Below are positions 1 to 64,000 of a stretch of DNA of 64,000 nt, in pieces. Positions within the stretch are counted from its first letter, which is position 1. Every line of letters starts with the position of its first letter. Origin of the DNA: an uncultured delta proteobacterium (GTDB taxonomy: Bacteria > Desulfobacterota > Binatia > UBA9968); the NCBI GenBank assembly GCA_963745835.1, contig CAVUZH010000025.1, positions 32,001-96,000 on the forward strand. Direction: 5' to 3'. The translations under genes and the position numbers were made by a program. The notes below the pieces were generated by a model. The model was not told the DNA's origin and searched no databases. It saw only the letters and a program-made list of their open reading frames with translations.

Positions 1-17
1 TTTTCACGAGAGCTTAG

Positions 18-722
18 TTAAGACCTTACACACGAGTTTCCGGGTTGGTTTTCTAGCGCCGCAGCTAAACCCTCAGTGTCGTACTGTAGCAACAAATCCT
101 CCGCATTCCGGTAAATCGCCACGCAGCCGGCGCGGCGCAGTTCCTCCTGGGTCCAGCCGCCGCACAGTAAGCCAATCGTTTTTAAGTTTGCCTTGGAAGC
201 AGCCTGCGCATCGTAGGGTGTGTCGCCGATCACGACGGCATTTTCGGCCGCTACGCCTTTTAAACGAGCCAGGGCTGCCTGGAAGATATCCGGGTACGGC
301 TTGGATCTATCGGCGTCATCGGACGAAGTTTCACTTTCGATCAGATCGTCGATTCGAGCAATTTTCTTGTACACGTCGAGTTCATCCGCCTTAGCGGAGG
401 AGGCCAGGACGATTTGTTTGCCGTCTTTCTTTATTCGCTGGAACAATTCCCGCACTCTCGGAAATGCTTGTACGCGGGGCAAATAATCTTTTTTAAATAT
501 CTCACTACGGTATTCGTCCAGATCTTCACCGAATTGATCCAGCTCTTCCTTCGAGAGAAAAACCGGCAGCAATTGGTCGGAGCCCTTGCCGATTTGGCGG
601 CGGACCTCGTGAAATGGAAAGTTCTTGCCGAACTTTTCGAAAGCAACTCTCCAGGCTTCGGCATGCAGACCGACGGAATCGACGATGGTGCCGTCAACGT
701 CGAATATCACGGCTTGTAGCAT
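18..722 (-). CDS. HAD-superfamily hydrolase (phosphatase / beta-PGM-like)
   Basis: Motif I FDVDGT, SKPYPD and GDTPYD motifs. Confidence 0.9.
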   Translation of the reverse strand: MLQAVIFDVDGTIVDSVGLHAEAWRVAFEKFGKNFPFHEVRRQIGKGSDQLLPVFLSKEELDQFGEDLDEYRSEIFKKDYLPRVQAFPRVRELFQRIKKDGKQIVLASSAKADELDVYKKIARIDDLIESETSSDDADRSKPYPDIFQAALARLKGVAAENAVVIGDTPYDAQAASKANLKTIGLLCGGWTQEELRRAGCVAIYRNAEDLLLQYDTEGLAAALENQPGNSCVRS

Positions 723-861
723 TTGTTCAGCGTACGTGCTGCCGGCGAGACACTGTCTTTGGCTTGTGCCAAGAACGAAACAGGAGAGGATGATGGCGTT
801 CGGTATTGAGACAGACGAAGCAGGCTAATGTTTGCTGCTTCGTCTGTCCGACGATTCAGGT

Positions 862-939
862 TTAGCGCAATCCTAAATAGCCCAAGATAAACAACACCAC
901 GACGATGACGCCGATGATATAAAAAATATTTCCAGGCAT
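862..939 (-). CDS. 25-aa single-TM small membrane protein (MPGNIFYIIGVIVVVLFILGYLGLR)
   Basis: Read manually. AAGGAGG RBS at 947-953, ATG 7 nt downstream, hydrophobic helix, TAA stop. Too short for the ORF track. Confidence 0.75.
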   Translation of the reverse strand: MPGNIFYIIGVIVVVLFILGYLGLR

Positions 940-1172
940 GACCGATCCTCCTTAGTAGTTGATTTTCCTGAACCCACCCCAGAGGTTCCGAACTCTGCAG
1001 GCGAACGCAGGCAAAATAGTTGCGACAGATCCGAGACTACGTGACTTATTTTCAGCAATTGATATGCCACGAGTGAAATTCACAATTCCCGATCTGAGCC
1101 TACATCGAGGCGAGTTCACGACTCGACTAAACCAGGAGTACCGTGTCTTAAATAAAAAAGAGCGTCACGAAA

Positions 1173-3119
1173 TCAACTTTGATCGACGTTCGCGAGATTG
1201 ATGGCGTGCTTCGAGGCTGAACTCCATTCGGCAACTACAAGCGCGACGCCGAGAAGAATGCCGGCGGCATTCGCTCCGAGCCAAAGGGAAGTAGACGCCG
1301 ATGGAATTAGTAACAGTCCGGCCGCTATCATCAGGATTCGTTTCGTCCAGCCTAGCCAATGGAAGAGATAACCCGCCACGCCAACACTCAAGAAAACGAC
1401 GCCGATCACCGCCGTGATAATCGCCGCGCCGATTTCTACTATCGTGCCTTTGAAGAGCAACGCCGGATGAAAGACAAAAACGAAGGGAACTATATAAGCG
1501 ACGATGCCCAGTCTCATGCCGGTCCAGCCGGATTTCCAAAAGTCGGCGCGCGCAATCGACGCCGCCGCGTAAGTCGCGATGCAATCGGGCGGAGTAATCA
1601 GCGACAGCATGCCGAAGTAAAAGAAGAAAAGGTGCGCGGCCAGCGGCGGGATGCCAACTTGTACCAGCGCTGGGCCGACCAGCACCGCAAGCATGATGTA
1701 GACAACCGTCGTTGGCAGCGACATTCCGAGAATGATCGAAACTACTGCCGTAAGGATCAAGAGAATTATGGTACTGCCGCCGGCCATCTTGACCAGTAGC
1801 AGCGCCAGCTTGAACGTCAGGCCGGAAAGTTGGAAAGCGCCAATGACCAGTCCCGCGAGCGCGGTCACCACGGCGATGTCCAGAAGTATCTTGCCGGTTC
1901 CTTCGATGCTATCGAGAATGCTCTTGAGGCTCGGCCGTGTTTCCTTTTGCAGCGCGCCAACGAGAAACGTCGCGATTACTGCCGCCATGCCGGCTTTACC
2001 CGGTTCCCAAAAGGCGAACATGAGGGTGTAAACCAGCACCGCAAGTGGAAGCAGAAAAACCCAGCCTCGTTTGATTACGTCGCGGAACTTGGGAATCTCG
2101 CTTTCCGGCATGCCCACGAGCCCCAGCTTGGCGGCTTCCAGATCGATCTGAGTGAACAAGGCGGCATAGTAGAGACAAGCGGGGATGGCCGCGGCAAGGG
2201 CAACTTCGCCGTAGGATATGTTTAGGAACTCGGCCATCAGAAACGCCGCCACACCCATAACGGGCGGCATAATCTGGCCGCCGTTGGATGCGACCGCCTC
2301 GATAGCTGCGGCGACATGGGGCGGATAGCCGCTCTTTTTCATCATCGGAATGGTGATGGCGCCATCGACGACAACGTTGGCCACGGCACTGCCGGACACT
2401 GTGCCAAAGAGAGTCGAGGAGACAACGGCAACTTTAGCAGTTCCGCCGCGAAAACGCCCCATGAGCACAAGAGCAATATCGGTGAGAAACTTATCGCCGC
2501 CGACTGCATACAGCGCTTGGCCGAAAAAGATGAAAGCGACGATTACGCTGGCCGCGACATCCAATGGCAAGCCGAAGATGCCACTGGAATCTAAATAAAG
2601 ATAAGTGACGAGCCGTTGCCAGCTAGAGCCATTGGCGTTCAATATGCCGGGGAAGAGGTAGGCGAATTTGGCGTAGAGAATAATCGGCACGGTGATCCAC
2701 ACCAGCGCCCAGCCCACTACGCGGCGTGTCGCTTCGAGAATCAAGAGAATCGCTATGCCGCCCAGTATCCAGCGCTCGGGCGAGAGAACTCCCAAGCGGT
2801 AGGCGATGACCGGGTACATGACTGTGACATACCCACCCACGGTCAAGCCGGCGATCGCCAAGAGCCAGTCGTGCCAAGGGATCACATCGTCAGGATCGGA
2901 CGCGCGCGCTTTGACGTTGATAAAAATGCTCGCGAGCACAAGAGCGAAGAAGAGCCCGAGATATTGTTCTTTAAAAAATGTCCACGAGAGTGCGTCGTGA
3001 ATCTCGAGCGCCCAAAGCGCGCCTAAAAACGTCAGGGCACAAAGCAGCAGACGCGCCAACTTCGCCGGCGCTCCGGGGAGAGATCTGAATTTGCTTGTCG
3101 GCGCGAAGTCGTCACTCAT
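1173..3119 (-). CDS. TRAP transporter fused permease (TAXI-associated 4TM/12TM type)
   Basis: 648-aa polytopic protein with GSAVANVV, EAVASNGGQIMPPVMG, LGMSLPT and ITPP motifs. Confidence 0.92.
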   Translation of the reverse strand: MSDDFAPTSKFRSLPGAPAKLARLLLCALTFLGALWALEIHDALSWTFFKEQYLGLFFALVLASIFINVKARASDPDDVIPWHDWLLAIAGLTVGGYVTVMYPVIAYRLGVLSPERWILGGIAILLILEATRRVVGWALVWITVPIILYAKFAYLFPGILNANGSSWQRLVTYLYLDSSGIFGLPLDVAASVIVAFIFFGQALYAVGGDKFLTDIALVLMGRFRGGTAKVAVVSSTLFGTVSGSAVANVVVDGAITIPMMKKSGYPPHVAAAIEAVASNGGQIMPPVMGVAAFLMAEFLNISYGEVALAAAIPACLYYAALFTQIDLEAAKLGLVGMPESEIPKFRDVIKRGWVFLLPLAVLVYTLMFAFWEPGKAGMAAVIATFLVGALQKETRPSLKSILDSIEGTGKILLDIAVVTALAGLVIGAFQLSGLTFKLALLLVKMAGGSTIILLILTAVVSIILGMSLPTTVVYIMLAVLVGPALVQVGIPPLAAHLFFFYFGMLSLITPPDCIATYAAASIARADFWKSGWTGMRLGIVAYIVPFVFVFHPALLFKGTIVEIGAAIITAVIGVVFLSVGVAGYLFHWLGWTKRILMIAAGLLLIPSASTSLWLGANAAGILLGVALVVAEWSSASKHAINLANVDQS

Positions 3120-3217
3120 TACAATCGCTAAAATCGTTTCAAGTTTTTAATTTTCGAGCACGCGCCGATTCCAAACGTTTCAACGTTCAACAAGCTTCAC
3201 CCGCGACCAAAGTGAGT

Positions 3218-4258
3218 CTAGGAATTCATTGCCAACAGGCGCTTTTGGGTTTCGTCCATCTTGGTTGGCCAAGCGTTCTTCTCCTTGTAAAACGGTATTG
3301 CCGCCGGATGGTAAGGTATGGTCGCATCGAGAGTGACAGCGCGCTCGCGTGTCCACTCCTGGAGGGAGGGGTGTAGGAGCGCGAGCTTGTCGGTGTTGTC
3401 CCAGATCGATTTCAAGGCCGCGTGGACTATGTCATTGCTCAACGCTTTATGACCGACGAGGTACATGTCGTAGGCTTGCACGCAGGTATCGCCGACGATG
3501 CCGTTGGAGATGCCGGATTTTAATATCGTCAGATAGTAACCCGGAACCGCTTTTTTAAGGCGTGCCTCGCCTTGGGGCGAGCAGTCGAGCGCCACAAAGC
3601 GCACGCCGATGGCGGCGTCGGCTTCTTTGACTTTGGCCGAACCGACGGTGTGGTTGCTCACGTCGGCGCGTCCCTGAATCAGGGCGTCAATGCCTTCGTT
3701 AACCGCCGGGACCGGCACGACTTTAACATCATCCCAGGTCAAATTGCCGGTGGACAACGAGCCATAGACACTGAACCATACGGCGAGGTGCGCGGGATAT
3801 TCGCCAGTGACCCGCTTGCCTTTGACATCATTGACGGTTTTCACTGGACCGTCTTTGCGCGAGACCAGACTTGTCAGCAGCGGCGAACCGCGCATGATGA
3901 GTCGAGCATTGGGCGTGTATGGCAGCGGGTTTCGACCGCCGATTTTCAATTTTGGACCCTGATAGGCCATGGCCATGTCAACGGCGTTGATGATGCCAAA
4001 GTCGAGTTCGCCGTTATCTAACATCGGCAAAAAGGTGCTGCTGCCTGTATAGGGCTGGACCATCGCCTGCATCGGTCCGGCGCCGCTGATTACCTTTGCA
4101 AGACCACTCGCCACTGAATAGAAAAGGCTACCCGCAGGATTGGTGCCGATGATTGTCGATGCGGGGAGCTTCTGCGCCTGGGCCGGCGCAGATACAAGTA
4201 AAAACGTTGCGGTGCTGACAGTGATGAAAAGATCGCGAATGTTACGTCCCGTACGCAT
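3218..4258 (-). CDS. TAXI-family TRAP solute-binding protein
   Basis: Signal peptide, GTNPAGSLFY N-terminal motif, C-terminal IPYHPAA. Confidence 0.9.
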   Translation of the reverse strand: MRTGRNIRDLFITVSTATFLLVSAPAQAQKLPASTIIGTNPAGSLFYSVASGLAKVISGAGPMQAMVQPYTGSSTFLPMLDNGELDFGIINAVDMAMAYQGPKLKIGGRNPLPYTPNARLIMRGSPLLTSLVSRKDGPVKTVNDVKGKRVTGEYPAHLAVWFSVYGSLSTGNLTWDDVKVVPVPAVNEGIDALIQGRADVSNHTVGSAKVKEADAAIGVRFVALDCSPQGEARLKKAVPGYYLTILKSGISNGIVGDTCVQAYDMYLVGHKALSNDIVHAALKSIWDNTDKLALLHPSLQEWTRERAVTLDATIPYHPAAIPFYKEKNAWPTKMDETQKRLLAMNS

Positions 4259-4312
4259 AAAAATTCCCCGCGTTGCCGTTTGAAGATTCTCAGGTTGTCG
4301 AACTGCGAGTTT

Positions 4313-5356
4313 TTAGTTTAGAGACAATAGCTTTTTCTGCACCTCATCCATTTTGGCCGACCATGCGCCGTTCTCTTTGAAGAAGCGAATCGCGGCCGGA
4401 TGATATGGGATGGTGACTTCCGGGTCGACAGCCCGTGCCTGGGTCCACTCAGCGAAACCCGGATGAAACTGCGGGAGCTTTTCGACATTGACCCAGATTG
4501 CTTGCAGGGCGGAGCGCACGACGACGTCGGGCAGCGCCTTGTGGCCGACAAAGTAAATGTCGTAGGTGTAAGCGCAAGTGTCTTCGACGATGCCGGTTGA
4601 CGAACCCGCTTTGACGACGGAGAGATAATACCCCGGCACAGCTTTTTTGATCCGCTCTTCGCCTTGCTTGGAGCAGTCGAGCGGAATATACCGAATACCC
4701 ACGGAAGCGTCCGCCTCCCGTACTTTCGCGGAGCCAATGGCATGGGTGGTCACGTCGGCGCGTCCCTGAACGAGAGCGTCGACGCCTTCGTTCACCGCCG
4801 GAACCGGGACCACCTTCACATCCTTCCATGTCAAGCCGGCGTTGGAGAGGGAACCGAATACGTTGTACCAGACGGCAAGCTGCGCCGGATACTCGCCGGT
4901 CACCCGTTTGCCTTTGACTTCACCAATGCTTTTTATCGGCGAGTCCTTCTTGACGATCAAGCTGCTGCGCAATGGCGAGCCGCGCATGATGAGGCGGGAA
5001 TTGGGCGTGTGCGGAAACGGATTTCTGCCGCCGATCTGCAAACGCTTCGGTCCCTGGTAGGCAAGACCCATGTCGACCGCGTTGACGACGCCGAGATCGA
5101 GTTCACCGGAATCGAGCAAGGGTAAAAATGTACTGGTGCCGGAGTAGGGCTGAACTTGGGTTTGAACGCTGGTTGAATCGCTGATGACCTTGGCTAGGCC
5201 GCTAGCCAACGCATAAAACAGCGACCCTGGCGGGTTGGAACCGATGGCTGCGGATTTAGGAAGCTGTTGGGCGTTCGCTACGCCCCCGAGAAGCACGAGC
5301 GGTAATAACGTGGTCATTAGGAACCGATATAGATTCGATCGGGCATTCATTGCCAA
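4313..5356 (-). CDS. TAXI-family TRAP solute-binding protein (paralog)
   Basis: Same motifs (GSNPPGSLFY, IPYHPAA) and long identical stretches with 3218..4258. Confidence 0.9.
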   Translation of the reverse strand: MAMNARSNLYRFLMTTLLPLVLLGGVANAQQLPKSAAIGSNPPGSLFYALASGLAKVISDSTSVQTQVQPYSGTSTFLPLLDSGELDLGVVNAVDMGLAYQGPKRLQIGGRNPFPHTPNSRLIMRGSPLRSSLIVKKDSPIKSIGEVKGKRVTGEYPAQLAVWYNVFGSLSNAGLTWKDVKVVPVPAVNEGVDALVQGRADVTTHAIGSAKVREADASVGIRYIPLDCSKQGEERIKKAVPGYYLSVVKAGSSTGIVEDTCAYTYDIYFVGHKALPDVVVRSALQAIWVNVEKLPQFHPGFAEWTQARAVDPEVTIPYHPAAIRFFKENGAWSAKMDEVQKKLLSLN

Positions 5357-5480
5357 TAATCCTCCTTCGCTGCCGCTAATCCAATTGGCGCGTTTTGCCG
5401 TGCCGGATGAAATTTCACATCAGCATTCTTGCGTTTCGATTTTCAGAGCATCGATGGCGCCAGGGAATTTATTTGCTGCC

Positions 5481-6506
5481 TTATTTCGCCTCGGGGATTT
5501 CCACCTTACCGACGCGCTTGATGGCGTCGGCGAGCATCTTGGCATCCTTGTCCCAGAATTTCTGAAACTCGGGCGCGTCAAGATAGGCGATCGGCGTCTC
5601 TAATTTTTCCATAGCCGATTTGAACTCGGGTGTGTTCACCGCCTGCTTTACAGTATCGCGAATTGTTTTCATCACGGCAGCCGGCGTTCCTCTTGGCGCA
5701 AACAGCCCGGCCCAGATGTAAAATTCGACATCGTATCCAAGCTCCTTGAAAGTCGGCACATCAGGAAGGGAATCGACCCTCTTCGCGCCCCATCCGGCCA
5801 ACGGTCGCAGCTTGCCTCCCTTGATGTGTGGGATCACCACTGCCGGTCCTGAGGCGAGGGTGTCGACATGTCCTCCGAGAATCGCCGTGAGCGCCGGTCC
5901 CGCTCCGGCATAAGGAACGTGCTTCAATTTGATGCCTGCGGAATGAGAGAGCATCTCCATCGCCATGTGCAACGTCCCGTACACACCAGAGGAAGAAAAA
6001 GAAATATCCGCCGGACGTTTTTTGGCATCTTCGACAAATTCTTTAACGTTTTTCCATGGCCGACTCGCGCTCACAACCAAAATCGTCGGATCAGCGGAAA
6101 TCAACGCGATCGGAATGAGCTGGTCCATGGAATAGGCGGGTTTGCGGTCGAAGAGCTTATCCGCCTCTGGAATAATGGAGATGCTTGAGAGAGCCATAAG
6201 CAGGTTGTATCCGTCAGGCTTGCTATTGGCAACGAAAGACATTCCGACAGCGCCAGCCGCTCCAGTCTTGTTCACGACCACCACCGGGTTTTTCAAAACC
6301 TTTTCCATCGCGGCGGCAACCGGCCGAGCCGTCAGATCGGCAACCCCCCCGGGAGGGAATGGAGCTACGATGGTAATCGGACGGTTCGGGTATTTTTCTT
6401 GGGCCGGCGATTCAGCGATCAGAGCGAAGAACTGAACCAACAAAAATGAGAGAAAGTGAACCCAGCGCGACCGCGGCAGAATAGCTGGACTATAATTGTT
6501 TGTCAT
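5481..6506 (-). CDS. tctC: Tripartite tricarboxylate transporter substrate-binding protein (TctC/Bug)
   Basis: YPNRPITIVAPFPPGGVAD, NKTGAAG, HVPYAGAG and PDVPTFKE motifs. Confidence 0.92.
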   Translation of the reverse strand: MTNNYSPAILPRSRWVHFLSFLLVQFFALIAESPAQEKYPNRPITIVAPFPPGGVADLTARPVAAAMEKVLKNPVVVVNKTGAAGAVGMSFVANSKPDGYNLLMALSSISIIPEADKLFDRKPAYSMDQLIPIALISADPTILVVSASRPWKNVKEFVEDAKKRPADISFSSSGVYGTLHMAMEMLSHSAGIKLKHVPYAGAGPALTAILGGHVDTLASGPAVVIPHIKGGKLRPLAGWGAKRVDSLPDVPTFKELGYDVEFYIWAGLFAPRGTPAAVMKTIRDTVKQAVNTPEFKSAMEKLETPIAYLDAPEFQKFWDKDAKMLADAIKRVGKVEIPEAK

Positions 6507-6529
6507 TGTTCACCTCCCATAGACGAGAT

Positions 6530-8056
6530 TCAGGTGCTGTCCTTTGCCGCGAATCCAAGCCGCTGCCGCCAATCCAGCCGCTTCATAAGAAACGGACGGG
6601 CGGCTAATAACAGCAGCGACAATCCAACGATAAGCATCACCAAGGCAATCGGCCGGTTAAGGAAGATAGCGTAGCTGCCAGACGACATCGCGAGCGACTG
6701 ACGAAAGCTCATCTCCATCATCGGCGCCAGGATAAGTCCCAATACTACCGGCGCGGTATCGAAGTCAAATTTGCGCAGCATGTAACCGAGAGCGCCCATC
6801 ACTGTCATGATCCCGATATCGACGACGCTGCCATTGACCGCATAGACACCGATAAGACAGAAAATGAGAATTGCCGGATACAGAAGAGGATATGGAATTC
6901 TTAAAACACTGACAAAAATCCCGACCAGCGGCAGATTCAAGATCAAGAGCACTAAATTGCCAACGTACATGCTGGCGATGAAACCCCAGAAGAGCTCCGG
7001 TTGCTGGGCGATTAAAAGAGGACCCGGCGAAATGCCATGCACCATCATAGCCGCAATCATCACGGCAGGGATCGGCCCGGAAGGCACACCCAAGGCGAGC
7101 ATAGGAACGAAGGCTCCTGATGTCGCCGCGTTGTTGGCCGATTCCGGTCCCGCTACTCCCTCGATGGCGCCATGACCGAAGCGCTCAGGATGTTTGGAAA
7201 GGCGCCGCTCCATCGCATACGAAACGAACGAGGCGATAATGTGCGCCGAGCCCGGTATGATGCCAATCAAAAAACCCAAGACGGTCCCTCTACCGAGCGG
7301 CCAGAGTGAAGCGCGCCATTCCTCGCCCGAGGGGAGAAGCTCTTTCAACCGGGGCTGTTTGACTTGGGGCGCGGACGGCTGTCCTGCGGTCAGCAGAATT
7401 TCTGAAATCCCAAACAGCCCCACTGCGACTGGAACAACTCCGATGCCGTCACCAAGCTCGATCAATCCATAGCTAAAACGAACGAATCCGGTCATGGGAT
7501 CGATGCCGATCATGCCGAGAAGCAATCCCAGGGTTGCCATGGCCAGCGACTTGAGCATGGAGCCGCCGCTCATGTAGGCGAGGACCAAGAGTCCGAGAAG
7601 CAGAAGGGCGAAATATTCAGGCGGTCCGAAGCGGAGCGCAAAGCTCGCTAAAGGCGGCGCCAAAAGCATGAGACCGACGATGCTGGCGGTACCGGCTATA
7701 TAGGAAGCCACCGCTGCAATGGCCAAAGCGGCGCCGGCCCGTCCTTTGCGCGTCATCTCATAACCGTCGATACAGGTCATGACCGAAGCTGCTTCACCCG
7801 GGATGCGCATCAGTATTGAGGTCGTGGATCCTCCATACATGGCTCCGTAGTAGATTCCCGCCAGAAGCACGATGGCCGAAGTCGCATCGAGACCGAACGA
7901 TACGGGCAGGAGCAAACTGATGCCCGCAAGCGGACCCACGCCTGGCAAGACACCTACGAGCGTTCCAATGACGCAACCGACAAAGGCGTAGAGCAGGACA
8001 TTGGGGGCAAGAGCGACTGAAAAGCCAATATAAAGATTGTGCAGAGTTTCAGTCAT
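6530..8056 (-). CDS. tctA: Tripartite tricarboxylate transporter permease TctA
   Basis: GVLPGVGP, YGAMYGGSTTSILMRIPGE and GVAGPESANNA signatures. Confidence 0.95.
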   Translation of the reverse strand: MTETLHNLYIGFSVALAPNVLLYAFVGCVIGTLVGVLPGVGPLAGISLLLPVSFGLDATSAIVLLAGIYYGAMYGGSTTSILMRIPGEAASVMTCIDGYEMTRKGRAGAALAIAAVASYIAGTASIVGLMLLAPPLASFALRFGPPEYFALLLLGLLVLAYMSGGSMLKSLAMATLGLLLGMIGIDPMTGFVRFSYGLIELGDGIGVVPVAVGLFGISEILLTAGQPSAPQVKQPRLKELLPSGEEWRASLWPLGRGTVLGFLIGIIPGSAHIIASFVSYAMERRLSKHPERFGHGAIEGVAGPESANNAATSGAFVPMLALGVPSGPIPAVMIAAMMVHGISPGPLLIAQQPELFWGFIASMYVGNLVLLILNLPLVGIFVSVLRIPYPLLYPAILIFCLIGVYAVNGSVVDIGIMTVMGALGYMLRKFDFDTAPVVLGLILAPMMEMSFRQSLAMSSGSYAIFLNRPIALVMLIVGLSLLLLAARPFLMKRLDWRQRLGFAAKDST

Positions 8057-8381
8057 CGATGTTGACGATTCAATTCACCTTACTAGTCTCTTCCTGAACG
8101 GTTGAGGGAGTTGAACCCGGATTTGGTAATTCAAAATGACACTGCGATCGAGGGCGAGCCCTCCGGAGCGAAGGCAATGCGCCTCTGGCTGATAGCGGCC
8201 CGCAAGCTCCAGTGTTTTAGCCGACACCTGAAACAATTGTCGACCTAAGGCCAATTACCCATAGACGGTCTTGAATTGTTGGTTTCGATGCCTTCGCTCC
8301 TCCAGAGTCTCCCTCGATCGCTGTACAGTTCTCCCTCTACCGCGGAGTCCGAATTGCATTTTGCGCAAGATGAGCTCCCCT

Positions 8382-8822
8382 TCAGAATCCGAATGGTCCT
8401 TGCGGCAGGGGCACTCGCAGGACGGTATAGAAAAGGAAGAAGGAACCAAAAGACAACGTAAAGGCAAACGATAAAGACACTATCCAACTGCGCTGCTCCA
8501 GCAGTTTAACTAGAAAACCCAACACGAGCAGCACAGTGAGGCGGTAACCAAGACGCTCAATGGCGAAAACGGAAAAGAGGGATGCCGCCAATATCGCCAG
8601 GGCATGACGCCATTCGGTCCAGCTAATGGATGATAATGACGGAGCGCGACTGCTGGTGAGCACAAGGAAAACTGCGAACATCAGAAGAAGCAAAGCCAGC
8701 AGGATAGGAATGAAGGCGGGGCCGGGTTGGCGGAATGTTCCGAGCGGAAGCTGACGGCTCTCCCATATTACTAGAAGAGCGAAGATGATAAGGGCGATTG
8801 CCGAGGCCCGTTCGGTTGTCAT
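8382..8822 (-). CDS. tctB: TctB-family small membrane subunit
   Basis: 4 TM segments, PGPAFIP motif, C-terminal LRVPLPQG, upstream of tctA. Confidence 0.88.
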   Translation of the reverse strand: MTTERASAIALIIFALLVIWESRQLPLGTFRQPGPAFIPILLALLLLMFAVFLVLTSSRAPSLSSISWTEWRHALAILAASLFSVFAIERLGYRLTVLLVLGFLVKLLEQRSWIVSLSFAFTLSFGSFFLFYTVLRVPLPQGPFGF

Positions 8823-8867
8823 AGCGGCGCGAATCTTAACGAGCCGACTAGCGGTACGAACTTCCGT

Positions 8868-10022
8868 CTACTTTCCCCACAATTGTTTTGTCGCGATGCG
8901 CGCGCCTTCGGCCATGGCTTCAAATTTCGCCCATGCAATCTGCGGATCGCCGACACGCGGCCCTAGGCCGCAATCGGTGCCGGCCATGACGTTTTCCCGG
9001 CCAACGATCCTAGCATAACGCAGCAGACGCTCAGCGATGACCTCCGGGTGTTCGACGATGTCGGTTGCGTGGCCAACGACGCCGGGCACGATGACTTTGC
9101 TCTGCGGAAATTTCACATCTTCCCACACGCGCCACTCGTGCTCGTGGCGCGGGTTGGACGCCTCGATCGAGTAGGTGTTGGCGTTGACTTTAAGAATAAT
9201 GTCGACGATGTCTCGCAGCGGAATGTCGAACTTGTGCGGCCCATGGTAACTGCCCCAGCAGGTATGGAAGCGAACTTTCTCGGGCGGGATGTCTCTCAAG
9301 CCGTGATTGAGCGCATCGACGCGCAGTTCGGCGTAGCGGCGATATTCCGGCACCGACATTTGCGACATGAACTGCCAGCCGTCGGGCAAATCCGGATCGT
9401 CGATTTGCAGCAAAAATCCGGCATCGACGATCGCCTTGTACTCCTCGTGCATCGCGTCGGCGATGGCGACCAAATACGATTCGTCGTCGGGATAATAGTC
9501 GTTCTTCATCCAGTGCTCGATGGTGCCCGGCGCGATCGCCGGCAGAAAAGATTCTTCGTAGGATTGTCCTTGCAGGCCCGCTTTGAAGTCTTCGATCTCG
9601 GCTTGAAGCGAGGCATGACCGACGTATTTGAGCGGCCCATTGCAGAAGACTCTCTTGACGTTTTCGCCGCGAATGCCGCCCATGCGCCTGCGAAAATAAT
9701 CGCCGAACTCGACCATGTCCCGAGCGAAGATCGAAGAGACGTGATCTTCCGGTTTCGCTTCACGTTCGATGAAGCCGCTCAAGCGCTCCCGGGCGTAGCG
9801 CGAAAAGTTGGACTTGCCGACTTCGCCATCGTTGATGATATCGAGGCCGCAAGCCAACTGTTTCTTAACCACTTCGGCAACCGATTGGCGCACCCGCTGA
9901 GCGAAAGCGGCCTCATCGATGGGCTGGCCGCTGATTTTTGCTGAGTGCATCTGCTTTAGATCGTCGGGTTGGGGCAAGGCTCCGGCGTGGGTGGTCAGTA
10001 TTCGGTCAGTGCTGAATTTCAT
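8868..10022 (-). CDS. Cobalamin-independent methionine synthase II family / epoxyalkane:CoM transferase-like Zn enzyme
   Basis: ILTTHAGALP, LQIDDP, Zn ligands HTCWG and TDCG; single-barrel length (384 aa). Confidence 0.88.
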   Translation of the reverse strand: MKFSTDRILTTHAGALPQPDDLKQMHSAKISGQPIDEAAFAQRVRQSVAEVVKKQLACGLDIINDGEVGKSNFSRYARERLSGFIEREAKPEDHVSSIFARDMVEFGDYFRRRMGGIRGENVKRVFCNGPLKYVGHASLQAEIEDFKAGLQGQSYEESFLPAIAPGTIEHWMKNDYYPDDESYLVAIADAMHEEYKAIVDAGFLLQIDDPDLPDGWQFMSQMSVPEYRRYAELRVDALNHGLRDIPPEKVRFHTCWGSYHGPHKFDIPLRDIVDIILKVNANTYSIEASNPRHEHEWRVWEDVKFPQSKVIVPGVVGHATDIVEHPEVIAERLLRYARIVGRENVMAGTDCGLGPRVGDPQIAWAKFEAMAEGARIATKQLWGK

Positions 10023-10038
10023 TGTGCCTCCGAAGGAT

Positions 10039-10072
10039 CGTTCAAGCCGTTCAAAACGTTCAAGTGGTTCAA
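10039..10072. repeat. 9-nt-period GTTCAA intergenic repeat
   Basis: cgttcaagc cgttcaaaa cgttcaagt ggttcaa; related units at ~3136-3190, 15442-15594 and ~26113-26168. Confidence 0.7.
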
Positions 10073-10103
10073 TCCGCGAGAATTATAATTTTGTCTACAT
10101 CCT

Positions 10104-11096
10104 CTACTTCATCGACTCCGCGACTTTCTGTGCGAAGCTGAAGTCAAAGACACGCTCCGGTGGGACCGGATCTTTGGGTTTGACCCGTTGCGCCGCCGTG
10201 GCGATCATGTCGCGCTGCAATTTCTCGTCGACCACTCCCGACTGGAGATAGAACTGCAAAGCGGTGTCATAAACTCGATCGGCGTACTTGTCGCGTTCTT
10301 TTCCCAGGTCAAGAAACGGCCCTTTGATAAAGTCGACGGCGAATTTCTTATCATTGCGGATCAGGCGCAAGGCCTTCTGTGTTGCGCGGATGACTCTCGT
10401 GGCAACCTCCGGGCGTTCGCTTATGACCGTCTTTGTAGTGGTTAGACCTCCTTGAACGGCACGGTAAACATCGGCGCCCGAAGCGATCTTCCGATAGCCT
10501 TCTTCTTGGGCGATGAGATTCTGCGGCACTTGCAGCATGGTCGCGTCGATGGTGCCGGCCTTTAGGGCGACGTACGTGACATCGCTGGTGCCCAGTGAGA
10601 GCATGGTGACTTGGTCCAGCGGGATCTTGTTTACCAGCAGAATCTGCCGAGCAAGAATTTCTGTGAGCGAGCCGGGCGCGGAAATGCCGAGTTTCTTGCC
10701 GCGCATCTGCTGTACGTTAGTGATATTCGACTGCGCAATCATATCGAAGGAGGGCTTGTCTGTTAGAGCGAATACCACGCGCACATCGGCGCCGTTTACC
10801 GCGGCGCTGATGGCGGTGCCGGTTGCGGTGCCAAAATCGACGCCGCCGGCAAGCATCGCCTGCACCGTCTGGATCGCCTTCATGAAGATAAACTCCACGT
10901 CCAAACCCTCCTCGCGGAAAAAACCTCGATCGCGGGCGATCACGTAGGGCATATCCAAAATGCTGCGCGACACGTAAGCGATGCGAACGGGCGCGAGTTT
11001 GCTGGTTTTCTCAGCGCACCATACGAGCTCGGTTGGACCAAGGAGAAGTATCGATAGAAGAAGAAGCCGGAGAGCCGTTGGGATTATCGTGATCAT
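10104..11096 (-). CDS. ABC-type substrate-binding protein (NMT1/SsuA-like)
   Basis: Signal peptide, GFFREEGLDVE, RGKKLGIS, ALKAGTIDA; GGAGG RBS upstream of the ATG at 11096. Confidence 0.88.
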   Translation of the reverse strand: MITIIPTALRLLLLSILLLGPTELVWCAEKTSKLAPVRIAYVSRSILDMPYVIARDRGFFREEGLDVEFIFMKAIQTVQAMLAGGVDFGTATGTAISAAVNGADVRVVFALTDKPSFDMIAQSNITNVQQMRGKKLGISAPGSLTEILARQILLVNKIPLDQVTMLSLGTSDVTYVALKAGTIDATMLQVPQNLIAQEEGYRKIASGADVYRAVQGGLTTTKTVISERPEVATRVIRATQKALRLIRNDKKFAVDFIKGPFLDLGKERDKYADRVYDTALQFYLQSGVVDEKLQRDMIATAAQRVKPKDPVPPERVFDFSFAQKVAESMK

Positions 11097-11188
11097 GAAA
11101 ACCACCTCCAAGCTCTTTCGATGTCATTGACCCTTCAGCTAGTGTCCTCGAACCCGAGCCCCGTTTAAAAGTCATTGGATTTTCGAAA

Positions 11189-11315
11189 TGCAGCTGCTCA
11201 AAAAGACCTCAGGGGCAAGGCGCGCGAAGTTCGACGAGCTGAGGCGTACGCTTCAGTACGTTGAAATGAGTCGGGCAAGCGCAACGAAGCATATGGGTCT
11301 TTTCAGCAGCCTGCT
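11189..11315. repeat. ~125-bp palindromic REP/MITE-like element
   Basis: Imperfect terminal inverted repeats (gcagctgctcaaaaagacc ... ggtcttttcagcagcctgc) and an internal hairpin (tgaggcgtacgcttca). Confidence 0.65.
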
Positions 11316-11323
11316 CGCATGTC

Positions 11324-12001
11324 TCATGCATACGCGTCATAGATGCCTTCGAATTTTGCCAGTTTGAAACGGACCATGTTACGCGCCGCGGCGCGGACCA
11401 TCTCTTTTTCCCGATCGGTGTTGGCGTTGCGCGCGATGCTTTCGGAGGCCATGGCGGTGTGCTCTTGATCGACTTTGCTATGCACGATGAAGAATGTTCG
11501 GGCGCGGCTATCGAATCCGTAGTGCTTCTCCAAGTAGGTATCGAATTCTCCGGAATAGCGGCAAACCATGGTTTCATTCACGAGCGCGCCGGCGCGGCTT
11601 TCGGCCTGGGTTCCTAAAAACATGCCGCGAATCACCGCGGCGGTGTGAGCCACGCATTCGAAGATCAACAGCTCTCTGTCAAAATCTTCATCAGTCAAGC
11701 CAATGGCCAAACCGAAACGCTTCATCAAGCCCGGATGCGACTGCTCTTCGGTAAACAGCTCCTGAAACTGGTTGTAGAGCGGCGGGTTATTGGCGTTTCT
11801 CACCATGCAGAACGCCAGGCCCTTATTGATCGCGTGATTGCAATGATAGTGCTGTAGCGCGAAGCCTTTGAGCCGCTTCTGCGATAATTTGCCTTGCCTT
11901 AACTCGGTAAAAAAACGGTTATTGATTAATTGATCGACCCCTGGTTGAACGATTTCTTGAATAATGGAATCGACAAACTTTTGGTTTTCCATAATCACCA
12001 T
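11324..12001 (-). CDS. Heme-oxygenase-like diiron protein (TenA/PqqC/CADD-like)
   Basis: FALQHYH helix, EEQSH, NE and HSKVDQEH metal-ligand pattern. Confidence 0.8.
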   Translation of the reverse strand: MVIMENQKFVDSIIQEIVQPGVDQLINNRFFTELRQGKLSQKRLKGFALQHYHCNHAINKGLAFCMVRNANNPPLYNQFQELFTEEQSHPGLMKRFGLAIGLTDEDFDRELLIFECVAHTAAVIRGMFLGTQAESRAGALVNETMVCRYSGEFDTYLEKHYGFDSRARTFFIVHSKVDQEHTAMASESIARNANTDREKEMVRAAARNMVRFKLAKFEGIYDAYA

Positions 12002-12094
12002 CCTGAAGGAAGAAAATCATCGGCAGCCGAACACTCTCAAAGCAATCATAAAGTGTCAAGCGGCTCAACGGGTGCGGCTGCGAGGGACTTTCGG

Positions 12095-12811
12095 TCAAAT
12101 TCCTAGATGCTGCTGCAGCAGTTCCGGCTGATTGCGTAATTCATTGCCGGTGCCTTCAAAAACAACGCGGCCTTTGACCAGGATAATGTTCCGATCGGTG
12201 AGAGCCGAAACGGCGCCGAAGTTTTTGTCAACGATGATGGCAGCGATACCACTTTCGCGAACAGTGCGGATGATGCGCCAAATTTCCTGGGCAATCAGAG
12301 GCGCGAGGCCCTCAGTGGCCTCATCGAGCACCAGCAATGTTGGATTGGTCATCAGGGCGCGGCCAATGCAAAGCATTTGTTGCTCGCCGCCGGAAAGCTG
12401 TTGTCCACCATGTGATACACGCTCGGCTAGCCGGGGAAAAGTTTGCAGCACCCGCTCGTAGGTCCAGTGACACTGCCCATTCGGTCCGGGGCGCGCCATC
12501 ATGATCAGATTTTCGCGAACAGAGAGATTCGGGAAAATGCCGCGTCCCTCGGGAACGTAAGCGATGCCTTGGCGCGCGATCAGGTAGGGCGCAGCCTGAG
12601 TCATGACACGGCCGTTGATCTTAATCGCGCCATGGCGTGGCGCGACCTGACCAACCAGGGTGCGAATCAGTGTGGTCTTGCCCATGCCATTGCGTCCCAT
12701 GAGCCCAATGGCTTCGCCGCGGCGCACTATCAAGTTAATGCCGTGAAGAATATGGCTGGCGCCATAATACGTGTGCAGGCCTTCGGCCTCGATGATCGGG
12801 CGAGCCGTCAT
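12095..12811 (-). CDS. LivF-like ABC ATP-binding protein
   Basis: Walker A GRNGMGKT, LSGGEQQM, LVLDEATEGLAP. Confidence 0.93.
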   Translation of the reverse strand: MTARPIIEAEGLHTYYGASHILHGINLIVRRGEAIGLMGRNGMGKTTLIRTLVGQVAPRHGAIKINGRVMTQAAPYLIARQGIAYVPEGRGIFPNLSVRENLIMMARPGPNGQCHWTYERVLQTFPRLAERVSHGGQQLSGGEQQMLCIGRALMTNPTLLVLDEATEGLAPLIAQEIWRIIRTVRESGIAAIIVDKNFGAVSALTDRNIILVKGRVVFEGTGNELRNQPELLQQHLGI

Positions 12812-13566
12812 GGGTGTTCGTCGACCTTACCCAAGTACGCGCGTTGGACTTGCTCATCTGCCCGAACCTCATCCGGCTTGCCGGAAGCGAGAACCCTGCC
12901 GTCGACCATAACCGTGAGCACCCGAGCCAGTTGGAAGATCGCATCCATGTCGTGTTCCACCAAAAGAATAGCGTGCGTCTGCGCCATGCGACGGATCAGC
13001 TCGACCATCCTCGAAGACTCTTCGATACCGAGACCCGCCAACGGTTCGTCCAGCAGCAATAGTTTGGGCTGGGTGGCCAGCGACATGGCGATTTCGAGCT
13101 GGCGCTGCTCGCCATGACTGAGAGTGAAAGCTATGGTCTCAGCGCGATTTGCCAGGCCGACATCTGCAAGCGCGGATCGGGCGGTGTCTACGATCACATC
13201 GTTGGAGCTTGCCTCGCGCAGCCAGTTCAATGGCCGTGGATCGCGCGATTGCGCTGCCAAGCGGCAGTTCTCCAACGCGCTGAATGCGGCAAAAATGTTT
13301 ACCTTCTGATAGCTTCTGCCGATCCCTAAACGCGAGCGGCGCTCCGGTGAGAGATGCGCGACTTCGTCGCCGCCGAAGCGAATGCTGCCGGCGCTGGGCG
13401 ATAGATCGCCCGACAGCATGTTAATCAGCGTGGTTTTACCGGCGCCATTAGGTCCGATGACCGCATGCAGTTCGCCGACGTTGACGTCCAGTGAAACCTC
13501 GGCGACCGCTGCAAGGCCGCCGAATGTTTTGGCTAATCGGCGCACCTTCAGAATCGGCTCAATCAT
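12808..13566 (-). CDS. LivG-like ABC ATP-binding protein
   Basis: GPNGAGKT, LSHGEQRQ, LLLDEP, EHDMD; the ATG at 13566 overlaps the upstream permease end. Confidence 0.93.
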   Translation of the reverse strand: MIEPILKVRRLAKTFGGLAAVAEVSLDVNVGELHAVIGPNGAGKTTLINMLSGDLSPSAGSIRFGGDEVAHLSPERRSRLGIGRSYQKVNIFAAFSALENCRLAAQSRDPRPLNWLREASSNDVIVDTARSALADVGLANRAETIAFTLSHGEQRQLEIAMSLATQPKLLLLDEPLAGLGIEESSRMVELIRRMAQTHAILLVEHDMDAIFQLARVLTVMVDGRVLASGKPDEVRADEQVQRAYLGKVDEHP

Positions 13567-14566
13567 CGAGGGCCTCTTCCACCCGCGCCGGCTTAGTTGA
13601 GCGGATGCGCAACGACAGATCGAGAATTCCGGCCAACCCATGCGGGAAAGCCAGAACGATTAACACGATCAAGCTTCCCATCGCCAGCTGCCAGTGTTTG
13701 GCGTACGAACCAAGCAGCAACGGCGTCGACAGAATTTCTTGCAGCAAGGTATAAGCCAACGCGCCGAGCACCGCGCCATGGAGTTTGCCCATGCCGCCCA
13801 GGATCACCATCATCAATACGCCGGCCGAATGATGCCAGGCGAGAATCTCGGGATTGACGAAACCGAACTGGCATGCTGCGAGATAGCCGGCGATTCCCGC
13901 AATCGCGCCGCCGAGCACGAAAGCGCCGAGCTTGTAGCTCGATACCGGATAGCCGATAGAGCGCATTCGGTGCTCGTTGGCTTTGATGCCCGCCAGGGCG
14001 CGCCCGAACGGCGCATGAAGCACTCTACTCAATAAAGCATAAACACCCACCATCATCAGAAGCACGAAGTAGTAAAATTGCACCGGGCTTTCCAGATTGA
14101 AAGGTCGGATGCCGGCTACTGCCAGTTCCGGCCGCACGTATATGTAAATCCCGTCAGAGCCGCCGCCCAGATTGGTGTCGTGAAAAATAGAATAAAGCAT
14201 CTGCGCGAAGGCAAGCGTCACCATGATGAAATAGACGCCGGTGGTTCGCACGACAAGAAAACCAATCACCAGCGCCGCCAGAGCGGTGATTACAACCGCC
14301 ACAGGCAAGGTCAACCAGAGATTGGCTGCTTGATATTGGGGTGAAATCAACGCCAGCACATACGCCGCCAAGCCAAAATAAGCAGCGTGTCCCAGACTCA
14401 CCAGACCAGTGTGACCGACGAGAAAATCCAGGCTCAAGGCAAAGATCGCCATGATCATGATCTTAGCGCCGAGCTGAACGTAAAATGTCGAACCGACTAG
14501 CGGAACAATGGCGATCACCGCGACGGCGATGAGCAAGACCGATCGTGGCAGAGTGATAGGGCTCAC
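13559..14566 (-). CDS. LivM-like ABC permease
   Basis: GLVSLGHAAYFG, GVYFIMVTLAFAQM, GGSDG, PFGRAL. Confidence 0.92.
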   Translation of the reverse strand: MSPITLPRSVLLIAVAVIAIVPLVGSTFYVQLGAKIMIMAIFALSLDFLVGHTGLVSLGHAAYFGLAAYVLALISPQYQAANLWLTLPVAVVITALAALVIGFLVVRTTGVYFIMVTLAFAQMLYSIFHDTNLGGGSDGIYIYVRPELAVAGIRPFNLESPVQFYYFVLLMMVGVYALLSRVLHAPFGRALAGIKANEHRMRSIGYPVSSYKLGAFVLGGAIAGIAGYLAACQFGFVNPEILAWHHSAGVLMMVILGGMGKLHGAVLGALAYTLLQEILSTPLLLGSYAKHWQLAMGSLIVLIVLAFPHGLAGILDLSLRIRSTKPARVEEALDD

Positions 14567-14571
14567 GACCG

Positions 14572-15429
14572 TTAAGCTCTACCGGCGATTCCTTGGGGCC
14601 GCCATAACAGAATCGCCGCCATCAGCAAATAAACTGCAAATGCGGAATATTCCGGCGCCATTACTTTGCCGAGGGTGTCAGCTAGCCCGATGGCCAAAGC
14701 GGCGATCATCGCGCCGTTGATCGAACCGATGCCGCCGATGACCACGACCACGAAGCAGATGATCACGATGTGATTGCCCATGCCGGGAGACACCGAGGCA
14801 ATCGGCGCCGAGATCGTTCCGGCAAAACCGGCGAGCGCGACGCCAAATGCGAAGACGAACGCAAACAGCAGCGGAATGTTGACCCCGAGCGAAGCGGCCA
14901 TTTCGCGATTGCTGGTGGCGGCCCGAATCATCATGCCGATGCGGGTCTTATGGATGACGAAGTACATGCTCAGAGCAATGGTGATGCAAACGGCGGTGAC
15001 GAACAAGCGGTAAACCGGATAGGAGAGCGTCTCCGTGAGTGGAATCGAAAAATCGAGCAGCGGCGGTACCGGAACCCCATGCACGTCGTCGCCGAACAGA
15101 ATGCTGCGCAGTTCTTCGAACACCAGGATCAAGCCGAACGTGAGCAATACCTGATAGAGGTGGTCCCGCTTGTACAGCCGGCTGAAGATGGTTGTCTCAA
15201 GCACCAGACCAATTGAGAAGGCGATGACAATACTGAGCGGAATTGCCAACCAGAGACTGCCCGTCGTCCTTACCAGCCAATAAGCCAGATAGGCACCGAT
15301 CATGTAAAAGCTGCCGTGGGCTAGATTGATGACACCCATAATCCCAAAGATCAGGGTCAGACCGCTCGCCAGTAAAAACAATAGCAGACCGTACTGGATG
15401 CCGTTTAGAAGTTGGATGAGATAGAACAT
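14572..15429 (-). CDS. LivH-like ABC permease
   Basis: GLTLIFGIMGVINLAHGSFYM, VVIGGIGS, RPQG; start set to MFYLIQ because the upstream in-frame stretch is the repeat. Confidence 0.9.
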   Translation of the reverse strand: MFYLIQLLNGIQYGLLLFLLASGLTLIFGIMGVINLAHGSFYMIGAYLAYWLVRTTGSLWLAIPLSIVIAFSIGLVLETTIFSRLYKRDHLYQVLLTFGLILVFEELRSILFGDDVHGVPVPPLLDFSIPLTETLSYPVYRLFVTAVCITIALSMYFVIHKTRIGMMIRAATSNREMAASLGVNIPLLFAFVFAFGVALAGFAGTISAPIASVSPGMGNHIVIICFVVVVIGGIGSINGAMIAALAIGLADTLGKVMAPEYSAFAVYLLMAAILLWRPQGIAGRA

Positions 15430-15441
15430 GACTAAATGATA

Positions 15442-15594
15442 GGTTCCAGTCGTTCCAACAGTTCCAATCGTTCCATGTGTTAGGAAGCAGTCGAGTTCGG
15501 TCAACTTGCAAAGAAAATCGAGCTAGTTGAAAGACACAATTCGGTATTTGCTCTAACCATTGGAACGGCTGGAACGATTGGAACATTTGGAACC
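15442..15594. repeat. Inverted pair of 9-nt-period GTTCCA arrays (hairpin inside the operon)
   Basis: Four GTTCCA units at 15442-15475 face four TGGAAC units at 15561-15594. Confidence 0.75.
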
Positions 15595-15620
15595 GCGCCA
15601 GAGTCCGAACTGTGGCGTTC

Positions 15621-16811
15621 TTACATCTTGCATCCCCGCGCCGGATCGGCGAGCGCTTTGTGCGCGATGCTGACCATTTTGTTTTCGCGCCCGACTACTC
15701 TGCGCAAGTAAATGTCTTGAATAGGATTGTGTGCTTTGGACATCGTCCAGGGACCGCGCGGGCTGTCGATCTTGGCTTTTTCCATAGCCGCGATCACTTC
15801 TTTCTTTTTGGTGACGTCGCCCTTCACTGCATCCAGTCCGATGTTGAGGAGAAGACCGGCGTCATAGCCTTGTACCGCGTAGACGTCTGGCTCATTATTA
15901 TATGCTTTGTTATATGCCGCGCGGAACTCGCGATCGCGCTTGGTGTTCAGGCCATCGGCATAGTGGAGCGTGGTTTCCAGGCCTTCGGCGGCTTTATCCA
16001 CGGCATCGAGCACGCCGTCGGTCAGAAAGCCCGAACCGAAGAGCGGGATCTGCCTGCGCAGCCCGGCCGCATTATAATCTTTGATGAACTTTGCCGCGCC
16101 GGCTCCGGCAAAAAATACGAACACCGCGTCCGGTTTGATCGAAGCCATTTCGGTGAGCAATGCTTGAAATTCCACATTGGGAAACGGAATCCAAAGTCCA
16201 CGAACCGATTTGCCGCCGGCTTTGATGAAGCCTTCATTAAATCCGGCCACGGCTTCCTGTCCAGCTCCGTATTTCCAAGCCAAAGTCAAAATATTGTTCA
16301 TGCCGCGGTCGGCAAGCACTTTGCCCATCGGATACGACGGCTGCCAATTGGAAAACGAAGTGCGAAAGATATTCGGCGCGCACAGCGCTCCGGTGGCGGC
16401 ATCGAGACCGGCATTGGGAATGATCATCAAGGTATTGCTTTCTTTCGCAACTTTGACCATGCCCATCTGCACGCCGCTATGAACCGTGCCGACCAGCACG
16501 TCCACCTTGTCGCGCTGCACCAGCCTATTGGCGTTCTCCGGCGCTTTAGCCGGTTCGGATTCATCATCAACGGAAAAATATTCCAGTTCGCGGCCGGCGA
16601 GTTTACCGCCGCGCTCCGCCACCGCGAGTTTGAAGCCGTTGGTTATGGCGGTGCCTAATTGGGCGTAAGTGCCGGTGTAAGGCAGCATGAGGCCAACACG
16701 TAGCTTTGAGGTCTGTGCGAGTGTCGGCGGATTCGGCAGCAATGCGCTTGCCGTGAGCAGGCCAGCCCTGACAAGAAATTGCCGGCGGCTCGAGTTTGGA
16801 TCGATGTTCAT
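15621..16811 (-). CDS. Liv-type periplasmic binding protein (aromatic acid-binding, Tat signal)
   Basis: SRRQFL twin-arginine motif, GLMLPYTG, VDDES, GTVHSGV; directly downstream of benzoate-CoA ligase. Confidence 0.88.
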   Translation of the reverse strand: MNIDPNSSRRQFLVRAGLLTASALLPNPPTLAQTSKLRVGLMLPYTGTYAQLGTAITNGFKLAVAERGGKLAGRELEYFSVDDESEPAKAPENANRLVQRDKVDVLVGTVHSGVQMGMVKVAKESNTLMIIPNAGLDAATGALCAPNIFRTSFSNWQPSYPMGKVLADRGMNNILTLAWKYGAGQEAVAGFNEGFIKAGGKSVRGLWIPFPNVEFQALLTEMASIKPDAVFVFFAGAGAAKFIKDYNAAGLRRQIPLFGSGFLTDGVLDAVDKAAEGLETTLHYADGLNTKRDREFRAAYNKAYNNEPDVYAVQGYDAGLLLNIGLDAVKGDVTKKKEVIAAMEKAKIDSPRGPWTMSKAHNPIQDIYLRRVVGRENKMVSIAHKALADPARGCKM

Positions 16812-16839
16812 GATTGCCTCCGTGGAGTCCTAAAAAAGT

Positions 16840-18426
16840 TCAGCGCGGGTCATGCCCTAGTGGTTCTCGCAGTTTGAACCGTTGGATTTTGCCGGTAGCG
16901 GTTTTTGGCAGCTCGGGCACGAACTCGATCCAGCGGGGATAATTATGCGGCGCCAGATGCGTTTTTACGTGTTGCTGTAGTTCGGCAGTGAGTTCGGCTG
17001 TTTCCGTTACACCAGGGCGTAGAACAACGAATGCCTTGGGTTTGATCAGCCCGTTACCGTCCTCCTGGCCAACCACAGCGGCTTCCAGCACGGCTTCGTG
17101 CGAGACCAGCACTGCTTCCACCTCGAAAGGGGAGACCCAAATGCCGCTGACCTTGAGCATGTCGTCAGCACGACCACAATAGGTAAAAAAACCGTCTTCG
17201 CTCTCGATGTATTTATCGCCGCTCCTGGTCCAGGCGCCGAGAAATGTGTTGCGGCTCTTCTCGCGATTGTTCCAGTAGTACGCGGCGCTGCTGGGACCGC
17301 TGACCTGCAATTCGCCGAGCTCACCTTTGGCCACCTTGTTGCCGTCCTCATCGAGCAGCCGCACCTCATAACCCGAAACCGGTTTACCGGAAGTCCCGTA
17401 GCGCACGTCGCCCGGTCTGTTGGATAAAAAGATATGGAGCATTTCGGTGGAACCAAGGCCATCGAGAATGTCTACTCCGGTATGTTCGAGCCACTTCCGG
17501 CCGACGTTTGGCGGCAAGGCTTCGCCGGCCGACGTGCAACGTCGCAGGTTAAGCTCCGCGCGGTTGGGCAGTTCCGAACTCGCCAGAAGCGCGCCATAAA
17601 GAGTCGGCACGCCATAAAAGATTGTTGGCCGGTGCTGGCGCAGAATCCGGCAAACCGCAGCAGGTGTCGGCCGTTCCCCTAGCAAAACCGTGGTCGCGCC
17701 CACTGAAAGCGGAAAACTCAGCCCATTGCCTAGACCGTAAGCGAAAAACAATTTCGCCGCCGAGAATACAACATCGCTCTCCTCTATTCCCAAGATTGGT
17801 TTGGCGTAGAGCTCTGTGGTTGCAACCATACTGGTCTGAACGTGGACCGTGCCTTTCGGCGTACCTGTGGAGCCAGAAGAGTAAAGCCAAAAGCAAGCAT
17901 CGTCGGGCCGGGTCGGCGCGACGGTAAACTCGTTCTTCGCGCCTGCCATCAACTCTGCAAGCCGCGGCTCGCCGGAAGGGCTCGGGCCGGAGACCACAAC
18001 ATGGCTCAGGAACGGCTGTCCGGCCAGTATCGGTTTGAATACCGGTAGTAATGCGTCCGATACCACCAGAATGCGAGCGCGGCTGTCGCGCAGCATGAAA
18101 TCGTAATCGCCGCTGGTTAACAGCGTGTTCATCGCGACTGGAACGAGACCCGCCTTGATGGCACCAAGAAACACGCTTGGGAAATCCATCGTATCGCTCA
18201 GGCAGACCATGACACGCGACTCCAACGTCGCTCCCAGCTCACAAAGGGCATGGGCACAGCGATTTACACGCTCTGCGAGCTCGCTAAAGGTGTAACGGCC
18301 GTTGTCGTCGATGTAGGCGATTTTTTCAGGGCGCAGAGCGAGGTTGCGTTCAATCAAGTCGGCTGCGGCATTGTAGTAATGCATGTGATGACGAGCCGAT
18401 CCCGATCCATGTGAATTCTCAGCCAT
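16840..18426 (-). CDS. Benzoate-CoA ligase family protein
   Basis: WLYSSGSTGTPKG, SAAKLFFAYGLGN, DGLGSTEMLHIF, PKTATGKIQR. Confidence 0.92.
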   Translation of the reverse strand: MAENSHGSGSARHHMHYYNAAADLIERNLALRPEKIAYIDDNGRYTFSELAERVNRCAHALCELGATLESRVMVCLSDTMDFPSVFLGAIKAGLVPVAMNTLLTSGDYDFMLRDSRARILVVSDALLPVFKPILAGQPFLSHVVVSGPSPSGEPRLAELMAGAKNEFTVAPTRPDDACFWLYSSGSTGTPKGTVHVQTSMVATTELYAKPILGIEESDVVFSAAKLFFAYGLGNGLSFPLSVGATTVLLGERPTPAAVCRILRQHRPTIFYGVPTLYGALLASSELPNRAELNLRRCTSAGEALPPNVGRKWLEHTGVDILDGLGSTEMLHIFLSNRPGDVRYGTSGKPVSGYEVRLLDEDGNKVAKGELGELQVSGPSSAAYYWNNREKSRNTFLGAWTRSGDKYIESEDGFFTYCGRADDMLKVSGIWVSPFEVEAVLVSHEAVLEAAVVGQEDGNGLIKPKAFVVLRPGVTETAELTAELQQHVKTHLAPHNYPRWIEFVPELPKTATGKIQRFKLREPLGHDPR

Positions 18427-18681
18427 CGTCAGTTCCTCGCAATCGAGATTGTTCGGCTAACGCGCATAGCTTGCCAGCCATGGCTAGCATCATTTTTTAC
18501 TATGGAACGGCGGCAACCATCAAGACGGCTGTTGCCAGGTTGAAAATTTCGCCGAATGTGGGCTTGCGACGTCGCGCAATGATGAACAAAGATGCGCGAT
18601 GACCTGCTCCGATAGCATGCTAATCAAACGCGCATAATCTTTGGATCGCGCACTTCGTTCGTGGGCGCGATTAATGGTTCT

Positions 18682-19389
18682 CTACCCGATCAAATGCCGG
18701 CAAAAAAATTCCATGGCTTTGGGCCATGCCAAAGCCGCTGCATGGGGCCGGTAGTTGGCGGAACCGGCGTTGGCAAAGGCGTGAGCGGCGCCGGCGTAGG
18801 TGTGAAACTCGTGCGGCTTATTCCAGCGTGTGAGTTCGGCATCGAGCTTGCGCATGTCGTCGGGTGATGGGTTCTGATCATCCGCGCCGAAGTGTCCTTG
18901 AATCGGACAGCTGATCTCGCGGGTGCGATCAAATGGCGAGGGACCCTCGCCCAACGGCGTCATCGTGCTGCTGCCGTAAAACATCACAGCGGCTTTGAGC
19001 TCGCGAGTCGCCGCCGACATCAGATAAACGATTCGTCCGCCCATGCAAAAACCGACGATGCCTAAGCGCGCGCCGTCGACCTGGCGGTGGTTCTTCAAAA
19101 ACTGCAGCGCGCCGGTAATATCCGCGATGATATTGGGATCGCGCACTCTCGATTTTTTGGTCATGTTATCGTCTTTGCAATCCGGACCGTCGCGATGGTA
19201 CAGGTCCGGCGCAATCGCGGCATAACCCTGCAGCGCCAGCATGTGCGTCGTTTCTTTGATGAAATTTTCCAATCCCGACTGTCCGTGGACGACGACGATG
19301 CCGGGCACCGGGCCGCCCCGTTCCGGTACGCTAAGATAGAGCGGCATTGTGCTGTTCTCGACGGTAGTACTTTCCCATGAGCTGGTCAT
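18682..19389 (-). CDS. Dienelactone hydrolase family protein
   Basis: GFCMGG nucleophile motif, APDLY, GAAHAF. Confidence 0.9.
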   Translation of the reverse strand: MTSSWESTTVENSTMPLYLSVPERGGPVPGIVVVHGQSGLENFIKETTHMLALQGYAAIAPDLYHRDGPDCKDDNMTKKSRVRDPNIIADITGALQFLKNHRQVDGARLGIVGFCMGGRIVYLMSAATRELKAAVMFYGSSTMTPLGEGPSPFDRTREISCPIQGHFGADDQNPSPDDMRKLDAELTRWNKPHEFHTYAGAAHAFANAGSANYRPHAAALAWPKAMEFFCRHLIG

Positions 19390-19474
19390 GGCTCACCTCC
19401 GCTGTTCGTTGGTTATCAAAGGACCGAACGTCGCGATTATCTGGTTGTTGATTGTCGTCGGGTAAGCGCTTTCC

Positions 19475-19503
19475 TCAATAGTGCAGCACTCCATACCTGT
19501 CAA
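19475..19503 (-). promoter_or_regulatory. Putative sigma70 promoter
   Basis: TTGACA-17-TATTGA upstream of the dienelactone hydrolase. Confidence 0.4.
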
Positions 19504-19577
19504 GCCAGATTGTCAATCCTTGCGGAGTGCTGCGCCTGTAAGTTAGAATCGAATACTTTCTAAGAGGGAGATTAATA

Positions 19578-19970
19578 ATGGACTTTGTCAACCTGGGCGA
19601 AAAACAATCCGAAGCGCGCGAAAACAAGAAGAGAAAGATCGACCTTTTCGGAACCGATAATTTCCGCTCCTGGATGCTCTACTTCGTTCCGGGTGACGGA
19701 ACGGACATGCATTATCATGCCAGCCCCGAGACTTTTCTCGTTCTCGAAGGATCGGGGACAGTCAAGGGCATTAAGGGCGACGAGCGACCAGTGAAGAAAC
19801 ACGACGTGCTGTTTCTTAGCGCAAAGGATTATTACCAGATTACGAACACTGGAACCGAGCCTCTGGTGCTGTTTGGCAATCGCTCTGAAGCGTTCGGCGG
19901 CGCGCACATCCTTGCCGACGGCAAGGATAGAAACCAAGCCGAAAGTCGAGCGACTAGTTCCGCGACCTAG
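19578..19970 (+). CDS. Cupin-domain protein
   Basis: MHYH...ETFLVLEGSG cupin motif; GAGGG RBS. Confidence 0.85.
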   Translation: MDFVNLGEKQSEARENKKRKIDLFGTDNFRSWMLYFVPGDGTDMHYHASPETFLVLEGSGTVKGIKGDERPVKKHDVLFLSAKDYYQITNTGTEPLVLFGNRSEAFGGAHILADGKDRNQAESRATSSAT

Positions 19971-19976
19971 GCGCAA

Positions 19977-20005
19977 TTGACAAACCCGGTGTCGGTGATT
20001 ACTTT
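19977..20005 (+). promoter_or_regulatory. Putative sigma70 promoter
   Basis: TTGACA-17-TACTTT upstream of the FmdB-like gene. Confidence 0.55.
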
Positions 20006-20036
20006 AGCTGTTAACCTATTTAACTGAGGAATTAGC

Positions 20037-20381
20037 ATGCCTGTCTATGAATATGAGTGCCAGAAATGTGGAACTTTTGAAACGACGCAGAGAATTACCG
20101 ACGAACCATTATCCAAGTGTCCGACTTGTAAGGGAAAGGTGAAGAAGCTGATCTCAAACACATCGTTTCAGCTTAAGGGCACGGGCTGGTACATCACCGA
20201 TTACGCGCGCAAGGGTAAAGATGCCCCTAAGACCGAGAACGGCGCAAGTTCGTCATCGTCAGAATCCAAAAGCGATACTAAGGAATCGAGAAGCGAGGGC
20301 AAAGAATCAAAAACCGAGAGCAAGAAAGAGCCCGCTCCAGCTAAATCCGAATCTTCGTCCACATCCACGACTACCACCTGA
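20037..20381 (+). CDS. FmdB-family zinc-ribbon protein with Ser/Lys/Glu-rich tail
   Basis: [12 protein letters not shown]...CPTC...[13 protein letters not shown]. Confidence 0.92.
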
Positions 20382-20415
20382 CGACGCACGTACTCCGATC
20401 GAGTAAGTTTTCACC

Positions 20416-20446
20416 AACGCCGCGCTCATAATTAGCGCGGCGTTTT
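20416..20446 (+). terminator. Rho-independent terminator
   Basis: aacgccgcgct / agcgcggcgtt stem ending in TTTT. Confidence 0.6.
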
Positions 20447-20620
20447 AGCTTCCGTGAATTGTTGCAATCTGTTGAAGGGCTTGCCCCGTGCCGGTGCTTG
20501 ACTGCCGCCATTTTGGCGCTCAATTATTTCTTCCAAACAAGTCATCCTTCCCTGGATTTGTGAGTTGATTTTGGCTATAGCTGGGCCATCCACAAACACA
20601 CTCGAAAGGAGAGAACTAAG

Positions 20621-21355
20621 ATGGCTCAAACCGTAGACAATATCGTTGATCCGAATGATGCGAGTCTCACGTCGGAGATGGTGCAGTTTCCTGGTAATGC
20701 GGGAAATGTCAGCGCCTATGTTTCGCGACCCAAGGATGGCAAGAACTTGGGAACGGTTATAGTGATTCATGAGAACAGGGGGCTAATCGGTCACATCAAA
20801 GACGTCGCCCGACATTTCGCCAAAGAAGGCTTTGCGGCGATAGCGGTGGACTGTATGGGGCGCATTGGCGGTAGCGATCAATACAATGGCAGCGACGAGG
20901 CCACCGAAGCTATCAAGAAAGTAAACGGTGGTATGGTCGCGGAGGATCTGAGCGCGGCTCTTAATTACATGAAGAAGCAGAGCTACGTGAACGGCAAGGT
21001 AGGCGTTGTTGGTTACTGCTGGGGTGGCGGTCAGTCGCTAAATTTTGCCACAAAAAATAAAGACCTAAACGCCGCTGTGGTTTATTACGGACGCAATCCC
21101 GATCCGCTCGATTCAGTGGCAAATATTCCCTGTCCGGTGATGGGCAATTACGCTGAAGATGACCCGAACATCATGCCGGGCGTTGAACCGTTGAAAGCCG
21201 CGATGCAAAAGGCGGGAAAGTCATTCGATGTTAAGACTTACCCCGGGGCGAAACATGCGTTCAATAACAACACCAACGCTGATCGCTATAATCCGGAAGC
21301 GGCCAAGGATGCCTGGGCAAGAACAGTCAATTTTTTCAAGAAGAACCTGGCTTAA
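20621..21355 (+). CDS. Dienelactone hydrolase family protein (YghX-like)
   Basis: IHENRGL, GYCWGG, GAKHAFNN; AAGGAG RBS. Confidence 0.9.
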   Translation: MAQTVDNIVDPNDASLTSEMVQFPGNAGNVSAYVSRPKDGKNLGTVIVIHENRGLIGHIKDVARHFAKEGFAAIAVDCMGRIGGSDQYNGSDEATEAIKKVNGGMVAEDLSAALNYMKKQSYVNGKVGVVGYCWGGGQSLNFATKNKDLNAAVVYYGRNPDPLDSVANIPCPVMGNYAEDDPNIMPGVEPLKAAMQKAGKSFDVKTYPGAKHAFNNNTNADRYNPEAAKDAWARTVNFFKKNLA

Positions 21356-21376
21356 TCGACCGAACGTAAGCTGATG

Positions 21377-21421
21377 AACGGCACGTGGCCCCCATCTCAA
21401 AGATGGTGGTTGCGTGCCGTT
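21377..21421. terminator. Hairpin between convergent genes
   Basis: aacggcacg ... cgtgccgtt stem followed by a T-rich run. Confidence 0.55.
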
Positions 21422-21757
21422 TTATTTTGGCTCGCTGAGTTCGGGCCGATCGCCGATGGCTTTACGCGCCACGGTGGGGGTTATGAAGTAAGGACCTTCA
21501 GTGGTGTCGCGCCAGATCTGCCTCGTCAACTCGGCATTACCCCCTGTTAGCACGAAGGATAAAGCTCCGCTGACCATTCCCATGGAAACGGAGATCGCTT
21601 TGGCCGGAAGGAACACGAGGTTGCCAGCTGTCACGCCAACATCGACAGCGGCTATTTCAATTGCCTCGTCCGCGTTGAGAATGAATGGCGAGAGGCTGAC
21701 GATGAATAATGCGGCGGCAACAGTCAGATGGCGAATGGTTTTGGCGGTTTTCGGCAT
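21422..21757 (-). CDS. Hypothetical secreted/membrane protein
   Basis: Signal-like N-terminus, GAGG RBS, adjacent to the upstream stop. Confidence 0.65.
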   Translation of the reverse strand: MPKTAKTIRHLTVAAALFIVSLSPFILNADEAIEIAAVDVGVTAGNLVFLPAKAISVSMGMVSGALSFVLTGGNAELTRQIWRDTTEGPYFITPTVARKAIGDRPELSEPK

Positions 21758-21758
21758 T

Positions 21759-22199
21759 CTAACCTCGCATGAAAAGCTTTGACCGGATTGCATTGACTCC
21801 GTGCGTTGGGTTCCAGTAACGGCGCAGGCCGAAATAGTAACAGCAGCTATCGTTATCGAGATCGTTGTTAAAGCAGCGCAGTGTGCCGTCTTGAAAGCGA
21901 ATCCGGGCGAGACAGGTGCCGCCGGGCACCGAAGAAGTCATACATTCCATCACCACACCGATCCCCCAGTGTTCATAGCGAAGATGCGTGACTTCGTCGC
22001 CAACGCCCAGAAAAAGCCGTTTTCTTTCCTTAAAAATTGAACTCTCTTCAGGGCGATTTTCAGGAATGGTGGGAGCAAGTTTTACTGTCGAAGACGGAGG
22101 CGGCGTTTTTGATGGCTGCTCTTGCTCGGTCTGGGTATAATTTTTACGTCGTCGAGCGGGCTTCCTCTGTGTCGCTTCGTTCTTCTCAGTGCGCTTCAC
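21759..22199 (-). CDS. DUF3553-like (SH3/Tudor-like) protein
   Basis: GDEVTH...WGIGVV...IRFQDG pattern after a disordered N-terminus. Confidence 0.6.
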   Translation of the reverse strand: MKRTEKNEATQRKPARRRKNYTQTEQEQPSKTPPPSSTVKLAPTIPENRPEESSIFKERKRLFLGVGDEVTHLRYEHWGIGVVMECMTSSVPGGTCLARIRFQDGTLRCFNNDLDNDSCCYYFGLRRYWNPTHGVNAIRSKLFMRG

Positions 22200-22338
22200 A
22201 AAAATTCCTTTAGCTTCAAAACATCCTTAAAGAATTGCTCCTCGCTCAATTCACCCCTTCATATTCACCAAAATGCAGGGTGACAGTCAAGCTCTCAAAT
22301 TCTGGCTAGATCAGGATAAGACTCCGGTCGTAACTAAG

Positions 22339-22367
22339 TTGACACCGAAAGGCGCGATCAGTATGAA
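22339..22367 (+). promoter_or_regulatory. Putative sigma70 promoter
   Basis: TTGACA-17-TATGAA upstream of the LLM gene. Confidence 0.45.
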
Positions 22368-22532
22368 GGCGAGAGGGCGCAGGCTCCTTTATAGATTTTT
22401 TTGCGGCTGAACGTTTGCGACGAGATCAACTCATAGCATTGAAGATCAACCGCAGGGTGTCATTGCGAGCCGCGCCAGTGAACGTTTTTGAATTAAGCGA
22501 TAGACACTAGGTTAAGGAAATAATCCATACTT

Positions 22533-23465
22533 ATGCCTAACCAACACACGCCTTGCGGTATCGAGCTTCCTCAAGTTTTTTTCGATGGTCCCACGGATAT
22601 GGAACACATTCGCAGGTTCGCGATGCAAGCGGAGACGCTGGGTTACGACAGCCTATGGCTGCAGGAGCGGATCATCGGCGACTTCACGATGCTCGAACCC
22701 GTGACACTGCTGAGCTATGTCGCCGGGATCACAACCAAATTGAAGTTGGGCACATCGGTCATTCTGTTGCCGCTGCGTAACCCGTTGCAATTAGCCAAGG
22801 CGTATTCGAGCTTGGACGTGATGAGCGGCGGCCGCGCGGTGATGGGTGTCGGGCTCGGCGGCGGCCATCTCGGATCTCATGAGGATGTTTTTGGCTACAG
22901 CCGTGAAGGGCGAGTAACCCGCTTTAACGAAGCAGTGCAGATCATGAAGCTTCTTTGGACGGAGCCGACGGCGAGTTTTCAAGGCCGTTATTGGAACTTC
23001 AAGGAAATCTCCATGGAACCCAAACCGCTGCAAAAGCCGCACTTGCCGATCATCTTTGGCGGCCATCACGACAACGCGCTTCGGCGGGCGGTGGAGTCCG
23101 CCAATGGTTGGATGGGCGCAGGATCGTCTTCTTCCGCATCCTTCATTCGCGAGGCGGCGCGTATTCGTATCTTCTTAGACCAGGCGCAGCGCGATCCGGC
23201 TAACTTTCATTTCGCCAAAAGAGTCTATCTCGCAGTCGACAAGGACAGCGCTCGCGGCGAGAAGCGTATTCGAGAATGGTTTGCTCGACGTTACAAAAAC
23301 GCTGATTTGGGACCCAAGGTCTCGATCTGGGGTAGCAGCGTCGAATGCGCCGAAAAAATTCAAGAGATCGTCCACGCCGGCGCGCAGCACATTGTCTTTA
23401 ATCCCATGTTTGATGAGATGGAGCATTTGGAAATCTGCGCCAAAGAGATCATGCCACATTTGTGA
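22533..23465 (+). CDS. LLM-class flavin-dependent oxidoreductase
   Basis: AETLGYDSLW, LKLGTSV, LDVMSGGR, PKPLQKPHLPI. Confidence 0.9.
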   Translation: MPNQHTPCGIELPQVFFDGPTDMEHIRRFAMQAETLGYDSLWLQERIIGDFTMLEPVTLLSYVAGITTKLKLGTSVILLPLRNPLQLAKAYSSLDVMSGGRAVMGVGLGGGHLGSHEDVFGYSREGRVTRFNEAVQIMKLLWTEPTASFQGRYWNFKEISMEPKPLQKPHLPIIFGGHHDNALRRAVESANGWMGAGSSSSASFIREAARIRIFLDQAQRDPANFHFAKRVYLAVDKDSARGEKRIREWFARRYKNADLGPKVSIWGSSVECAEKIQEIVHAGAQHIVFNPMFDEMEHLEICAKEIMPHL

Positions 23466-23620
23466 ATGAGATTAACGCAGAGAAAATGATCGCAACCAGG
23501 TCGGAATTTCTCGCGTAAAGGCGTAAAGACGCCAACTAAAGAGGAGTCTCACCAGGACGACGAGTCGGTCTCTATTCTCCCGCTGTTTTTGAAAATTGGC
23601 AAAAGTTGGCGGTGACTCTT

Positions 23621-23850
23621 CGGGTTAAGGGCTTGTCAGGACGCCCGCGGTTATATGCCACATGTCAGTTGATAATGCGACCTGTGAACGGATTCGTGCG
23701 CCTTTCTTAGCCCGGGTGTGTGGTTCCGGTCGACCGCAAGCTTTCGGACGTGAAGCCGCTCGGGGCGTGCGCAACGTCATATCACATCTGCTGCCCGAGC
23801 CAGCTCCTGCGAGGGTGCAAAGCACTTCGCTCTCGCAAAGAGCAGGCTTC
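23621..23850. ncRNA. Candidate structured non-coding RNA (family not recognised)
   Basis: Three consecutive long stems (cgggttaag/cttagcccg, gctcggg/cccgagc, tgcgaggg/ctctcgca) in an intergenic gap of about 550 bp with no credible ORF. Confidence 0.35.
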
Positions 23851-24012
23851 TAAAGGTCTTTGACTTTCAAGAGGTCAAGCAAATCGATTGCGTCCTGTGC
23901 AGCGCGCCGCGCAATTCCTTTTACTTGAGTTTTGATCCTTGCTTACACAAGATGGGATGCGATAGAAGCGACCCATCTGATACTCGACTCGCATGAAGGG
24001 AGGAATATAGAC

Positions 24013-25127
24013 ATGTCAAAAAATGGGTTTCGCGCCTTCGACAGCGATATGCATGTCTTCGAGCCGGCCGATTTGTACACGAAGTACATGAATCCCAAAT
24101 GGGGCGAGCGCATTCCGCGCGGCCAGCCGCGCACAAAGCATGGCATGACGCGCTATTTTTTAGGGAACGGCAAGCCGATTCGGCCGCCGAGCGACGTGGT
24201 GGATTTTCATGAAAGCCGCATGGCCGATCGCTTCAAGGAGTCGCTGGCGCGGGATTACGACAATATTTCTCAACTAGCCGCCATGGATAAGGAAGGTTTG
24301 GATATCGCAGTCCTGTTTCGCACTTCACCGCTCCACACCAACGAAAATTTTGAGCCGGAGTACGCCAACGATCTGTGCAAGGCATGGAACGATTGGATGG
24401 TCGATTTCTGCAAAGCGGACTCCAGGCGTCTCAAAGGATCAGCGTTGATTACGCTCCACGACGTTAATCTTGCCGTGAAAGAAGCTCAAGCGTACGCGTA
24501 AAGAACGGCGCAGTCGGTTTGTCGCTTTGTCCGGAGCCGATCAACGGCCGGCAGATTCACGATCGTTACTTCGATCCGCTATGGCGCGAAGCGCAGGAAA
24601 TGAACATTCCAATCTGTTTTCATCCACCGGCGCGCCCGCAGCAGCCGCAGGTGTCGAAAGATCGCTTCGAAGGCCATCCCAATCAGGCGCTTTTGGTCAA
24701 TCCGCTGCGCAATCCGATCGAGCAAATTCTGGCGGTCAGCGCCTTCACTGCCGGCGGTGTGTTGGAACGCTTCCCTAAACTGAAAGTGGCTTTTCTCGAA
24801 GGCAATTGCAGCTGGTTGCCGTGGTTGCTTTATCGGATTGATGAGTATTGGGAGATGCAGGGCGCGATGGCAGACATTCCTTTACGCAAGAAGCCCAGTG
24901 AGTATTTCAAGGAGCAGTGTTTTATCTCTGTGGACGTGGATGAGGGGCTGGTCAAGAACGTGATCGATTATTTGGGCGACGACAATATCGTCATTTCCAC
25001 CGACTACCCGCACATCGACTGCCGCTGGCCGCACGCGCTCGATGAGTTTCTGATGACGCCGATCAGCGAGCAATCAAAGAAAAAAATTCTCTGGGACAAT
25101 TGCGCGCGGCTGTACAATCATCATTAA
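24013..25127 (+). pseudogene. Amidohydrolase_2 family protein with one frameshift near 24490 (error or pseudogene)
   Basis: DSDMH N-terminal half (24013..24501) continues as FHP...FLEGN...STDYPH in ORF 24519..25127; paralog of 26176..27312. Confidence 0.85.
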
Positions 25128-25152
25128 CCAATCGATCGCGGAGGAACTCGCT

Positions 25153-26109
25153 ATGTGCCGTTCCGCATTCTGTGCAACTCTAACTTTGGGCATTTTGCTG
25201 TTCGCATGTCAGACCAGCATCGCCCAAACCCGCCTGCGCGCGTCTTACGGTTCCCTGGCAGTATCGCAAGTGGTTTTGCCCTTGGGGGTCCGCGCTGGCA
25301 TCTTTCAGAAAAATGGCCTTCATCTAGAACCTATCTATATCGGTGGCCGATCCGTCTCCGCCCTGATCAGCGGCGATGTGCAATTCGGCTTCATGGGTGG
25401 TCCGCCAGCGATCCTCGCGCGCGTCAGTGGTGGCGATGTAGTCATGCTTGCCGGGCTGAATGGTCTCGATCAGATTCTTGTCGCTCTGCCGATCATCAAA
25501 CGCGGCGCCGATCTGGTCGGTAAACGGGTCGGCATCAGCCGTTTCGGCACTACGGCGGATTATGGCGCTCGTATCGGGCTCAAGAAGCTGAAGTTGCAGG
25601 CGCAAAAAGATGTCACGTTAATCCAGATCGGCGACACTCCGGCGCGCATCGGAGGTATGTTGTCGGGGGCCATTGAGGCGGCAACCTTGAACAGCAGTGA
25701 AAAGGAGCTGGCCTTCAGGAATGGCTTTCACATCCTGGCTGATCCGAGCGATGTCGAATTTCCCGGTAACGCAATCGTGACCACGCGGGCATTTATGAAA
25801 ACAAACAGGGAGGACGTGAAGAGATTCGTGCGCGCTTTGGTCGAAGTCATTCAGTTTGCGAAAACTCAGCCTGAGCGCGGCAAAAAATTGCTGCAAGAGA
25901 TTTACCGCCAGAATGACGCGGCAGTGATTGCAAAGCGTTACGAGGCCATGGTGGAGATGTTTCCCGACTATCCTTATTTGACTAAAGGTTCGGTGCTGTC
26001 ATTCCTGGAAATACTGCGCGACGAAGGGAAACTGAAAGATCCGCTTTATCCTGAGCCATTTCTCGATACAAGCTTGTTGTCGGAAGTGGAGCGGGAGCGA
26101 AAAAAATAG
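25153..26109 (+). CDS. ABC-type substrate-binding protein (NMT1/SsuA-like)
   Basis: Signal peptide, GIFQKNGL, ALISGDVQF, LVGKRVGISRFG. Confidence 0.87.
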   Translation: MCRSAFCATLTLGILLFACQTSIAQTRLRASYGSLAVSQVVLPLGVRAGIFQKNGLHLEPIYIGGRSVSALISGDVQFGFMGGPPAILARVSGGDVVMLAGLNGLDQILVALPIIKRGADLVGKRVGISRFGTTADYGARIGLKKLKLQAQKDVTLIQIGDTPARIGGMLSGAIEAATLNSSEKELAFRNGFHILADPSDVEFPGNAIVTTRAFMKTNREDVKRFVRALVEVIQFAKTQPERGKKLLQEIYRQNDAAVIAKRYEAMVEMFPDYPYLTKGSVLSFLEILRDEGKLKDPLYPEPFLDTSLLSEVERERKK

Positions 26110-26175
26110 ATGGTTCAGGAGTTCAAGGCGAAGGTATGATCGGAGCGCTTCAGCTTGAACTTCGAACGGAAGGTG

Positions 26176-27312
26176 TCAGCCTTCGATCCCGTAAAATTTG
26201 ACGCAGTTATCCCACAATATCTTCCTGCGACTGTCCGCCGGCATCTCTTGATGAAAAAACTCCTGGGTGGCTTTGGGGAAGTCCGAGTCGCTGTGCGGAT
26301 AGTCGCTGGAGAAAACCAGATTGTCGTCGCCGATCAATTGGCAGACGTTGCCGATATCTGCTTCGTCGCCTTCGCAGCCGATTACGCACTGGCGTTGGAA
26401 ATATTCACTGGGCTTCATCGTCAGCAGCGGCGCGTCATGCTTGCCGAGCTGTTGCCAGTGCCGGTCCATGCGCTGCAGCCATGAAGGCGCCCAGCCGCAG
26501 TTGCATTCCAGGAAAGCGACTTTCAGTTGCGGAAACCGTTCCAACACACCGCCGACGATCATATCGACCATGGTGACCATTTGCCCGGTGACATGGGTAC
26601 AGATGTGGCGCAGCAAGCGGTTGCCTACGCCGAACCGTTCAAGATGTGGGTAGTGTCCTGAGTTGGTGCATTCATGAAAGCCGACGGTCATGGCTGTCTC
26701 TTCCAATTCCGCCCAAAGAGGCTCCCAGTAGACGCTGAACCAAGTCTGACCCGGCAACGGCGTCGCGCGCAGAAACGCGCTGACGAAGCCGAGCTTCTCC
26801 CGCGCGCGGCGCGCTTCGCGCACGGCCAAGGAAACATCGTGCGGCGGCAGTAGCGCAGCGCCGAAGAGCCGCCTGGGATTTTCCCGGCAAAAATCATAGA
26901 GCCAGTCGTTGTAGGCGCGGCAGATCGCTTCGGCGAGCAGCGGGTCCATGTCCGGCATCGTCATGATGTGCAAACAGGCGGTGGGGAAGAGCACGGCTAC
27001 ATCGATGCCTTCGATATCCATCGCTTCGAGCTGCGACTTGGCGTTGAAGTTCTGCTTGCGCGCGAAGTCGATGACGTCGCCGCGGGTGTTATTCCGCTTG
27101 CCGCTGATCATGCGCACGTCATGCGCCAATGTCGGACTGTTTTGACGCGGTTCTTTACCGTCGACCATCAGCAGGTTTAAATCGCCGCGCGTAGGTACGC
27201 GCACCGGCCGGGGCGCGCGCTCTTTGAAACGCGGGTCGATGTATTTTTCCCAAAGATCCAGCGGTTCCATGATATGCATGTCGGAGTCGATGATCTTGAA
27301 TCCATTCTTCAT
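26176..27312 (-). CDS. Amidohydrolase_2 family protein
   Basis: IDSDMHIMEP, GIDVAVLFPT, FLECNCGW, SSDYPHSD. Confidence 0.9.
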   Translation of the reverse strand: MKNGFKIIDSDMHIMEPLDLWEKYIDPRFKERAPRPVRVPTRGDLNLLMVDGKEPRQNSPTLAHDVRMISGKRNNTRGDVIDFARKQNFNAKSQLEAMDIEGIDVAVLFPTACLHIMTMPDMDPLLAEAICRAYNDWLYDFCRENPRRLFGAALLPPHDVSLAVREARRAREKLGFVSAFLRATPLPGQTWFSVYWEPLWAELEETAMTVGFHECTNSGHYPHLERFGVGNRLLRHICTHVTGQMVTMVDMIVGGVLERFPQLKVAFLECNCGWAPSWLQRMDRHWQQLGKHDAPLLTMKPSEYFQRQCVIGCEGDEADIGNVCQLIGDDNLVFSSDYPHSDSDFPKATQEFFHQEMPADSRRKILWDNCVKFYGIEG

Positions 27313-27453
27313 TGGTCTTCCCCACTTCGAAATGACGCCGTTTCGGTTATTTCCAACTACAACTAGCGCGGCGGCGCTGTCAACCATTACCTTGACATGA
27401 GTGAACCAGGAGTAATAGAAATTCGCGCAGCGAGTCACTAGGGAGTCGGCACG

Positions 27454-28470
27454 ATGGCAACAGACGTTCGTAAATCAGCATATAAGCGTAAACCAAGAAC
27501 AGCGATATTTCTCTCCGTCGTGATGCTGCTATTCGGTAGCGTAGTCCGAGAGGCTTTTGCCGGGAGTGCCGCCGAGCCCACGCGCTTGCGCATCAGCATT
27601 CCCGGCGTCGGCTCATCGTCTTATCCTTTGATAATGGCGCAGAAGAAAGGTTATTTCCGAGCCGAAGGCTATGAAGTCGAGCTGATCCCAATGGCAGCCG
27701 GACTCGCGGTAAAGACGTTGCTCGCCGGCGAAGTCGGTGTCACTGCTGCGGGCACTGTGCTGGCCAACTTGCAAGGCGCGAAGGTGCGCGTGGTGATGGG
27801 TTTTATCCGCGAACTTCCGTACGATCTCGTGGTGCCGCCGGAGATCAGACGGGTCGAAGATCTGCGCGGCAAAAAAATTGCGGTGGCCGACCGCGGCAGC
27901 GTGACTTTCTTCGTCGTGCGGGCGATTTTGCAAGCGCATGGCATGGAGCCGGATCGGGATGTCACGTTACTCAACATGGGAACGCCGGCAGTGCGTCATC
28001 AAGCGCTGCTGGCCGGGATTGTTCAAGGCGTAGTGGCGAACTTTGACGGCACCGCTCTGCTGGCGGACCGCGGTTACCATTCCGTGGCGAAGGCGGGCAG
28101 GTTCATGAAAGGCTTCGCAGGGTCGCTCTCGGTGACGCAAGAACAGTTGGAGAAGCGGCCTGATGACGTGTTCCGAGCCGTTCGCGCTACGCTGAAAGGT
28201 ATCCGTGCCTACCTGGCGCAGCGCGATGAAGCGATCAAGTACAGTTCGGCATGGACCAAGATCTCAGCGGACAATGCGGCGAAAGTTCACGAGCTGATGT
28301 CGGCCGGCGCATTGGCGCCGGATGGGCTGCTAGATCGCGAGACCATGGAATCCGTGATACAGGAATCCCGTGAAGTCGCCGGGGTTAAACGCGCGGTCAA
28401 GCTCGACGAAGTTTTCGACTTCCGCCTTGTCCAGCGCGCCAATGACGAACTGCGGAGCTGGCGGCCATAG
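27454..28470 (+). CDS. ABC-type substrate-binding protein (NMT1/SsuA-like)
   Basis: KGYFRAEGYEVE, DLRGKKIAV, C-terminal EVFDF. Confidence 0.87.
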   Translation: MATDVRKSAYKRKPRTAIFLSVVMLLFGSVVREAFAGSAAEPTRLRISIPGVGSSSYPLIMAQKKGYFRAEGYEVELIPMAAGLAVKTLLAGEVGVTAAGTVLANLQGAKVRVVMGFIRELPYDLVVPPEIRRVEDLRGKKIAVADRGSVTFFVVRAILQAHGMEPDRDVTLLNMGTPAVRHQALLAGIVQGVVANFDGTALLADRGYHSVAKAGRFMKGFAGSLSVTQEQLEKRPDDVFRAVRATLKGIRAYLAQRDEAIKYSSAWTKISADNAAKVHELMSAGALAPDGLLDRETMESVIQESREVAGVKRAVKLDEVFDFRLVQRANDELRSWRP

Positions 28471-28594
28471 TAAGCGAGCGCAAAGGCGTTGCTTAAAGTT
28501 GCGAAGGACAAAATCGCTGCGAACATTGTCGCGATCGTTGGAACCATCGCACTGATCGGCGAATGATACGGTCTAAACGGGGAAAAGGTTAAAG

Positions 28595-29383
28595 ATGGAT
28601 TTAGGACTGCGCGGGAAGGTGGCTGTTGTGAGCGGTTCCAGCGACGGCATCGGCTATGCTGTGGCGCATTCTTTGGCGCAGGAGGGCGCGCGAATTGCCC
28701 TGTGTGCCAGACGTGAGCCGCTTCTCGCCGAGGCGCGAAAAACCATTGAGAAGGAAACTGGCGCCGAAGTCCTGGCGGTAACCTGTGATGTTCAACGTCT
28801 GGACGAGGTCCAACGTTTGGTCGCGGAAGTCATGCAGCGCTTCGGCATGATCAATATTTTGGTCAACAACGCAGGGAGCGTTCCGAGTATCCGCTTTGCC
28901 GACATCGACGATGCTCAGTGGTATCGGATGCTAGAGGGAAAATTGCTCGGCTATATTCGGATGACCCGAGAGGTCGCGCCACACATGCGCAAGGCCGGGT
29001 GGGGCAGGATCATTAACATTGCGGGGACCGCCGGTTGGGAGCCAAGCGGTACCGCGATGGCAGTCGGTTTGAACAATGCCGCGGTGATGAACTGGACGAA
29101 GTCTTTGTCTCTCAATTATGCCGACGACGGCATTTTGGTGACGGCGGTGGCGCCGGGTTCGATCGAGACGCCGCGGCAAATTCGCAATCGCCAACGCGAG
29201 GCGGATATCACCGGCAAAAGTCTTGATGAGATCCGCAAGACGCGGACGCAAGAAATTCCACTGCATCGGCTGGGCCGAGCCGAGGAAGTGGCTAACGTCG
29301 TTGTCTTTCTTGCATCAGAACGGTCGAGCTATATGACCGGCACCTGTGTGACTGTAGATGGCGGGGTCGTGCGCGGCATTTGA
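28595..29383 (+). CDS. SDR-family oxidoreductase
   Basis: SGSSDGIG, LVNNAG, VAPG, VDGG; the canonical YxxxK is not evident. Confidence 0.88.
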   Translation: MDLGLRGKVAVVSGSSDGIGYAVAHSLAQEGARIALCARREPLLAEARKTIEKETGAEVLAVTCDVQRLDEVQRLVAEVMQRFGMINILVNNAGSVPSIRFADIDDAQWYRMLEGKLLGYIRMTREVAPHMRKAGWGRIINIAGTAGWEPSGTAMAVGLNNAAVMNWTKSLSLNYADDGILVTAVAPGSIETPRQIRNRQREADITGKSLDEIRKTRTQEIPLHRLGRAEEVANVVVFLASERSSYMTGTCVTVDGGVVRGI

Positions 29384-29804
29384 CGGCGGAGAAAAGATGC
29401 TGAGTGACGAGCAGGCGTGTCGTGGTTGCAGCTCGCGCTCAACTCCGGATTCCGCAGTTGAAGGGGGAGTCCTGACCGAGGAGCAAACGTTCCGCAGCGA
29501 AGACAATGCGTTTCTGCCTCGGAGAAGGCGACAGCTGTCAGTGCAGTGCATGACGGGCAAGCAAATAGAGTTGGACTACAAGGAAAAACGCGATTTTTAG
29601 AATTGCAATGTTCACGTCGGTTTACTAGATATCAGCATGTCGGGAGATCTCACCATGGCGCCAGGCTTCGCCGCGCCGTCAGCGATCTGTGTGTTTTAGA
29701 ACCGATGCGATCTCTGTCTCCATTATCCGACGAGGATTTCTCCCGCGATATTTGGCTGACGGCGGCCCATCTGGACGGCGCCGCTTAAAAGAGAGGGTCG
29801 AACG

Positions 29805-30812
29805 ATGATCATTGACGTGCACGGGCATGTTTCAGCGCCCACCGAGCTGTGGGCTTACAAGGCGGGTCTGCTGTCGCATCGGGGAGCCCATGGGCGCGGC
29901 GAGGTTAAAGTCACCGACGACGAGATTCGGGCTGCCGCGAATCGGGCAGAGACCTGGCCCAAAGGCCACCTCGATTATCTGCGGGATCACGGAACCGACC
30001 TGCAGCTCATTTCCCCGCGGCCGTTTCAGCTGATGCAATCAGAAAAGCCAGCGAAGCTCGTCCAATGGTTCGCCGAGGAATGCAACAATATTATCCATCG
30101 CCAGATGAAGCTTTTCGCCGGTAAATTCTTGGGCGTTTGCGCGCTGCCGCAAACCGCCGGGGATCCCATCGAGAAGGCCATCCCCGAACTCGAGCGTTGC
30201 ATAAAACAATTAGGATTCGTGGGCTGTTTGCTCAACCCTGATCCCTATGAAAACGGCGGCTCGGAAGCGCCCCCGCTGGGCGATCGCTACTGGTACCCGC
30301 TCTATGAGAAGCTGTGCGAGTTGAACGTTCCGGCTCATATTCACGGCACTACTTCACGTTCCGATCGTACGCCGTATTCGGTGCATCTGATCAACGAGGA
30401 GACCATCGCCGTCTACGGGCTGGTGAACTCAAACGTCTTTAAAGATTTTCCTTCTTTGAAGATCGTCGTCAGTCACGGCGGCGGCTCGATTCCTTATCAG
30501 TTGGGGCGATTCGAAGCGCCGACACTGAGGCGCGGTACGGGCGAGCGCTTTTCGACGCGGCTGCGAAATCTTTACTTTGACACCGTTCTATACACCGAGA
30601 ACGCGCTGGCTCTACTGATCAAGACGGTAGGAGCGGATCGATGCCTGTTCGGCACCGAATGTCCGGGTGTGGGTTCGGCCGTCAATCCAGAGACCCGGCA
30701 GTCGATGGACAACGTGCGCGCCATGATCGACAACATTGAATGGTTGACGGAAGCGGATCGAAAACAAATTTTTGAAGATAATGCCCGAGCGGTCTTCAAT
30801 CTGAAAGGCTAA
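29805..30812 (+). CDS. ligY: LigY-like amidohydrolase (meta-cleavage-product C-C hydrolase)
   Basis: MIIDVHGHVSAP.ELWAYK, LLNPDPYENG..EAPPLGDRYWYPLYEKLCEL and FGTECPGVGS match my recollection of Sphingobium SYK-6 LigY. Confidence 0.75.
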   Translation: MIIDVHGHVSAPTELWAYKAGLLSHRGAHGRGEVKVTDDEIRAAANRAETWPKGHLDYLRDHGTDLQLISPRPFQLMQSEKPAKLVQWFAEECNNIIHRQMKLFAGKFLGVCALPQTAGDPIEKAIPELERCIKQLGFVGCLLNPDPYENGGSEAPPLGDRYWYPLYEKLCELNVPAHIHGTTSRSDRTPYSVHLINEETIAVYGLVNSNVFKDFPSLKIVVSHGGGSIPYQLGRFEAPTLRRGTGERFSTRLRNLYFDTVLYTENALALLIKTVGADRCLFGTECPGVGSAVNPETRQSMDNVRAMIDNIEWLTEADRKQIFEDNARAVFNLKG

Positions 30813-30866
30813 ACGGGCAATTCCTGGCGATCCAATTCATGAATATTGACCGATGGAGAGACGGAT

Positions 30867-32111
30867 ATGTTTTCTCGAGAGGAAAATGAATTCCTCACGC
30901 GAGTAGCGCCCGGCACACCCGTCGGAAATTTGATGCGCAGTTATTGGATCCCGGCGCTGCTGTCGGAGGAAATTTCAGCGGCCGATTGCGACCCTGTCAG
31001 AGTGAGGCTATTGGGTGAAGACCTGGTCGCCTTTCGCGACAGCAACGGGGAAATAGGTCTCTTAGACGAGCACTGTTCGCACCGGGGAACATCGCTTTTT
31101 TTCGGGCGCAATGAGGAGTGCGGTCTGAGGTGCATTTATCATGGATGGAAATACGACGTCGAAGGCAATGTCTTGGAGACGCCCGCCGAGCCCGCCGACA
31201 GCGATTTCAAGAAAAAGATTCATCACACGGCCTATCCTTGTCATGAAACGGCCGGTATCGTCTTCACCTATATGGGGCCGCCCCGGAAGAGGCCCTTGAT
31301 GCCGGCGTATGAGTGGGTCAGCCTGCCTGCCGATCGCATGCATGTCGTCAAGGCCTATCTGGATTGTAACTACCTCCAAGGGATCGAAGGAGATTTTGAT
31401 TCATCGCACACGAGCTTTCTTCATTGCAACAATTTGGCGGACCTCGCGCGGCTCAATCGCGACGGCGCTCCGGCGTTGGAAGCAGAAGCGACGGAGTACG
31501 GGATGAGGGCGATATCGATTAGAAAACTCTCAGCGGACCAAAGCTATGTCCGGATCAGCCCGTTTATCTTGCCCGCTTTTAGCATCGTTCCCGGTCCCGC
31601 CACCGCTAAGTTCGAGGAGCATGATAGCCGCGCGTTTCGCTTCTGGATTCCCCGTGACGATACCAGCACCTGGTTTTATATTTTGACTATGCGCGATGCG
31701 CCGTTTTCAGACGATGAGAGAGCGGCGGCGCGGCGTTGGGTGGATTCGAATTACCGGAGAGTTCGTAATGCCGGCAATGACTATTTACAAGATCGGGAGC
31801 TTCAAAAGACGCGAAGTTATTCAGGCATCAAGGCCGTTATCCCCGCGGAACAGGATGCCTGCGCGACCGAGAGCATGGGACCCGTTTACGATCGTACCCG
31901 TGAGCATCTCGGTTACAGCGACAAGACAATTATCGCCTTGCGTAAGACTCTGCTGCTGGCCGCCAAGTCGGTGCAAGAAGGGCGCGAGCCGCCGCACGTG
32001 ATCGTAGATGGAAAAGATAATGACTTCTCTCGGCTGCGAGCGGTCAAGGGTGTGTTGCCGGCGAATAGTTCCTGGCGCGAGCTGGCGGAATCGGAAAAGG
32101 TGACCGTATGA
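30867..32111 (+). CDS. Rieske non-heme iron oxygenase (phthalate dioxygenase / LigXa-like)
   Basis: CSHR...CIYHGW Rieske motif, EGDFDSSHTSFLH mononuclear-Fe motif, EQDACATESMG, EHLGYSD. Confidence 0.9.
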   Translation: MFSREENEFLTRVAPGTPVGNLMRSYWIPALLSEEISAADCDPVRVRLLGEDLVAFRDSNGEIGLLDEHCSHRGTSLFFGRNEECGLRCIYHGWKYDVEGNVLETPAEPADSDFKKKIHHTAYPCHETAGIVFTYMGPPRKRPLMPAYEWVSLPADRMHVVKAYLDCNYLQGIEGDFDSSHTSFLHCNNLADLARLNRDGAPALEAEATEYGMRAISIRKLSADQSYVRISPFILPAFSIVPGPATAKFEEHDSRAFRFWIPRDDTSTWFYILTMRDAPFSDDERAAARRWVDSNYRRVRNAGNDYLQDRELQKTRSYSGIKAVIPAEQDACATESMGPVYDRTREHLGYSDKTIIALRKTLLLAAKSVQEGREPPHVIVDGKDNDFSRLRAVKGVLPANSSWRELAESEKVTV

Positions 32112-33226
32112 GTGACAGATCGACTTTCGCTCGGAGTATTTGTCACTGTTTCACCATGCCGGCGGCATCACCGTATCGCGGCATCGGTTTCATTGCACTT
32201 GCAATGGCATTCTTTCTAACCGGCCCCTACTTCGCGTCCGCGCAGACGTCTTCCTCGGCTAGACTGCAAAAAGCGGTGGCTATGGTCGGCGCGCGCAGCG
32301 GAGCCTCTTGGCCGCTTTGGTTGGCGAAAGACGGCGGCTATTACCAGAAACACGGCCTCGACGTCGAGCTGGTGTATGCGGTTCACCCGGCGCCCATGGC
32401 AGCCGTGATCAGCGGCCAGGCGGTGATGACTTCCACAGGGGCCGATCTAGGCTTACTTGCAGCCTTCAGAGACCCATCGTTGACTCTGAACGGGAGCTTC
32501 TTGAACAAAGGCAGTTTCGCCATGGTCGCTGCAAAAAATCTGAGTCGCATGGAACAACTTTCCGGCAAGAAAATCGGCATCGGCAGAGTCGGCGACCCTC
32601 CTTATTACATGAGCATCAGCCTGCTGGAAAAATTCGGCGTGACGGCCCGGGACGTACAATGGGTTTCGATCGGTGTGGACGCCGCCGCGCGCGCCGCTGC
32701 GTTGCAGGGTGGCCAAGTCGATGCGGCTCTCGTTACCGCGCCGTCTTATTTTCGGCTGGAAGCCGCTGGTTATCCGATTCTCGCGTCGGTGGCGGATTAT
32801 GAGGACATTTATGTTTCAACCTATCATTTGTTCCGGAAAGAAACGGTTTTAAACACACCGAAGATCGCCGAAGCTTTCATCAAAGCCCACAGCGAAGCCA
32901 TCAAGCGTTTTTACGATGATAAACCCTTCGCGGTTCAGACAATTTTTAAATATGGCGCCGCCCGGGATCAACAGGACGGAAGCAAAGTCTACGAGCTGTT
33001 CAACAAGAGCCGCAGTTTCGAACCGGTGCCCTACGTTCTCAAGGATTCGGTAAAAGCTGTCGTAGAGCGGCAGAGCCAGGCGCAACCGCAAATAAAGCAG
33101 TTCGACTTTTCGAAGGTCATCGACAACAGCATTGTCGACCGGCTTGCGAAAGAGGGATTTTTTCAGCAGATCTTCGGATCATCGATTAGAGAGTTGCAGC
33201 AGAAGCGTAAGTCGCAGTCTTTTTAG
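32108..33226 (+). CDS. ABC-type substrate-binding protein (NMT1/SsuA-like)
   Basis: GYYQKHGLDVELV, ALQGGQVDA, IDNSIVDRL; ATGA overlap with the Rieske gene. Confidence 0.87.
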   Translation: MSDRSTFARSICHCFTMPAASPYRGIGFIALAMAFFLTGPYFASAQTSSSARLQKAVAMVGARSGASWPLWLAKDGGYYQKHGLDVELVYAVHPAPMAAVISGQAVMTSTGADLGLLAAFRDPSLTLNGSFLNKGSFAMVAAKNLSRMEQLSGKKIGIGRVGDPPYYMSISLLEKFGVTARDVQWVSIGVDAAARAAALQGGQVDAALVTAPSYFRLEAAGYPILASVADYEDIYVSTYHLFRKETVLNTPKIAEAFIKAHSEAIKRFYDDKPFAVQTIFKYGAARDQQDGSKVYELFNKSRSFEPVPYVLKDSVKAVVERQSQAQPQIKQFDFSKVIDNSIVDRLAKEGFFQQIFGSSIRELQQKRKSQSF

Positions 33227-33275
33227 TCTAGCAGGGTTCCTGAAAAAACTCTGATTGCAGGCGGCTCCAAAAGAC

Positions 33276-34217
33276 TCAGAGGCGAGAGTAAGAAAAAGAG
33301 TAGATGTTGATAAAAGAGTTAAGAAAAGAGAGAAGTAAGAGAAAGAAAGAGAAAAGAGAGAAATGGGAGATTAAAAGAAGAAAAGAGATATAAGGTAGAA
33401 AAAATAGGATAGAAGAGAAAAGAAGAAGAGAGAAGAAAGAAGAGAAGTAGAGAGAGGAAAGAAAAGAAGAAAGAAAGAGAAAAAAGGAGAGAAGGAAAAG
33501 AAAAAAAAAAATATAAAAAAAAAGAGGAGAGAAAAAAAAGAGAGAAGAGATATGAAAAAGATAAAGATGAAAAAGATAAGGAAGAGAGGAAAGAAAAGAG
33601 AGAATGAAGAAGGGAAAGATAAGAGGAAAAATATAGAGAAGATATAATAGATAAAGAGAGAAAGGAATATGAGGGAAGAGAAGAAAAAGATAGATAAAGA
33701 AGAGAGAAAGAAAAGATAAGAAGAGAAAGAAAATGAGAAAAAATAAGTTTGAGAAAGGAAAAGAAGATAAGAGAAAGAGGATAAGTAAAAGAGGAGAAGA
33801 AAATAGGTGAGATGGAGAAGAGGAGAGAAGAGAGAGAGAAGATATAGGATAGAAGGAGAGGGAAAAGAGAGAAGAGAGGGAAGAAAGGATAATAGAAAGA
33901 GAGAGAAGAAAAAGGAAAAGATAAAATAGGTATAGGAGAAAAGAAGGATAGATAAGGAGAAGAGAAGAGAATAGGAGAGGGTAAAAGAAGAAGAAGGGGA
34001 ATGAGGAAGAGAGAGAGAGAAAGAAAAGAATAAGAAGATAGACGAGAAGGGTGGATAAGAAAAAAAGAAAAGAGAATAAGAGAGAAAGAAAAGGTATAAG
34101 AAGAGAGAAGATAAGAGCCTCTAGATTCGGGATAGATTCTCTACTACCGCCCGGACGCATAGCGATATCCAGCGTAGCTTTCGATACGTCGATTCCGACA
34201 AACAAGCTCTCTACCAC
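33276..34217 (-). pseudogene. IS110-family DEDD recombinase/transposase; intact N-terminus, remainder converted purine-to-T
   Basis: GGAGG RBS, GTG start, VGIDVSKATLD. 314 codons, a typical IS110 length. Converted motifs FPFFFFYP (LPVVVVNP), FPLIFP (VPGIGP), LPYLFHL (LPELGQL), LLSFLNSF (LLTILNAM). Confidence 0.85.
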
Positions 34218-34325
34218 AATCCAATCCTCCTTCCTGTTAACCCCCTCCAGCATGGCTCAACCTTCCACATGATGCGGGCTTATCAGCCCAGGCAACTGTT
34301 CGAGCTCTCGCAGAGGCAGGACGGG
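33284..34325 (-). mobile_element. IS110-family element (damaged) inserted in a REP-like repeat
   Basis: Joined flanks (tgcaggcggctccaaaagactcagaggc | aaggcgcgcgag) resemble the 11189 repeat (tgcagctgctcaaaaagacctcaggggcaaggcgcgcgaag). Confidence 0.7.
34252..34325 (-). ncRNA. Partial IS110 bridge RNA (donor-binding-loop-like)
   Basis: CUCGAACAGUUGCCUGGGCUGAUAAGCCCGCAUCAUGUGGAAGGUUGAG immediately upstream of the recombinase resembles the IS621 donor-binding loop as I recall it. Confidence 0.55.
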
Positions 34326-34430
34326 AAGGCGCGCGAGATTGGCATATGGCTGATAGCCTATGGCGCACAGATCGAACCAAGGAAACATACGCCGTAAGCC
34401 ACCTGCCAACTATCGTTACGGAGGTGAACC

Positions 34431-35315
34431 ATGGGTAAATTTCGTATTCTATCGCACGCGCGCCTGCAAGAATGGGTCGCGGAAGAGAGCGGCTATTTCA
34501 AGCAGGTCGGTTTGGATTACGAGTTCGTTGTCAAACCGGCCGCGGGCTGGTCCGCCCATGTAGCGTCTACCGAATCGGTGCCGGAGGAAATAAAAAACGG
34601 CGCCTTCGAATCGTATGAAGCCGGCCGAGGCTGCGACGTCAGCGCCGCTTGCCATTGGGCGGTGAATATGGCGGCTTCTGCGGGACACGGCCGCATGTGG
34701 GCCCATGCCTACTCCGTCACTCCTTCAGGCATTTTCGTGCCGCCTGATTCTCCCATCGAAAAACCAGCCGATCTGGCCGGAGTCGATGTGACCGTCGGCT
34801 ATCATTCGGGCAGTCACTTTTCTACCCTGCAGGCGCTTGAGACCTTTCTCAAGCCCGAAGAGATAAAGCTCCACTTTGCCGGTCTGCCGTTAGACCGATT
34901 AGCTTTGATGGTCGATCGAAAGGTCGGGGCGGCGAGCCTGTACGGCGCTCCGATGTACGTGCTGGAGCAGCTCGGGTTCAGGAAAATTGTCGACACGACG
35001 TTCATGATCGGATTCCTGGTCGCCGCCGAGGTTAAGGACAGCGACGCCAAGCTCTACTTCGAGGCGTTGCGCCTTGCGCAGGTCGCGATCGATCTGGAAC
35101 CCGAGCGCTACAAGCATTATTTTTTGAACGAGCTGCCGGAGCGCTATCACGCCATGGTCGATGTCCGGACCTTCGGTATCGGCGAGCGGCTGGTGTTCGA
35201 GCCCTATACTCGAGAGATGTTTGAGCAAACGCATCGTTGGATGATGAACTGGAAAATGTTTCCAGCGGAGCAGTCGGGAAATTGGGCTTATGACGACCGC
35301 GGTGTCTGTAGATGA
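34431..35315 (+). CDS. Type-2 periplasmic-binding-fold protein (NMT1/DszB-like), no obvious signal peptide
   Basis: WVAEESGYFKQVGLDYEF, DLAGVDVTVGYHSGSHF; GGAGG RBS. Confidence 0.75.
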   Translation: MGKFRILSHARLQEWVAEESGYFKQVGLDYEFVVKPAAGWSAHVASTESVPEEIKNGAFESYEAGRGCDVSAACHWAVNMAASAGHGRMWAHAYSVTPSGIFVPPDSPIEKPADLAGVDVTVGYHSGSHFSTLQALETFLKPEEIKLHFAGLPLDRLALMVDRKVGAASLYGAPMYVLEQLGFRKIVDTTFMIGFLVAAEVKDSDAKLYFEALRLAQVAIDLEPERYKHYFLNELPERYHAMVDVRTFGIGERLVFEPYTREMFEQTHRWMMNWKMFPAEQSGNWAYDDRGVCR

Positions 35316-36007
35316 CCCCGCATATGAGCTACCGGGTTGGTGTTGTTGGCTGACGTTGACATCAAACCCGGGACCAACGGCGTAAATTTGTATTCGCCTC
35401 TATCCAGCCTGAAGAGGCTGTCTGCATCTCGGACTATTCAACCTATAGCGCGGCCGGCGGCGCGTCGATCGCTCAGTGTTCTTGCTCTACCATGTGTTTT
35501 TAAACTGCGTTCTGATGGGATTTAGAGCCGCCCCTTTAACCGCTTATGCCCATGAACGAGGCCGTTTTTGCTGTGCCAGAATCGGAAAGTGATTGAAGTC
35601 TTCCGCAATCCGGTCAACTCACGGATCGGGGTTGGACTGAGGAACGCGGGTAATCAATCAGTAGGAAACAAACTACATCCTTGAATCTCCAATCAGTCCC
35701 TTTCTTAGCGGCAAGGTTTTCTGTACGGCTCAGGATGATTCGGGCAGGCGGGATAATTCCCCGAGACGCAAAGGCGAGGTCCAGCGGCGAGCAACCTAGA
35801 TGGACCAGTTCCGTTGGCCAAGATCTCCTGTATTGACCAGGAGTTGAAAATTCCTGGTCTACGAGTTACCGACTCGACTAGGACTGTTTCACAGCGGGAG
35901 CTTACGGAACGACCTGGGAGGCTCCAGATAACACCAGCGTTAAGATCGTCTCAATGATCTTGCGTCTATGATGTTGGCCGGTTTAACACCGCATCGTCGG
36001 ATCGGAT

Positions 36008-36479
36008 TTACAGCCTCTCGCTATGCGTGTGTCTGTGACTGATGGCCTCTGTTCCTCGCTCCCATCTCTGTGCGACATCTTTGCAGACCCGAAATCCGAA
36101 CCGTTGATAGAACCCGGCAATGCCACTGCCATCGGTCAAGGTAACGGACACATAGTGCGACCGTTGCAGGTGCGCCAGCAGCCCACGCATACACTGGCTC
36201 GCAATCCCACGACGGCGATAGTCAGGGTGCGTGATGACATCCAACACTTGGGCCACGTACGGGTCGCCACAGACACGCGCGAATCCTACAAAGGTGCCCT
36301 CGGCCGTGTGAGCAGCGATGTAGTAGTGGCTGAGGCGCAGCATTTCGGTCGTTTCAGCCTCGATGCGTCGGTTTTGACTGTCCCAGCCAATGTATCGATA
36401 GAGGGCATTCAGTTGGGAAAGGTCAACGCTCGCCGTTTTCCGTGAAAGTGATGTCTGCTAACGACGCGTGCTCATTCAT
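36008..36479 (-). pseudogene. GNAT N-acetyltransferase with one frameshift near 36430
   Basis: VGFARV, THPDYRRRGIA, GFYQRFGF; the N-terminus MNEHASLADITFTENG is in another frame. Confidence 0.8.
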
Positions 36480-37017
36480 AGAGTACTCGGAGTATCCCTG
36501 CGGTAGTTTGTAACCGCGACCTAACGGGCAAGCGTTTCTTAGATTCATTGTCGATGCCATATTGTGATGCAGTCTAACATATCAGATGGCTTGCGGTTCA
36601 CCTCGTCGCAAGCGCCGTCCAATAATCTCACCGTAGACTTTTCACTACCCTGGGGTAGAGAAAAAACTATCCTTCAGGCGTATAGCGGTCTGACTTAAGA
36701 TCCCGCCCACTCGAAATTCTTCCGTTCACTCAACAACATACTTCATCGAGCTTCACGCCCTGAGCGTGGCACGACGGTTGCCAAAGAAAATCTGCGTCTT
36801 TTGTCTGGCCGTACACCCATTTCGATCCCCTCGTGGGCGTTGGCGTTCTCCCCTGGCTGTTTACTCAACAAGAAGAAAGGAGGTGATGTTATTGCTTGTC
36901 GGATTGGAAGATGAAGACAAAGAGGATGACTAGAGAGACAAGAAAGCACGTCACCAAAATAGCAGATGTACAGCGGGTAGTGCTTACCCTCCGCTTGTTC
37001 TGCAAACGAGAGGTCTT

Positions 37018-38345
37018 ATGAAAAAATTATTTTTGGCATTTTTCATGCTGTTGCTTTTCCTCAGTGCCGGAGGGTCGCGTATTGCCAGGGCGGATGCGGT
37101 CACCGACTGGAATGCAAACGCGGGCAAAGCCGCCATCGCCGCTTGTATATCTCCCGCTGACGACCCACTCCATGAATCACGGATGTATGCCATGATGCAT
37201 ATAGCGCTCCATGATGCGCTGAATGCCATCGACCGGCGCTCCCGTCCTTATGCGTACGATGATAAAGAGCGGGCACGCGTTTCCGTGGATGCCGCTGCAG
37301 CGGCAGCGGCCCGCGACGTCCTTGTCCAGGTCCTTGGCCAAATCTCTGCTCCTTTTCTCCCGGCGTGCATCGCTAACGGTATCGCCAGTGTGGAGGCAGA
37401 CTATACCGCTGCCCTCGCGACGATCCCGGATGGCCCTGGTAAGACTCAGGGCCTGCAGATAGGGCAGGACGCTGCCGCTGCCATCCTTGCGCTCCGCGCC
37501 GGCGATGGGTCAGACACCCCGTTAATCGATGATACCTACCCGAAGGGGATGAATGCGGGCGAATGGCACTTCACTCCAACGTCCTTCGCTTTCGCACCGG
37601 GCTCGGGAAACATTACGCTGTTCGTGCACCGCGACGGCGCCCGAGCCCGCTCGGGTCCTCCTATGCCGTCACCAGCAAGAAATACACAGCCGACTTCAAA
37701 GAGGTGAAAAGACTGGGCGGTGACGACGTAACGACACCGAGCGAGCGCACAGAGGAGCAGACTCAAATCGGTATTTTCTGGATCGAGAACTCGCCCCTGG
37801 CATGGAATCGCATCGCGCGCACCGTCTCCGCCACTGAAAAACTCGACCTGTGGGAGAATGCTGGCTGTTCGGCTTGCTCAACATGGCAATGGCCGATGGT
37901 TACATCGGGTCATTCGAAACGAAATACCATTACAGTTACTGGCGCCCGGTAACCGCTATTCGGATAGACGAATTGACGGCAGGTCGGACACAACTGGAGA
38001 TCCGACCTGGACGCCGCTGCAACTGACGTATCCCATACCTGACTACGACTCGGCGCACAGCGTTGAAGGTGGCGCAGCCGAGGAGGTTTTAAAGCGATTC
38101 TCGAGATTGACCGCATCAGGTTCATGGCTTGCAGCTTGTCACTGCCGATAGTAGAAGAGCAGTGCGGCGGCGCATCAGAGGTGCTGCGGCAGTACAAAAG
38201 CTTCTCCCAGGCGGCGGAAGAGAACGGTGAGTCGCGGATTCTGATCGGCATTCACTTTTGTGAAGGAGTCGAGGAGGAAATGAGGCATGGGCGTAAGATC
38301 GCCGACCGTGCGGTCGATGGGTTCATGGAGCCGATAAAAAAATAG
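37018..38345 (+). pseudogene. Vanadium-dependent haloperoxidase / PAP2-like secreted protein, multiply frameshifted
   Basis: DAVTDWN, AMMHIALHDALNAI, KYHYSYWRP, PIPDYDSAH and SRILIGIHF spread over several frames. Confidence 0.8.
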
Positions 38346-38379
38346 CGGCACTGCCTCCGCATCCTTATCCTGCAGTAAC

Positions 38380-38414
38380 GTAGCCCGGATTCTGGCTCGT
38401 TCCATCTGGGCTAC
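38380..38414. repeat. GTAG-type REP palindrome
   Basis: gtagcccggat ... atctgggctac. Confidence 0.55.
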
Positions 38415-38504
38415 CTTACTGCGTCACGGGTCGGCCCTACGCAGAATAACGTTTTTTGCGCGTTTCATTCGTTCACGTTCCTGTATGCCGAAATAGACGT
38501 TCCC

Positions 38505-39895
38505 GGTAGCGTCAAGAGTTGTGTGTAAATTTTAGGGGTTGCAGAAGCCAATTTTGATTGAGGTGATGAAAGACGGCGAAGACTATTCGTTGAAAGGCTC
38601 TGAGTATGAGCCATGACCCCCATGGGCCGAGTTCTTCGTCTCACCTCTCGAAACGCTCTTTCGATTAAGTTGGTGGTTCTCAGTCGACTCCAGAGCTCAG
38701 AGTTTTTGATCTGGAAAAAGCTCAGCAGCTGATCGAAGTCTTTCTTCAAGCAAGCCACCGCCCTGGGATAGGCCTTGCTCCAGCGGGAGGACAATCGCCA
38801 GTAGGCGTTCGTCGCTTCACGGCGGTTGGCAGCATGGCTGATGCGGTTTAAAGCCTTCTTGACCGCCAGCTGATCGTTCTTTTTCACTTTGTCCAAGACG
38901 TTTCTGGTCTTATGCGCCCAGCAACGCTGCAAAAGGGTCTTGGGATAAACGATCTGTAAGGCTTGATGAAGTCCAGTGCCGCCATCGGTGGCGATCAGCT
39001 CACACGGGCCTCCTTTAAGCCCTCTTTTATACAGATCCCCTAAGAACGCTTCCCAACACGCCTCCGATTCACTGGCTGCCGGATAGAAATCGATCATCTC
39101 CTGGCGGCCTTGTACCGTGATGCCAAAGGCACAAAGTAAGATCTTCTTTTGGACCTTGAGCGCTCCTTTGCTCTTTAACACTACCCCATCGAAGAACAGA
39201 TACCGGTACTGATCCTCAAGACCACGGCCGTGATAGCGGCTGACCTCCCGGTCCAAATCCCGCGCGATGCGCGAAATGGTGGCGGCCGACACCGTCTCCC
39301 CCAGCACAGGGGCCAGCACCGAGGCGGCTTTGCGCGTGGAAAGCCCCAAACAAAAACACGCCAACAGGACCCGATCCACCGACCGGCAGCGCCGCGCGTA
39401 GCGCTCAAAAAGCTTGGAGGGAAACTTTCCCCTACGGCTGCGCGGCACCAATAGCTCTATATCTCCCATCTCGGTCAACAGGTGTCTGACATAGTAGCCA
39501 TTTCTATAATCGTGCCGGTCCGCCGGCATGCTCGTAGCGAGCCACTCCCAGATAATCCGCCATCTCTTCTTCCAAGCGTTTCTCTAGGAGATCCTTGAGC
39601 GCTTGGCGCGCCATCGGTTTAAAGTCTCCCTCCCAGTCAAATCTGTTGATCTCCCGCATCGCGCGCGATACATTCCTTGGCGTTGCTTGATCGAGCAGCA
39701 TAGGGGTGCCCTCCGGTTGTTTGTGTTGGTTGCACAACTCTGGAGTTAGCACCCCTTCTCTTTTCCCAATCCAAATAGTCCCTCGGCCTTTCCCTTAACC
39801 ACCTCGAAATCTCCTCTCCTCGGCCATATCTGAAAGCCATTTCTCTCCACTTCCCTCTCTCCCTTCCCAATTTACACACAGATCTATACATCACC
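38505..39895 (-). mobile_element. IS256-family insertion sequence (1391 bp)
   Basis: Terminal inverted repeats GGTAGCGTCAAGAGTTGTGTGTAAATT and GGTGATGTATAGATCTGTGTGTAAATT enclose the transposase. Confidence 0.9.
38512..39701 (-). pseudogene. IS256 transposase with frameshifts near 39530 and 38595
   Basis: RNGYYVR, FFDG, ATDG, QRCWAH, TTNLIERAFREVRRR. Confidence 0.88.
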
Positions 39896-40035
39896 CCGGA
39901 CTCTGAAGCGGTTGACAGCGAAGTTCAAGGTCGGATAGGCTCTCGAACCGGATCCAAGAGCCTCGCGTTTTCAGCCTCGTCGCGATTAGCGAAGCGACAG
40001 TTCTCTTAGAATAGCTTAGGAGAACTCTGGTGGGA

Positions 40036-40255
40036 TGGCTTAGGGCAGCAAAGAAAAAAGACAATCCACAAGTTACCGAACTGAAGCCAACTCAAGGAAG
40101 AGTTGCGCCGCGTCTCTGAAAACCTCGAATACCGCGAGGACGAACTCGCCGAAGCCTTAGAGCAGCAGACCCGCTACAAGTGAGATCCTGCGCGCAATCG
40201 CGAGCTCGCCACCGATATTCGACCGGTGCCGAGTTTGAGTTGGTGATCAACACCG
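40036..40255 (+). pseudogene. Remnants: GAF-sensor N-terminal coiled coil joined to the C-terminal bit of an ABC_sub_bind SBP
   Basis: ELAEALEQQT/ATSEILRAIASSP followed by EFELVIN. Confidence 0.5.
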
Positions 40256-40335
40256 GTAAGCGGACGAACTGACTGACTAGGCGAGAGGCGCGAGACGTAA
40301 GGCCTGAGATAAGATTCAATCGTATAAGAAAATTT

Positions 40336-41302
40336 TTGCTCTTGTTCGTCATCGCCGCTCTGCTCTTTGTGCTTTGCTTCTCCGCTGAGGCGCAGCAGCC
40401 AAGGAAGATTGCTCGGATAGGTTATCTGAACCCGGGAGACCCCGTCAGCAGGCTTTATCGCATCGAGGCATTCCGCCAAGGGCTGAAAGAGCTCGGATAC
40501 ATAGAGGGAAAAAATATTATCATCGAGTATCGGTTCGCAGAGGCCAGGCCGGAACGGTTACCCGAGTTGGCGCGAGAGCTTGTCGGTCTAAAGGTCGACA
40601 TTATCTTTGCGGGAGGCGGGCCAGCAACGAAGGCCGCTAAGAACGCGACCCAGATGATCCCGATTGTCACAAGCAGTCAGGACCCTGTTGGGCAGGGGTT
40701 TGTCGCCGGCTTACCGCGACCGGGTGGAAACATTACCGGACTGACCAACCTTACCTCCGAGCTGGTCGGAAAACGGCTTGAGCTGCTCAAGGAGGTGATT
40801 CCGCAGCTATCCCGCGTCGCCGTCCTTTGGACTCCAGATCATCCTGCGTCCACAACCTGGAGAAGGACCGAGGTTGCCGCTCAATCCCTGGGCGTGCAGC
40901 TCCAGGCCGCAGAAGCTACGAGATCGAGACGATTTAGAGCCCGCATTCGCAGCTATAAAAAGAGAACGTGCTGAGGCCCTGTTCATGATACGGAGCCCCA
41001 TCGTTAATGACCTGACAAAACGGATCGTCGATCTTGCGGCCAAGAGCCGGCTACCGGCGATCTACGATGAGAAAAGATTTCCGCAGCTTGGTGGCCTGAT
41101 GAGTTATGGAACCGATCTGGCTGATCTGGACCGGCGTGCGGCAATCTACATTGATAAGATTCTCAAGGGAGCCAAGCCGGCGGATCTCCCGATAGAACGG
41201 CCGACGAAGTTCGAGCTGGTGATCAACCTCAAGACAGCCAAAGCACTGGGATTGAAAATTCCTGCGCACCTCCTCATGGAGGCAGACGGGGTGATTGAGT
41301 GA
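40336..41302 (+). pseudogene. ABC transporter substrate-binding protein (PF04392-like), frameshift near 40915
   Basis: FRQGLKELGYIEGKNI, RPGGNITG, GGLMSYG, GAKPADLPIERPTKFELVINLKTA. Confidence 0.88.
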
Positions 41303-41447
41303 GTCAATTTTTGAATTTCGATGTGCGATTGCCGGAAATAGACGAACGAATCATTAGACGGACGAGATTTTCGGATTCTCGGATTGACGGATATTGTACG
41401 AATCCTTCCGAGGATAATGAAGGGCCTCGAGTGAAAGCAGTCAGCGG

Positions 41448-43415
41448 GTGAGTATGCCTGCATTAATCCAAAAGCTAAAATCGACAATCCAAAATAAAAG
41501 GGTCCGCTGGAAGCGGGCTCGTCTAGTTCGCCATTATTTCCTCATATCCCTGGTTCTGATCAGCGGCGGGCTTATCACGAGCGGACTCAGCGAACTTTAT
41601 TTCCGTTATCGGGAGAGTGCAGCAGACCTTGTACGGCTTCAACAGGAAATTACCTCCGGGGCCGCCTCGAAAATCGAGCAATTTGTCCAAGAGATCGAGC
41701 GCACGACGAGAGGAGCCGCCAAAAGCCGTGAAATCACGGAGAAAGGACTCTCACCGGAATATCGGTTCGAGTTGAGACGGCTCCTCGCTATCGCCCCGGC
41801 TATCACAGAGGCAGTGGCAATCGACAGCGATGGAATATCTCGAGTAGCCGTGTCGCGTCTTACCCGCGTTTTACCGGCAGATAAGAAAATCGATTCCGCG
41901 TTGCCGGCGCTCCAGTTGGCCAAAGAAGGAAAGTCCTATTTCGGTCCCGTCTACTTTTATAGGGATTCTGAGCCTTACATGACAATTGCCGTTCCCATCG
42001 AGCGATACGTGGGACGGCTGATTGGAGTGCTTCAAGTTCAGGTCAATCTAAAATACGTTTGGGATTTGGTATCGAAGCTAAAAGTCGGAACCGAAGGTTA
42101 CGCTTATGCTGTAGCGCGCAACGGCGATCTCATCGCGCACCCGGACATTAGCCTCGTATTGCAACGCCGCAACGTAGCGCACCTCGATCAAGTGCGTTCG
42201 GCATTGCAACCCCAAACCGACGCAGAAAGCCCGACATGGACGATAGCGAAGAATCTTCGAGGGCCGGCGGGTTTTTAGCTCCTGGTCGCCGATACCCGAT
42301 ACTCGGCTGGGCGGTATTCGTTGAGCAACCGGTCGAAGAAGTCTATGGCCCACTCTATGCGTCGTTGTTTAGAACTTCCGGTTTCCTGCTCGCTGGGTCT
42401 TGGCATGGCGCTTGTTGCCTCTTTGTTTGTTGCCCGGCGAGTCGTTCGGCCATTGGAAACATTGAGACATGGGGTCGAGCGATTGGCGGCTGGCGATCTG
42501 AATTCACGCCTGGAGTTGAAAACTGGAGATGAGATCGAAGTGCTCGCGGAAGAGTTCAACAAAATGACGCAGAATCTCCAACAGGCTCACGCCGGCTTGG
42601 AACACAAAGTCGCGGCGAGAACCCAGGAGCTTGCTGTTGCCAACGAGAGACTAAAGGAGCTTGGATCACTTGAAATCAGACTTTGTCTCCAACGTCTCTC
42701 ACGAACTGAGGACGCCGCTCACGGCAATCAAAGGCGCCGTGGATCTTGTGCTGCGCGAGGTGGCGGGACCACTCACCGAGAAGCAAATATCATTATCTCA
42801 CCCGCGTGCAGATCGAATACGCAGCATCTGGCCGGATTGATCAACGATCTTTTGGATCTCTCCAAGATCGAATCGGGAAAGATCGAGATCAAATCTAGTC
42901 GTGTTTCCCTGGGTGGTCTCGTGCATGAGGTGGTGGAGAGCTTGCGGCCGATTGCGGCAGAGAAGTCATTACCCTTGAAGCGACCTTCCGTGAACCGTCC
43001 ATTCTGGTCTGGGCGGATCGGGACAAGGTCAATCAAGTCCTGATGAACCTGATCGGCAATGCAATCAAGTTCACGCCTGTTCAGGGCAGGGTTACGGTCT
43101 CAGCGTCAAGAGATGAAGAAGAAAACGTGCAGGTGTCTGTGTCCGATACTGGTCCGGGAGTACCACCCGGATGAATCGGAAAAAATTTTTGAGAAGTTTT
43201 ATCAGATCACCGAAGCGGAAGGGACGAAGCCAAAGGGCACGGGTCTTGGTCTCGCGATTTGCAAATCCCTTGTGGCACTGCACGGCGGCAAGATCTGGGT
43301 AGAGCCCAAACCAACTGGCGGCAGCATTTTTTGCTTTACTCTGCCTGTAGCCATATCCGTAGATGTCAAATCGCCGGCCATATGCGCATATGAATGTCAG
43401 CTGATTTTCACATGA
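41448..43415 (+). pseudogene. Cache-HAMP-HisKA-HATPase sensor histidine kinase, several frameshifts
   Basis: Cache (GDLIAHPD), HAMP (GDEIEVLAEEFNKM), SHELRTPL in a shifted frame, LLDLSKIESG, GTGLGLAI. Confidence 0.85.
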
Positions 43416-44764
43416 AAACTCTTAGCGGAACGATCGTCGTCGCTGACGACGACGCCGATATTCGCGACATCCTAAGGGACACGCTGAACACCCTCGGCGC
43501 CAGGGTTATTACGGCAGAAGATGGCCGCGAATGTTTAGATCGCGTCGCGCAGGACGCCCCGGATGTACTCCTTCTCGATATCGAGATGCCGATTAAAAGT
43601 GGTCTTCAGGTGCTGCAGGAGTTACGGCAGCGCGGCAATGAAACGACTGTCATCATGATCACCGCCTACGGCACCATTGAGCGCGCCGTGCAGGCGATGA
43701 AGCACGGCGCCTATGATTTTATCACCAAGCCGTTCGATCTCGATCATATCTCGCTGGTTGTCGAAAAGGCGTTGGAGCGCGAAAAGCTTAAACGCGGTCT
43801 CGAACACTTCGCCGAAGAAACGGGCGAGCGCTACCGGCTGGTTGGCGGCGAAAGCCCGAAGATGCGAGAGGCGGTCGAGACCGCCAGGAAGGCGGCAATC
43901 AGCAAATCAACAGTCTTGCTTCTAGGGGAGAGCGGTACGGGGAAAGAAGTCTTTGCCCGGGCAATCCATAACTGGAGCGAAAGAAAGGGAGAGCCCTTCA
44001 TCGCAATCAATTGCGTAGGTCTGGGAAGAGAACTCCTGGAGAGCGAGCTTTTCGGCTACGAAAAGGGCGCATTCACCGGAGCGCATCAGCTCAAGAAGGG
44101 CAGGATCGAGTTGGCGCATGGCGGCACAGTTTTTCTCGATGAGGTAGGCGATATCTCAGCAGAGCTCCAAACCAAATTATTAAGGTTTCTTCAGGAACGG
44201 GAGTTTGAGCGGGTTGGAGGAACTCAGTCTATTGCAGTCGATGTTCGGGTGATAGCGGCGACGAACCGAGACCTGTTGAACGCTATGAAGGATGGCCGCT
44301 TTCGCGAGGATCTGTACTATCGCCTAAACGTGATTCCAGTCTCGCTTCCGCCATTGCGAGAACGGAAGGAGGATATCCCGATCTTAGCGAAATATTTCGT
44401 TCGGCGTTTTGCCAAAGAGACGAAGAAAACATTCACCGCGATCACGGCTGACGCTGAAGCCAAGCTCGTTTGCTACCGCTGGCCGGGGAACGTCCGCGAG
44501 TTGGCAAACGTCATTGAACGTGTTGCCGTACTAAGCGATGGACCGGAAATAGCGGGTGAAGATTTGCCACCGCGGATTGCCGACACGGAGACGAACAGCG
44601 CGGCGGACGGGTTTTCATATCGCCAAGCGGTAGATTCTGCCAGAGCCGATGTTATCAAAAGAGCCCTTGCTCACACCCATGGAAATCGCGCCGCCGCGGC
44701 AAGAACCCTCGGCCTGCACAAAACTCATCTTCTGAATCTAATGAAAACGCTGAGTATCGAGTAA
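43394..44764 (+). CDS. Sigma-54-dependent response regulator (NtrC/AtoC/ZraR family)
   Basis: Receiver domain, GESGTGKE, ESELFG, GAFTGA, WPGNVREL, Fis-type HTH. Confidence 0.95.
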   Translation: MSADFHMKTLSGTIVVADDDADIRDILRDTLNTLGARVITAEDGRECLDRVAQDAPDVLLLDIEMPIKSGLQVLQELRQRGNETTVIMITAYGTIERAVQAMKHGAYDFITKPFDLDHISLVVEKALEREKLKRGLEHFAEETGERYRLVGGESPKMREAVETARKAAISKSTVLLLGESGTGKEVFARAIHNWSERKGEPFIAINCVGLGRELLESELFGYEKGAFTGAHQLKKGRIELAHGGTVFLDEVGDISAELQTKLLRFLQEREFERVGGTQSIAVDVRVIAATNRDLLNAMKDGRFREDLYYRLNVIPVSLPPLRERKEDIPILAKYFVRRFAKETKKTFTAITADAEAKLVCYRWPGNVRELANVIERVAVLSDGPEIAGEDLPPRIADTETNSAADGFSYRQAVDSARADVIKRALAHTHGNRAAAARTLGLHKTHLLNLMKTLSIE

Positions 44765-44790
44765 AGATGAGCGTCGATTCTGGTGTTTGA

Positions 44791-45666
44791 CTACAACAGG
44801 AGAAAATCGCTTACCGTCTGGGCTAATGCTTCAGGATTGTCTTGATGCACCATATGGCCGGCATTTTCGATGATGACATGACGCCGGTTTGAAATCGCTT
44901 CGAAACGTTTTTCTTTGTCGGTGCGTTTGGTTTGATGGCTCTCTTTGCCTTCGATGGTAAGCGTCGGACATTCTATGCGGCGCAGGAACTCAATAGCCTG
45001 CTCCGTGTAGAAAGGCTGCGGCGCAGTGGTGCGATGCAGCGGATCGAATTTCCAAACCCATTTGCCGCTAGTGTTTTGCCTCATTCCGGTGTGGGCCAAC
45101 TCCAAGGCAAACTCACTATTCAATCGCGGGTTAGTCTGCTGTAACTGCTTGGCTCCGGCGTCTATGCTGGTGTACTGCCGAAAGTGATTTCGTCCTCTCT
45201 CCCGCACCTCGGAGATCCACTTCTCCATCCGAGGCGGCGCGTCTGAAAAGAGTGATCCCGGAGGCCCCACGCCTTCGATCAGCACCAAACTGGCTACTTG
45301 TTTTGGAAATGTAGCGGTGTAAAGAAATGATATCGTGCCGCCCATGGAATGACCGATGAGTGACAGGTGTGACGCGCCGAGATTCTGAATCAGGCAGTGG
45401 AGATCAAAAACATAGTCAGGAAAATGGTAATACCCGCCGGTGCCAACCCAGCCGCTGTCGCCGTGGCCTCGGCAGTCCGGTGCGACAATCCACAACGGTT
45501 TTTTACTTTTGCTTTGAAGAGACGTTATGAATGGGCGCCAGCTGTGCGCATGATCTAAGAATCCATGCACAAGTATCATTAATTCGTCTGCCGGCGCGCC
45601 CCACTCTAAATAATGAATATTCAAGCCGGCTGCATCGATACTTTTCTCGCGATATCCGGCTTCCAC
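44791..45666 (-). CDS. Alpha/beta-fold hydrolase
   Basis: HGFLD, RGHGDS, GHSMGG, AGHMVH. Confidence 0.9.
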   Translation of the reverse strand: MEAGYREKSIDAAGLNIHYLEWGAPADELMILVHGFLDHAHSWRPFITSLQSKSKKPLWIVAPDCRGHGDSGWVGTGGYYHFPDYVFDLHCLIQNLGASHLSLIGHSMGGTISFLYTATFPKQVASLVLIEGVGPPGSLFSDAPPRMEKWISEVRERGRNHFRQYTSIDAGAKQLQQTNPRLNSEFALELAHTGMRQNTSGKWVWKFDPLHRTTAPQPFYTEQAIEFLRRIECPTLTIEGKESHQTKRTDKEKRFEAISNRRHVIIENAGHMVHQDNPEALAQTVSDFLLL

Positions 45667-45747
45667 GCAAGCCTCATTATTTACGTTATGTATCGTTGAA
45701 GCGCCGATTTGGTTCCGAGATATAGAGCTCTGATATCGTTCTATGTG

Positions 45748-46233
45748 CTAATAATTTTGCTCGGAGGTATCTACGGTAACTTCGGTAAAATCTTTTTCTT
45801 CCTCCGACCAGATATAAGCACGGATATCTCTAATTTCCCGATGATAGAGGGATACGACGATCTGGGCGGTTTCAGGAAAAATAGGTTCCCCAAAAGGACT
45901 GGCGAAGGCTTTGTCCTCTTCGGAGAAGTACGCGTTGTGATCAGGGTGAGAGTGATAGAAGGCTTTGAGTTTGGCGCCGTTCAATGCGGCGTTGTCGATG
46001 ATCCTTTCCAATTCCTTCGGATCCACGGCGTAGGCAATGGCTGCGGTTCTTGGATAAGTTTGCGGATCGAGGGCGTGGAGCTGGTTCTGAATATTATTCA
46101 GGCGCTGGACGTAGTCGGCCGTGCCGTCGGTCAGAACGATTCCGCAGCATTCCTCAGGAAACGTTTCCTCGGCGTGTTTGCAGATAGCTTTCGATGCTTC
46201 CTTTGAGAGCACTAACGACCGGCGTGTATTCAT
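45748..46233 (-). CDS. JAB/MPN (JAMM) metalloprotease, Mec-like
   Basis: PEECCG and YHSHPD...SEED JAMM motif. Confidence 0.9.
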   Translation of the reverse strand: MNTRRSLVLSKEASKAICKHAEETFPEECCGIVLTDGTADYVQRLNNIQNQLHALDPQTYPRTAAIAYAVDPKELERIIDNAALNGAKLKAFYHSHPDHNAYFSEEDKAFASPFGEPIFPETAQIVVSLYHREIRDIRAYIWSEEEKDFTEVTVDTSEQNY

Positions 46234-46309
46234 GTTCGCGCACCTGATCTTCTTTCATTAACACAAGAACGGCAGGGGTTGCCAACATAACCAACGGCTG
46301 GGTTAGTTC

Positions 46310-47008
46310 TCAGAACGTGACCGGCTTGATCTTTTTGAATTTTTGATGCGTTGCGAGGACTGCGGTTGCATATTCGTCGGTGTATTCGATCTGGTTCTCC
46401 ATACGGATCCGAAGTTCGTTCGGTCCAAGATTGTAGGCGATTAGAGCTTTACTCAGATTCTGAAAGCTTTTTCGAAGATCATGCAAATAGTAAGTGCCAA
46501 GCTTGATATTGACAATGGGATCATCGAGATGCTCGGGCGTGAATTGCTCCGCTTTGATCTCTTCGGCCAATTCGCGCACCCTTCTGACAAGAAACTTTCC
46601 CGTCGCCGGCATGATCTGCATGATCCCTCTGGCGCCGGCGGGTGAGATTGCGCCGAATTGAAATTTGCTTTCAACGTCGATCACGGCCAGGATCAGTATC
46701 GGGTCCAGTTTATATTTGGAACTTTCCTTAAGAATGACTTCTGACAACTCCCATGCTTCCCGTTCCATGATGTCAGGCCGATTCGCCTCAATGATGGAAA
46801 AAATTTTCACGAGCTCCCGCGAGCGCGGCTTTTCGCTAGTGCGAGCTTGTAGGGCTAGAATCGGCTCTATTGTTTGGTAGTGCTGCGGTATGTAGCCGGT
46901 GGCGACGAGTCCTGGCAATAACAGGATGACGGTTATCGCGAGCTTCAAGCAGTTCGTCGTCCTCCAACACAAAGTATGAGTGGGCGTTTTCTTGGGACGT
47001 TTCTCCAT
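46310..47008 (-). CDS. Lytic transglycosylase (SLT domain)
   Basis: VESKF, GARGIMQIMPATG, AYNLGP. Confidence 0.9.
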   Translation of the reverse strand: MEKRPKKTPTHTLCWRTTNCLKLAITVILLLPGLVATGYIPQHYQTIEPILALQARTSEKPRSRELVKIFSIIEANRPDIMEREAWELSEVILKESSKYKLDPILILAVIDVESKFQFGAISPAGARGIMQIMPATGKFLVRRVRELAEEIKAEQFTPEHLDDPIVNIKLGTYYLHDLRKSFQNLSKALIAYNLGPNELRIRMENQIEYTDEYATAVLATHQKFKKIKPVTF

Positions 47009-47217
47009 ACTTAGACCTCAGTGGATTTCTATTAGTGGTGGATCTGCGGGAGCGAAGATACAAAAGCTATGAGTTAGGTAGCAAAGGAGCTGATTTTTGT
47101 CAACGTAAATTTTGCGTTTTTGCATTCACACAGGAGCATCGGTGTCATTGCCGAGAGCTGATTTTACTTTTTGAACTCACAATCTCACTAACCCGTCCTT
47201 TCTTATTTCTCGGCGTT

Positions 47218-47255
47218 AAAAAACAAAGGGCAGAGAAAAAATCCCTGCCCTTTGT
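47218..47255 (-). terminator. Rho-independent terminator after the UbiD gene
   Basis: acaaagggcag / ctgccctttgt stem, then a T-run on the minus strand. Confidence 0.7.
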
Positions 47256-47282
47256 ACTCGAACCGTGACTGTGTGCTGGAAA

Positions 47283-48857
47283 CTATCTACCGGTGCGCGC
47301 CAATGAGTGTACCCAACCCTGCATCCGCGCCTTGGCGTTTTGAATATCTTTTTCACTGAACCATTTCTTGAGATCTATTTTGTCGACAGGATAAACCGGT
47401 CGCATAAAGTCGCTCTCATAACCAAAAGGAACAGTGGCATCGATGCCCATGCCGCCCTCAAACATCGTATTTGACGCGGTCCATTCCCGCTCACCGGCAG
47501 TCATCCTCTCAGCCGGCATGAAGGTTTGACCGCGGCCGCCCGGTAGCGGATTGATAATATCGGTTTTGGGGTTGACCCGAGTTGTCAGACACCACATCAC
47601 GTCATCCATGTCGTAGGGATCGGCGTCTTCGCTGACCGCGATGACGACCCGGGATCCCTGTGAGGTCGCAAGAATCGCTGCCATAAAGTTGCGCTGCCAG
47701 CCTTCCTCGATTTTGTTGCGCTTCTTAACTTGAATGATCGCCCCTCCCCAATCGGTCATGCAGTAGGGAATGTTGACGTCCATGATGATGCCCGGCTGCA
47801 TTCGTTCGCATAGCTCGAACATCGCCGCCTCACGCACGGTGGTGTCGATGTTGTGGTCATCGAGAGTGTGCACGCCCAGCGGGAAGATAATCGGCTTGCT
47901 CTCACGTTTGCGCGTGGTGACCGCCGTGACGTGAAAAGTCGGCGCCTTGTAGGCTTTGCCCATATAGCCGGCCCATTCCGGGTGGAAATGGTAGCGGCCT
48001 TGTACGCCGGCCTTTTCGGCCTCTGCGGTTTCGAAACGTCGGTCTCTCGGGTTGAGATAACCTTCGAGAACGACTTCAGCATCGGCAACGGCCAGTGCGT
48101 CCACGGTGCGCGCTTTGACCAGCCGCACCGGAAAACCCTGCACGGCTCCCGCCATACCGATTTCATCGCAGCCCTGCGGCAAAATCACGTAATCAAAACC
48201 TGAGCCTGCCAGCAGGCTCGATGATGGGGGCAAGCCAAAGTTCATCGTGATCGGCACAAGCTTGTTGTCTTTGTAGTACTTGGTAACGACTTGCCAACTA
48301 TGTGACCCGGGAGAAATTTGGAAAGTGCCAACATTTCCCCAGCGGAAGTTCATGCGGTTATAACCGATGTGTGATCCACCATCGAAGTACTCACCCGATA
48401 TCAAGCCGTTGCCGGAACCAACGGTTAGCTCGGGCTCGATATCCGTGTGACGGATCGGAACGACAAACTCGTTGGCGTCAGCAGGTTTCTCATAGACTTC
48501 TTCTTGGACCGGAGCATCCTTTTGATCGATGATCACCGGCGGAATCGGATGAGTTAGAGCGTATGCCAGTTTCCTGGTGCGGTCAGCGTGATCTTTCCAG
48601 CCGAACAGCTTGCCGATCACATTCATGTCGCCAAAAAGATTGGTGATGCAGCGATGGTGTGGCTTTCCTTTGATGTTGTTGAAAAGAATCGGGCAACCAC
48701 CGTCCAATTGTTTCTGAATTCCGGTGATTTCCAGGTCGGGATCGACCTCTTTGTCGGTCACGATGAGGTCGCCGTTTTTCTTCATCCACTCTATGGCGGT
48801 CCGTAAATCCCTGACGGATTCGACCGGAGCGCTGTCTCGTTTCTCAGCCTTAGCCAT
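47283..48857 (-). CDS. UbiD-family decarboxylase, phthaloyl-CoA decarboxylase-like
   Basis: GGSHIGYNRMNFRWGNVGTFQISPGSH, HPEWAGYMGKAYKAPTFHVTA, MGIDATVP and C-terminal SLARTGR match my recollection of the Pcd/PhtDa clade. Confidence 0.85.
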   Translation of the reverse strand: MAKAEKRDSAPVESVRDLRTAIEWMKKNGDLIVTDKEVDPDLEITGIQKQLDGGCPILFNNIKGKPHHRCITNLFGDMNVIGKLFGWKDHADRTRKLAYALTHPIPPVIIDQKDAPVQEEVYEKPADANEFVVPIRHTDIEPELTVGSGNGLISGEYFDGGSHIGYNRMNFRWGNVGTFQISPGSHSWQVVTKYYKDNKLVPITMNFGLPPSSSLLAGSGFDYVILPQGCDEIGMAGAVQGFPVRLVKARTVDALAVADAEVVLEGYLNPRDRRFETAEAEKAGVQGRYHFHPEWAGYMGKAYKAPTFHVTAVTTRKRESKPIIFPLGVHTLDDHNIDTTVREAAMFELCERMQPGIIMDVNIPYCMTDWGGAIIQVKKRNKIEEGWQRNFMAAILATSQGSRVVIAVSEDADPYDMDDVMWCLTTRVNPKTDIINPLPGGRGQTFMPAERMTAGEREWTASNTMFEGGMGIDATVPFGYESDFMRPVYPVDKIDLKKWFSEKDIQNAKARMQGWVHSLARTGR

Positions 48858-49174
48858 TGCTTTCCTCCAGAATAATTTATCTATCTGACTATTATAGTTA
48901 GCACAGTATGGACACGGACAGTAAGTACCAGCGGATCTTAAAATCGATGCCCGAATCTAGACCATGACAGCTAAAATGCGTGGAAGATCTTTTGATTGGG
49001 GTTATCTGACATCGATCAAAAAGTCAACGAAACCAGCAGCGCGCAATGCTTCTATTTACGTATGTTTTTACCGTCTTATTTAGCGCTCCTGATAAGCAAT
49101 CAACCCTTTACAGTCTTCGACGGGCTTGCTATCACTGCGGATTGTTTCTGTAGGAGTTCGTCCGGGAGAAAATA

Positions 49175-52100
49175 ATGATCGTAAGTTCCAAACGTTCGAC
49201 ACAAGACTGGCTCCTTCTGGTCGGTCTGTTTTGTTTCTTCTTTTCCGGCGCCGCCGGCCTTGTTTATCAGGTGGTATGGACCCGGATGCTGACGCAGATC
49301 TTCGGTAATACGACCTATGCTATCGCAACGGTTCTGTCTGCGTTCATGGCAGGATTGGCGATCGGCAGTTATCTGTTCGGCAAGATAGCCGATCGCGGCA
49401 AAAACGATTTCTTGCTGTATGGTCTACTCGAAGCAGGCGTGGGCATTTATGGATTTGCCGTCCCGTGGCTGTTTGCTTTAGCGCAAAAAGCCTACGGTCC
49501 GATTTTCGGATTGAACGAATCGTATCCATTCCTGTTCAACCTAGTCCTTTTCTTTCTATCATTTGTGCTGCTGGTTTTTCCCACCTTGCTAATGGGCGCA
49601 ACTTTGCCGGTTCTGAGCCGATTTTATGTGCGCAGCTTTTCGCAGTTTGGTCGCCGGGTAGGCGACCTTTACGCGACTAACACAACCGGAGCGGTGATCG
49701 GTTGCGCGGCTGCCGGATTTTTTCTCATTCCAACGTTTGGTATGCGTACAACGGTATATGTGGCGGCGGGGTTGAATTTGATCATCGCCGCGCTGATTCT
49801 CATCGTCGACCGATTGCGGGACAAGAAGCCGCTGGAATTCAAGACGGCCAGCGCAGACGAGATACCTGAGACACCGGTGACGGACAATTCGCCGCCCTGG
49901 CTCGGCTGGGTGGTCCTGGTTTCCTTCGGGTTGTCCGGTTTTGCCTCGCTCGTATATGAGAATGCCTGGACACGCGCGCTGACGTTGGTGATCGGCAGCT
50001 CGATCTACTCATTCACCACTATGCTGGTGACATTTCTGATCGGGCTTGCCCTAGGAGGATTTATCTATGCCCGCTTCTTAGGCCAGCGGGAACCTCGCTT
50101 GAGTAGCTTCGGCCTAATCGAATTGTGGGTTGGATTGGCGGCGCTCGCCACAATACCGCTGTTTGAACGGCTGCCGCTGATCTTTGTCCGTTTGCTGCAC
50201 GGCTTCGGCGATACGTTTACTGTTTTTCTCTACTTGCAAATATTTCTATCGGCTCTCGTCATGTTCGTTCCCACGGTTCTTTTGGGCATGACGTTTCCCT
50301 TAGTCGCGCGCCTGTTTACTCAAAGTCTTTACCGGGTCGGCAGCGGCGTCGGCAGCTCGTACGCCGCCAACACCATAGGAGCGGTGCTGGGCGCCTTTGC
50401 AGGCGGATTTATTTTGATTCCGACTATCGGCGTTCAGAATGCGATCATTTTCGCAGTGGTGATGAATTTGCTGATCGGTTGCGCGCTGGTCGCGAGCGAT
50501 CCCAAGCTCGCGCCGCTGCCGCGAGCGATGCTGGGCGTGGCGGTTTTAATTTTGGCGGTCCTGGTGCCGTTCAAAGTGCAACGTTGGGATCCGCACATCC
50601 TGACCAGCGGCGTCACTATCTATAACGACCGCTATGAGAGCTTGCCTTCGGATTCGTTGCGGATTGAGGAGATGAAACGTGACGATATTTTGTTTTATCG
50701 AGAAGGGCTGACCACCACAGTCAGTGTCCATCAAATCTCCGGCAGCGACTATATCTATTTTAAATCCAACGGCAAAATCGACGGCTCGTACGGCGACGCT
50801 CTGAGCCAATTGATGACCAGCTACATTCCCATGTTGCTTCATCCGAAAGCCGAACAGGCGCTCACGATTGGGCTCGGCAGCGGTCACTCGGCCAAGGCGC
50901 TTGCAACTTTTGATACGGTGAAAGAGATCGAAGTCATCGAGATCGAACCGGCCATGATCGAAGCAAGCAAATATTTCGATCGCGCGTCCGTCGAGATGGA
51001 AGAATTTCCCGAGGGGATGTCCCTTCCGAACACGCCCGCCGGTCGGATCTGGTACGACGACCAGAAGAAGCGTCTTTTCTACAAAGGCGTTATGGAAGAT
51101 GACGAACGCTCAAAGCTCATGTCTCTCTCCGAGGACAGGGAATATCGCGGCGCGGTCGATCGCCTCTATCGAAACGCGCGCCATTCGCGCCATTCCAGCG
51201 TTCTTGAAGATAAAAGGGTGCGGGTGATTCCGACCGACGGCCGCAACTATATCTTAGCCACCCCCAAATATTACGACATCATCACCGCGGAGCCTTCCAA
51301 TCCATGGATTGCCGGCATTGCCAACCTCTATACTCGGGAGTTTTATCAGGTCATTAAATCCAAGATTAAGGATGACGGTATTTTTGCGCAGTGGTTTCAT
51401 AATTACTCGATGTCGCCGGACGACTTTCGCATGGTTTTCCGCACCTTCGTCGAGGCATTTCCGCATGTTTCATTGTGGTCGATGAAAGAGAGCGATTTCC
51501 TTCTGATCGGCAGCAAACAGGAGCATCCGTTCGATTACGCTGCAGTCAAGAAGATCTATGACAACAATCCGATGTTAAGATCGGATTTTGAATATCTCGG
51601 TTTGTCCGATGTTTATGCTGCTCAGGGATTCTATCGAATGAATCGAGATGGTTTTCTGGCTTTCTCTAAGGACGCCGACATCAATACCGATGACGGAGCG
51701 CAACTGGAATTTTCCGCGCCAAAAAACTTGCGACGGCCGACCACTGAGCTCAATCGCCAGCTAATGACGCCGCATCTCATAGAAGCGCCATGGCTCAAAT
51801 CACGCCCACCCGAGGTTTCCGAGGCCATGCACCATTACTATATGGCGGAATCGTATGCGGCGAGCCTCTCGCGCAATCGGGCGCTGGCCGAGTTGGAGCA
51901 AGCTATCAAGCTGGAGCCCAATAATCCGAAATTTTATTTGCTTCAAGCAAAGGTATTGTTGGATCAGGATAAGAGCACGGAAGGCGCCAAAGCCGCTTTT
52001 GCCGCTCTCGAACGAGACAAAGACGCGATCTCTCAAGTCCTGGCGATGAGCGACGAGTTCTATCTACCCGACGCCAAGGCTGTCTACAGCAAAATTATCC

Positions 52101-52603
52101 AGATGGGCACCAAAGAAGTTTTGCCTTACCTGGGTCTGGGTAATATCGCCCTTCACTCGGGGGATATTCCCGAAGCGGAGAAATGGTTCTCCCGGGCTGG
52201 GGAAATTGACGCCGAGCATCCGGCGGTGCTGCTAGCATGGGGGCGCTTAATCGCCGCCCAGGCGAAGGCCCAAACCGATGAAACCCGCGCCAAAACCCAA
52301 CTTCAAGAGGCTAGAGAATTTTTGGAGAAATCTAAATCCAAGGGCGAAGACTCGGCCACGATTCATTCCGAACTCGGCGAGATCTATTTACGACTGCAAA
52401 TGTGGGATAAGGCTGCCGCCTCTTACGAGGAAGCATTGCGGCTGCGCCGGAGAAGAAATGATTGGCGACGAATACTTGGTCAGGCTTATGCCCAGCTTGG
52501 CCGGACTGGGGAGGCGGAACGGAAATTCCGCGAAGTCTTGGCATTCAGCCCTGACGACGTCGAAGCATGGAGAGGCCTCCAATCTATCGGTAAGAAGTAT
52601 TAG
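49175..52603 (+). CDS. Fused multi-TM / spermidine-synthase-like methyltransferase with C-terminal TPRs
   Basis: Two TM repeats (SGAAGLVYQVVW, SGFASLVYENAW), IGLGSG, EIEP, DGRNY, DIITAEPSNPW, TPR tail. Confidence 0.88.
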   Translation: MIVSSKRSTQDWLLLVGLFCFFFSGAAGLVYQVVWTRMLTQIFGNTTYAIATVLSAFMAGLAIGSYLFGKIADRGKNDFLLYGLLEAGVGIYGFAVPWLFALAQKAYGPIFGLNESYPFLFNLVLFFLSFVLLVFPTLLMGATLPVLSRFYVRSFSQFGRRVGDLYATNTTGAVIGCAAAGFFLIPTFGMRTTVYVAAGLNLIIAALILIVDRLRDKKPLEFKTASADEIPETPVTDNSPPWLGWVVLVSFGLSGFASLVYENAWTRALTLVIGSSIYSFTTMLVTFLIGLALGGFIYARFLGQREPRLSSFGLIELWVGLAALATIPLFERLPLIFVRLLHGFGDTFTVFLYLQIFLSALVMFVPTVLLGMTFPLVARLFTQSLYRVGSGVGSSYAANTIGAVLGAFAGGFILIPTIGVQNAIIFAVVMNLLIGCALVASDPKLAPLPRAMLGVAVLILAVLVPFKVQRWDPHILTSGVTIYNDRYESLPSDSLRIEEMKRDDILFYREGLTTTVSVHQISGSDYIYFKSNGKIDGSYGDALSQLMTSYIPMLLHPKAEQALTIGLGSGHSAKALATFDTVKEIEVIEIEPAMIEASKYFDRASVEMEEFPEGMSLPNTPAGRIWYDDQKKRLFYKGVMEDDERSKLMSLSEDREYRGAVDRLYRNARHSRHSSVLEDKRVRVIPTDGRNYILATPKYYDIITAEPSNPWIAGIANLYTREFYQVIKSKIKDDGIFAQWFHNYSMSPDDFRMVFRTFVEAFPHVSLWSMKESDFLLIGSKQEHPFDYAAVKKIYDNNPMLRSDFEYLGLSDVYAAQGFYRMNRDGFLAFSKDADINTDDGAQLEFSAPKNLRRPTTELNRQLMTPHLIEAPWLKSRPPEVSEAMHHYYMAESYAASLSRNRALAELEQAIKLEPNNPKFYLLQAKVLLDQDKSTEGAKAAFAALERDKDAISQVLAMSDEFYLPDAKAVYSKIIQMGTKEVLPYLGLGNIALHSGDIPEAEKWFSRAGEIDAEHPAVLLAWGRLIAAQAKAQTDETRAKTQLQEAREFLEKSKSKGEDSATIHSELGEIYLRLQMWDKAAASYEEALRLRRRRNDWRRILGQAYAQLGRTGEAERKFREVLAFSPDDVEAWRGLQSIGKKY

Positions 52604-52628
52604 ATTTGGCTTTGCTGTCTCATCTCGA

Positions 52629-52675
52629 CAAAGACAAAGGCCCATTGGCTCAGTGCCATGGGCCTTTGTCTTTTG
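52629..52675 (+). terminator. Rho-independent terminator
   Basis: agacaaaggcccat / atgggcctttgtct stem ending in a T-run. Confidence 0.7.
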
Positions 52676-52753
52676 CGCTCCCGGACGACTTTGCAGTTCC
52701 TGCCGGTACGCTCTATTTTGGCAATGACCGGAATGGGCTGAAGGAGAAATCTC

Positions 52754-53566
52754 ATGGTAACTGGAAAGATCGGCATTGTCGGGGCGGGGAAGATCGGTTC
52801 GGCAATTGCGCGAGGTATCATTCGGTCGGGTCTCGTAACTAACGATCAGGTTATGGCCAGCGATGTCAGCGATGCTTTGCGGCGGGCCATCGGTAACGAG
52901 TTGGGAATCGGTGTAACGGCGGATAATCGACAGCTCTGTGACTTTGCCGATGTCGTGATCTTGGCCGTCAAGCCGCAGATTCTCGACTCGGTCGTGAAGC
53001 AAATGGCAAAAAGTTTTGGCGCAGGGAAGCTGCTGGTTTCGGTTGCAGCGGGCGTGCCGCTTTCCCGCATTGAAGCCGGCTTGGCGCCCGGCGCTCGCGT
53101 CGTCCGTGTGATGCCTAATATTTGCTGCGTGGTTGGCGCCGGTGCCGCGGCTTACGCAGCAGGGGCGCACGCTACGCCGCAGGATTTGGAAATCGTTGAT
53201 GCGATTCTCAACAGTTTCGGGATTGGCTTGCCCGTCGAGGAAAAAGATTTGGATGCGGTCACCGGGCTGAGCGGTAGCGGGCCGGCCTATGTTTTCCTTT
53301 TCATTGAGGCTCTGGCGGATGGCGGCGTCAAAGTTGGTTTATCGCGCGAGGTGGCGCTCAAGCTTGCGCTTCATACTGTCTTTGGCGCTGCGCGCATGGC
53401 GCTCGATAGTGCCAAACACCTGAGCGAACTCAAAGACGAGGTGACTTCGCCGGGCGGCACTACCATCGCAGGCCTGTATGCCCTAGAGCAGAACTCTTTT
53501 AAAGGAATCGTGATGGAAGCGGTTGTCAGCGCGACTAAACGCTCGCAGGAACTGGGGAAAGGATAA
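52754..53566 (+). CDS. proC: Pyrroline-5-carboxylate reductase
   Basis: GAGKIG, LAVKPQ, RVMPN, TGLSGSGPAY, VTSPGGTT. Confidence 0.96.
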   Translation: MVTGKIGIVGAGKIGSAIARGIIRSGLVTNDQVMASDVSDALRRAIGNELGIGVTADNRQLCDFADVVILAVKPQILDSVVKQMAKSFGAGKLLVSVAAGVPLSRIEAGLAPGARVVRVMPNICCVVGAGAAAYAAGAHATPQDLEIVDAILNSFGIGLPVEEKDLDAVTGLSGSGPAYVFLFIEALADGGVKVGLSREVALKLALHTVFGAARMALDSAKHLSELKDEVTSPGGTTIAGLYALEQNSFKGIVMEAVVSATKRSQELGKG

Positions 53567-53629
53567 AAAGGTCGAGATGAAACCTGAAAGACCAATAATA
53601 CTCCTATTAGCAGCAGCCTGGATTCGTGC

Positions 53630-54214
53630 TTACTTCCTTTTCCAATTTCCTTGCGCGTCCTGGATCCACCAGCCCGATTGAGCCTGATCTATCCAGCTCT
53701 TGGCAAAAATTCCCTTAATCTTCGGCACCGCATCGGGAGGAATATTGTTGGCCTTTGCAATCTCCGCGTACAGCGCTTCGCGGTCGCGGTTCTCGGCTTC
53801 GATCAGCTGTTGCACTTCAGCACGCTCTTTGAGGCTTAATCCCTCACTGCTGCGAACCACCAGCAGGCCGCCTTGATTGATGCCGGCACTGCCTTTGTCC
53901 ATATAGGGTTTGATGGCTCCGCTGCGGCGCTTTATCGAATCCCTCAGTCCGCGGATCGCCGGGTTGGACACATTGATATCGGCTTCTTGGGCGAACGCCT
54001 CACGGGTCAGGCTGAGCGAGAGGGTTCGGTGCGGGGCAAATGGCAGCAGGCTCTGAGGCTGAACGCGCTCCGATTTCCCGTTCGAACCGCCCCACGTCTC
54101 TTTAACTATTTCATCTGCGGCGCGCTGGACCGCGGCGGCGGGAAAATAGATGTTTACTGTGACGCAGGCACTCAGAATAAGTAATAAAACCACTGTAACT
54201 CGTCCCCGCATCAT
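53630..54214 (-). CDS. Lipoprotein with DUF1318/YdbL-like domain
   Basis: LSAC lipobox, VTVNIYFPA, ENRDREALY.EIAK.N, C-terminal GWWIQ...GNW. Confidence 0.75.
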   Translation of the reverse strand: MMRGRVTVVLLLILSACVTVNIYFPAAAVQRAADEIVKETWGGSNGKSERVQPQSLLPFAPHRTLSLSLTREAFAQEADINVSNPAIRGLRDSIKRRSGAIKPYMDKGSAGINQGGLLVVRSSEGLSLKERAEVQQLIEAENRDREALYAEIAKANNIPPDAVPKIKGIFAKSWIDQAQSGWWIQDAQGNWKRK

Positions 54215-54221
54215 TCCTCCA

Positions 54222-57173
54222 TTATTTTACTTGCGGCTTCTCCGTTGTGATCCGCTCTAGTCTTCGCAACAGCTCAGAGAAGCCAATCTCCTGCGTGTGG
54301 CTGATGATATTAACCGTGGGCGGCAGCAGGGTTCCGACGACGAGAAATTCTTTGCCGTCGCGGCTTTCGACTCCTCGTAGTGTCAATTTGTCGTTTCTCA
54401 GGCTCGCCCTGAAGCCCATTTTACTGTAACGGAAATTGTCGAATAATCCGGCTAAACCGCCGTAAAGCACATTCGAATCCTGTCCGGAACTCAGGATAGT
54501 GATTTTGTTCAAAGCTTCGACGCTGATCCACTGACTACTTTCCGGCCGTTCGACGGTTTCAACCTGAGCTTGAAAGCGCGCCGGTTGCCCCTCCGTGATC
54601 ACAAGATCGTCAACCGCTCCCTCTAAAATGCCCGAGATCTTGCCAAATGCAAAGGTATCGGAAACTTGCTCCAGGCGAATTTTTTGAAAGCGCGCTGCCA
54701 ATTTGAGCGATGGGACGGTGGAGAACAGATTCTCGATCTCCATTTGATCAATTTGCAGCTGCCCGCCGAACAGGTCCGCGTGTACCTGACCCTCGCTGCG
54801 CAGTGTGTCTCCGGTCGAACGAATCTGCGGGATGGTTCCGCTCAATGTTCCGCTAAAGCGGGGCCATCCCAAAGCATCGGTCAATTCCTGCAGTTGTAAA
54901 AGCCTTAAGTCGAGAGCAAAGGACATCGCTTTCGGATCGTTGACAACGTCAGGCCAGGCTAAATTAGTGATCTCCACGGTGCCGCCAAAAATCACCAGTC
55001 GAACCGGTTGGTGGAAAATCAACGTATTATTAGATAGGGAAATCGCGCTGGTTATGGGTGCGAACGAGCGCGAGCCGAAACGGCCGCCACCAATCGAAAG
55101 AATTCCGGGCGGAGTGCGGTTCACGCTGTTTGATTTTTCCGGATAACTGACCTGGAACGGTAAGGTAAGAGCAAGCGGACCGATTTCCCATTCATTGGCT
55201 CCGCGGCGCAGTTCGCCGCCTTGCAAAGTCATGCGCCCCTCGGTAATCAGGCGGTCCCAATTGCCGCGCGCGTGAAGCTGAAAAGCGATTTGTCCGCCAA
55301 TGCTTAACTTGTCGATGAATGGATATTGACGCTTAAAGTTTTCCTGAACGAAAGAAGTAAAGAAGCCGCCGGCACTTAAATTATCGCTGTGCGCTTGGAT
55401 TTCGATCGATGGCGCCCGCGCCAGCTGATTGATCGTGCCGCTAACCTCGATGGCTCCGGTAGACGCAAGAGTTAACCGGCCCTGACGTAGCCGTATGCTG
55501 TCGTCGTCGCGTAAATAATCGCCGTCGAATTCCAACACCGGTCGTTGTCCACCCAAACCAGCGAAAAACTTCCCCCATAACATTTCACCGCGTTGTAACG
55601 ACAGCTTGCCGGCGATCCGCATTGGATGGCGCTCGGTATTGGAGACAACCTCGACGCTGCCCGACAAGAGGAGATTCTCGCCGAGCTTAGTGCCGTCAGC
55701 CGACGCAAAGCGGCCCCCGTTTATTTGAACTCGCCCATTTACGACTAACGGCGCTTCCGGTGTGTATGCAAGCGAACCATTGATCTGCACCTGCTCGGCG
55801 CCGGCTTTAGTACGGTCCTTTTCGCCTGATACCAGCGATTGCCCTTTGAGCGAGACGTCCTTTAGTTTGAGCGATGAAGCGGTCCAATCGATCGGCGCAT
55901 GTAAAGCGATATCGGCCAAAGAAAAGTTACCGCCATGGAGGTCTAATTTGTTGCTACTGATTGCGCCGGTCACTTGCAAAGTTTTCCAAGATCCGTTGAC
56001 GGTTAATTCCGCTGCGGCCATTCCACGGTAAGTCCACTGATTCACAGGCTCGGGCAGGAATCTCTTAAGAACCTGCCACGGCACGCTATTAATCGACAGT
56101 TGCCCACGATTGACACCCAAGTCGCTGCCGGTGCTAACACTACCTTGCACATGAGCCGCGCCGAGCGGGGTAGCGATTTTCAAAGCCGTCACTGAGAAGA
56201 GCTTATCGATGGCTGAATAGCTGCCCATGAGGGTTGCCACAGCTGCCCCCTCACGACCTTCGCTTACTCCAGTGACGACGTTAGCAAAATCGGCGATTTC
56301 AAAGCGCGCCGCCACTGTTGCCTCAGTGAAATCCGGGTTGGGAATCACGCGAGCATCAAGGCCGCCGGTCACTGGTTTGGGGCCGATTTTTAGGTCTTTG
56401 AATTTGCCGATTACCGCCAAGCTGGGTGACCCGTTCGGAGTCCTTGTAAGCTTTGCCTCCAGACGCAACATTTCTTTTGCTACCTTGTCTGAACCGGCAA
56501 ACGGAACCAGACGCTCAGATAACGTTTCGCGGAGGACCAGATCGACTTTCGTGTCCTCGTTCTGCTGATTGAGAAACAGCTCCGCTTTGGCATTTAGCCG
56601 TGGCACGTCAGCATTCAAGCTAATGCCGCTCGATTGCCCGAAATTTAGATCTCTGGCGCGCAAGTTGATAGAAGAGAATTCAACGCGCTTACCGTCCGCT
56701 GTATTTAAAACGACGGCGCCGTCACGAATCTCCAAGTGACGTATTCGCAGCGGTGAAGATGCTTGGGCTGGGGCTTTCAGTATCTCCTCTAACTCCAGAT
56801 GAATCACCGGGCGTTCTATCGTCACTTGCTGAATGGTCTTGTACACGAGATCCAGAGGATTGACGCTCATCGCCACGTTGGCAGCAGTCGTTATAACATG
56901 ACCGGATTTTGCGATGGTCAGGGCGGCGCTGGTTATTTTAAATGGCAATCCGAAGTTGATGTCGCCAAAAGTGATTTCACAACCCGTCCTAATCGAAAGC
57001 TCACGTTCCAACCACAGCTGAAATCGTGAAGAGTTAAAAATTACAGAGAGCGTTCCATAGCCCAGAATGATGAGAGTGACACAGACCAGGGCTGACGTTA
57101 CGAGATAACGCTTCAAAGCAGCCAGAACATACACGCTGGTAATTATACGGGCAACCAGCGGGCGCGTTCGCAT
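54222..57173 (-). CDS. AsmA-like / YdbH-like intermembrane lipid-bridge protein
   Basis: N-terminal TM, long beta-rich repeat body, C-terminal YSKMGF...L.ND.L.L; upstream of the YdbL-like gene; start uncertain. Confidence 0.7.
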   Translation of the reverse strand: MRTRPLVARIITSVYVLAALKRYLVTSALVCVTLIILGYGTLSVIFNSSRFQLWLERELSIRTGCEITFGDINFGLPFKITSAALTIAKSGHVITTAANVAMSVNPLDLVYKTIQQVTIERPVIHLELEEILKAPAQASSPLRIRHLEIRDGAVVLNTADGKRVEFSSINLRARDLNFGQSSGISLNADVPRLNAKAELFLNQQNEDTKVDLVLRETLSERLVPFAGSDKVAKEMLRLEAKLTRTPNGSPSLAVIGKFKDLKIGPKPVTGGLDARVIPNPDFTEATVAARFEIADFANVVTGVSEGREGAAVATLMGSYSAIDKLFSVTALKIATPLGAAHVQGSVSTGSDLGVNRGQLSINSVPWQVLKRFLPEPVNQWTYRGMAAAELTVNGSWKTLQVTGAISSNKLDLHGGNFSLADIALHAPIDWTASSLKLKDVSLKGQSLVSGEKDRTKAGAEQVQINGSLAYTPEAPLVVNGRVQINGGRFASADGTKLGENLLLSGSVEVVSNTERHPMRIAGKLSLQRGEMLWGKFFAGLGGQRPVLEFDGDYLRDDDSIRLRQGRLTLASTGAIEVSGTINQLARAPSIEIQAHSDNLSAGGFFTSFVQENFKRQYPFIDKLSIGGQIAFQLHARGNWDRLITEGRMTLQGGELRRGANEWEIGPLALTLPFQVSYPEKSNSVNRTPPGILSIGGGRFGSRSFAPITSAISLSNNTLIFHQPVRLVIFGGTVEITNLAWPDVVNDPKAMSFALDLRLLQLQELTDALGWPRFSGTLSGTIPQIRSTGDTLRSEGQVHADLFGGQLQIDQMEIENLFSTVPSLKLAARFQKIRLEQVSDTFAFGKISGILEGAVDDLVITEGQPARFQAQVETVERPESSQWISVEALNKITILSSGQDSNVLYGGLAGLFDNFRYSKMGFRASLRNDKLTLRGVESRDGKEFLVVGTLLPPTVNIISHTQEIGFSELLRRLERITTEKPQVK

Positions 57174-57410
57174 CAGTGCTGGAAGTATCCAAACTCTGTC
57201 GAGTAGATTATCAAGCGGGACGAATGTGAGCAGTGACAGCAACCATTGGCAGGTGTACTGGGAATTTTCCGACTCCGAATTGCTCAAAAGAAGATTTTTG
57301 ACTACCTGTTGTAGTCGAGACGGGGTTCCCTCCTAGATCTAGTTTACTCCCGGTAGTTTCACGGTAGTAACCTTAAAGATTACATGGAGATTGTAAATGC
57401 TTAAATTTTC

Positions 57411-57439
57411 TTGACAAGCACAAATTCCTATATTACGGT
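57411..57439 (+). promoter_or_regulatory. Putative sigma70 promoter for the OmpA-family gene
   Basis: TTGACA-17-TACGGT. Confidence 0.45.
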
Positions 57440-57473
57440 AGCCCAAATTTTCACTACTTTTGGGGAGGGAGAG

Positions 57474-58199
57474 ATGCAAAACAATAAGTATTTGGCGTTG
57501 ACCGCGCTAGGCTTTTTCTTAGCTGGTTGCACGGGGATGACGCGTAATCAGGCCGCGCTGGTCGGCGCGTTGACATGCGGCGCCGCTGGCGCTGGCGGCG
57601 GCGCCTATGCCGCACATCAAGGTATCGATGGTAAACATCGCAATGAAGCGGCCGGAGCCGCGATCGGTGCGGTTAGCGGCGCATTAATTTGCGGTGGTCT
57701 TGGTTATTTATTTGGTGAGGATCCAAAACCGCCTCCGCCACCACCGCCGCCTCCTCCGCCACCACCGCCGCCTCCTCCGCCACCGCCACCGCCACCACCT
57801 CCGCCGCCCCCGCCGGCGCCGAAACCAACACCGCCGCCACCACCACCGGCGCCTAAGGTTGAGCGAACGATTATTCTCGATGACGTACTCTTTGACTTCG
57901 ACAGGAGCAACGTCAAGCCGGAAGCGGCTAAGATTCTTGATCGTCTGGTAGCTTTCATGCAGGAGAACAAGAATTCCAAGGTAACATTGTCAGGCCATAC
58001 GGATAATGTCGGTTCGGATGCCTACAATCAGAAGCTGTCAGAGCGCCGGGTTACGGCAGTCAGGGAATATGTCGTGAAGAAGGGTGTCGATGCCGGACGA
58101 ATCTCTGGACAGGGTTTTGGCGAGAGCAAGCCGATCGCTGACAACAAAACCCGGGAGGGTCGGTCCAAGAACCGCCGGGTCGAAATCAAAGTAAACTAG
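57474..58199 (+). CDS. OmpA-family lipoprotein: glycine zipper, polyproline linker, PG-binding domain
   Basis: FLAGC lipobox, FDFDRS, GHTDNVGSDAYNQKLSERR, NRRVEI; GGAGG RBS. Confidence 0.93.
   Translation: MQNNKYLALTALGFFLAGCTGMTRNQAALVGALTCGAAGAGGGAYAAHQGIDGKHRNEAAGAAIGAVSGALICGGLGYLFGEDPKPPPPPPPPPPPPPPPPPPPPPPPPPPPPPAPKPTPPPPPPAPKVERTIILDDVLFDFDRSNVKPEAAKILDRLVAFMQENKNSKVTLSGHTDNVGSDAYNQKLSERRVTAVREYVVKKGVDAGRISGQGFGESKPIADNKTREGRSKNRRVEIKVN
57729..57815 (+). repeat. CCN repeat encoding 29 consecutive prolines
   Basis: Direct read; includes 21-bp tandem units. Confidence 0.9.
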
Positions 58200-58226
58200 A
58201 ATCAGGTCAGCTAGGAGGGATTATCA

Positions 58227-58598
58227 ATGCGGATGCCAGGAAAGACGATTGTTTTTTTCCTCGCATCCGCATTGTTTTTCCCGGTTCTCGCTCCTGCTCA
58301 GAACTTTACGTTCAAGGAAATTGAAGCTCGAGTTCTCGAATATCGGAAGTGGTTGGACCAAGTCGGGTCCAGCGGTTCGCGCTACTGGATCCGATTAGAT
58401 AGCAGTAAAAGACCCCACAAGCTTTACGTGGGCGAAGGTTTCATGCAGGCAGGTCCCGACGAAAAGGAGAATTTTGTCGAGATCTTCTCGCGTTTTCTCG
58501 CCGGTCATCCTGAAAAAAATATGCTTATCGACATTTACGATGCCACCAATGGTAAGCCCATTGGTGAGTATGGTTTTGGCGGTTTTAAGCTTTTCTAG
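58227..58598 (+). CDS. Hypothetical secreted protein
   Basis: GGAGG RBS, signal peptide, directly after the OmpA-family gene. Confidence 0.7.
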   Translation: MRMPGKTIVFFLASALFFPVLAPAQNFTFKEIEARVLEYRKWLDQVGSSGSRYWIRLDSSKRPHKLYVGEGFMQAGPDEKENFVEIFSRFLAGHPEKNMLIDIYDATNGKPIGEYGFGGFKLF

Positions 58599-58707
58599 TC
58601 GCTACTTTTCATCGTTTAAGGCCACCAGTAGTTTACTGGCTGACCTTACCTATCCAACGCGGCATACCGGGCTTTCATTCGCTTTTACATTTTTGTAGTA
58701 CAGCGGC

Positions 58708-60036
58708 ATGAAACCCGTTTTTTCATTACGGCAGGATGCCCGAGAAATATTCAATGCGGCGCTAACGGCGGCAGACGCGGCCAAAGCTGTTTCACGTCAT
58801 CTCAAAGTCGCTGGCGAGGCTATCGATATCGCCGGTCGGCTTTATTCCTTGCGCAGTTATAAACGGCTTTTCGTCATCGGGGCGGGGAAAGGCTCCGCTC
58901 TGATGTGTTGCGCTCTCGTAGAATTGATTGGAGATTGGCTTTACGGCGGAACTATCATAGCAAAATATGGCTATGCGGTTGCGATGAAGAAAATCACGAT
59001 CATCGAAGCCGGCCACCCGATTCCAGACGAGAATGGACTGCGAGCCACAGAACAGATAGTCCGCTTGTTGCGGCAGACCACGAGCGAAGATTTAGTAATA
59101 AATCTAATCTCCGGTGGCGGCTCGGCGTTGTTATGCAGTCCAGCGGATGGTATCTCTTTTCACGAGAAACAGGAGATCACACGACGCCTGTTAAGCTGCG
59201 GCGCGCCGATCGGCGAAATCAACGCGATCAGAAAGCACATTTCAAAAGTTAAAGGCGGCCGGCTCGCCAGACTTGCTTATCCATCGACGCTGATCTCGTT
59301 GATCTTGTCAGACGTGGTCGGAGATTCGATCTCAGCCATCGCTTCGGGTCCCACAGCGCCGGATCCGAGCACGTTCTCTGAGTGCCAGGTCATTCTTGAT
59401 CGCTATAAGCTCCGGACAGAAAAAGCTGTCTCGATCGCTAGATTGATCGACAAGGGCAGCGCGGGAGAGATCGAAGAAACTCCAAAGCCTGGCGATTCTA
59501 TATTCGATAACGTTATGAATGTGGTGGTCGGCAGTAATCGTCTTGCGGTGATCGCCGCGAAAGAGCAGGCCGAACGCTTAGGATATAGTGTCAAAGTGAT
59601 CGATAAGCTAGCTGAAGGTGAGGCGACTGAACTAGCCGTGGCTCATGCCGCAGTCGTCAAAAAAATTTATCATTCGGGGACGGTTCGGCGACCCGCTTGC
59701 GTCATCTCGGGGGGCGAGGCAACGGTAACGCTCCGTGGCGATGGGTTGGGCGGACGCAATCAAGAATTCGCGCTTGCAACCGCGCTGGAGATTGATGGTT
59801 TGGATCGCGTCGTCGCACTGATAGGTGGAACCGACGGCAGCGACGGCCCCACCGAGGCGGCAGGTGGGATCGTCGATGGCGGCACTGTTCGCAGGGGTGA
59901 AACTAAGGGTCTCGATGCGCGGGACTACCTCAGCAGAAACGACTCCTACCATTACCTGAAGGCAACGGATGATCTGCTAGTGACCGGACCGACCTTTACC
60001 AATGTGATGGATCTCCGCCTTTTTATCATTGATTAG
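58708..60036 (+). CDS. Glycerate 2-kinase (TtuD/GckA, MOFRL family)
   Basis: AGHPIPD, ISGGGSAL, SKVKGGRLA, GGRNQE, TDGSDG, TNVMDL. Confidence 0.92.
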   Translation: MKPVFSLRQDAREIFNAALTAADAAKAVSRHLKVAGEAIDIAGRLYSLRSYKRLFVIGAGKGSALMCCALVELIGDWLYGGTIIAKYGYAVAMKKITIIEAGHPIPDENGLRATEQIVRLLRQTTSEDLVINLISGGGSALLCSPADGISFHEKQEITRRLLSCGAPIGEINAIRKHISKVKGGRLARLAYPSTLISLILSDVVGDSISAIASGPTAPDPSTFSECQVILDRYKLRTEKAVSIARLIDKGSAGEIEETPKPGDSIFDNVMNVVVGSNRLAVIAAKEQAERLGYSVKVIDKLAEGEATELAVAHAAVVKKIYHSGTVRRPACVISGGEATVTLRGDGLGGRNQEFALATALEIDGLDRVVALIGGTDGSDGPTEAAGGIVDGGTVRRGETKGLDARDYLSRNDSYHYLKATDDLLVTGPTFTNVMDLRLFIID

Positions 60037-60247
60037 CGAGTTGAACTAGGCGAAAGTCATGCGATTCATCGTTTGAGCGCTGTTTCACCACGCAAAATTG
60101 GGACTTGGCGACGTGACTCTTAAGAGCATCCGAAGCGGACGATTTGGCAAAACGGGTTGATTTCGAATCTGTTCATGATTAAAGTGCCCGTTTCCTGGTA
60201 ATCCGGTTTACGGATCAGGACCGCGACTCAAAAATAATTGCCGGGAG

Positions 60248-60469
60248 TTGAAAATGATTGATGTGAGTTTGCGCGGAGTCAGATGCCGGGCGGCGCAAGA
60301 AATTCTTGATACCGACGGCACGGTCGATATCGCCACCGAGGGAACAATTGTCTATGAACTCGAGGGTGAAGGCGGGCAGCTTGTGAGTGTCCAATGGGAC
60401 ACCGGAACAACTTGCTTAGTTTCTTCCGAGGAGATCGAAATAACCGACAGCAGCGTAAGCTGGCAGTAA
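60248..60469 (+). CDS. Small acidic hypothetical protein (possible SH3-like fold)
   Basis: Fills the intergenic gap; GTIV...V.V.WD.G pattern. Confidence 0.5.
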   Translation: MKMIDVSLRGVRCRAAQEILDTDGTVDIATEGTIVYELEGEGGQLVSVQWDTGTTCLVSSEEIEITDSSVSWQ

Positions 60470-60500
60470 TCACATTGGTGGCAAGTTGGAGCGGCATGCG

Positions 60501-62966
60501 TCAAGTGCCGCTTAGATTGCGACGGAACTCTATTGACGCCGAACTCGGTAGTTTGATAGCCAGCTTTCGCGCTAAATCTTCAAAAATAATCAGCCATTCT
60601 TCTGCTGTTTGCTCACCTTCGATGTGACGCTTTTGCATCTGGAGATAAAGCGATTGCATCAAGACATAAAAAATGTTCTGCACTCGCCATAAATCGACAG
60701 GAAAAGGCAGCTTGACGAGTAACCCAGTTGCCTCCCGGAGTTCCCGCAGGACAGATACCGTCGGTGTTCGCGCTAGGCAATTGGTCAACCGTTCCAAATT
60801 CTGGCGATAGGCGAACTCCAAAGTAGGCGCATCGAGCGTTACTCCAGCGATTTTCGCGGATTCCAATAAAGCAGTGACACGTTCGGAATTGATCTCTCGC
60901 TTTTGAAGTGCCCGGCGCAAATCGCCATTGAGTACCAGTTCTGCTGCCGCTGTAAAGGCCCTCGGTAGCGGAATATGCAGATCCGTCAGGTAGCGCATAA
61001 CCGGCCCACGTTGCTCGTAAATTTGCCGGTATAACGTCTCGGTTTGGCCCAAGGCCGAAGCTAAAATGCTTTCAATTACGGTTCTCTGTTCTTCCCGAAA
61101 AAGCGATCGCAGAGAGTAATTGGACTCACCGAAGCAACGATCCATGATTCGAATCACTTCGGCGAAATCAGCGCGAGTGAATGAAGCGACCGATTCACCG
61201 ACGAGGCTTTGGTAGAGTCTATCCGGCATGAACTCCTGAACTCCACCATTTACGTTGTGGTCGCCCATGTGCAGCACTCCAAAGCTCAGTATCGATGATT
61301 CTAGAGTGATTTCGCTGGTTAGCTTTACACGGCCGACGGCTAGTCTGGCTGTGCCGGCGTTGAAGACTTGATAATCGTCGCGTTCTGCCCGAAAGCAGTA
61401 GATTGAAGTTTTGTCCGGATAGCTTTCAAACAGTGAGCGTACCGCGTAATGCGCGCCGATTCGCTCCCAGTTGATCATTGCCGTGCGCACGAGCTGGTAA
61501 TAAATGTCCCTTCCCCCGCCGCGCTCCGATTGATTGGTTCTTGCAACAGATAGTTTCTCAACAAACTGAGACTCCGGTGATTCGCCGAACAACTCCTGGC
61601 TCAATTGAACAACCCGCGCGGCATACTGAATGATTTGCACGGTTTCTATCCCCAACAGATCATCGAAGAACCAACCACAGCTGGTATACATCAGCATGGC
61701 ATGCCGCTGAAGCTCAAGCAGCTTGAGTGCGGTTACTCTGGAGCTGGCGTCGAGCGGACCAATCGCATGACGTGAAAAGAAGCGTTCGACGATTTCGGCC
61801 GCTCGGTTGTGAACGACATCTATATAATCGTCGCGGGCTGCCCAAGGATCCTTTAAAAACTTGCCGGCTTGTGTGTCGAAAGATTCTGAAAGCGAATCGC
61901 GCAACCAATCCAACGCGTTGCGCAGTGGTGTTCGCCACTCCTGATTCCAGTTCGGATGCGCGCCCGTATTGCAGCCGCAGTTGCTCCACCATCGATCGAT
62001 GCCATGGAAACAACTCCAGGAGCTTTTTTCGATGATTTCAACTTGTTGGGTTGGCGGGTGCCGCTCCAGGTATTCGCCATAGTTGGTCAGCCGCGCCAAC
62101 TTCTTGGCTTCGATTTGGTTCAGGGCATAAGCCAAGGCCATGTCACCGAAACGATGATGATGCCCATAGCTCTCGCCGTCGGTTGCGATATGTACCAGTT
62201 GCGGCCAACGCCGTTGATCCGAAAATGCGCCGACGAGTCTGTCCGCGAAATGATCGCCGCGCGTCAGTAAACCTTCAAAAGCTACGGCCCGCGCAATCGG
62301 TCCGTCATAAAAAAATAGTCCAATGCTTTTACCGGAAGCTAGCTGTTGTAGGTAGGGCCGAGTCGGATCAATTTTTGCTCCAGTCACATCTTGCCATAGC
62401 CGCGCGCCGGCGCGCAGCACTCGCGACGCCTGGTGCGGCGCAAGGATCGTAAAGCGAATCCCTTCTTCCGCCAAAATCTGCAGTGTTTCCAAATCCACGG
62501 CCGTTTCCGGTAACCAAATCCCTTCGGGCCTGCGCTTGAAACGGCGTTCAAAATCACCGATCCCCCATAGAACTTGTGTCCGTCGATCTCGCCGACTGGC
62601 GAGCGGCAATATGATGTGGTTGTAAGGTTGAGCGATCGCTGAGCCATGGCCGGCAAACTTGTGCATGCTCAGACGATCCGCGGATAAGATTGCTTCGTAA
62701 ACTTCCGGTTCGTTGTTCTCTAGCCACTGAAGCAAAGTCGGGCCGAAATTGAAACTCATTCTAGAGTAGTTGTTGACTAGCTGAACGATTCGACCCTGAT
62801 CGTCCAGGATCCGCGCTACGGAATTCGGCGCATAACATTCAGCGGTGATGCGCTGATTCCAATCGTGGTAGGGATAGGCGGAATCCTGTAGCTCGACTGT
62901 TTCCAACCAGGCATTTTCTCGCGGCGGCTGATAAAAGTGTCCGTGAATGCAAACGTAACGTTCCAT
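60501..62966 (-). CDS. GH57 / DUF3536 glycoside hydrolase
   Basis: HGHFYQPPREN, SFNFGPTL, WLPETAVD, ATDGESYGHH, MYTSCGWFFDD. Confidence 0.93.
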   Translation of the reverse strand: MERYVCIHGHFYQPPRENAWLETVELQDSAYPYHDWNQRITAECYAPNSVARILDDQGRIVQLVNNYSRMSFNFGPTLLQWLENNEPEVYEAILSADRLSMHKFAGHGSAIAQPYNHIILPLASRRDRRTQVLWGIGDFERRFKRRPEGIWLPETAVDLETLQILAEEGIRFTILAPHQASRVLRAGARLWQDVTGAKIDPTRPYLQQLASGKSIGLFFYDGPIARAVAFEGLLTRGDHFADRLVGAFSDQRRWPQLVHIATDGESYGHHHRFGDMALAYALNQIEAKKLARLTNYGEYLERHPPTQQVEIIEKSSWSCFHGIDRWWSNCGCNTGAHPNWNQEWRTPLRNALDWLRDSLSESFDTQAGKFLKDPWAARDDYIDVVHNRAAEIVERFFSRHAIGPLDASSRVTALKLLELQRHAMLMYTSCGWFFDDLLGIETVQIIQYAARVVQLSQELFGESPESQFVEKLSVARTNQSERGGGRDIYYQLVRTAMINWERIGAHYAVRSLFESYPDKTSIYCFRAERDDYQVFNAGTARLAVGRVKLTSEITLESSILSFGVLHMGDHNVNGGVQEFMPDRLYQSLVGESVASFTRADFAEVIRIMDRCFGESNYSLRSLFREEQRTVIESILASALGQTETLYRQIYEQRGPVMRYLTDLHIPLPRAFTAAAELVLNGDLRRALQKREINSERVTALLESAKIAGVTLDAPTLEFAYRQNLERLTNCLARTPTVSVLRELREATGLLVKLPFPVDLWRVQNIFYVLMQSLYLQMQKRHIEGEQTAEEWLIIFEDLARKLAIKLPSSASIEFRRNLSGT

Positions 62967-63087
62967 CTAGTTGATCCGATTTAAATGATAAATGCGGGAT
63001 GACATGGTCGAGAAGAGTGAGCCAGGTGAAAGTAACGTTCTAATAGGAGAAACTGGGCAAGAGCGTTCCGACCGAGCGACGCTGCCA

Positions 63088-64000
63088 TCAAGGGTTGGTC
63101 ATGATCCAGCTGGTCTTGCGTTCACCTCGAGCCACCACGACAATACCGGTTTCCGAGACGAAATAATGCTCCTTATCATGGGCGGCATCGTAGCCAATCT
63201 GCGTTCCCGAGGGGATGACATTGGACTTGTCGATGATAGCATTGCGAATTTTGCAGTTACGACCAATCTCCACCCAATCCATAATCACTGAATTTTCGAT
63301 TTCGCTATAGCTGTGAATCCTAACATTTCTACCAACGACACAATTTCGTACCAAGCTTCCACTCACTATGGTTCCTTCCGACACAATGGAGTTGAGCGCC
63401 ATGCCTTTGCGATCGTACCAATCAAACACAAATTTGGCCGGCGGATCGCCGGACCCCACCGTGCGCAACGGCCAACTCCGATTGTAAAGATTGAATGATG
63501 GGTCGACCGAGCATAAATCCATATTAGCTTCGTAGTACGCTTCGATGGTTCCGAGATCACGCCAATAACTGGCTTCCTCTCCCTTGAAGGGGACCGGTAC
63601 ACGATTCCTGCGAAAATCATAGGCGAAAACCTTTTGATCCCGAATGAGATCCGGAAGCAGATTTCTCCCAAAGTCGTGAACGCTGCGGTTGTTTTTGGCG
63701 TCGGCGACGAGAGCGGGAACCAGCACGTCGGTATTGAACAGATAATTGCCCATCGAGACCAGCGCATAATCCGGCTCGCCTGGGATAGATTTTGGCCGGA
63801 TCGGCTTTTCATCAAAGCCGACGATGCGCCAATCCGCGTCCACTTCAATGACACCAAACGCGCTGGCCTCGTTGATTTTCACCGGTAGCGCGGCAACTGT
63901 AGTCGCGGCATTCCTCCGCTGGTGCTCGTCGATCATCTGCCGGATGTTCATTCGATAGATGTGATCGGCGCCGAAAATTGCCACTACCCTCGGGTTGTGC
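63088..64000 (-). CDS. glgC: Glucose-1-phosphate adenylyltransferase (5' end outside the window)
   Basis: GADHIYRM, FDEKP, SMGNY, HDFG, YWRDLGT, left-handed beta-helix. Confidence 0.95.
   Translation of the reverse strand, partial: HNPRVVAIFGADHIYRMNIRQMIDEHQRRNAATTVAALPVKINEASAFGVIEVDADWRIVGFDEKPIRPKSIPGEPDYALVSMGNYLFNTDVLVPALVADAKNNRSVHDFGRNLLPDLIRDQKVFAYDFRRNRVPVPFKGEEASYWRDLGTIEAYYEANMDLCSVDPSFNLYNRSWPLRTVGSGDPPAKFVFDWYDRKGMALNSIVSEGTIVSGSLVRNCVVGRNVRIHSYSEIENSVIMDWVEIGRNCKIRNAIIDKSNVIPSGTQIGYDAAHDKEHYFVSETGIVVVARGERKTSWIMTNP

What the first reader, a model, noticed from the sequence alone, without database searches (positions are those of the whole stretch)
33284..34117. Purine tract is a 'ghost' IS110 recombinase with strand-specific purine-to-T conversion
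Seen: the + strand has a single C (34043) in about 830 nt. The tract continues directly from an intact IS110 N-terminus (VGIDVSK), and start to stop spans 314 codons. Canonical IS110 motifs survive codon by codon if coding-strand G (nearly always) and A (often) are read as T while C and T are kept: LPVVVVNP->FPFFFFYP, SVPGIGP->IFPLIFP, LPELGQLNRKQIAAL->LPYLFHLYLFHISSL, APL->SPL, ALYMAA->SLYFSS, LLTILNAM->LLSFLNSF. The middle section loses register, which implies indels. Inference, most likely: a basecalling or consensus-polishing artefact over an insertion supported by few reads; the island has many other frameshifts. Inference, if real: an undescribed element-restricted, one-strand hypermutation that silences an IS. 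Its spectrum (A inserted opposite template purines) matches A-rule synthesis across depurinated DNA, not deamination, RIP or DGR mutagenesis.
Basis: partly seen in the sequence, partly recalled or inferred. Interest (0 to 1): 0.85.

Follow-up and report, generated by a model that had tools for sequence, protein, structure and literature searches.

The report
Garbled IS110 gene: sequencing artefact
The C-free purine tract is a scrambled but still recognisable copy of an ordinary IS110 transposase gene, and it is most likely a sequencing or consensus error inside a strain-specific insertion, not a new biological mutation process.

Summary
Window 33284-34117 has A 498, G 264, T 71 and C 1.

The "ghost" reading also holds. 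On the minus strand the tract is collinear with an intact 325-aa IS110 gene from a related genome (L017). The model score is 88.6-90.1, against 17.6 +/- 1.6 for 200 shuffles and a maximum of 32.2 for 300 random genome segments.

At 302 positions invariant among homologues, the coding-strand channel is C->C 60/63, T->T 72/75, G->T 87/97 and A->A/T 33/30 of 67.

The IS (about 33287-34326) sits in a REP-like repeat. The whole insertion is absent from the closest relative.

Four points argue against biology:
- The genome's only other such tract (contig C22) is a ghost of a non-IS TylF methyltransferase gene. Its channel differs and drifts from C->T to C->A.
- Both tracts carry frameshifting 1-nt indels.
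- The flanks are clean.
- IS copies in this assembly differ by homopolymer indels.

Most likely a single mis-decoded long read survived consensus where no other read covered the insertion.

The parts
32108..33226 (+). Upstream flanking gene, an NMT1/THI5-like substrate-binding protein of 372 aa. It is intact.
   Evidence: ORF list. Pfam NMT1, E 1.1e-17. 96.6% identical to G004 over 1727 nt with 0 gaps.
33227..33286 (.). Left half of a REP-like intergenic repeat, ending ...GACTCAGAGGCGAG. This part of the insertion is absent in G004.
   Evidence: 10 other copies of the core in the same genome. Aligned copies continue with GCGCGCGA..., which the window shows only at 34329. In G004 only 12 nt separate the two flanking genes.
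33287..34326 (-). IS110-family insertion sequence of about 1040 nt, flanked on both sides by AG (CT on the IS coding strand). The end coordinates are good to about 2 nt.
   Evidence: The 5' end is set by where homology to six full-length relatives stops, at 34326-34333. The 3' end is set by the break in the REP-like repeat. The relative's ORF has PF01548 and PF02371.
33284..34117 (-). The garbled ('ghost') tract. About 831 nt of the IS are affected, from its 3' terminus to codon 46. The coding-strand channel is G to T, A to A or T, with C and T kept.
   Evidence: Composition. Collinearity and score. Channel matrix at invariant positions.
34118..34253 (-). Normally read N-terminal 45 codons of the IS110 transposase, including FVGIDVSK.
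   Evidence: Translation. Head alignment to L017 with one in-frame 3-nt gap (output). 79.5% identity over 205 nt.
34254..34326 (-). 5' non-coding end of the IS, 73 nt.
   Evidence: Homology to L017, L023, L024 and L026-L028 extends to 34326-34333. There is no Rfam match.
34327..34419 (.). Right half of the REP-like repeat: AG, then GCGCGCGAGATTGG... This part is also absent in G004.
   Evidence: Matches to short repeats in relatives for query 1628-1702.
33276..34253 (-). The ORF as a gene caller would read it: 325 codons, mostly F/L/S/P. It is a false protein beyond residue 45.
   Evidence: ORF list. No Pfam family at E <= 1. The exact protein is not in the 15-billion-sequence collection.
34431..35315 (+). 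Downstream flanking gene of 294 aa, with a weak NMT1-like match.
   Evidence: 92.5% identical to G004 over 815 nt with 0 gaps.

Best explanation
What is really in the genome is an ordinary, compact IS110-family insertion sequence of about 1040 nt, on the minus strand. It is inserted in a REP-like intergenic repeat between two NMT1-like genes.

About 80% of it (33287-34117) is written wrongly in the assembly. Over that stretch the sequence passed through a lossy, strand-specific read-out. In plus-strand terms C was never emitted: it appears as A, rarely as G. About half of the T appear as A. G and A were kept, and small indels were added.

The most likely cause is a single long read whose signal was mis-decoded for about 0.8 kb. 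It was probably a nanopore read, but the platform is not known. That read was the only support for a strain-specific insertion. The consensus step could correct the shared flank up to the IS junction but had nothing to correct the IS interior with.

Shown here:
- the ghost identity and the channel;
- the insertion status and the exact junction;
- a second tract with another, drifting channel;
- the indel pattern.

Inferred, not shown: the platform, single-read support, and the failure of polishing.
For: (1) Ghost identity.
- The local model score of the tract against the intact L017 gene is 90.1. 200 shuffles of the tract give 17.6 +/- 1.6 (max 25.2), and the reversed tract gives 18.2.
- On a slightly different slice the score is 88.6. 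300 random 850-nt genome segments give 18.2 +/- 2.1 (max 32.2), the wrong strand gives 19.9, and the 8 distant IS110 copies of the same genome give 17.1-21.5.
- The 9 other homologues of the same subfamily give 25.2-78.1.
- Of 81 deterministic base maps, the two best are A>A,C>C,G>T,T>T (28.4) and A>T,C>C,G>T,T>T (25.9). The median is 16.5.

(2) Channel at 302 positions invariant in at least 6 of 10 homologues: C->C 60/63, T->T 72/75, G->T 87/97 (G->C 10), A->A 33/67, A->T 30/67.

(3) Collinearity over nearly the whole gene. One dominant diagonal per region, with offsets +3, -1, -2, -3.

(4) Indels. The global alignment needs 13 gap events: ten of 1 nt, and one each of 2, 4 and 5 nt. None is a multiple of three. 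The normally read head has a single in-frame 3-nt gap (output). The flanks have 0 gaps over 1727 + 815 nt against G004. The tract has one C in 834 nt, so it has not aged by ordinary mutation. The indels therefore belong to the same event as the substitutions, as in raw long-read error.

(5) Insertion status. Window 33227-34419 is an insertion: in G004 the flanks lie 12 nt apart. The garbling starts at the IS/REP junction, within 2 nt. That is expected if reads lacking the IS corrected the draft up to the junction.

(6) Second tract. It lies at C22:126875-127866 and is also an insertion absent from G004 and G006.
- It is a ghost of a TylF-family methyltransferase gene (BLAST E 1e-25 and 3e-20; Pfam 9e-40).
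- Its channel drifts. C->T is 18/19, 22/24 and 27/31 in tract positions 81-380. C->A is then 12/22, 16/24 and 9/21 in positions 600-860.
- A->T is 11/24 early and G->A is 8/21 late.
- It has frameshifting gaps of +1, -4 and -1.
- Its flanking 57/58-nt duplication differs by one homopolymer base.

(7) Assembly error profile. Two IS copies differ only by two 1-nt homopolymer indels in 1574 nt.

(8) Precedent. Strand-specific nanopore miscalling that turns (CCCTAA)n into pyrimidine-only (CTTCTT)n and (TTAGGG)n into (TTAAAA)n is documented (PMC9414165, passages read). Highly erroneous regions inside long reads are the reason read scrubbing exists (bioRxiv 10.1101/674036, passages read).
Against:
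- Both tracts lie in insertions. A biological process aimed at newly acquired DNA would predict that too.
- The window's spectrum (G almost always and A half the time to T on one strand) fits the A-rule/depurination idea neatly.
- One boundary coincides with the IS terminus.
- The published nanopore precedent concerns tandem repeats, not unique coding sequence. I found no published description of a unique gene garbled in this information-preserving way.
- The flanks are of good quality, so genome-wide coverage is not uniformly poor.
Confidence: 0.86

Rival explanations
1. The tract is real DNA made in vivo. A strand-specific hypermutation acts on newly inserted DNA (an IS here, a gene-sized insertion on C22). 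For example, one strand could lose its purines or be read by an error-prone polymerase that writes A opposite damaged template bases, which silences the insert.
For: The channel in the window matches A-rule synthesis opposite purines of the coding strand: G->T 87/97 and A->T 30/67. Both tracts lie in insertions absent from sister genomes. One boundary falls on the IS terminus.
Against: - The second tract has another channel (C->T), which changes to C->A half-way, with A->T fading and G->A appearing. No single chemistry does that.
- It hits a methyltransferase gene, not an IS.
- The 5' 209 nt of the IS, which include the start of the gene, are untouched.
- Conversion is near-complete with a boundary sharp to 1-2 nt.
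- Frameshifting indels accompany the substitutions, while only 1 C has arisen in 834 nt.
- Near-complete loss of G on one strand would break the strand (established chemistry of abasic sites; my knowledge).
- The literature search returned nothing relevant (listing only).
Confidence: 0.04
2. The tract is an in-vitro chemical artefact. A single-stranded or damaged stretch of one template molecule was depurinated or deaminated during extraction or library preparation. A repair or amplification polymerase then copied it, and the molecule was read correctly.
For: Depurination with the A-rule would give the window's spectrum, and cytosine deamination would give the C->T of the first half of the C22 tract. 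Both are the main hydrolytic damages of single-stranded DNA (my knowledge).
Against: - Conversion of about 90-100% of a base within sharp limits and 0% outside is not how random hydrolysis behaves.
- C->A replaces C->T in the second half of the C22 tract, and G->A and A->T come and go.
- The many 1-nt indels are not explained.
Confidence: 0.06
3. The tract is a natural polypurine low-complexity region unrelated to IS110, and the motif matches are chance products of a three-letter alphabet.
For: Low-complexity text gives many degenerate matches. The open reading frame by itself is not significant (P about 0.3, from the counts).
Against: The score is about 44 standard deviations above shuffles and far above 300 random genome segments. 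A single diagonal dominates over about 800 nt. The signal is specific to the closest IS110 subfamily and to the correct strand. The ORF has the same length and start as the intact relative.
Confidence: 0.01

Closest known systems
Strand-specific nanopore basecalling errors at telomeric repeats (Tan, Slevin, Meyerson, Li, Genome Biol 2022, PMC9414165; abstract and passages read)
   Same: The substitution is systematic, occurs on one strand only and keeps length roughly intact. The outputs use a reduced alphabet: (CCCTAA)n read as pyrimidine-only (CTTCTT)n, and (TTAGGG)n as (TTAAAA)n. The authors attribute it to similar current profiles.
   Different: That case concerns tandem repeats and recurs in many reads. 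Here a unique coding sequence of about 0.8 kb is affected, apparently once, and the error reached the final consensus. The platform of this assembly is unknown.
Highly erroneous regions inside long reads, the target of read scrubbing (DASCRUBBER, MiniScrub, yacrd; bioRxiv 10.1101/674036, passages read)
   Same: These are stretches inside otherwise good reads that other reads do not support. They degrade assemblies if not removed.
   Different: Those papers treat such regions as noise. Here the junk still carries enough information (C and T kept, G to T) to identify the gene.
IS110-family insertion sequences (DEDD transposase PF01548 plus PF02371) inserted in REP-like repeats
   Same: The underlying element is one. 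The N-terminus and 5' end are homologous to full-length relatives. The gene is collinear. It is inserted inside a repeated intergenic element with AG on both sides. That IS110 members target REP sequences and share a core dinucleotide with their target is recalled knowledge, not tested here.
   Different: This copy cannot be read as protein beyond residue 45 in the assembly. Whether the real copy is intact is unknown.
Biological hypermutation systems: fungal RIP, APOBEC editing, DGR mutagenic retrohoming
   Same: Each gives a dense, directional base conversion confined to a defined stretch.
   Different: RIP and APOBEC give C to T (G to A), and DGR changes template A only (recalled). The window shows G to T plus A to T, with indels. 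The sister tract has a drifting spectrum.

Membership tests
IS110 family (for the underlying element) | N-terminal DEDD_Tnp_IS110 domain (PF01548) | tested here: inconclusive
   The window ORF matches no Pfam family at E <= 1 because it is garbled, and PF01548 found no match at this locus. However, the first 45 codons and the 5' end are homologous to L017 (79.5% over 205 nt). L017's ORF has PF01548 at 2.7e-24, and the ghost is collinear with it.
IS110 family (for the underlying element) | C-terminal Transposase_20 domain (PF02371) | tested here: inconclusive
   Not detectable in the written sequence. The ghost of SAPGIGP...LPELGRLNRKQIAAL lies on a single diagonal (offset -3), with window scores up to 22 bits. 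L017 has PF02371 at 4.4e-20.
IS110 family (for the underlying element) | A discrete element present or absent between related genomes, inserted at a specific repeat without long target duplication | tested here: met
   Empty site in G004. A split REP-like repeat with only AG on both sides.
Long-read mis-decoding artefact kept by consensus | A systematic substitution on one strand with a reduced alphabet, not explained by one chemistry | tested here: met
   Channel matrices of the two tracts differ, and one drifts along its length.
Long-read mis-decoding artefact kept by consensus | Raw-read-like small indels inside the stretch, with clean sequence outside | tested here: met
   13 gap events, none a multiple of 3, and at least 3 diagonal shifts. 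Against this, 0 gaps in 2542 nt of flank. Gaps of +1, -4 and -1 in the C22 ghost.
Long-read mis-decoding artefact kept by consensus | Support by one or very few reads, and normal sequence in the other reads or after re-basecalling | not testable with these tools
The platform and the reads of the assembly are unknown.
   Met in the window. The only other tract shows C->T, then C->A, with G mostly kept.
RIP / cytosine-deaminase hypermutation | C to T (G to A) transitions as the only change | tested here: not met
   The window changes are G->T and A->T transversions.
DGR mutagenic retrohoming | Changes confined to template adenines, with a template repeat and a reverse transcriptase nearby | tested here: not met
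   G->T 87/97 is the main change. No second copy of the region exists in the genome. A reverse transcriptase was not searched for.

The most novel reading that the evidence does not exclude
The tracts are real DNA. In this soil bacterium, newly inserted DNA (an IS110 copy here, a methyltransferase-gene-sized insert on contig C22) would be rewritten on one strand by a polar, error-prone copying process. The process would start at an insertion junction, never write C, and so destroy the incoming gene: a bacterial counterpart of RIP acting by transversions.
Probability: 0.04. Interest if true: 0.9.

Novelty: not a real feature. Interest (0 to 1): 0.15.

Why it matters
As biology it is ordinary: an IS110 copy in a REP-like repeat, variable between strains.

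As data quality it is useful.
- Public genomes built from long reads can carry kilobase stretches that look like exotic low-complexity DNA or hypermutation, and that gene callers turn into false F/L/S-rich proteins.
- Such stretches can be recognised by a run that lacks one base.
- Because the garbling is a lossy channel and not noise, the original gene can still be identified by aligning under a reduced alphabet.
- Both cases in this genome sit in strain-variable insertions. That is exactly where consensus has least support, and where a reader is most tempted to see genome defence.

Tried and rejected
Searches that found nothing
- Source copy in the same genome. The IS head (34100-34330) has no second copy. 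The 9 PF01548 matches of the genome belong to other, distant IS110 lineages, and their model scores are at noise level.
- Closer intact relatives. An exact 32-mer of the IS head gave 0 hits in metagenome contigs. The N-terminal 50 aa gave 27 loci, none closer than L017; the best were 82% over 22 residues. L017 stayed the proxy, at about 80% DNA identity. Its own divergence therefore inflates the off-diagonal cells of the all-position matrix, which is why I restricted the matrix to invariant columns.
- Origin of the C22 tract in the same genome. BLAST against a C-to-T converted copy of the genome gave only low-complexity noise, first against the window tract itself and then at about 60-70% identity. 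The source gene was found in a relative instead.
- Rfam on the window 32900-34700 and on L017 and L024: no match at E <= 0.1.
- The exact garbled protein is not in the protein collection.
- Literature on bacterial IS-directed strand-specific hypermutation: 7 papers held 4 of the 5 terms, 6 were listed, and none was relevant by title or abstract (listing only).

Analyses that were weak or not informative
- The ungapped comparison of the two 978-nt ORFs was uninformative because of small indels.
- Context dependence of A retention. Only a weak effect of the 3' neighbour was seen: A was kept 23/37 before G against 33/100 before the other three bases (chi-square p 0.017, uncorrected). There was no trend along the tract: 13/35, 14/34, 13/34, 16/34. 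This is not used as evidence.
- G001:C183 and G006:C23 looked like closer IS copies. They are only 134-139-nt fragments of the IS 5' end beside unrelated genes.

Steps that could not be completed
- Sequencing runs. 24 runs were listed and 20 hold part of the 2101-nt query. The best share of words is 0.46, and the two flanks alone make up 908/2101 = 43%. Nothing was laid, so this is not evidence that the tract is absent from reads.
- Supplements of the two papers were not seen.
- A survey of base-free runs in other genomes of the family, to compare few-contig with many-contig assemblies, could not be run (see below).

Unpublished genomes
- The tallies include the unpublished genomes G012 and G018. 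No claim in this report rests on them.

Full report
OBSERVATION
Window 33284-34117 (834 nt) contains A 498, G 264, T 71 and a single C, at 34043. The C-free runs of 759 and 74 nt compare with a next-longest run of 29 nt in the 64-kb window. GC skew is 1.000 in six 200-nt windows across the tract and 0.971 in the next. The sequence is not a tandem repeat; it is non-periodic purine-rich text.

In the whole 7.28-Mb, 25-contig assembly, only six runs of 90 nt or more lack one base. They are this tract, four adjacent pieces of one second C-free tract at C22:126875-127866, and a 103-nt A-free run on C23.

On the minus strand an ORF of 325 codons (33276..34253) starts MLEGVNRKEDWIVVESLFVGIDVSKATLDIAMRPGGSRESIPNLEA. 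It then continues as F/L/S/P/Y/I text only. Pfam sees nothing in it (0 families at E <= 1).

THE GHOST READING IS CORRECT
A search of 31 related genomes with 2.1 kb around the tract found an intact relative of the IS head in G015. The locus L017 carries an ORF of 325 aa on its minus strand that starts MLEASRKKEDW...FVGIDVSK. It has PF01548 (2.7e-24) and PF02371 (4.4e-20). It has the same start and the same length as the window's ORF.

In that model coding-strand C and T are kept, G goes to T, and A goes to T or A, with log-odds taken against the tract's own composition.
- The local score is 90.1. 200 shuffles of the tract give 17.6 +/- 1.6 (max 25.2), and the reversed tract gives 18.2.
- On a slightly different slice L017 scores 88.6. 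The nine other members of the same subfamily from other genomes score 25.2-78.1. The eight distant IS110 copies of the same genome score 17.1-21.5.
- 300 random 850-nt segments of the genome score 18.2 +/- 2.1 (max 32.2). L017 on the wrong strand scores 19.9.
- Among all 81 deterministic maps onto A, C and T, the two best are A>A,C>C,G>T,T>T (28.4) and A>T,C>C,G>T,T>T (25.9). The median is 16.5.

A gap-free diagonal scan shows one dominant diagonal per region. The offset is +3 at CDS 160-234, -1 at 280-444, -2 at 490-534 and -3 at 520-954. The tract is therefore collinear with the gene over almost its whole length and has a few small shifts.

To remove the roughly 20% divergence between L017 and the true original, I kept only positions invariant in at least 6 of 10 homologues. 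That left 302 aligned positions, with these outcomes:
- C->C 60/63
- T->T 72/75
- G->T 87/97 (G->C 10)
- A->A 33/67, A->T 30/67, A->C 4/67

In plus-strand terms C is read as A, about half of T is read as A, and G and A are kept.

WHAT AND WHERE THE ELEMENT IS
In the same-genus genome G004 the two flanking genes are contiguous, with 12 nt between the stop codon and the ribosome-binding site. Window 33227-34419 is an insertion.

Homology to six full-length IS relatives stops at 34326-34333. The sequence left of the tract (...GACTCAGAGGCGAG) belongs to a REP-like repeat with 10 other copies in this genome. In those copies it continues GCGCGCGA..., and the window shows that continuation only at 34329.

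So the IS (about 33287-34326, roughly 1040 nt, with AG on both sides) sits inside a REP-like element, and that element is itself absent from this intergenic site in G004.

The garbled stretch starts at the 3' terminus of the IS, within 2 nt, and runs 831 nt inward. The 5' 209 nt are left intact: 73 nt of non-coding end plus 45 codons. The stop codon of the apparent ORF comes from the repeat.

WHY THIS IS MOST LIKELY AN ARTEFACT
First, the only other tract of this kind in the genome is not an IS.
- C22:126875-127866 is an insertion of about 985 nt, absent from G004 and G006. Those genomes carry a single copy of the 58 nt that flank it on both sides in G000.
- Its middle aligns to two contigs of G005 at 66-68% identity (E 1e-25 and 3e-20). 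In the longer alignment, C->T is 67 of the 92 aligned C. A->A is 81/107, G->G 107/129 and T->T 102/113.
- The G005 gene is a TylF-family O-methyltransferase (Pfam 9e-40).

Second, its channel differs from the window's and drifts along the tract.
- C->T is 18/19, 22/24 and 27/31 at tract positions 81-380.
- C->A is then 12/22, 16/24 and 9/21 at positions 600-860.
- A->T is 11/24 at the start and disappears. G->A rises to 8/21 at the end.
- C is never written in either tract, but what replaces it changes. This is what a failing decoder of an analogue signal would do, not what a chemical or enzymatic mutation process would do.

Third, both ghosts carry frameshifting small indels.
- In the window there are 13 gap events: ten of 1 nt and one each of 2, 4 and 5 nt. 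None is a multiple of three. The gap-free scan shows at least three diagonal shifts.
- In C22 the gaps are +1, -4 and -1.
- The normally read IS head has one in-frame 3-nt gap (output). The flanks show 0 gaps against G004 over 1727 + 815 nt.
- Only one C has appeared in 834 nt, so the tract has not had time to decay by ordinary mutation. The indels belong to the same event as the substitutions.

Fourth, the assembly shows the error profile of long reads.
- Two IS copies differ only by two 1-nt homopolymer indels in 1574 nt. Another pair shows 8 single-base gaps in 1409 nt.
- The two copies of the C22 flanking duplication differ by one base in a C run.

Fifth, there is precedent. Nanopore basecallers are documented to miscall one strand systematically into a reduced alphabet: (CCCTAA)n to (CTTCTT)n and (TTAGGG)n to (TTAAAA)n (PMC9414165, passages read). 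Highly erroneous regions inside long reads are a recognised problem for uncorrected assembly (bioRxiv 10.1101/674036, passages read).

The coincidence of both tracts with insertions, and of one boundary with the IS junction, fits this reading. Reads from cells without the insertion correct the draft up to the junction and cannot correct beyond it. The same coincidence would also be expected from a defence process aimed at new DNA, so by itself it does not decide.

WHAT IS NOT SHOWN
I have no read-level evidence. The look-up of sequencing runs listed 24 runs.

The platform, single-read support and the polishing history are therefore inferences. I put the artefact at 0.86, an in-vitro damage artefact at 0.06, real in-vivo hypermutation at 0.04, and a chance resemblance at 0.01.

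COMPARISON WITH WHAT IS KNOWN
The underlying element works like, and by homology is, an IS110-family insertion sequence in a REP-like target. The two Pfam domains cannot be detected in the written sequence, so those two membership rows are marked inconclusive, not met.

The tract works like a strand-specific basecalling error. It differs from the published telomere case in that it affects unique coding sequence and reached the consensus.

It does not match the known hypermutation systems:
- RIP or APOBEC editing, which give only C to T changes;
- DGR mutagenesis, which changes only template A;
- a single A-rule process, because the second tract has another spectrum.

VERDICT
As biology it is not a real feature; as a quality-control lesson it has modest value. 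Interest 0.15.

Noticed in passing
G000:C22:126875-127866 (L011 2876-3867): A second C-free tract of about 990 nt. It is a garbled copy of a TylF-family methyltransferase gene. C reads as T in the first half and as A or T in the second. It is flanked by a 57/58-nt direct duplication whose copies differ by one homopolymer base. The insertion is absent from G004 and G006.
   Followed up: yes
window 33227-33286 and 34327-34419; also G000 C18:251968, C18:277500, C12:15735, C3:179027, C3:501742, C3:322054, C13:40735: A REP-like intergenic repeat (core ...CTCTGATTGCAGGCTGCTCAAAAAGA..CAGAGGCGAGGCGCGCGAAAAA...), with 10 other copies in this genome and many in relatives. The same motif lies next to the 415-aa IS110 copies L001, L002 and L004, so it may be a common IS110 target.
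   Followed up: partly
window 33285-33288 and 34327-34328: AG (CT on the IS coding strand) stands on both sides of the IS. This is reminiscent of the shared core dinucleotide of IS110-type recombination; that property is recalled, not tested.
   Followed up: no
window 34254-34326; L017 1632-1705 and below 654: This IS110 lineage is very compact, about 1.04 kb. It has only about 73 nt of 5' non-coding sequence, and the ORF runs to the 3' end of the element. That leaves little room for a non-coding guide RNA of the size described for IS110 elements (recalled). No Rfam match was found.
   Followed up: partly
L018 (G001:C183:335-469) and L042 (G006:C23:29695-29823): Isolated fragments of 134-139 nt of the 5' end of the same IS lineage (83-89% identity), lying downstream of a sensor kinase / response-regulator gene with no transposase gene attached.
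   Followed up: partly
G000 C5:169818-170243 vs C15:12236-12661 (L007/L008); C22:70372 vs C19:502671 (L005/L006); C16:90711-91180 (L004/L009): Near-identical IS110 copies differ by 1-nt homopolymer indels that truncate or split the transposase ORFs (314 vs 363 aa; 356 + 101 aa). These are probably consensus errors, not real pseudogenes.
   Followed up: partly
G000:C23:10608-10710: A 103-nt run without A (T 28, C 32, G 43). It was not examined.
   Followed up: no
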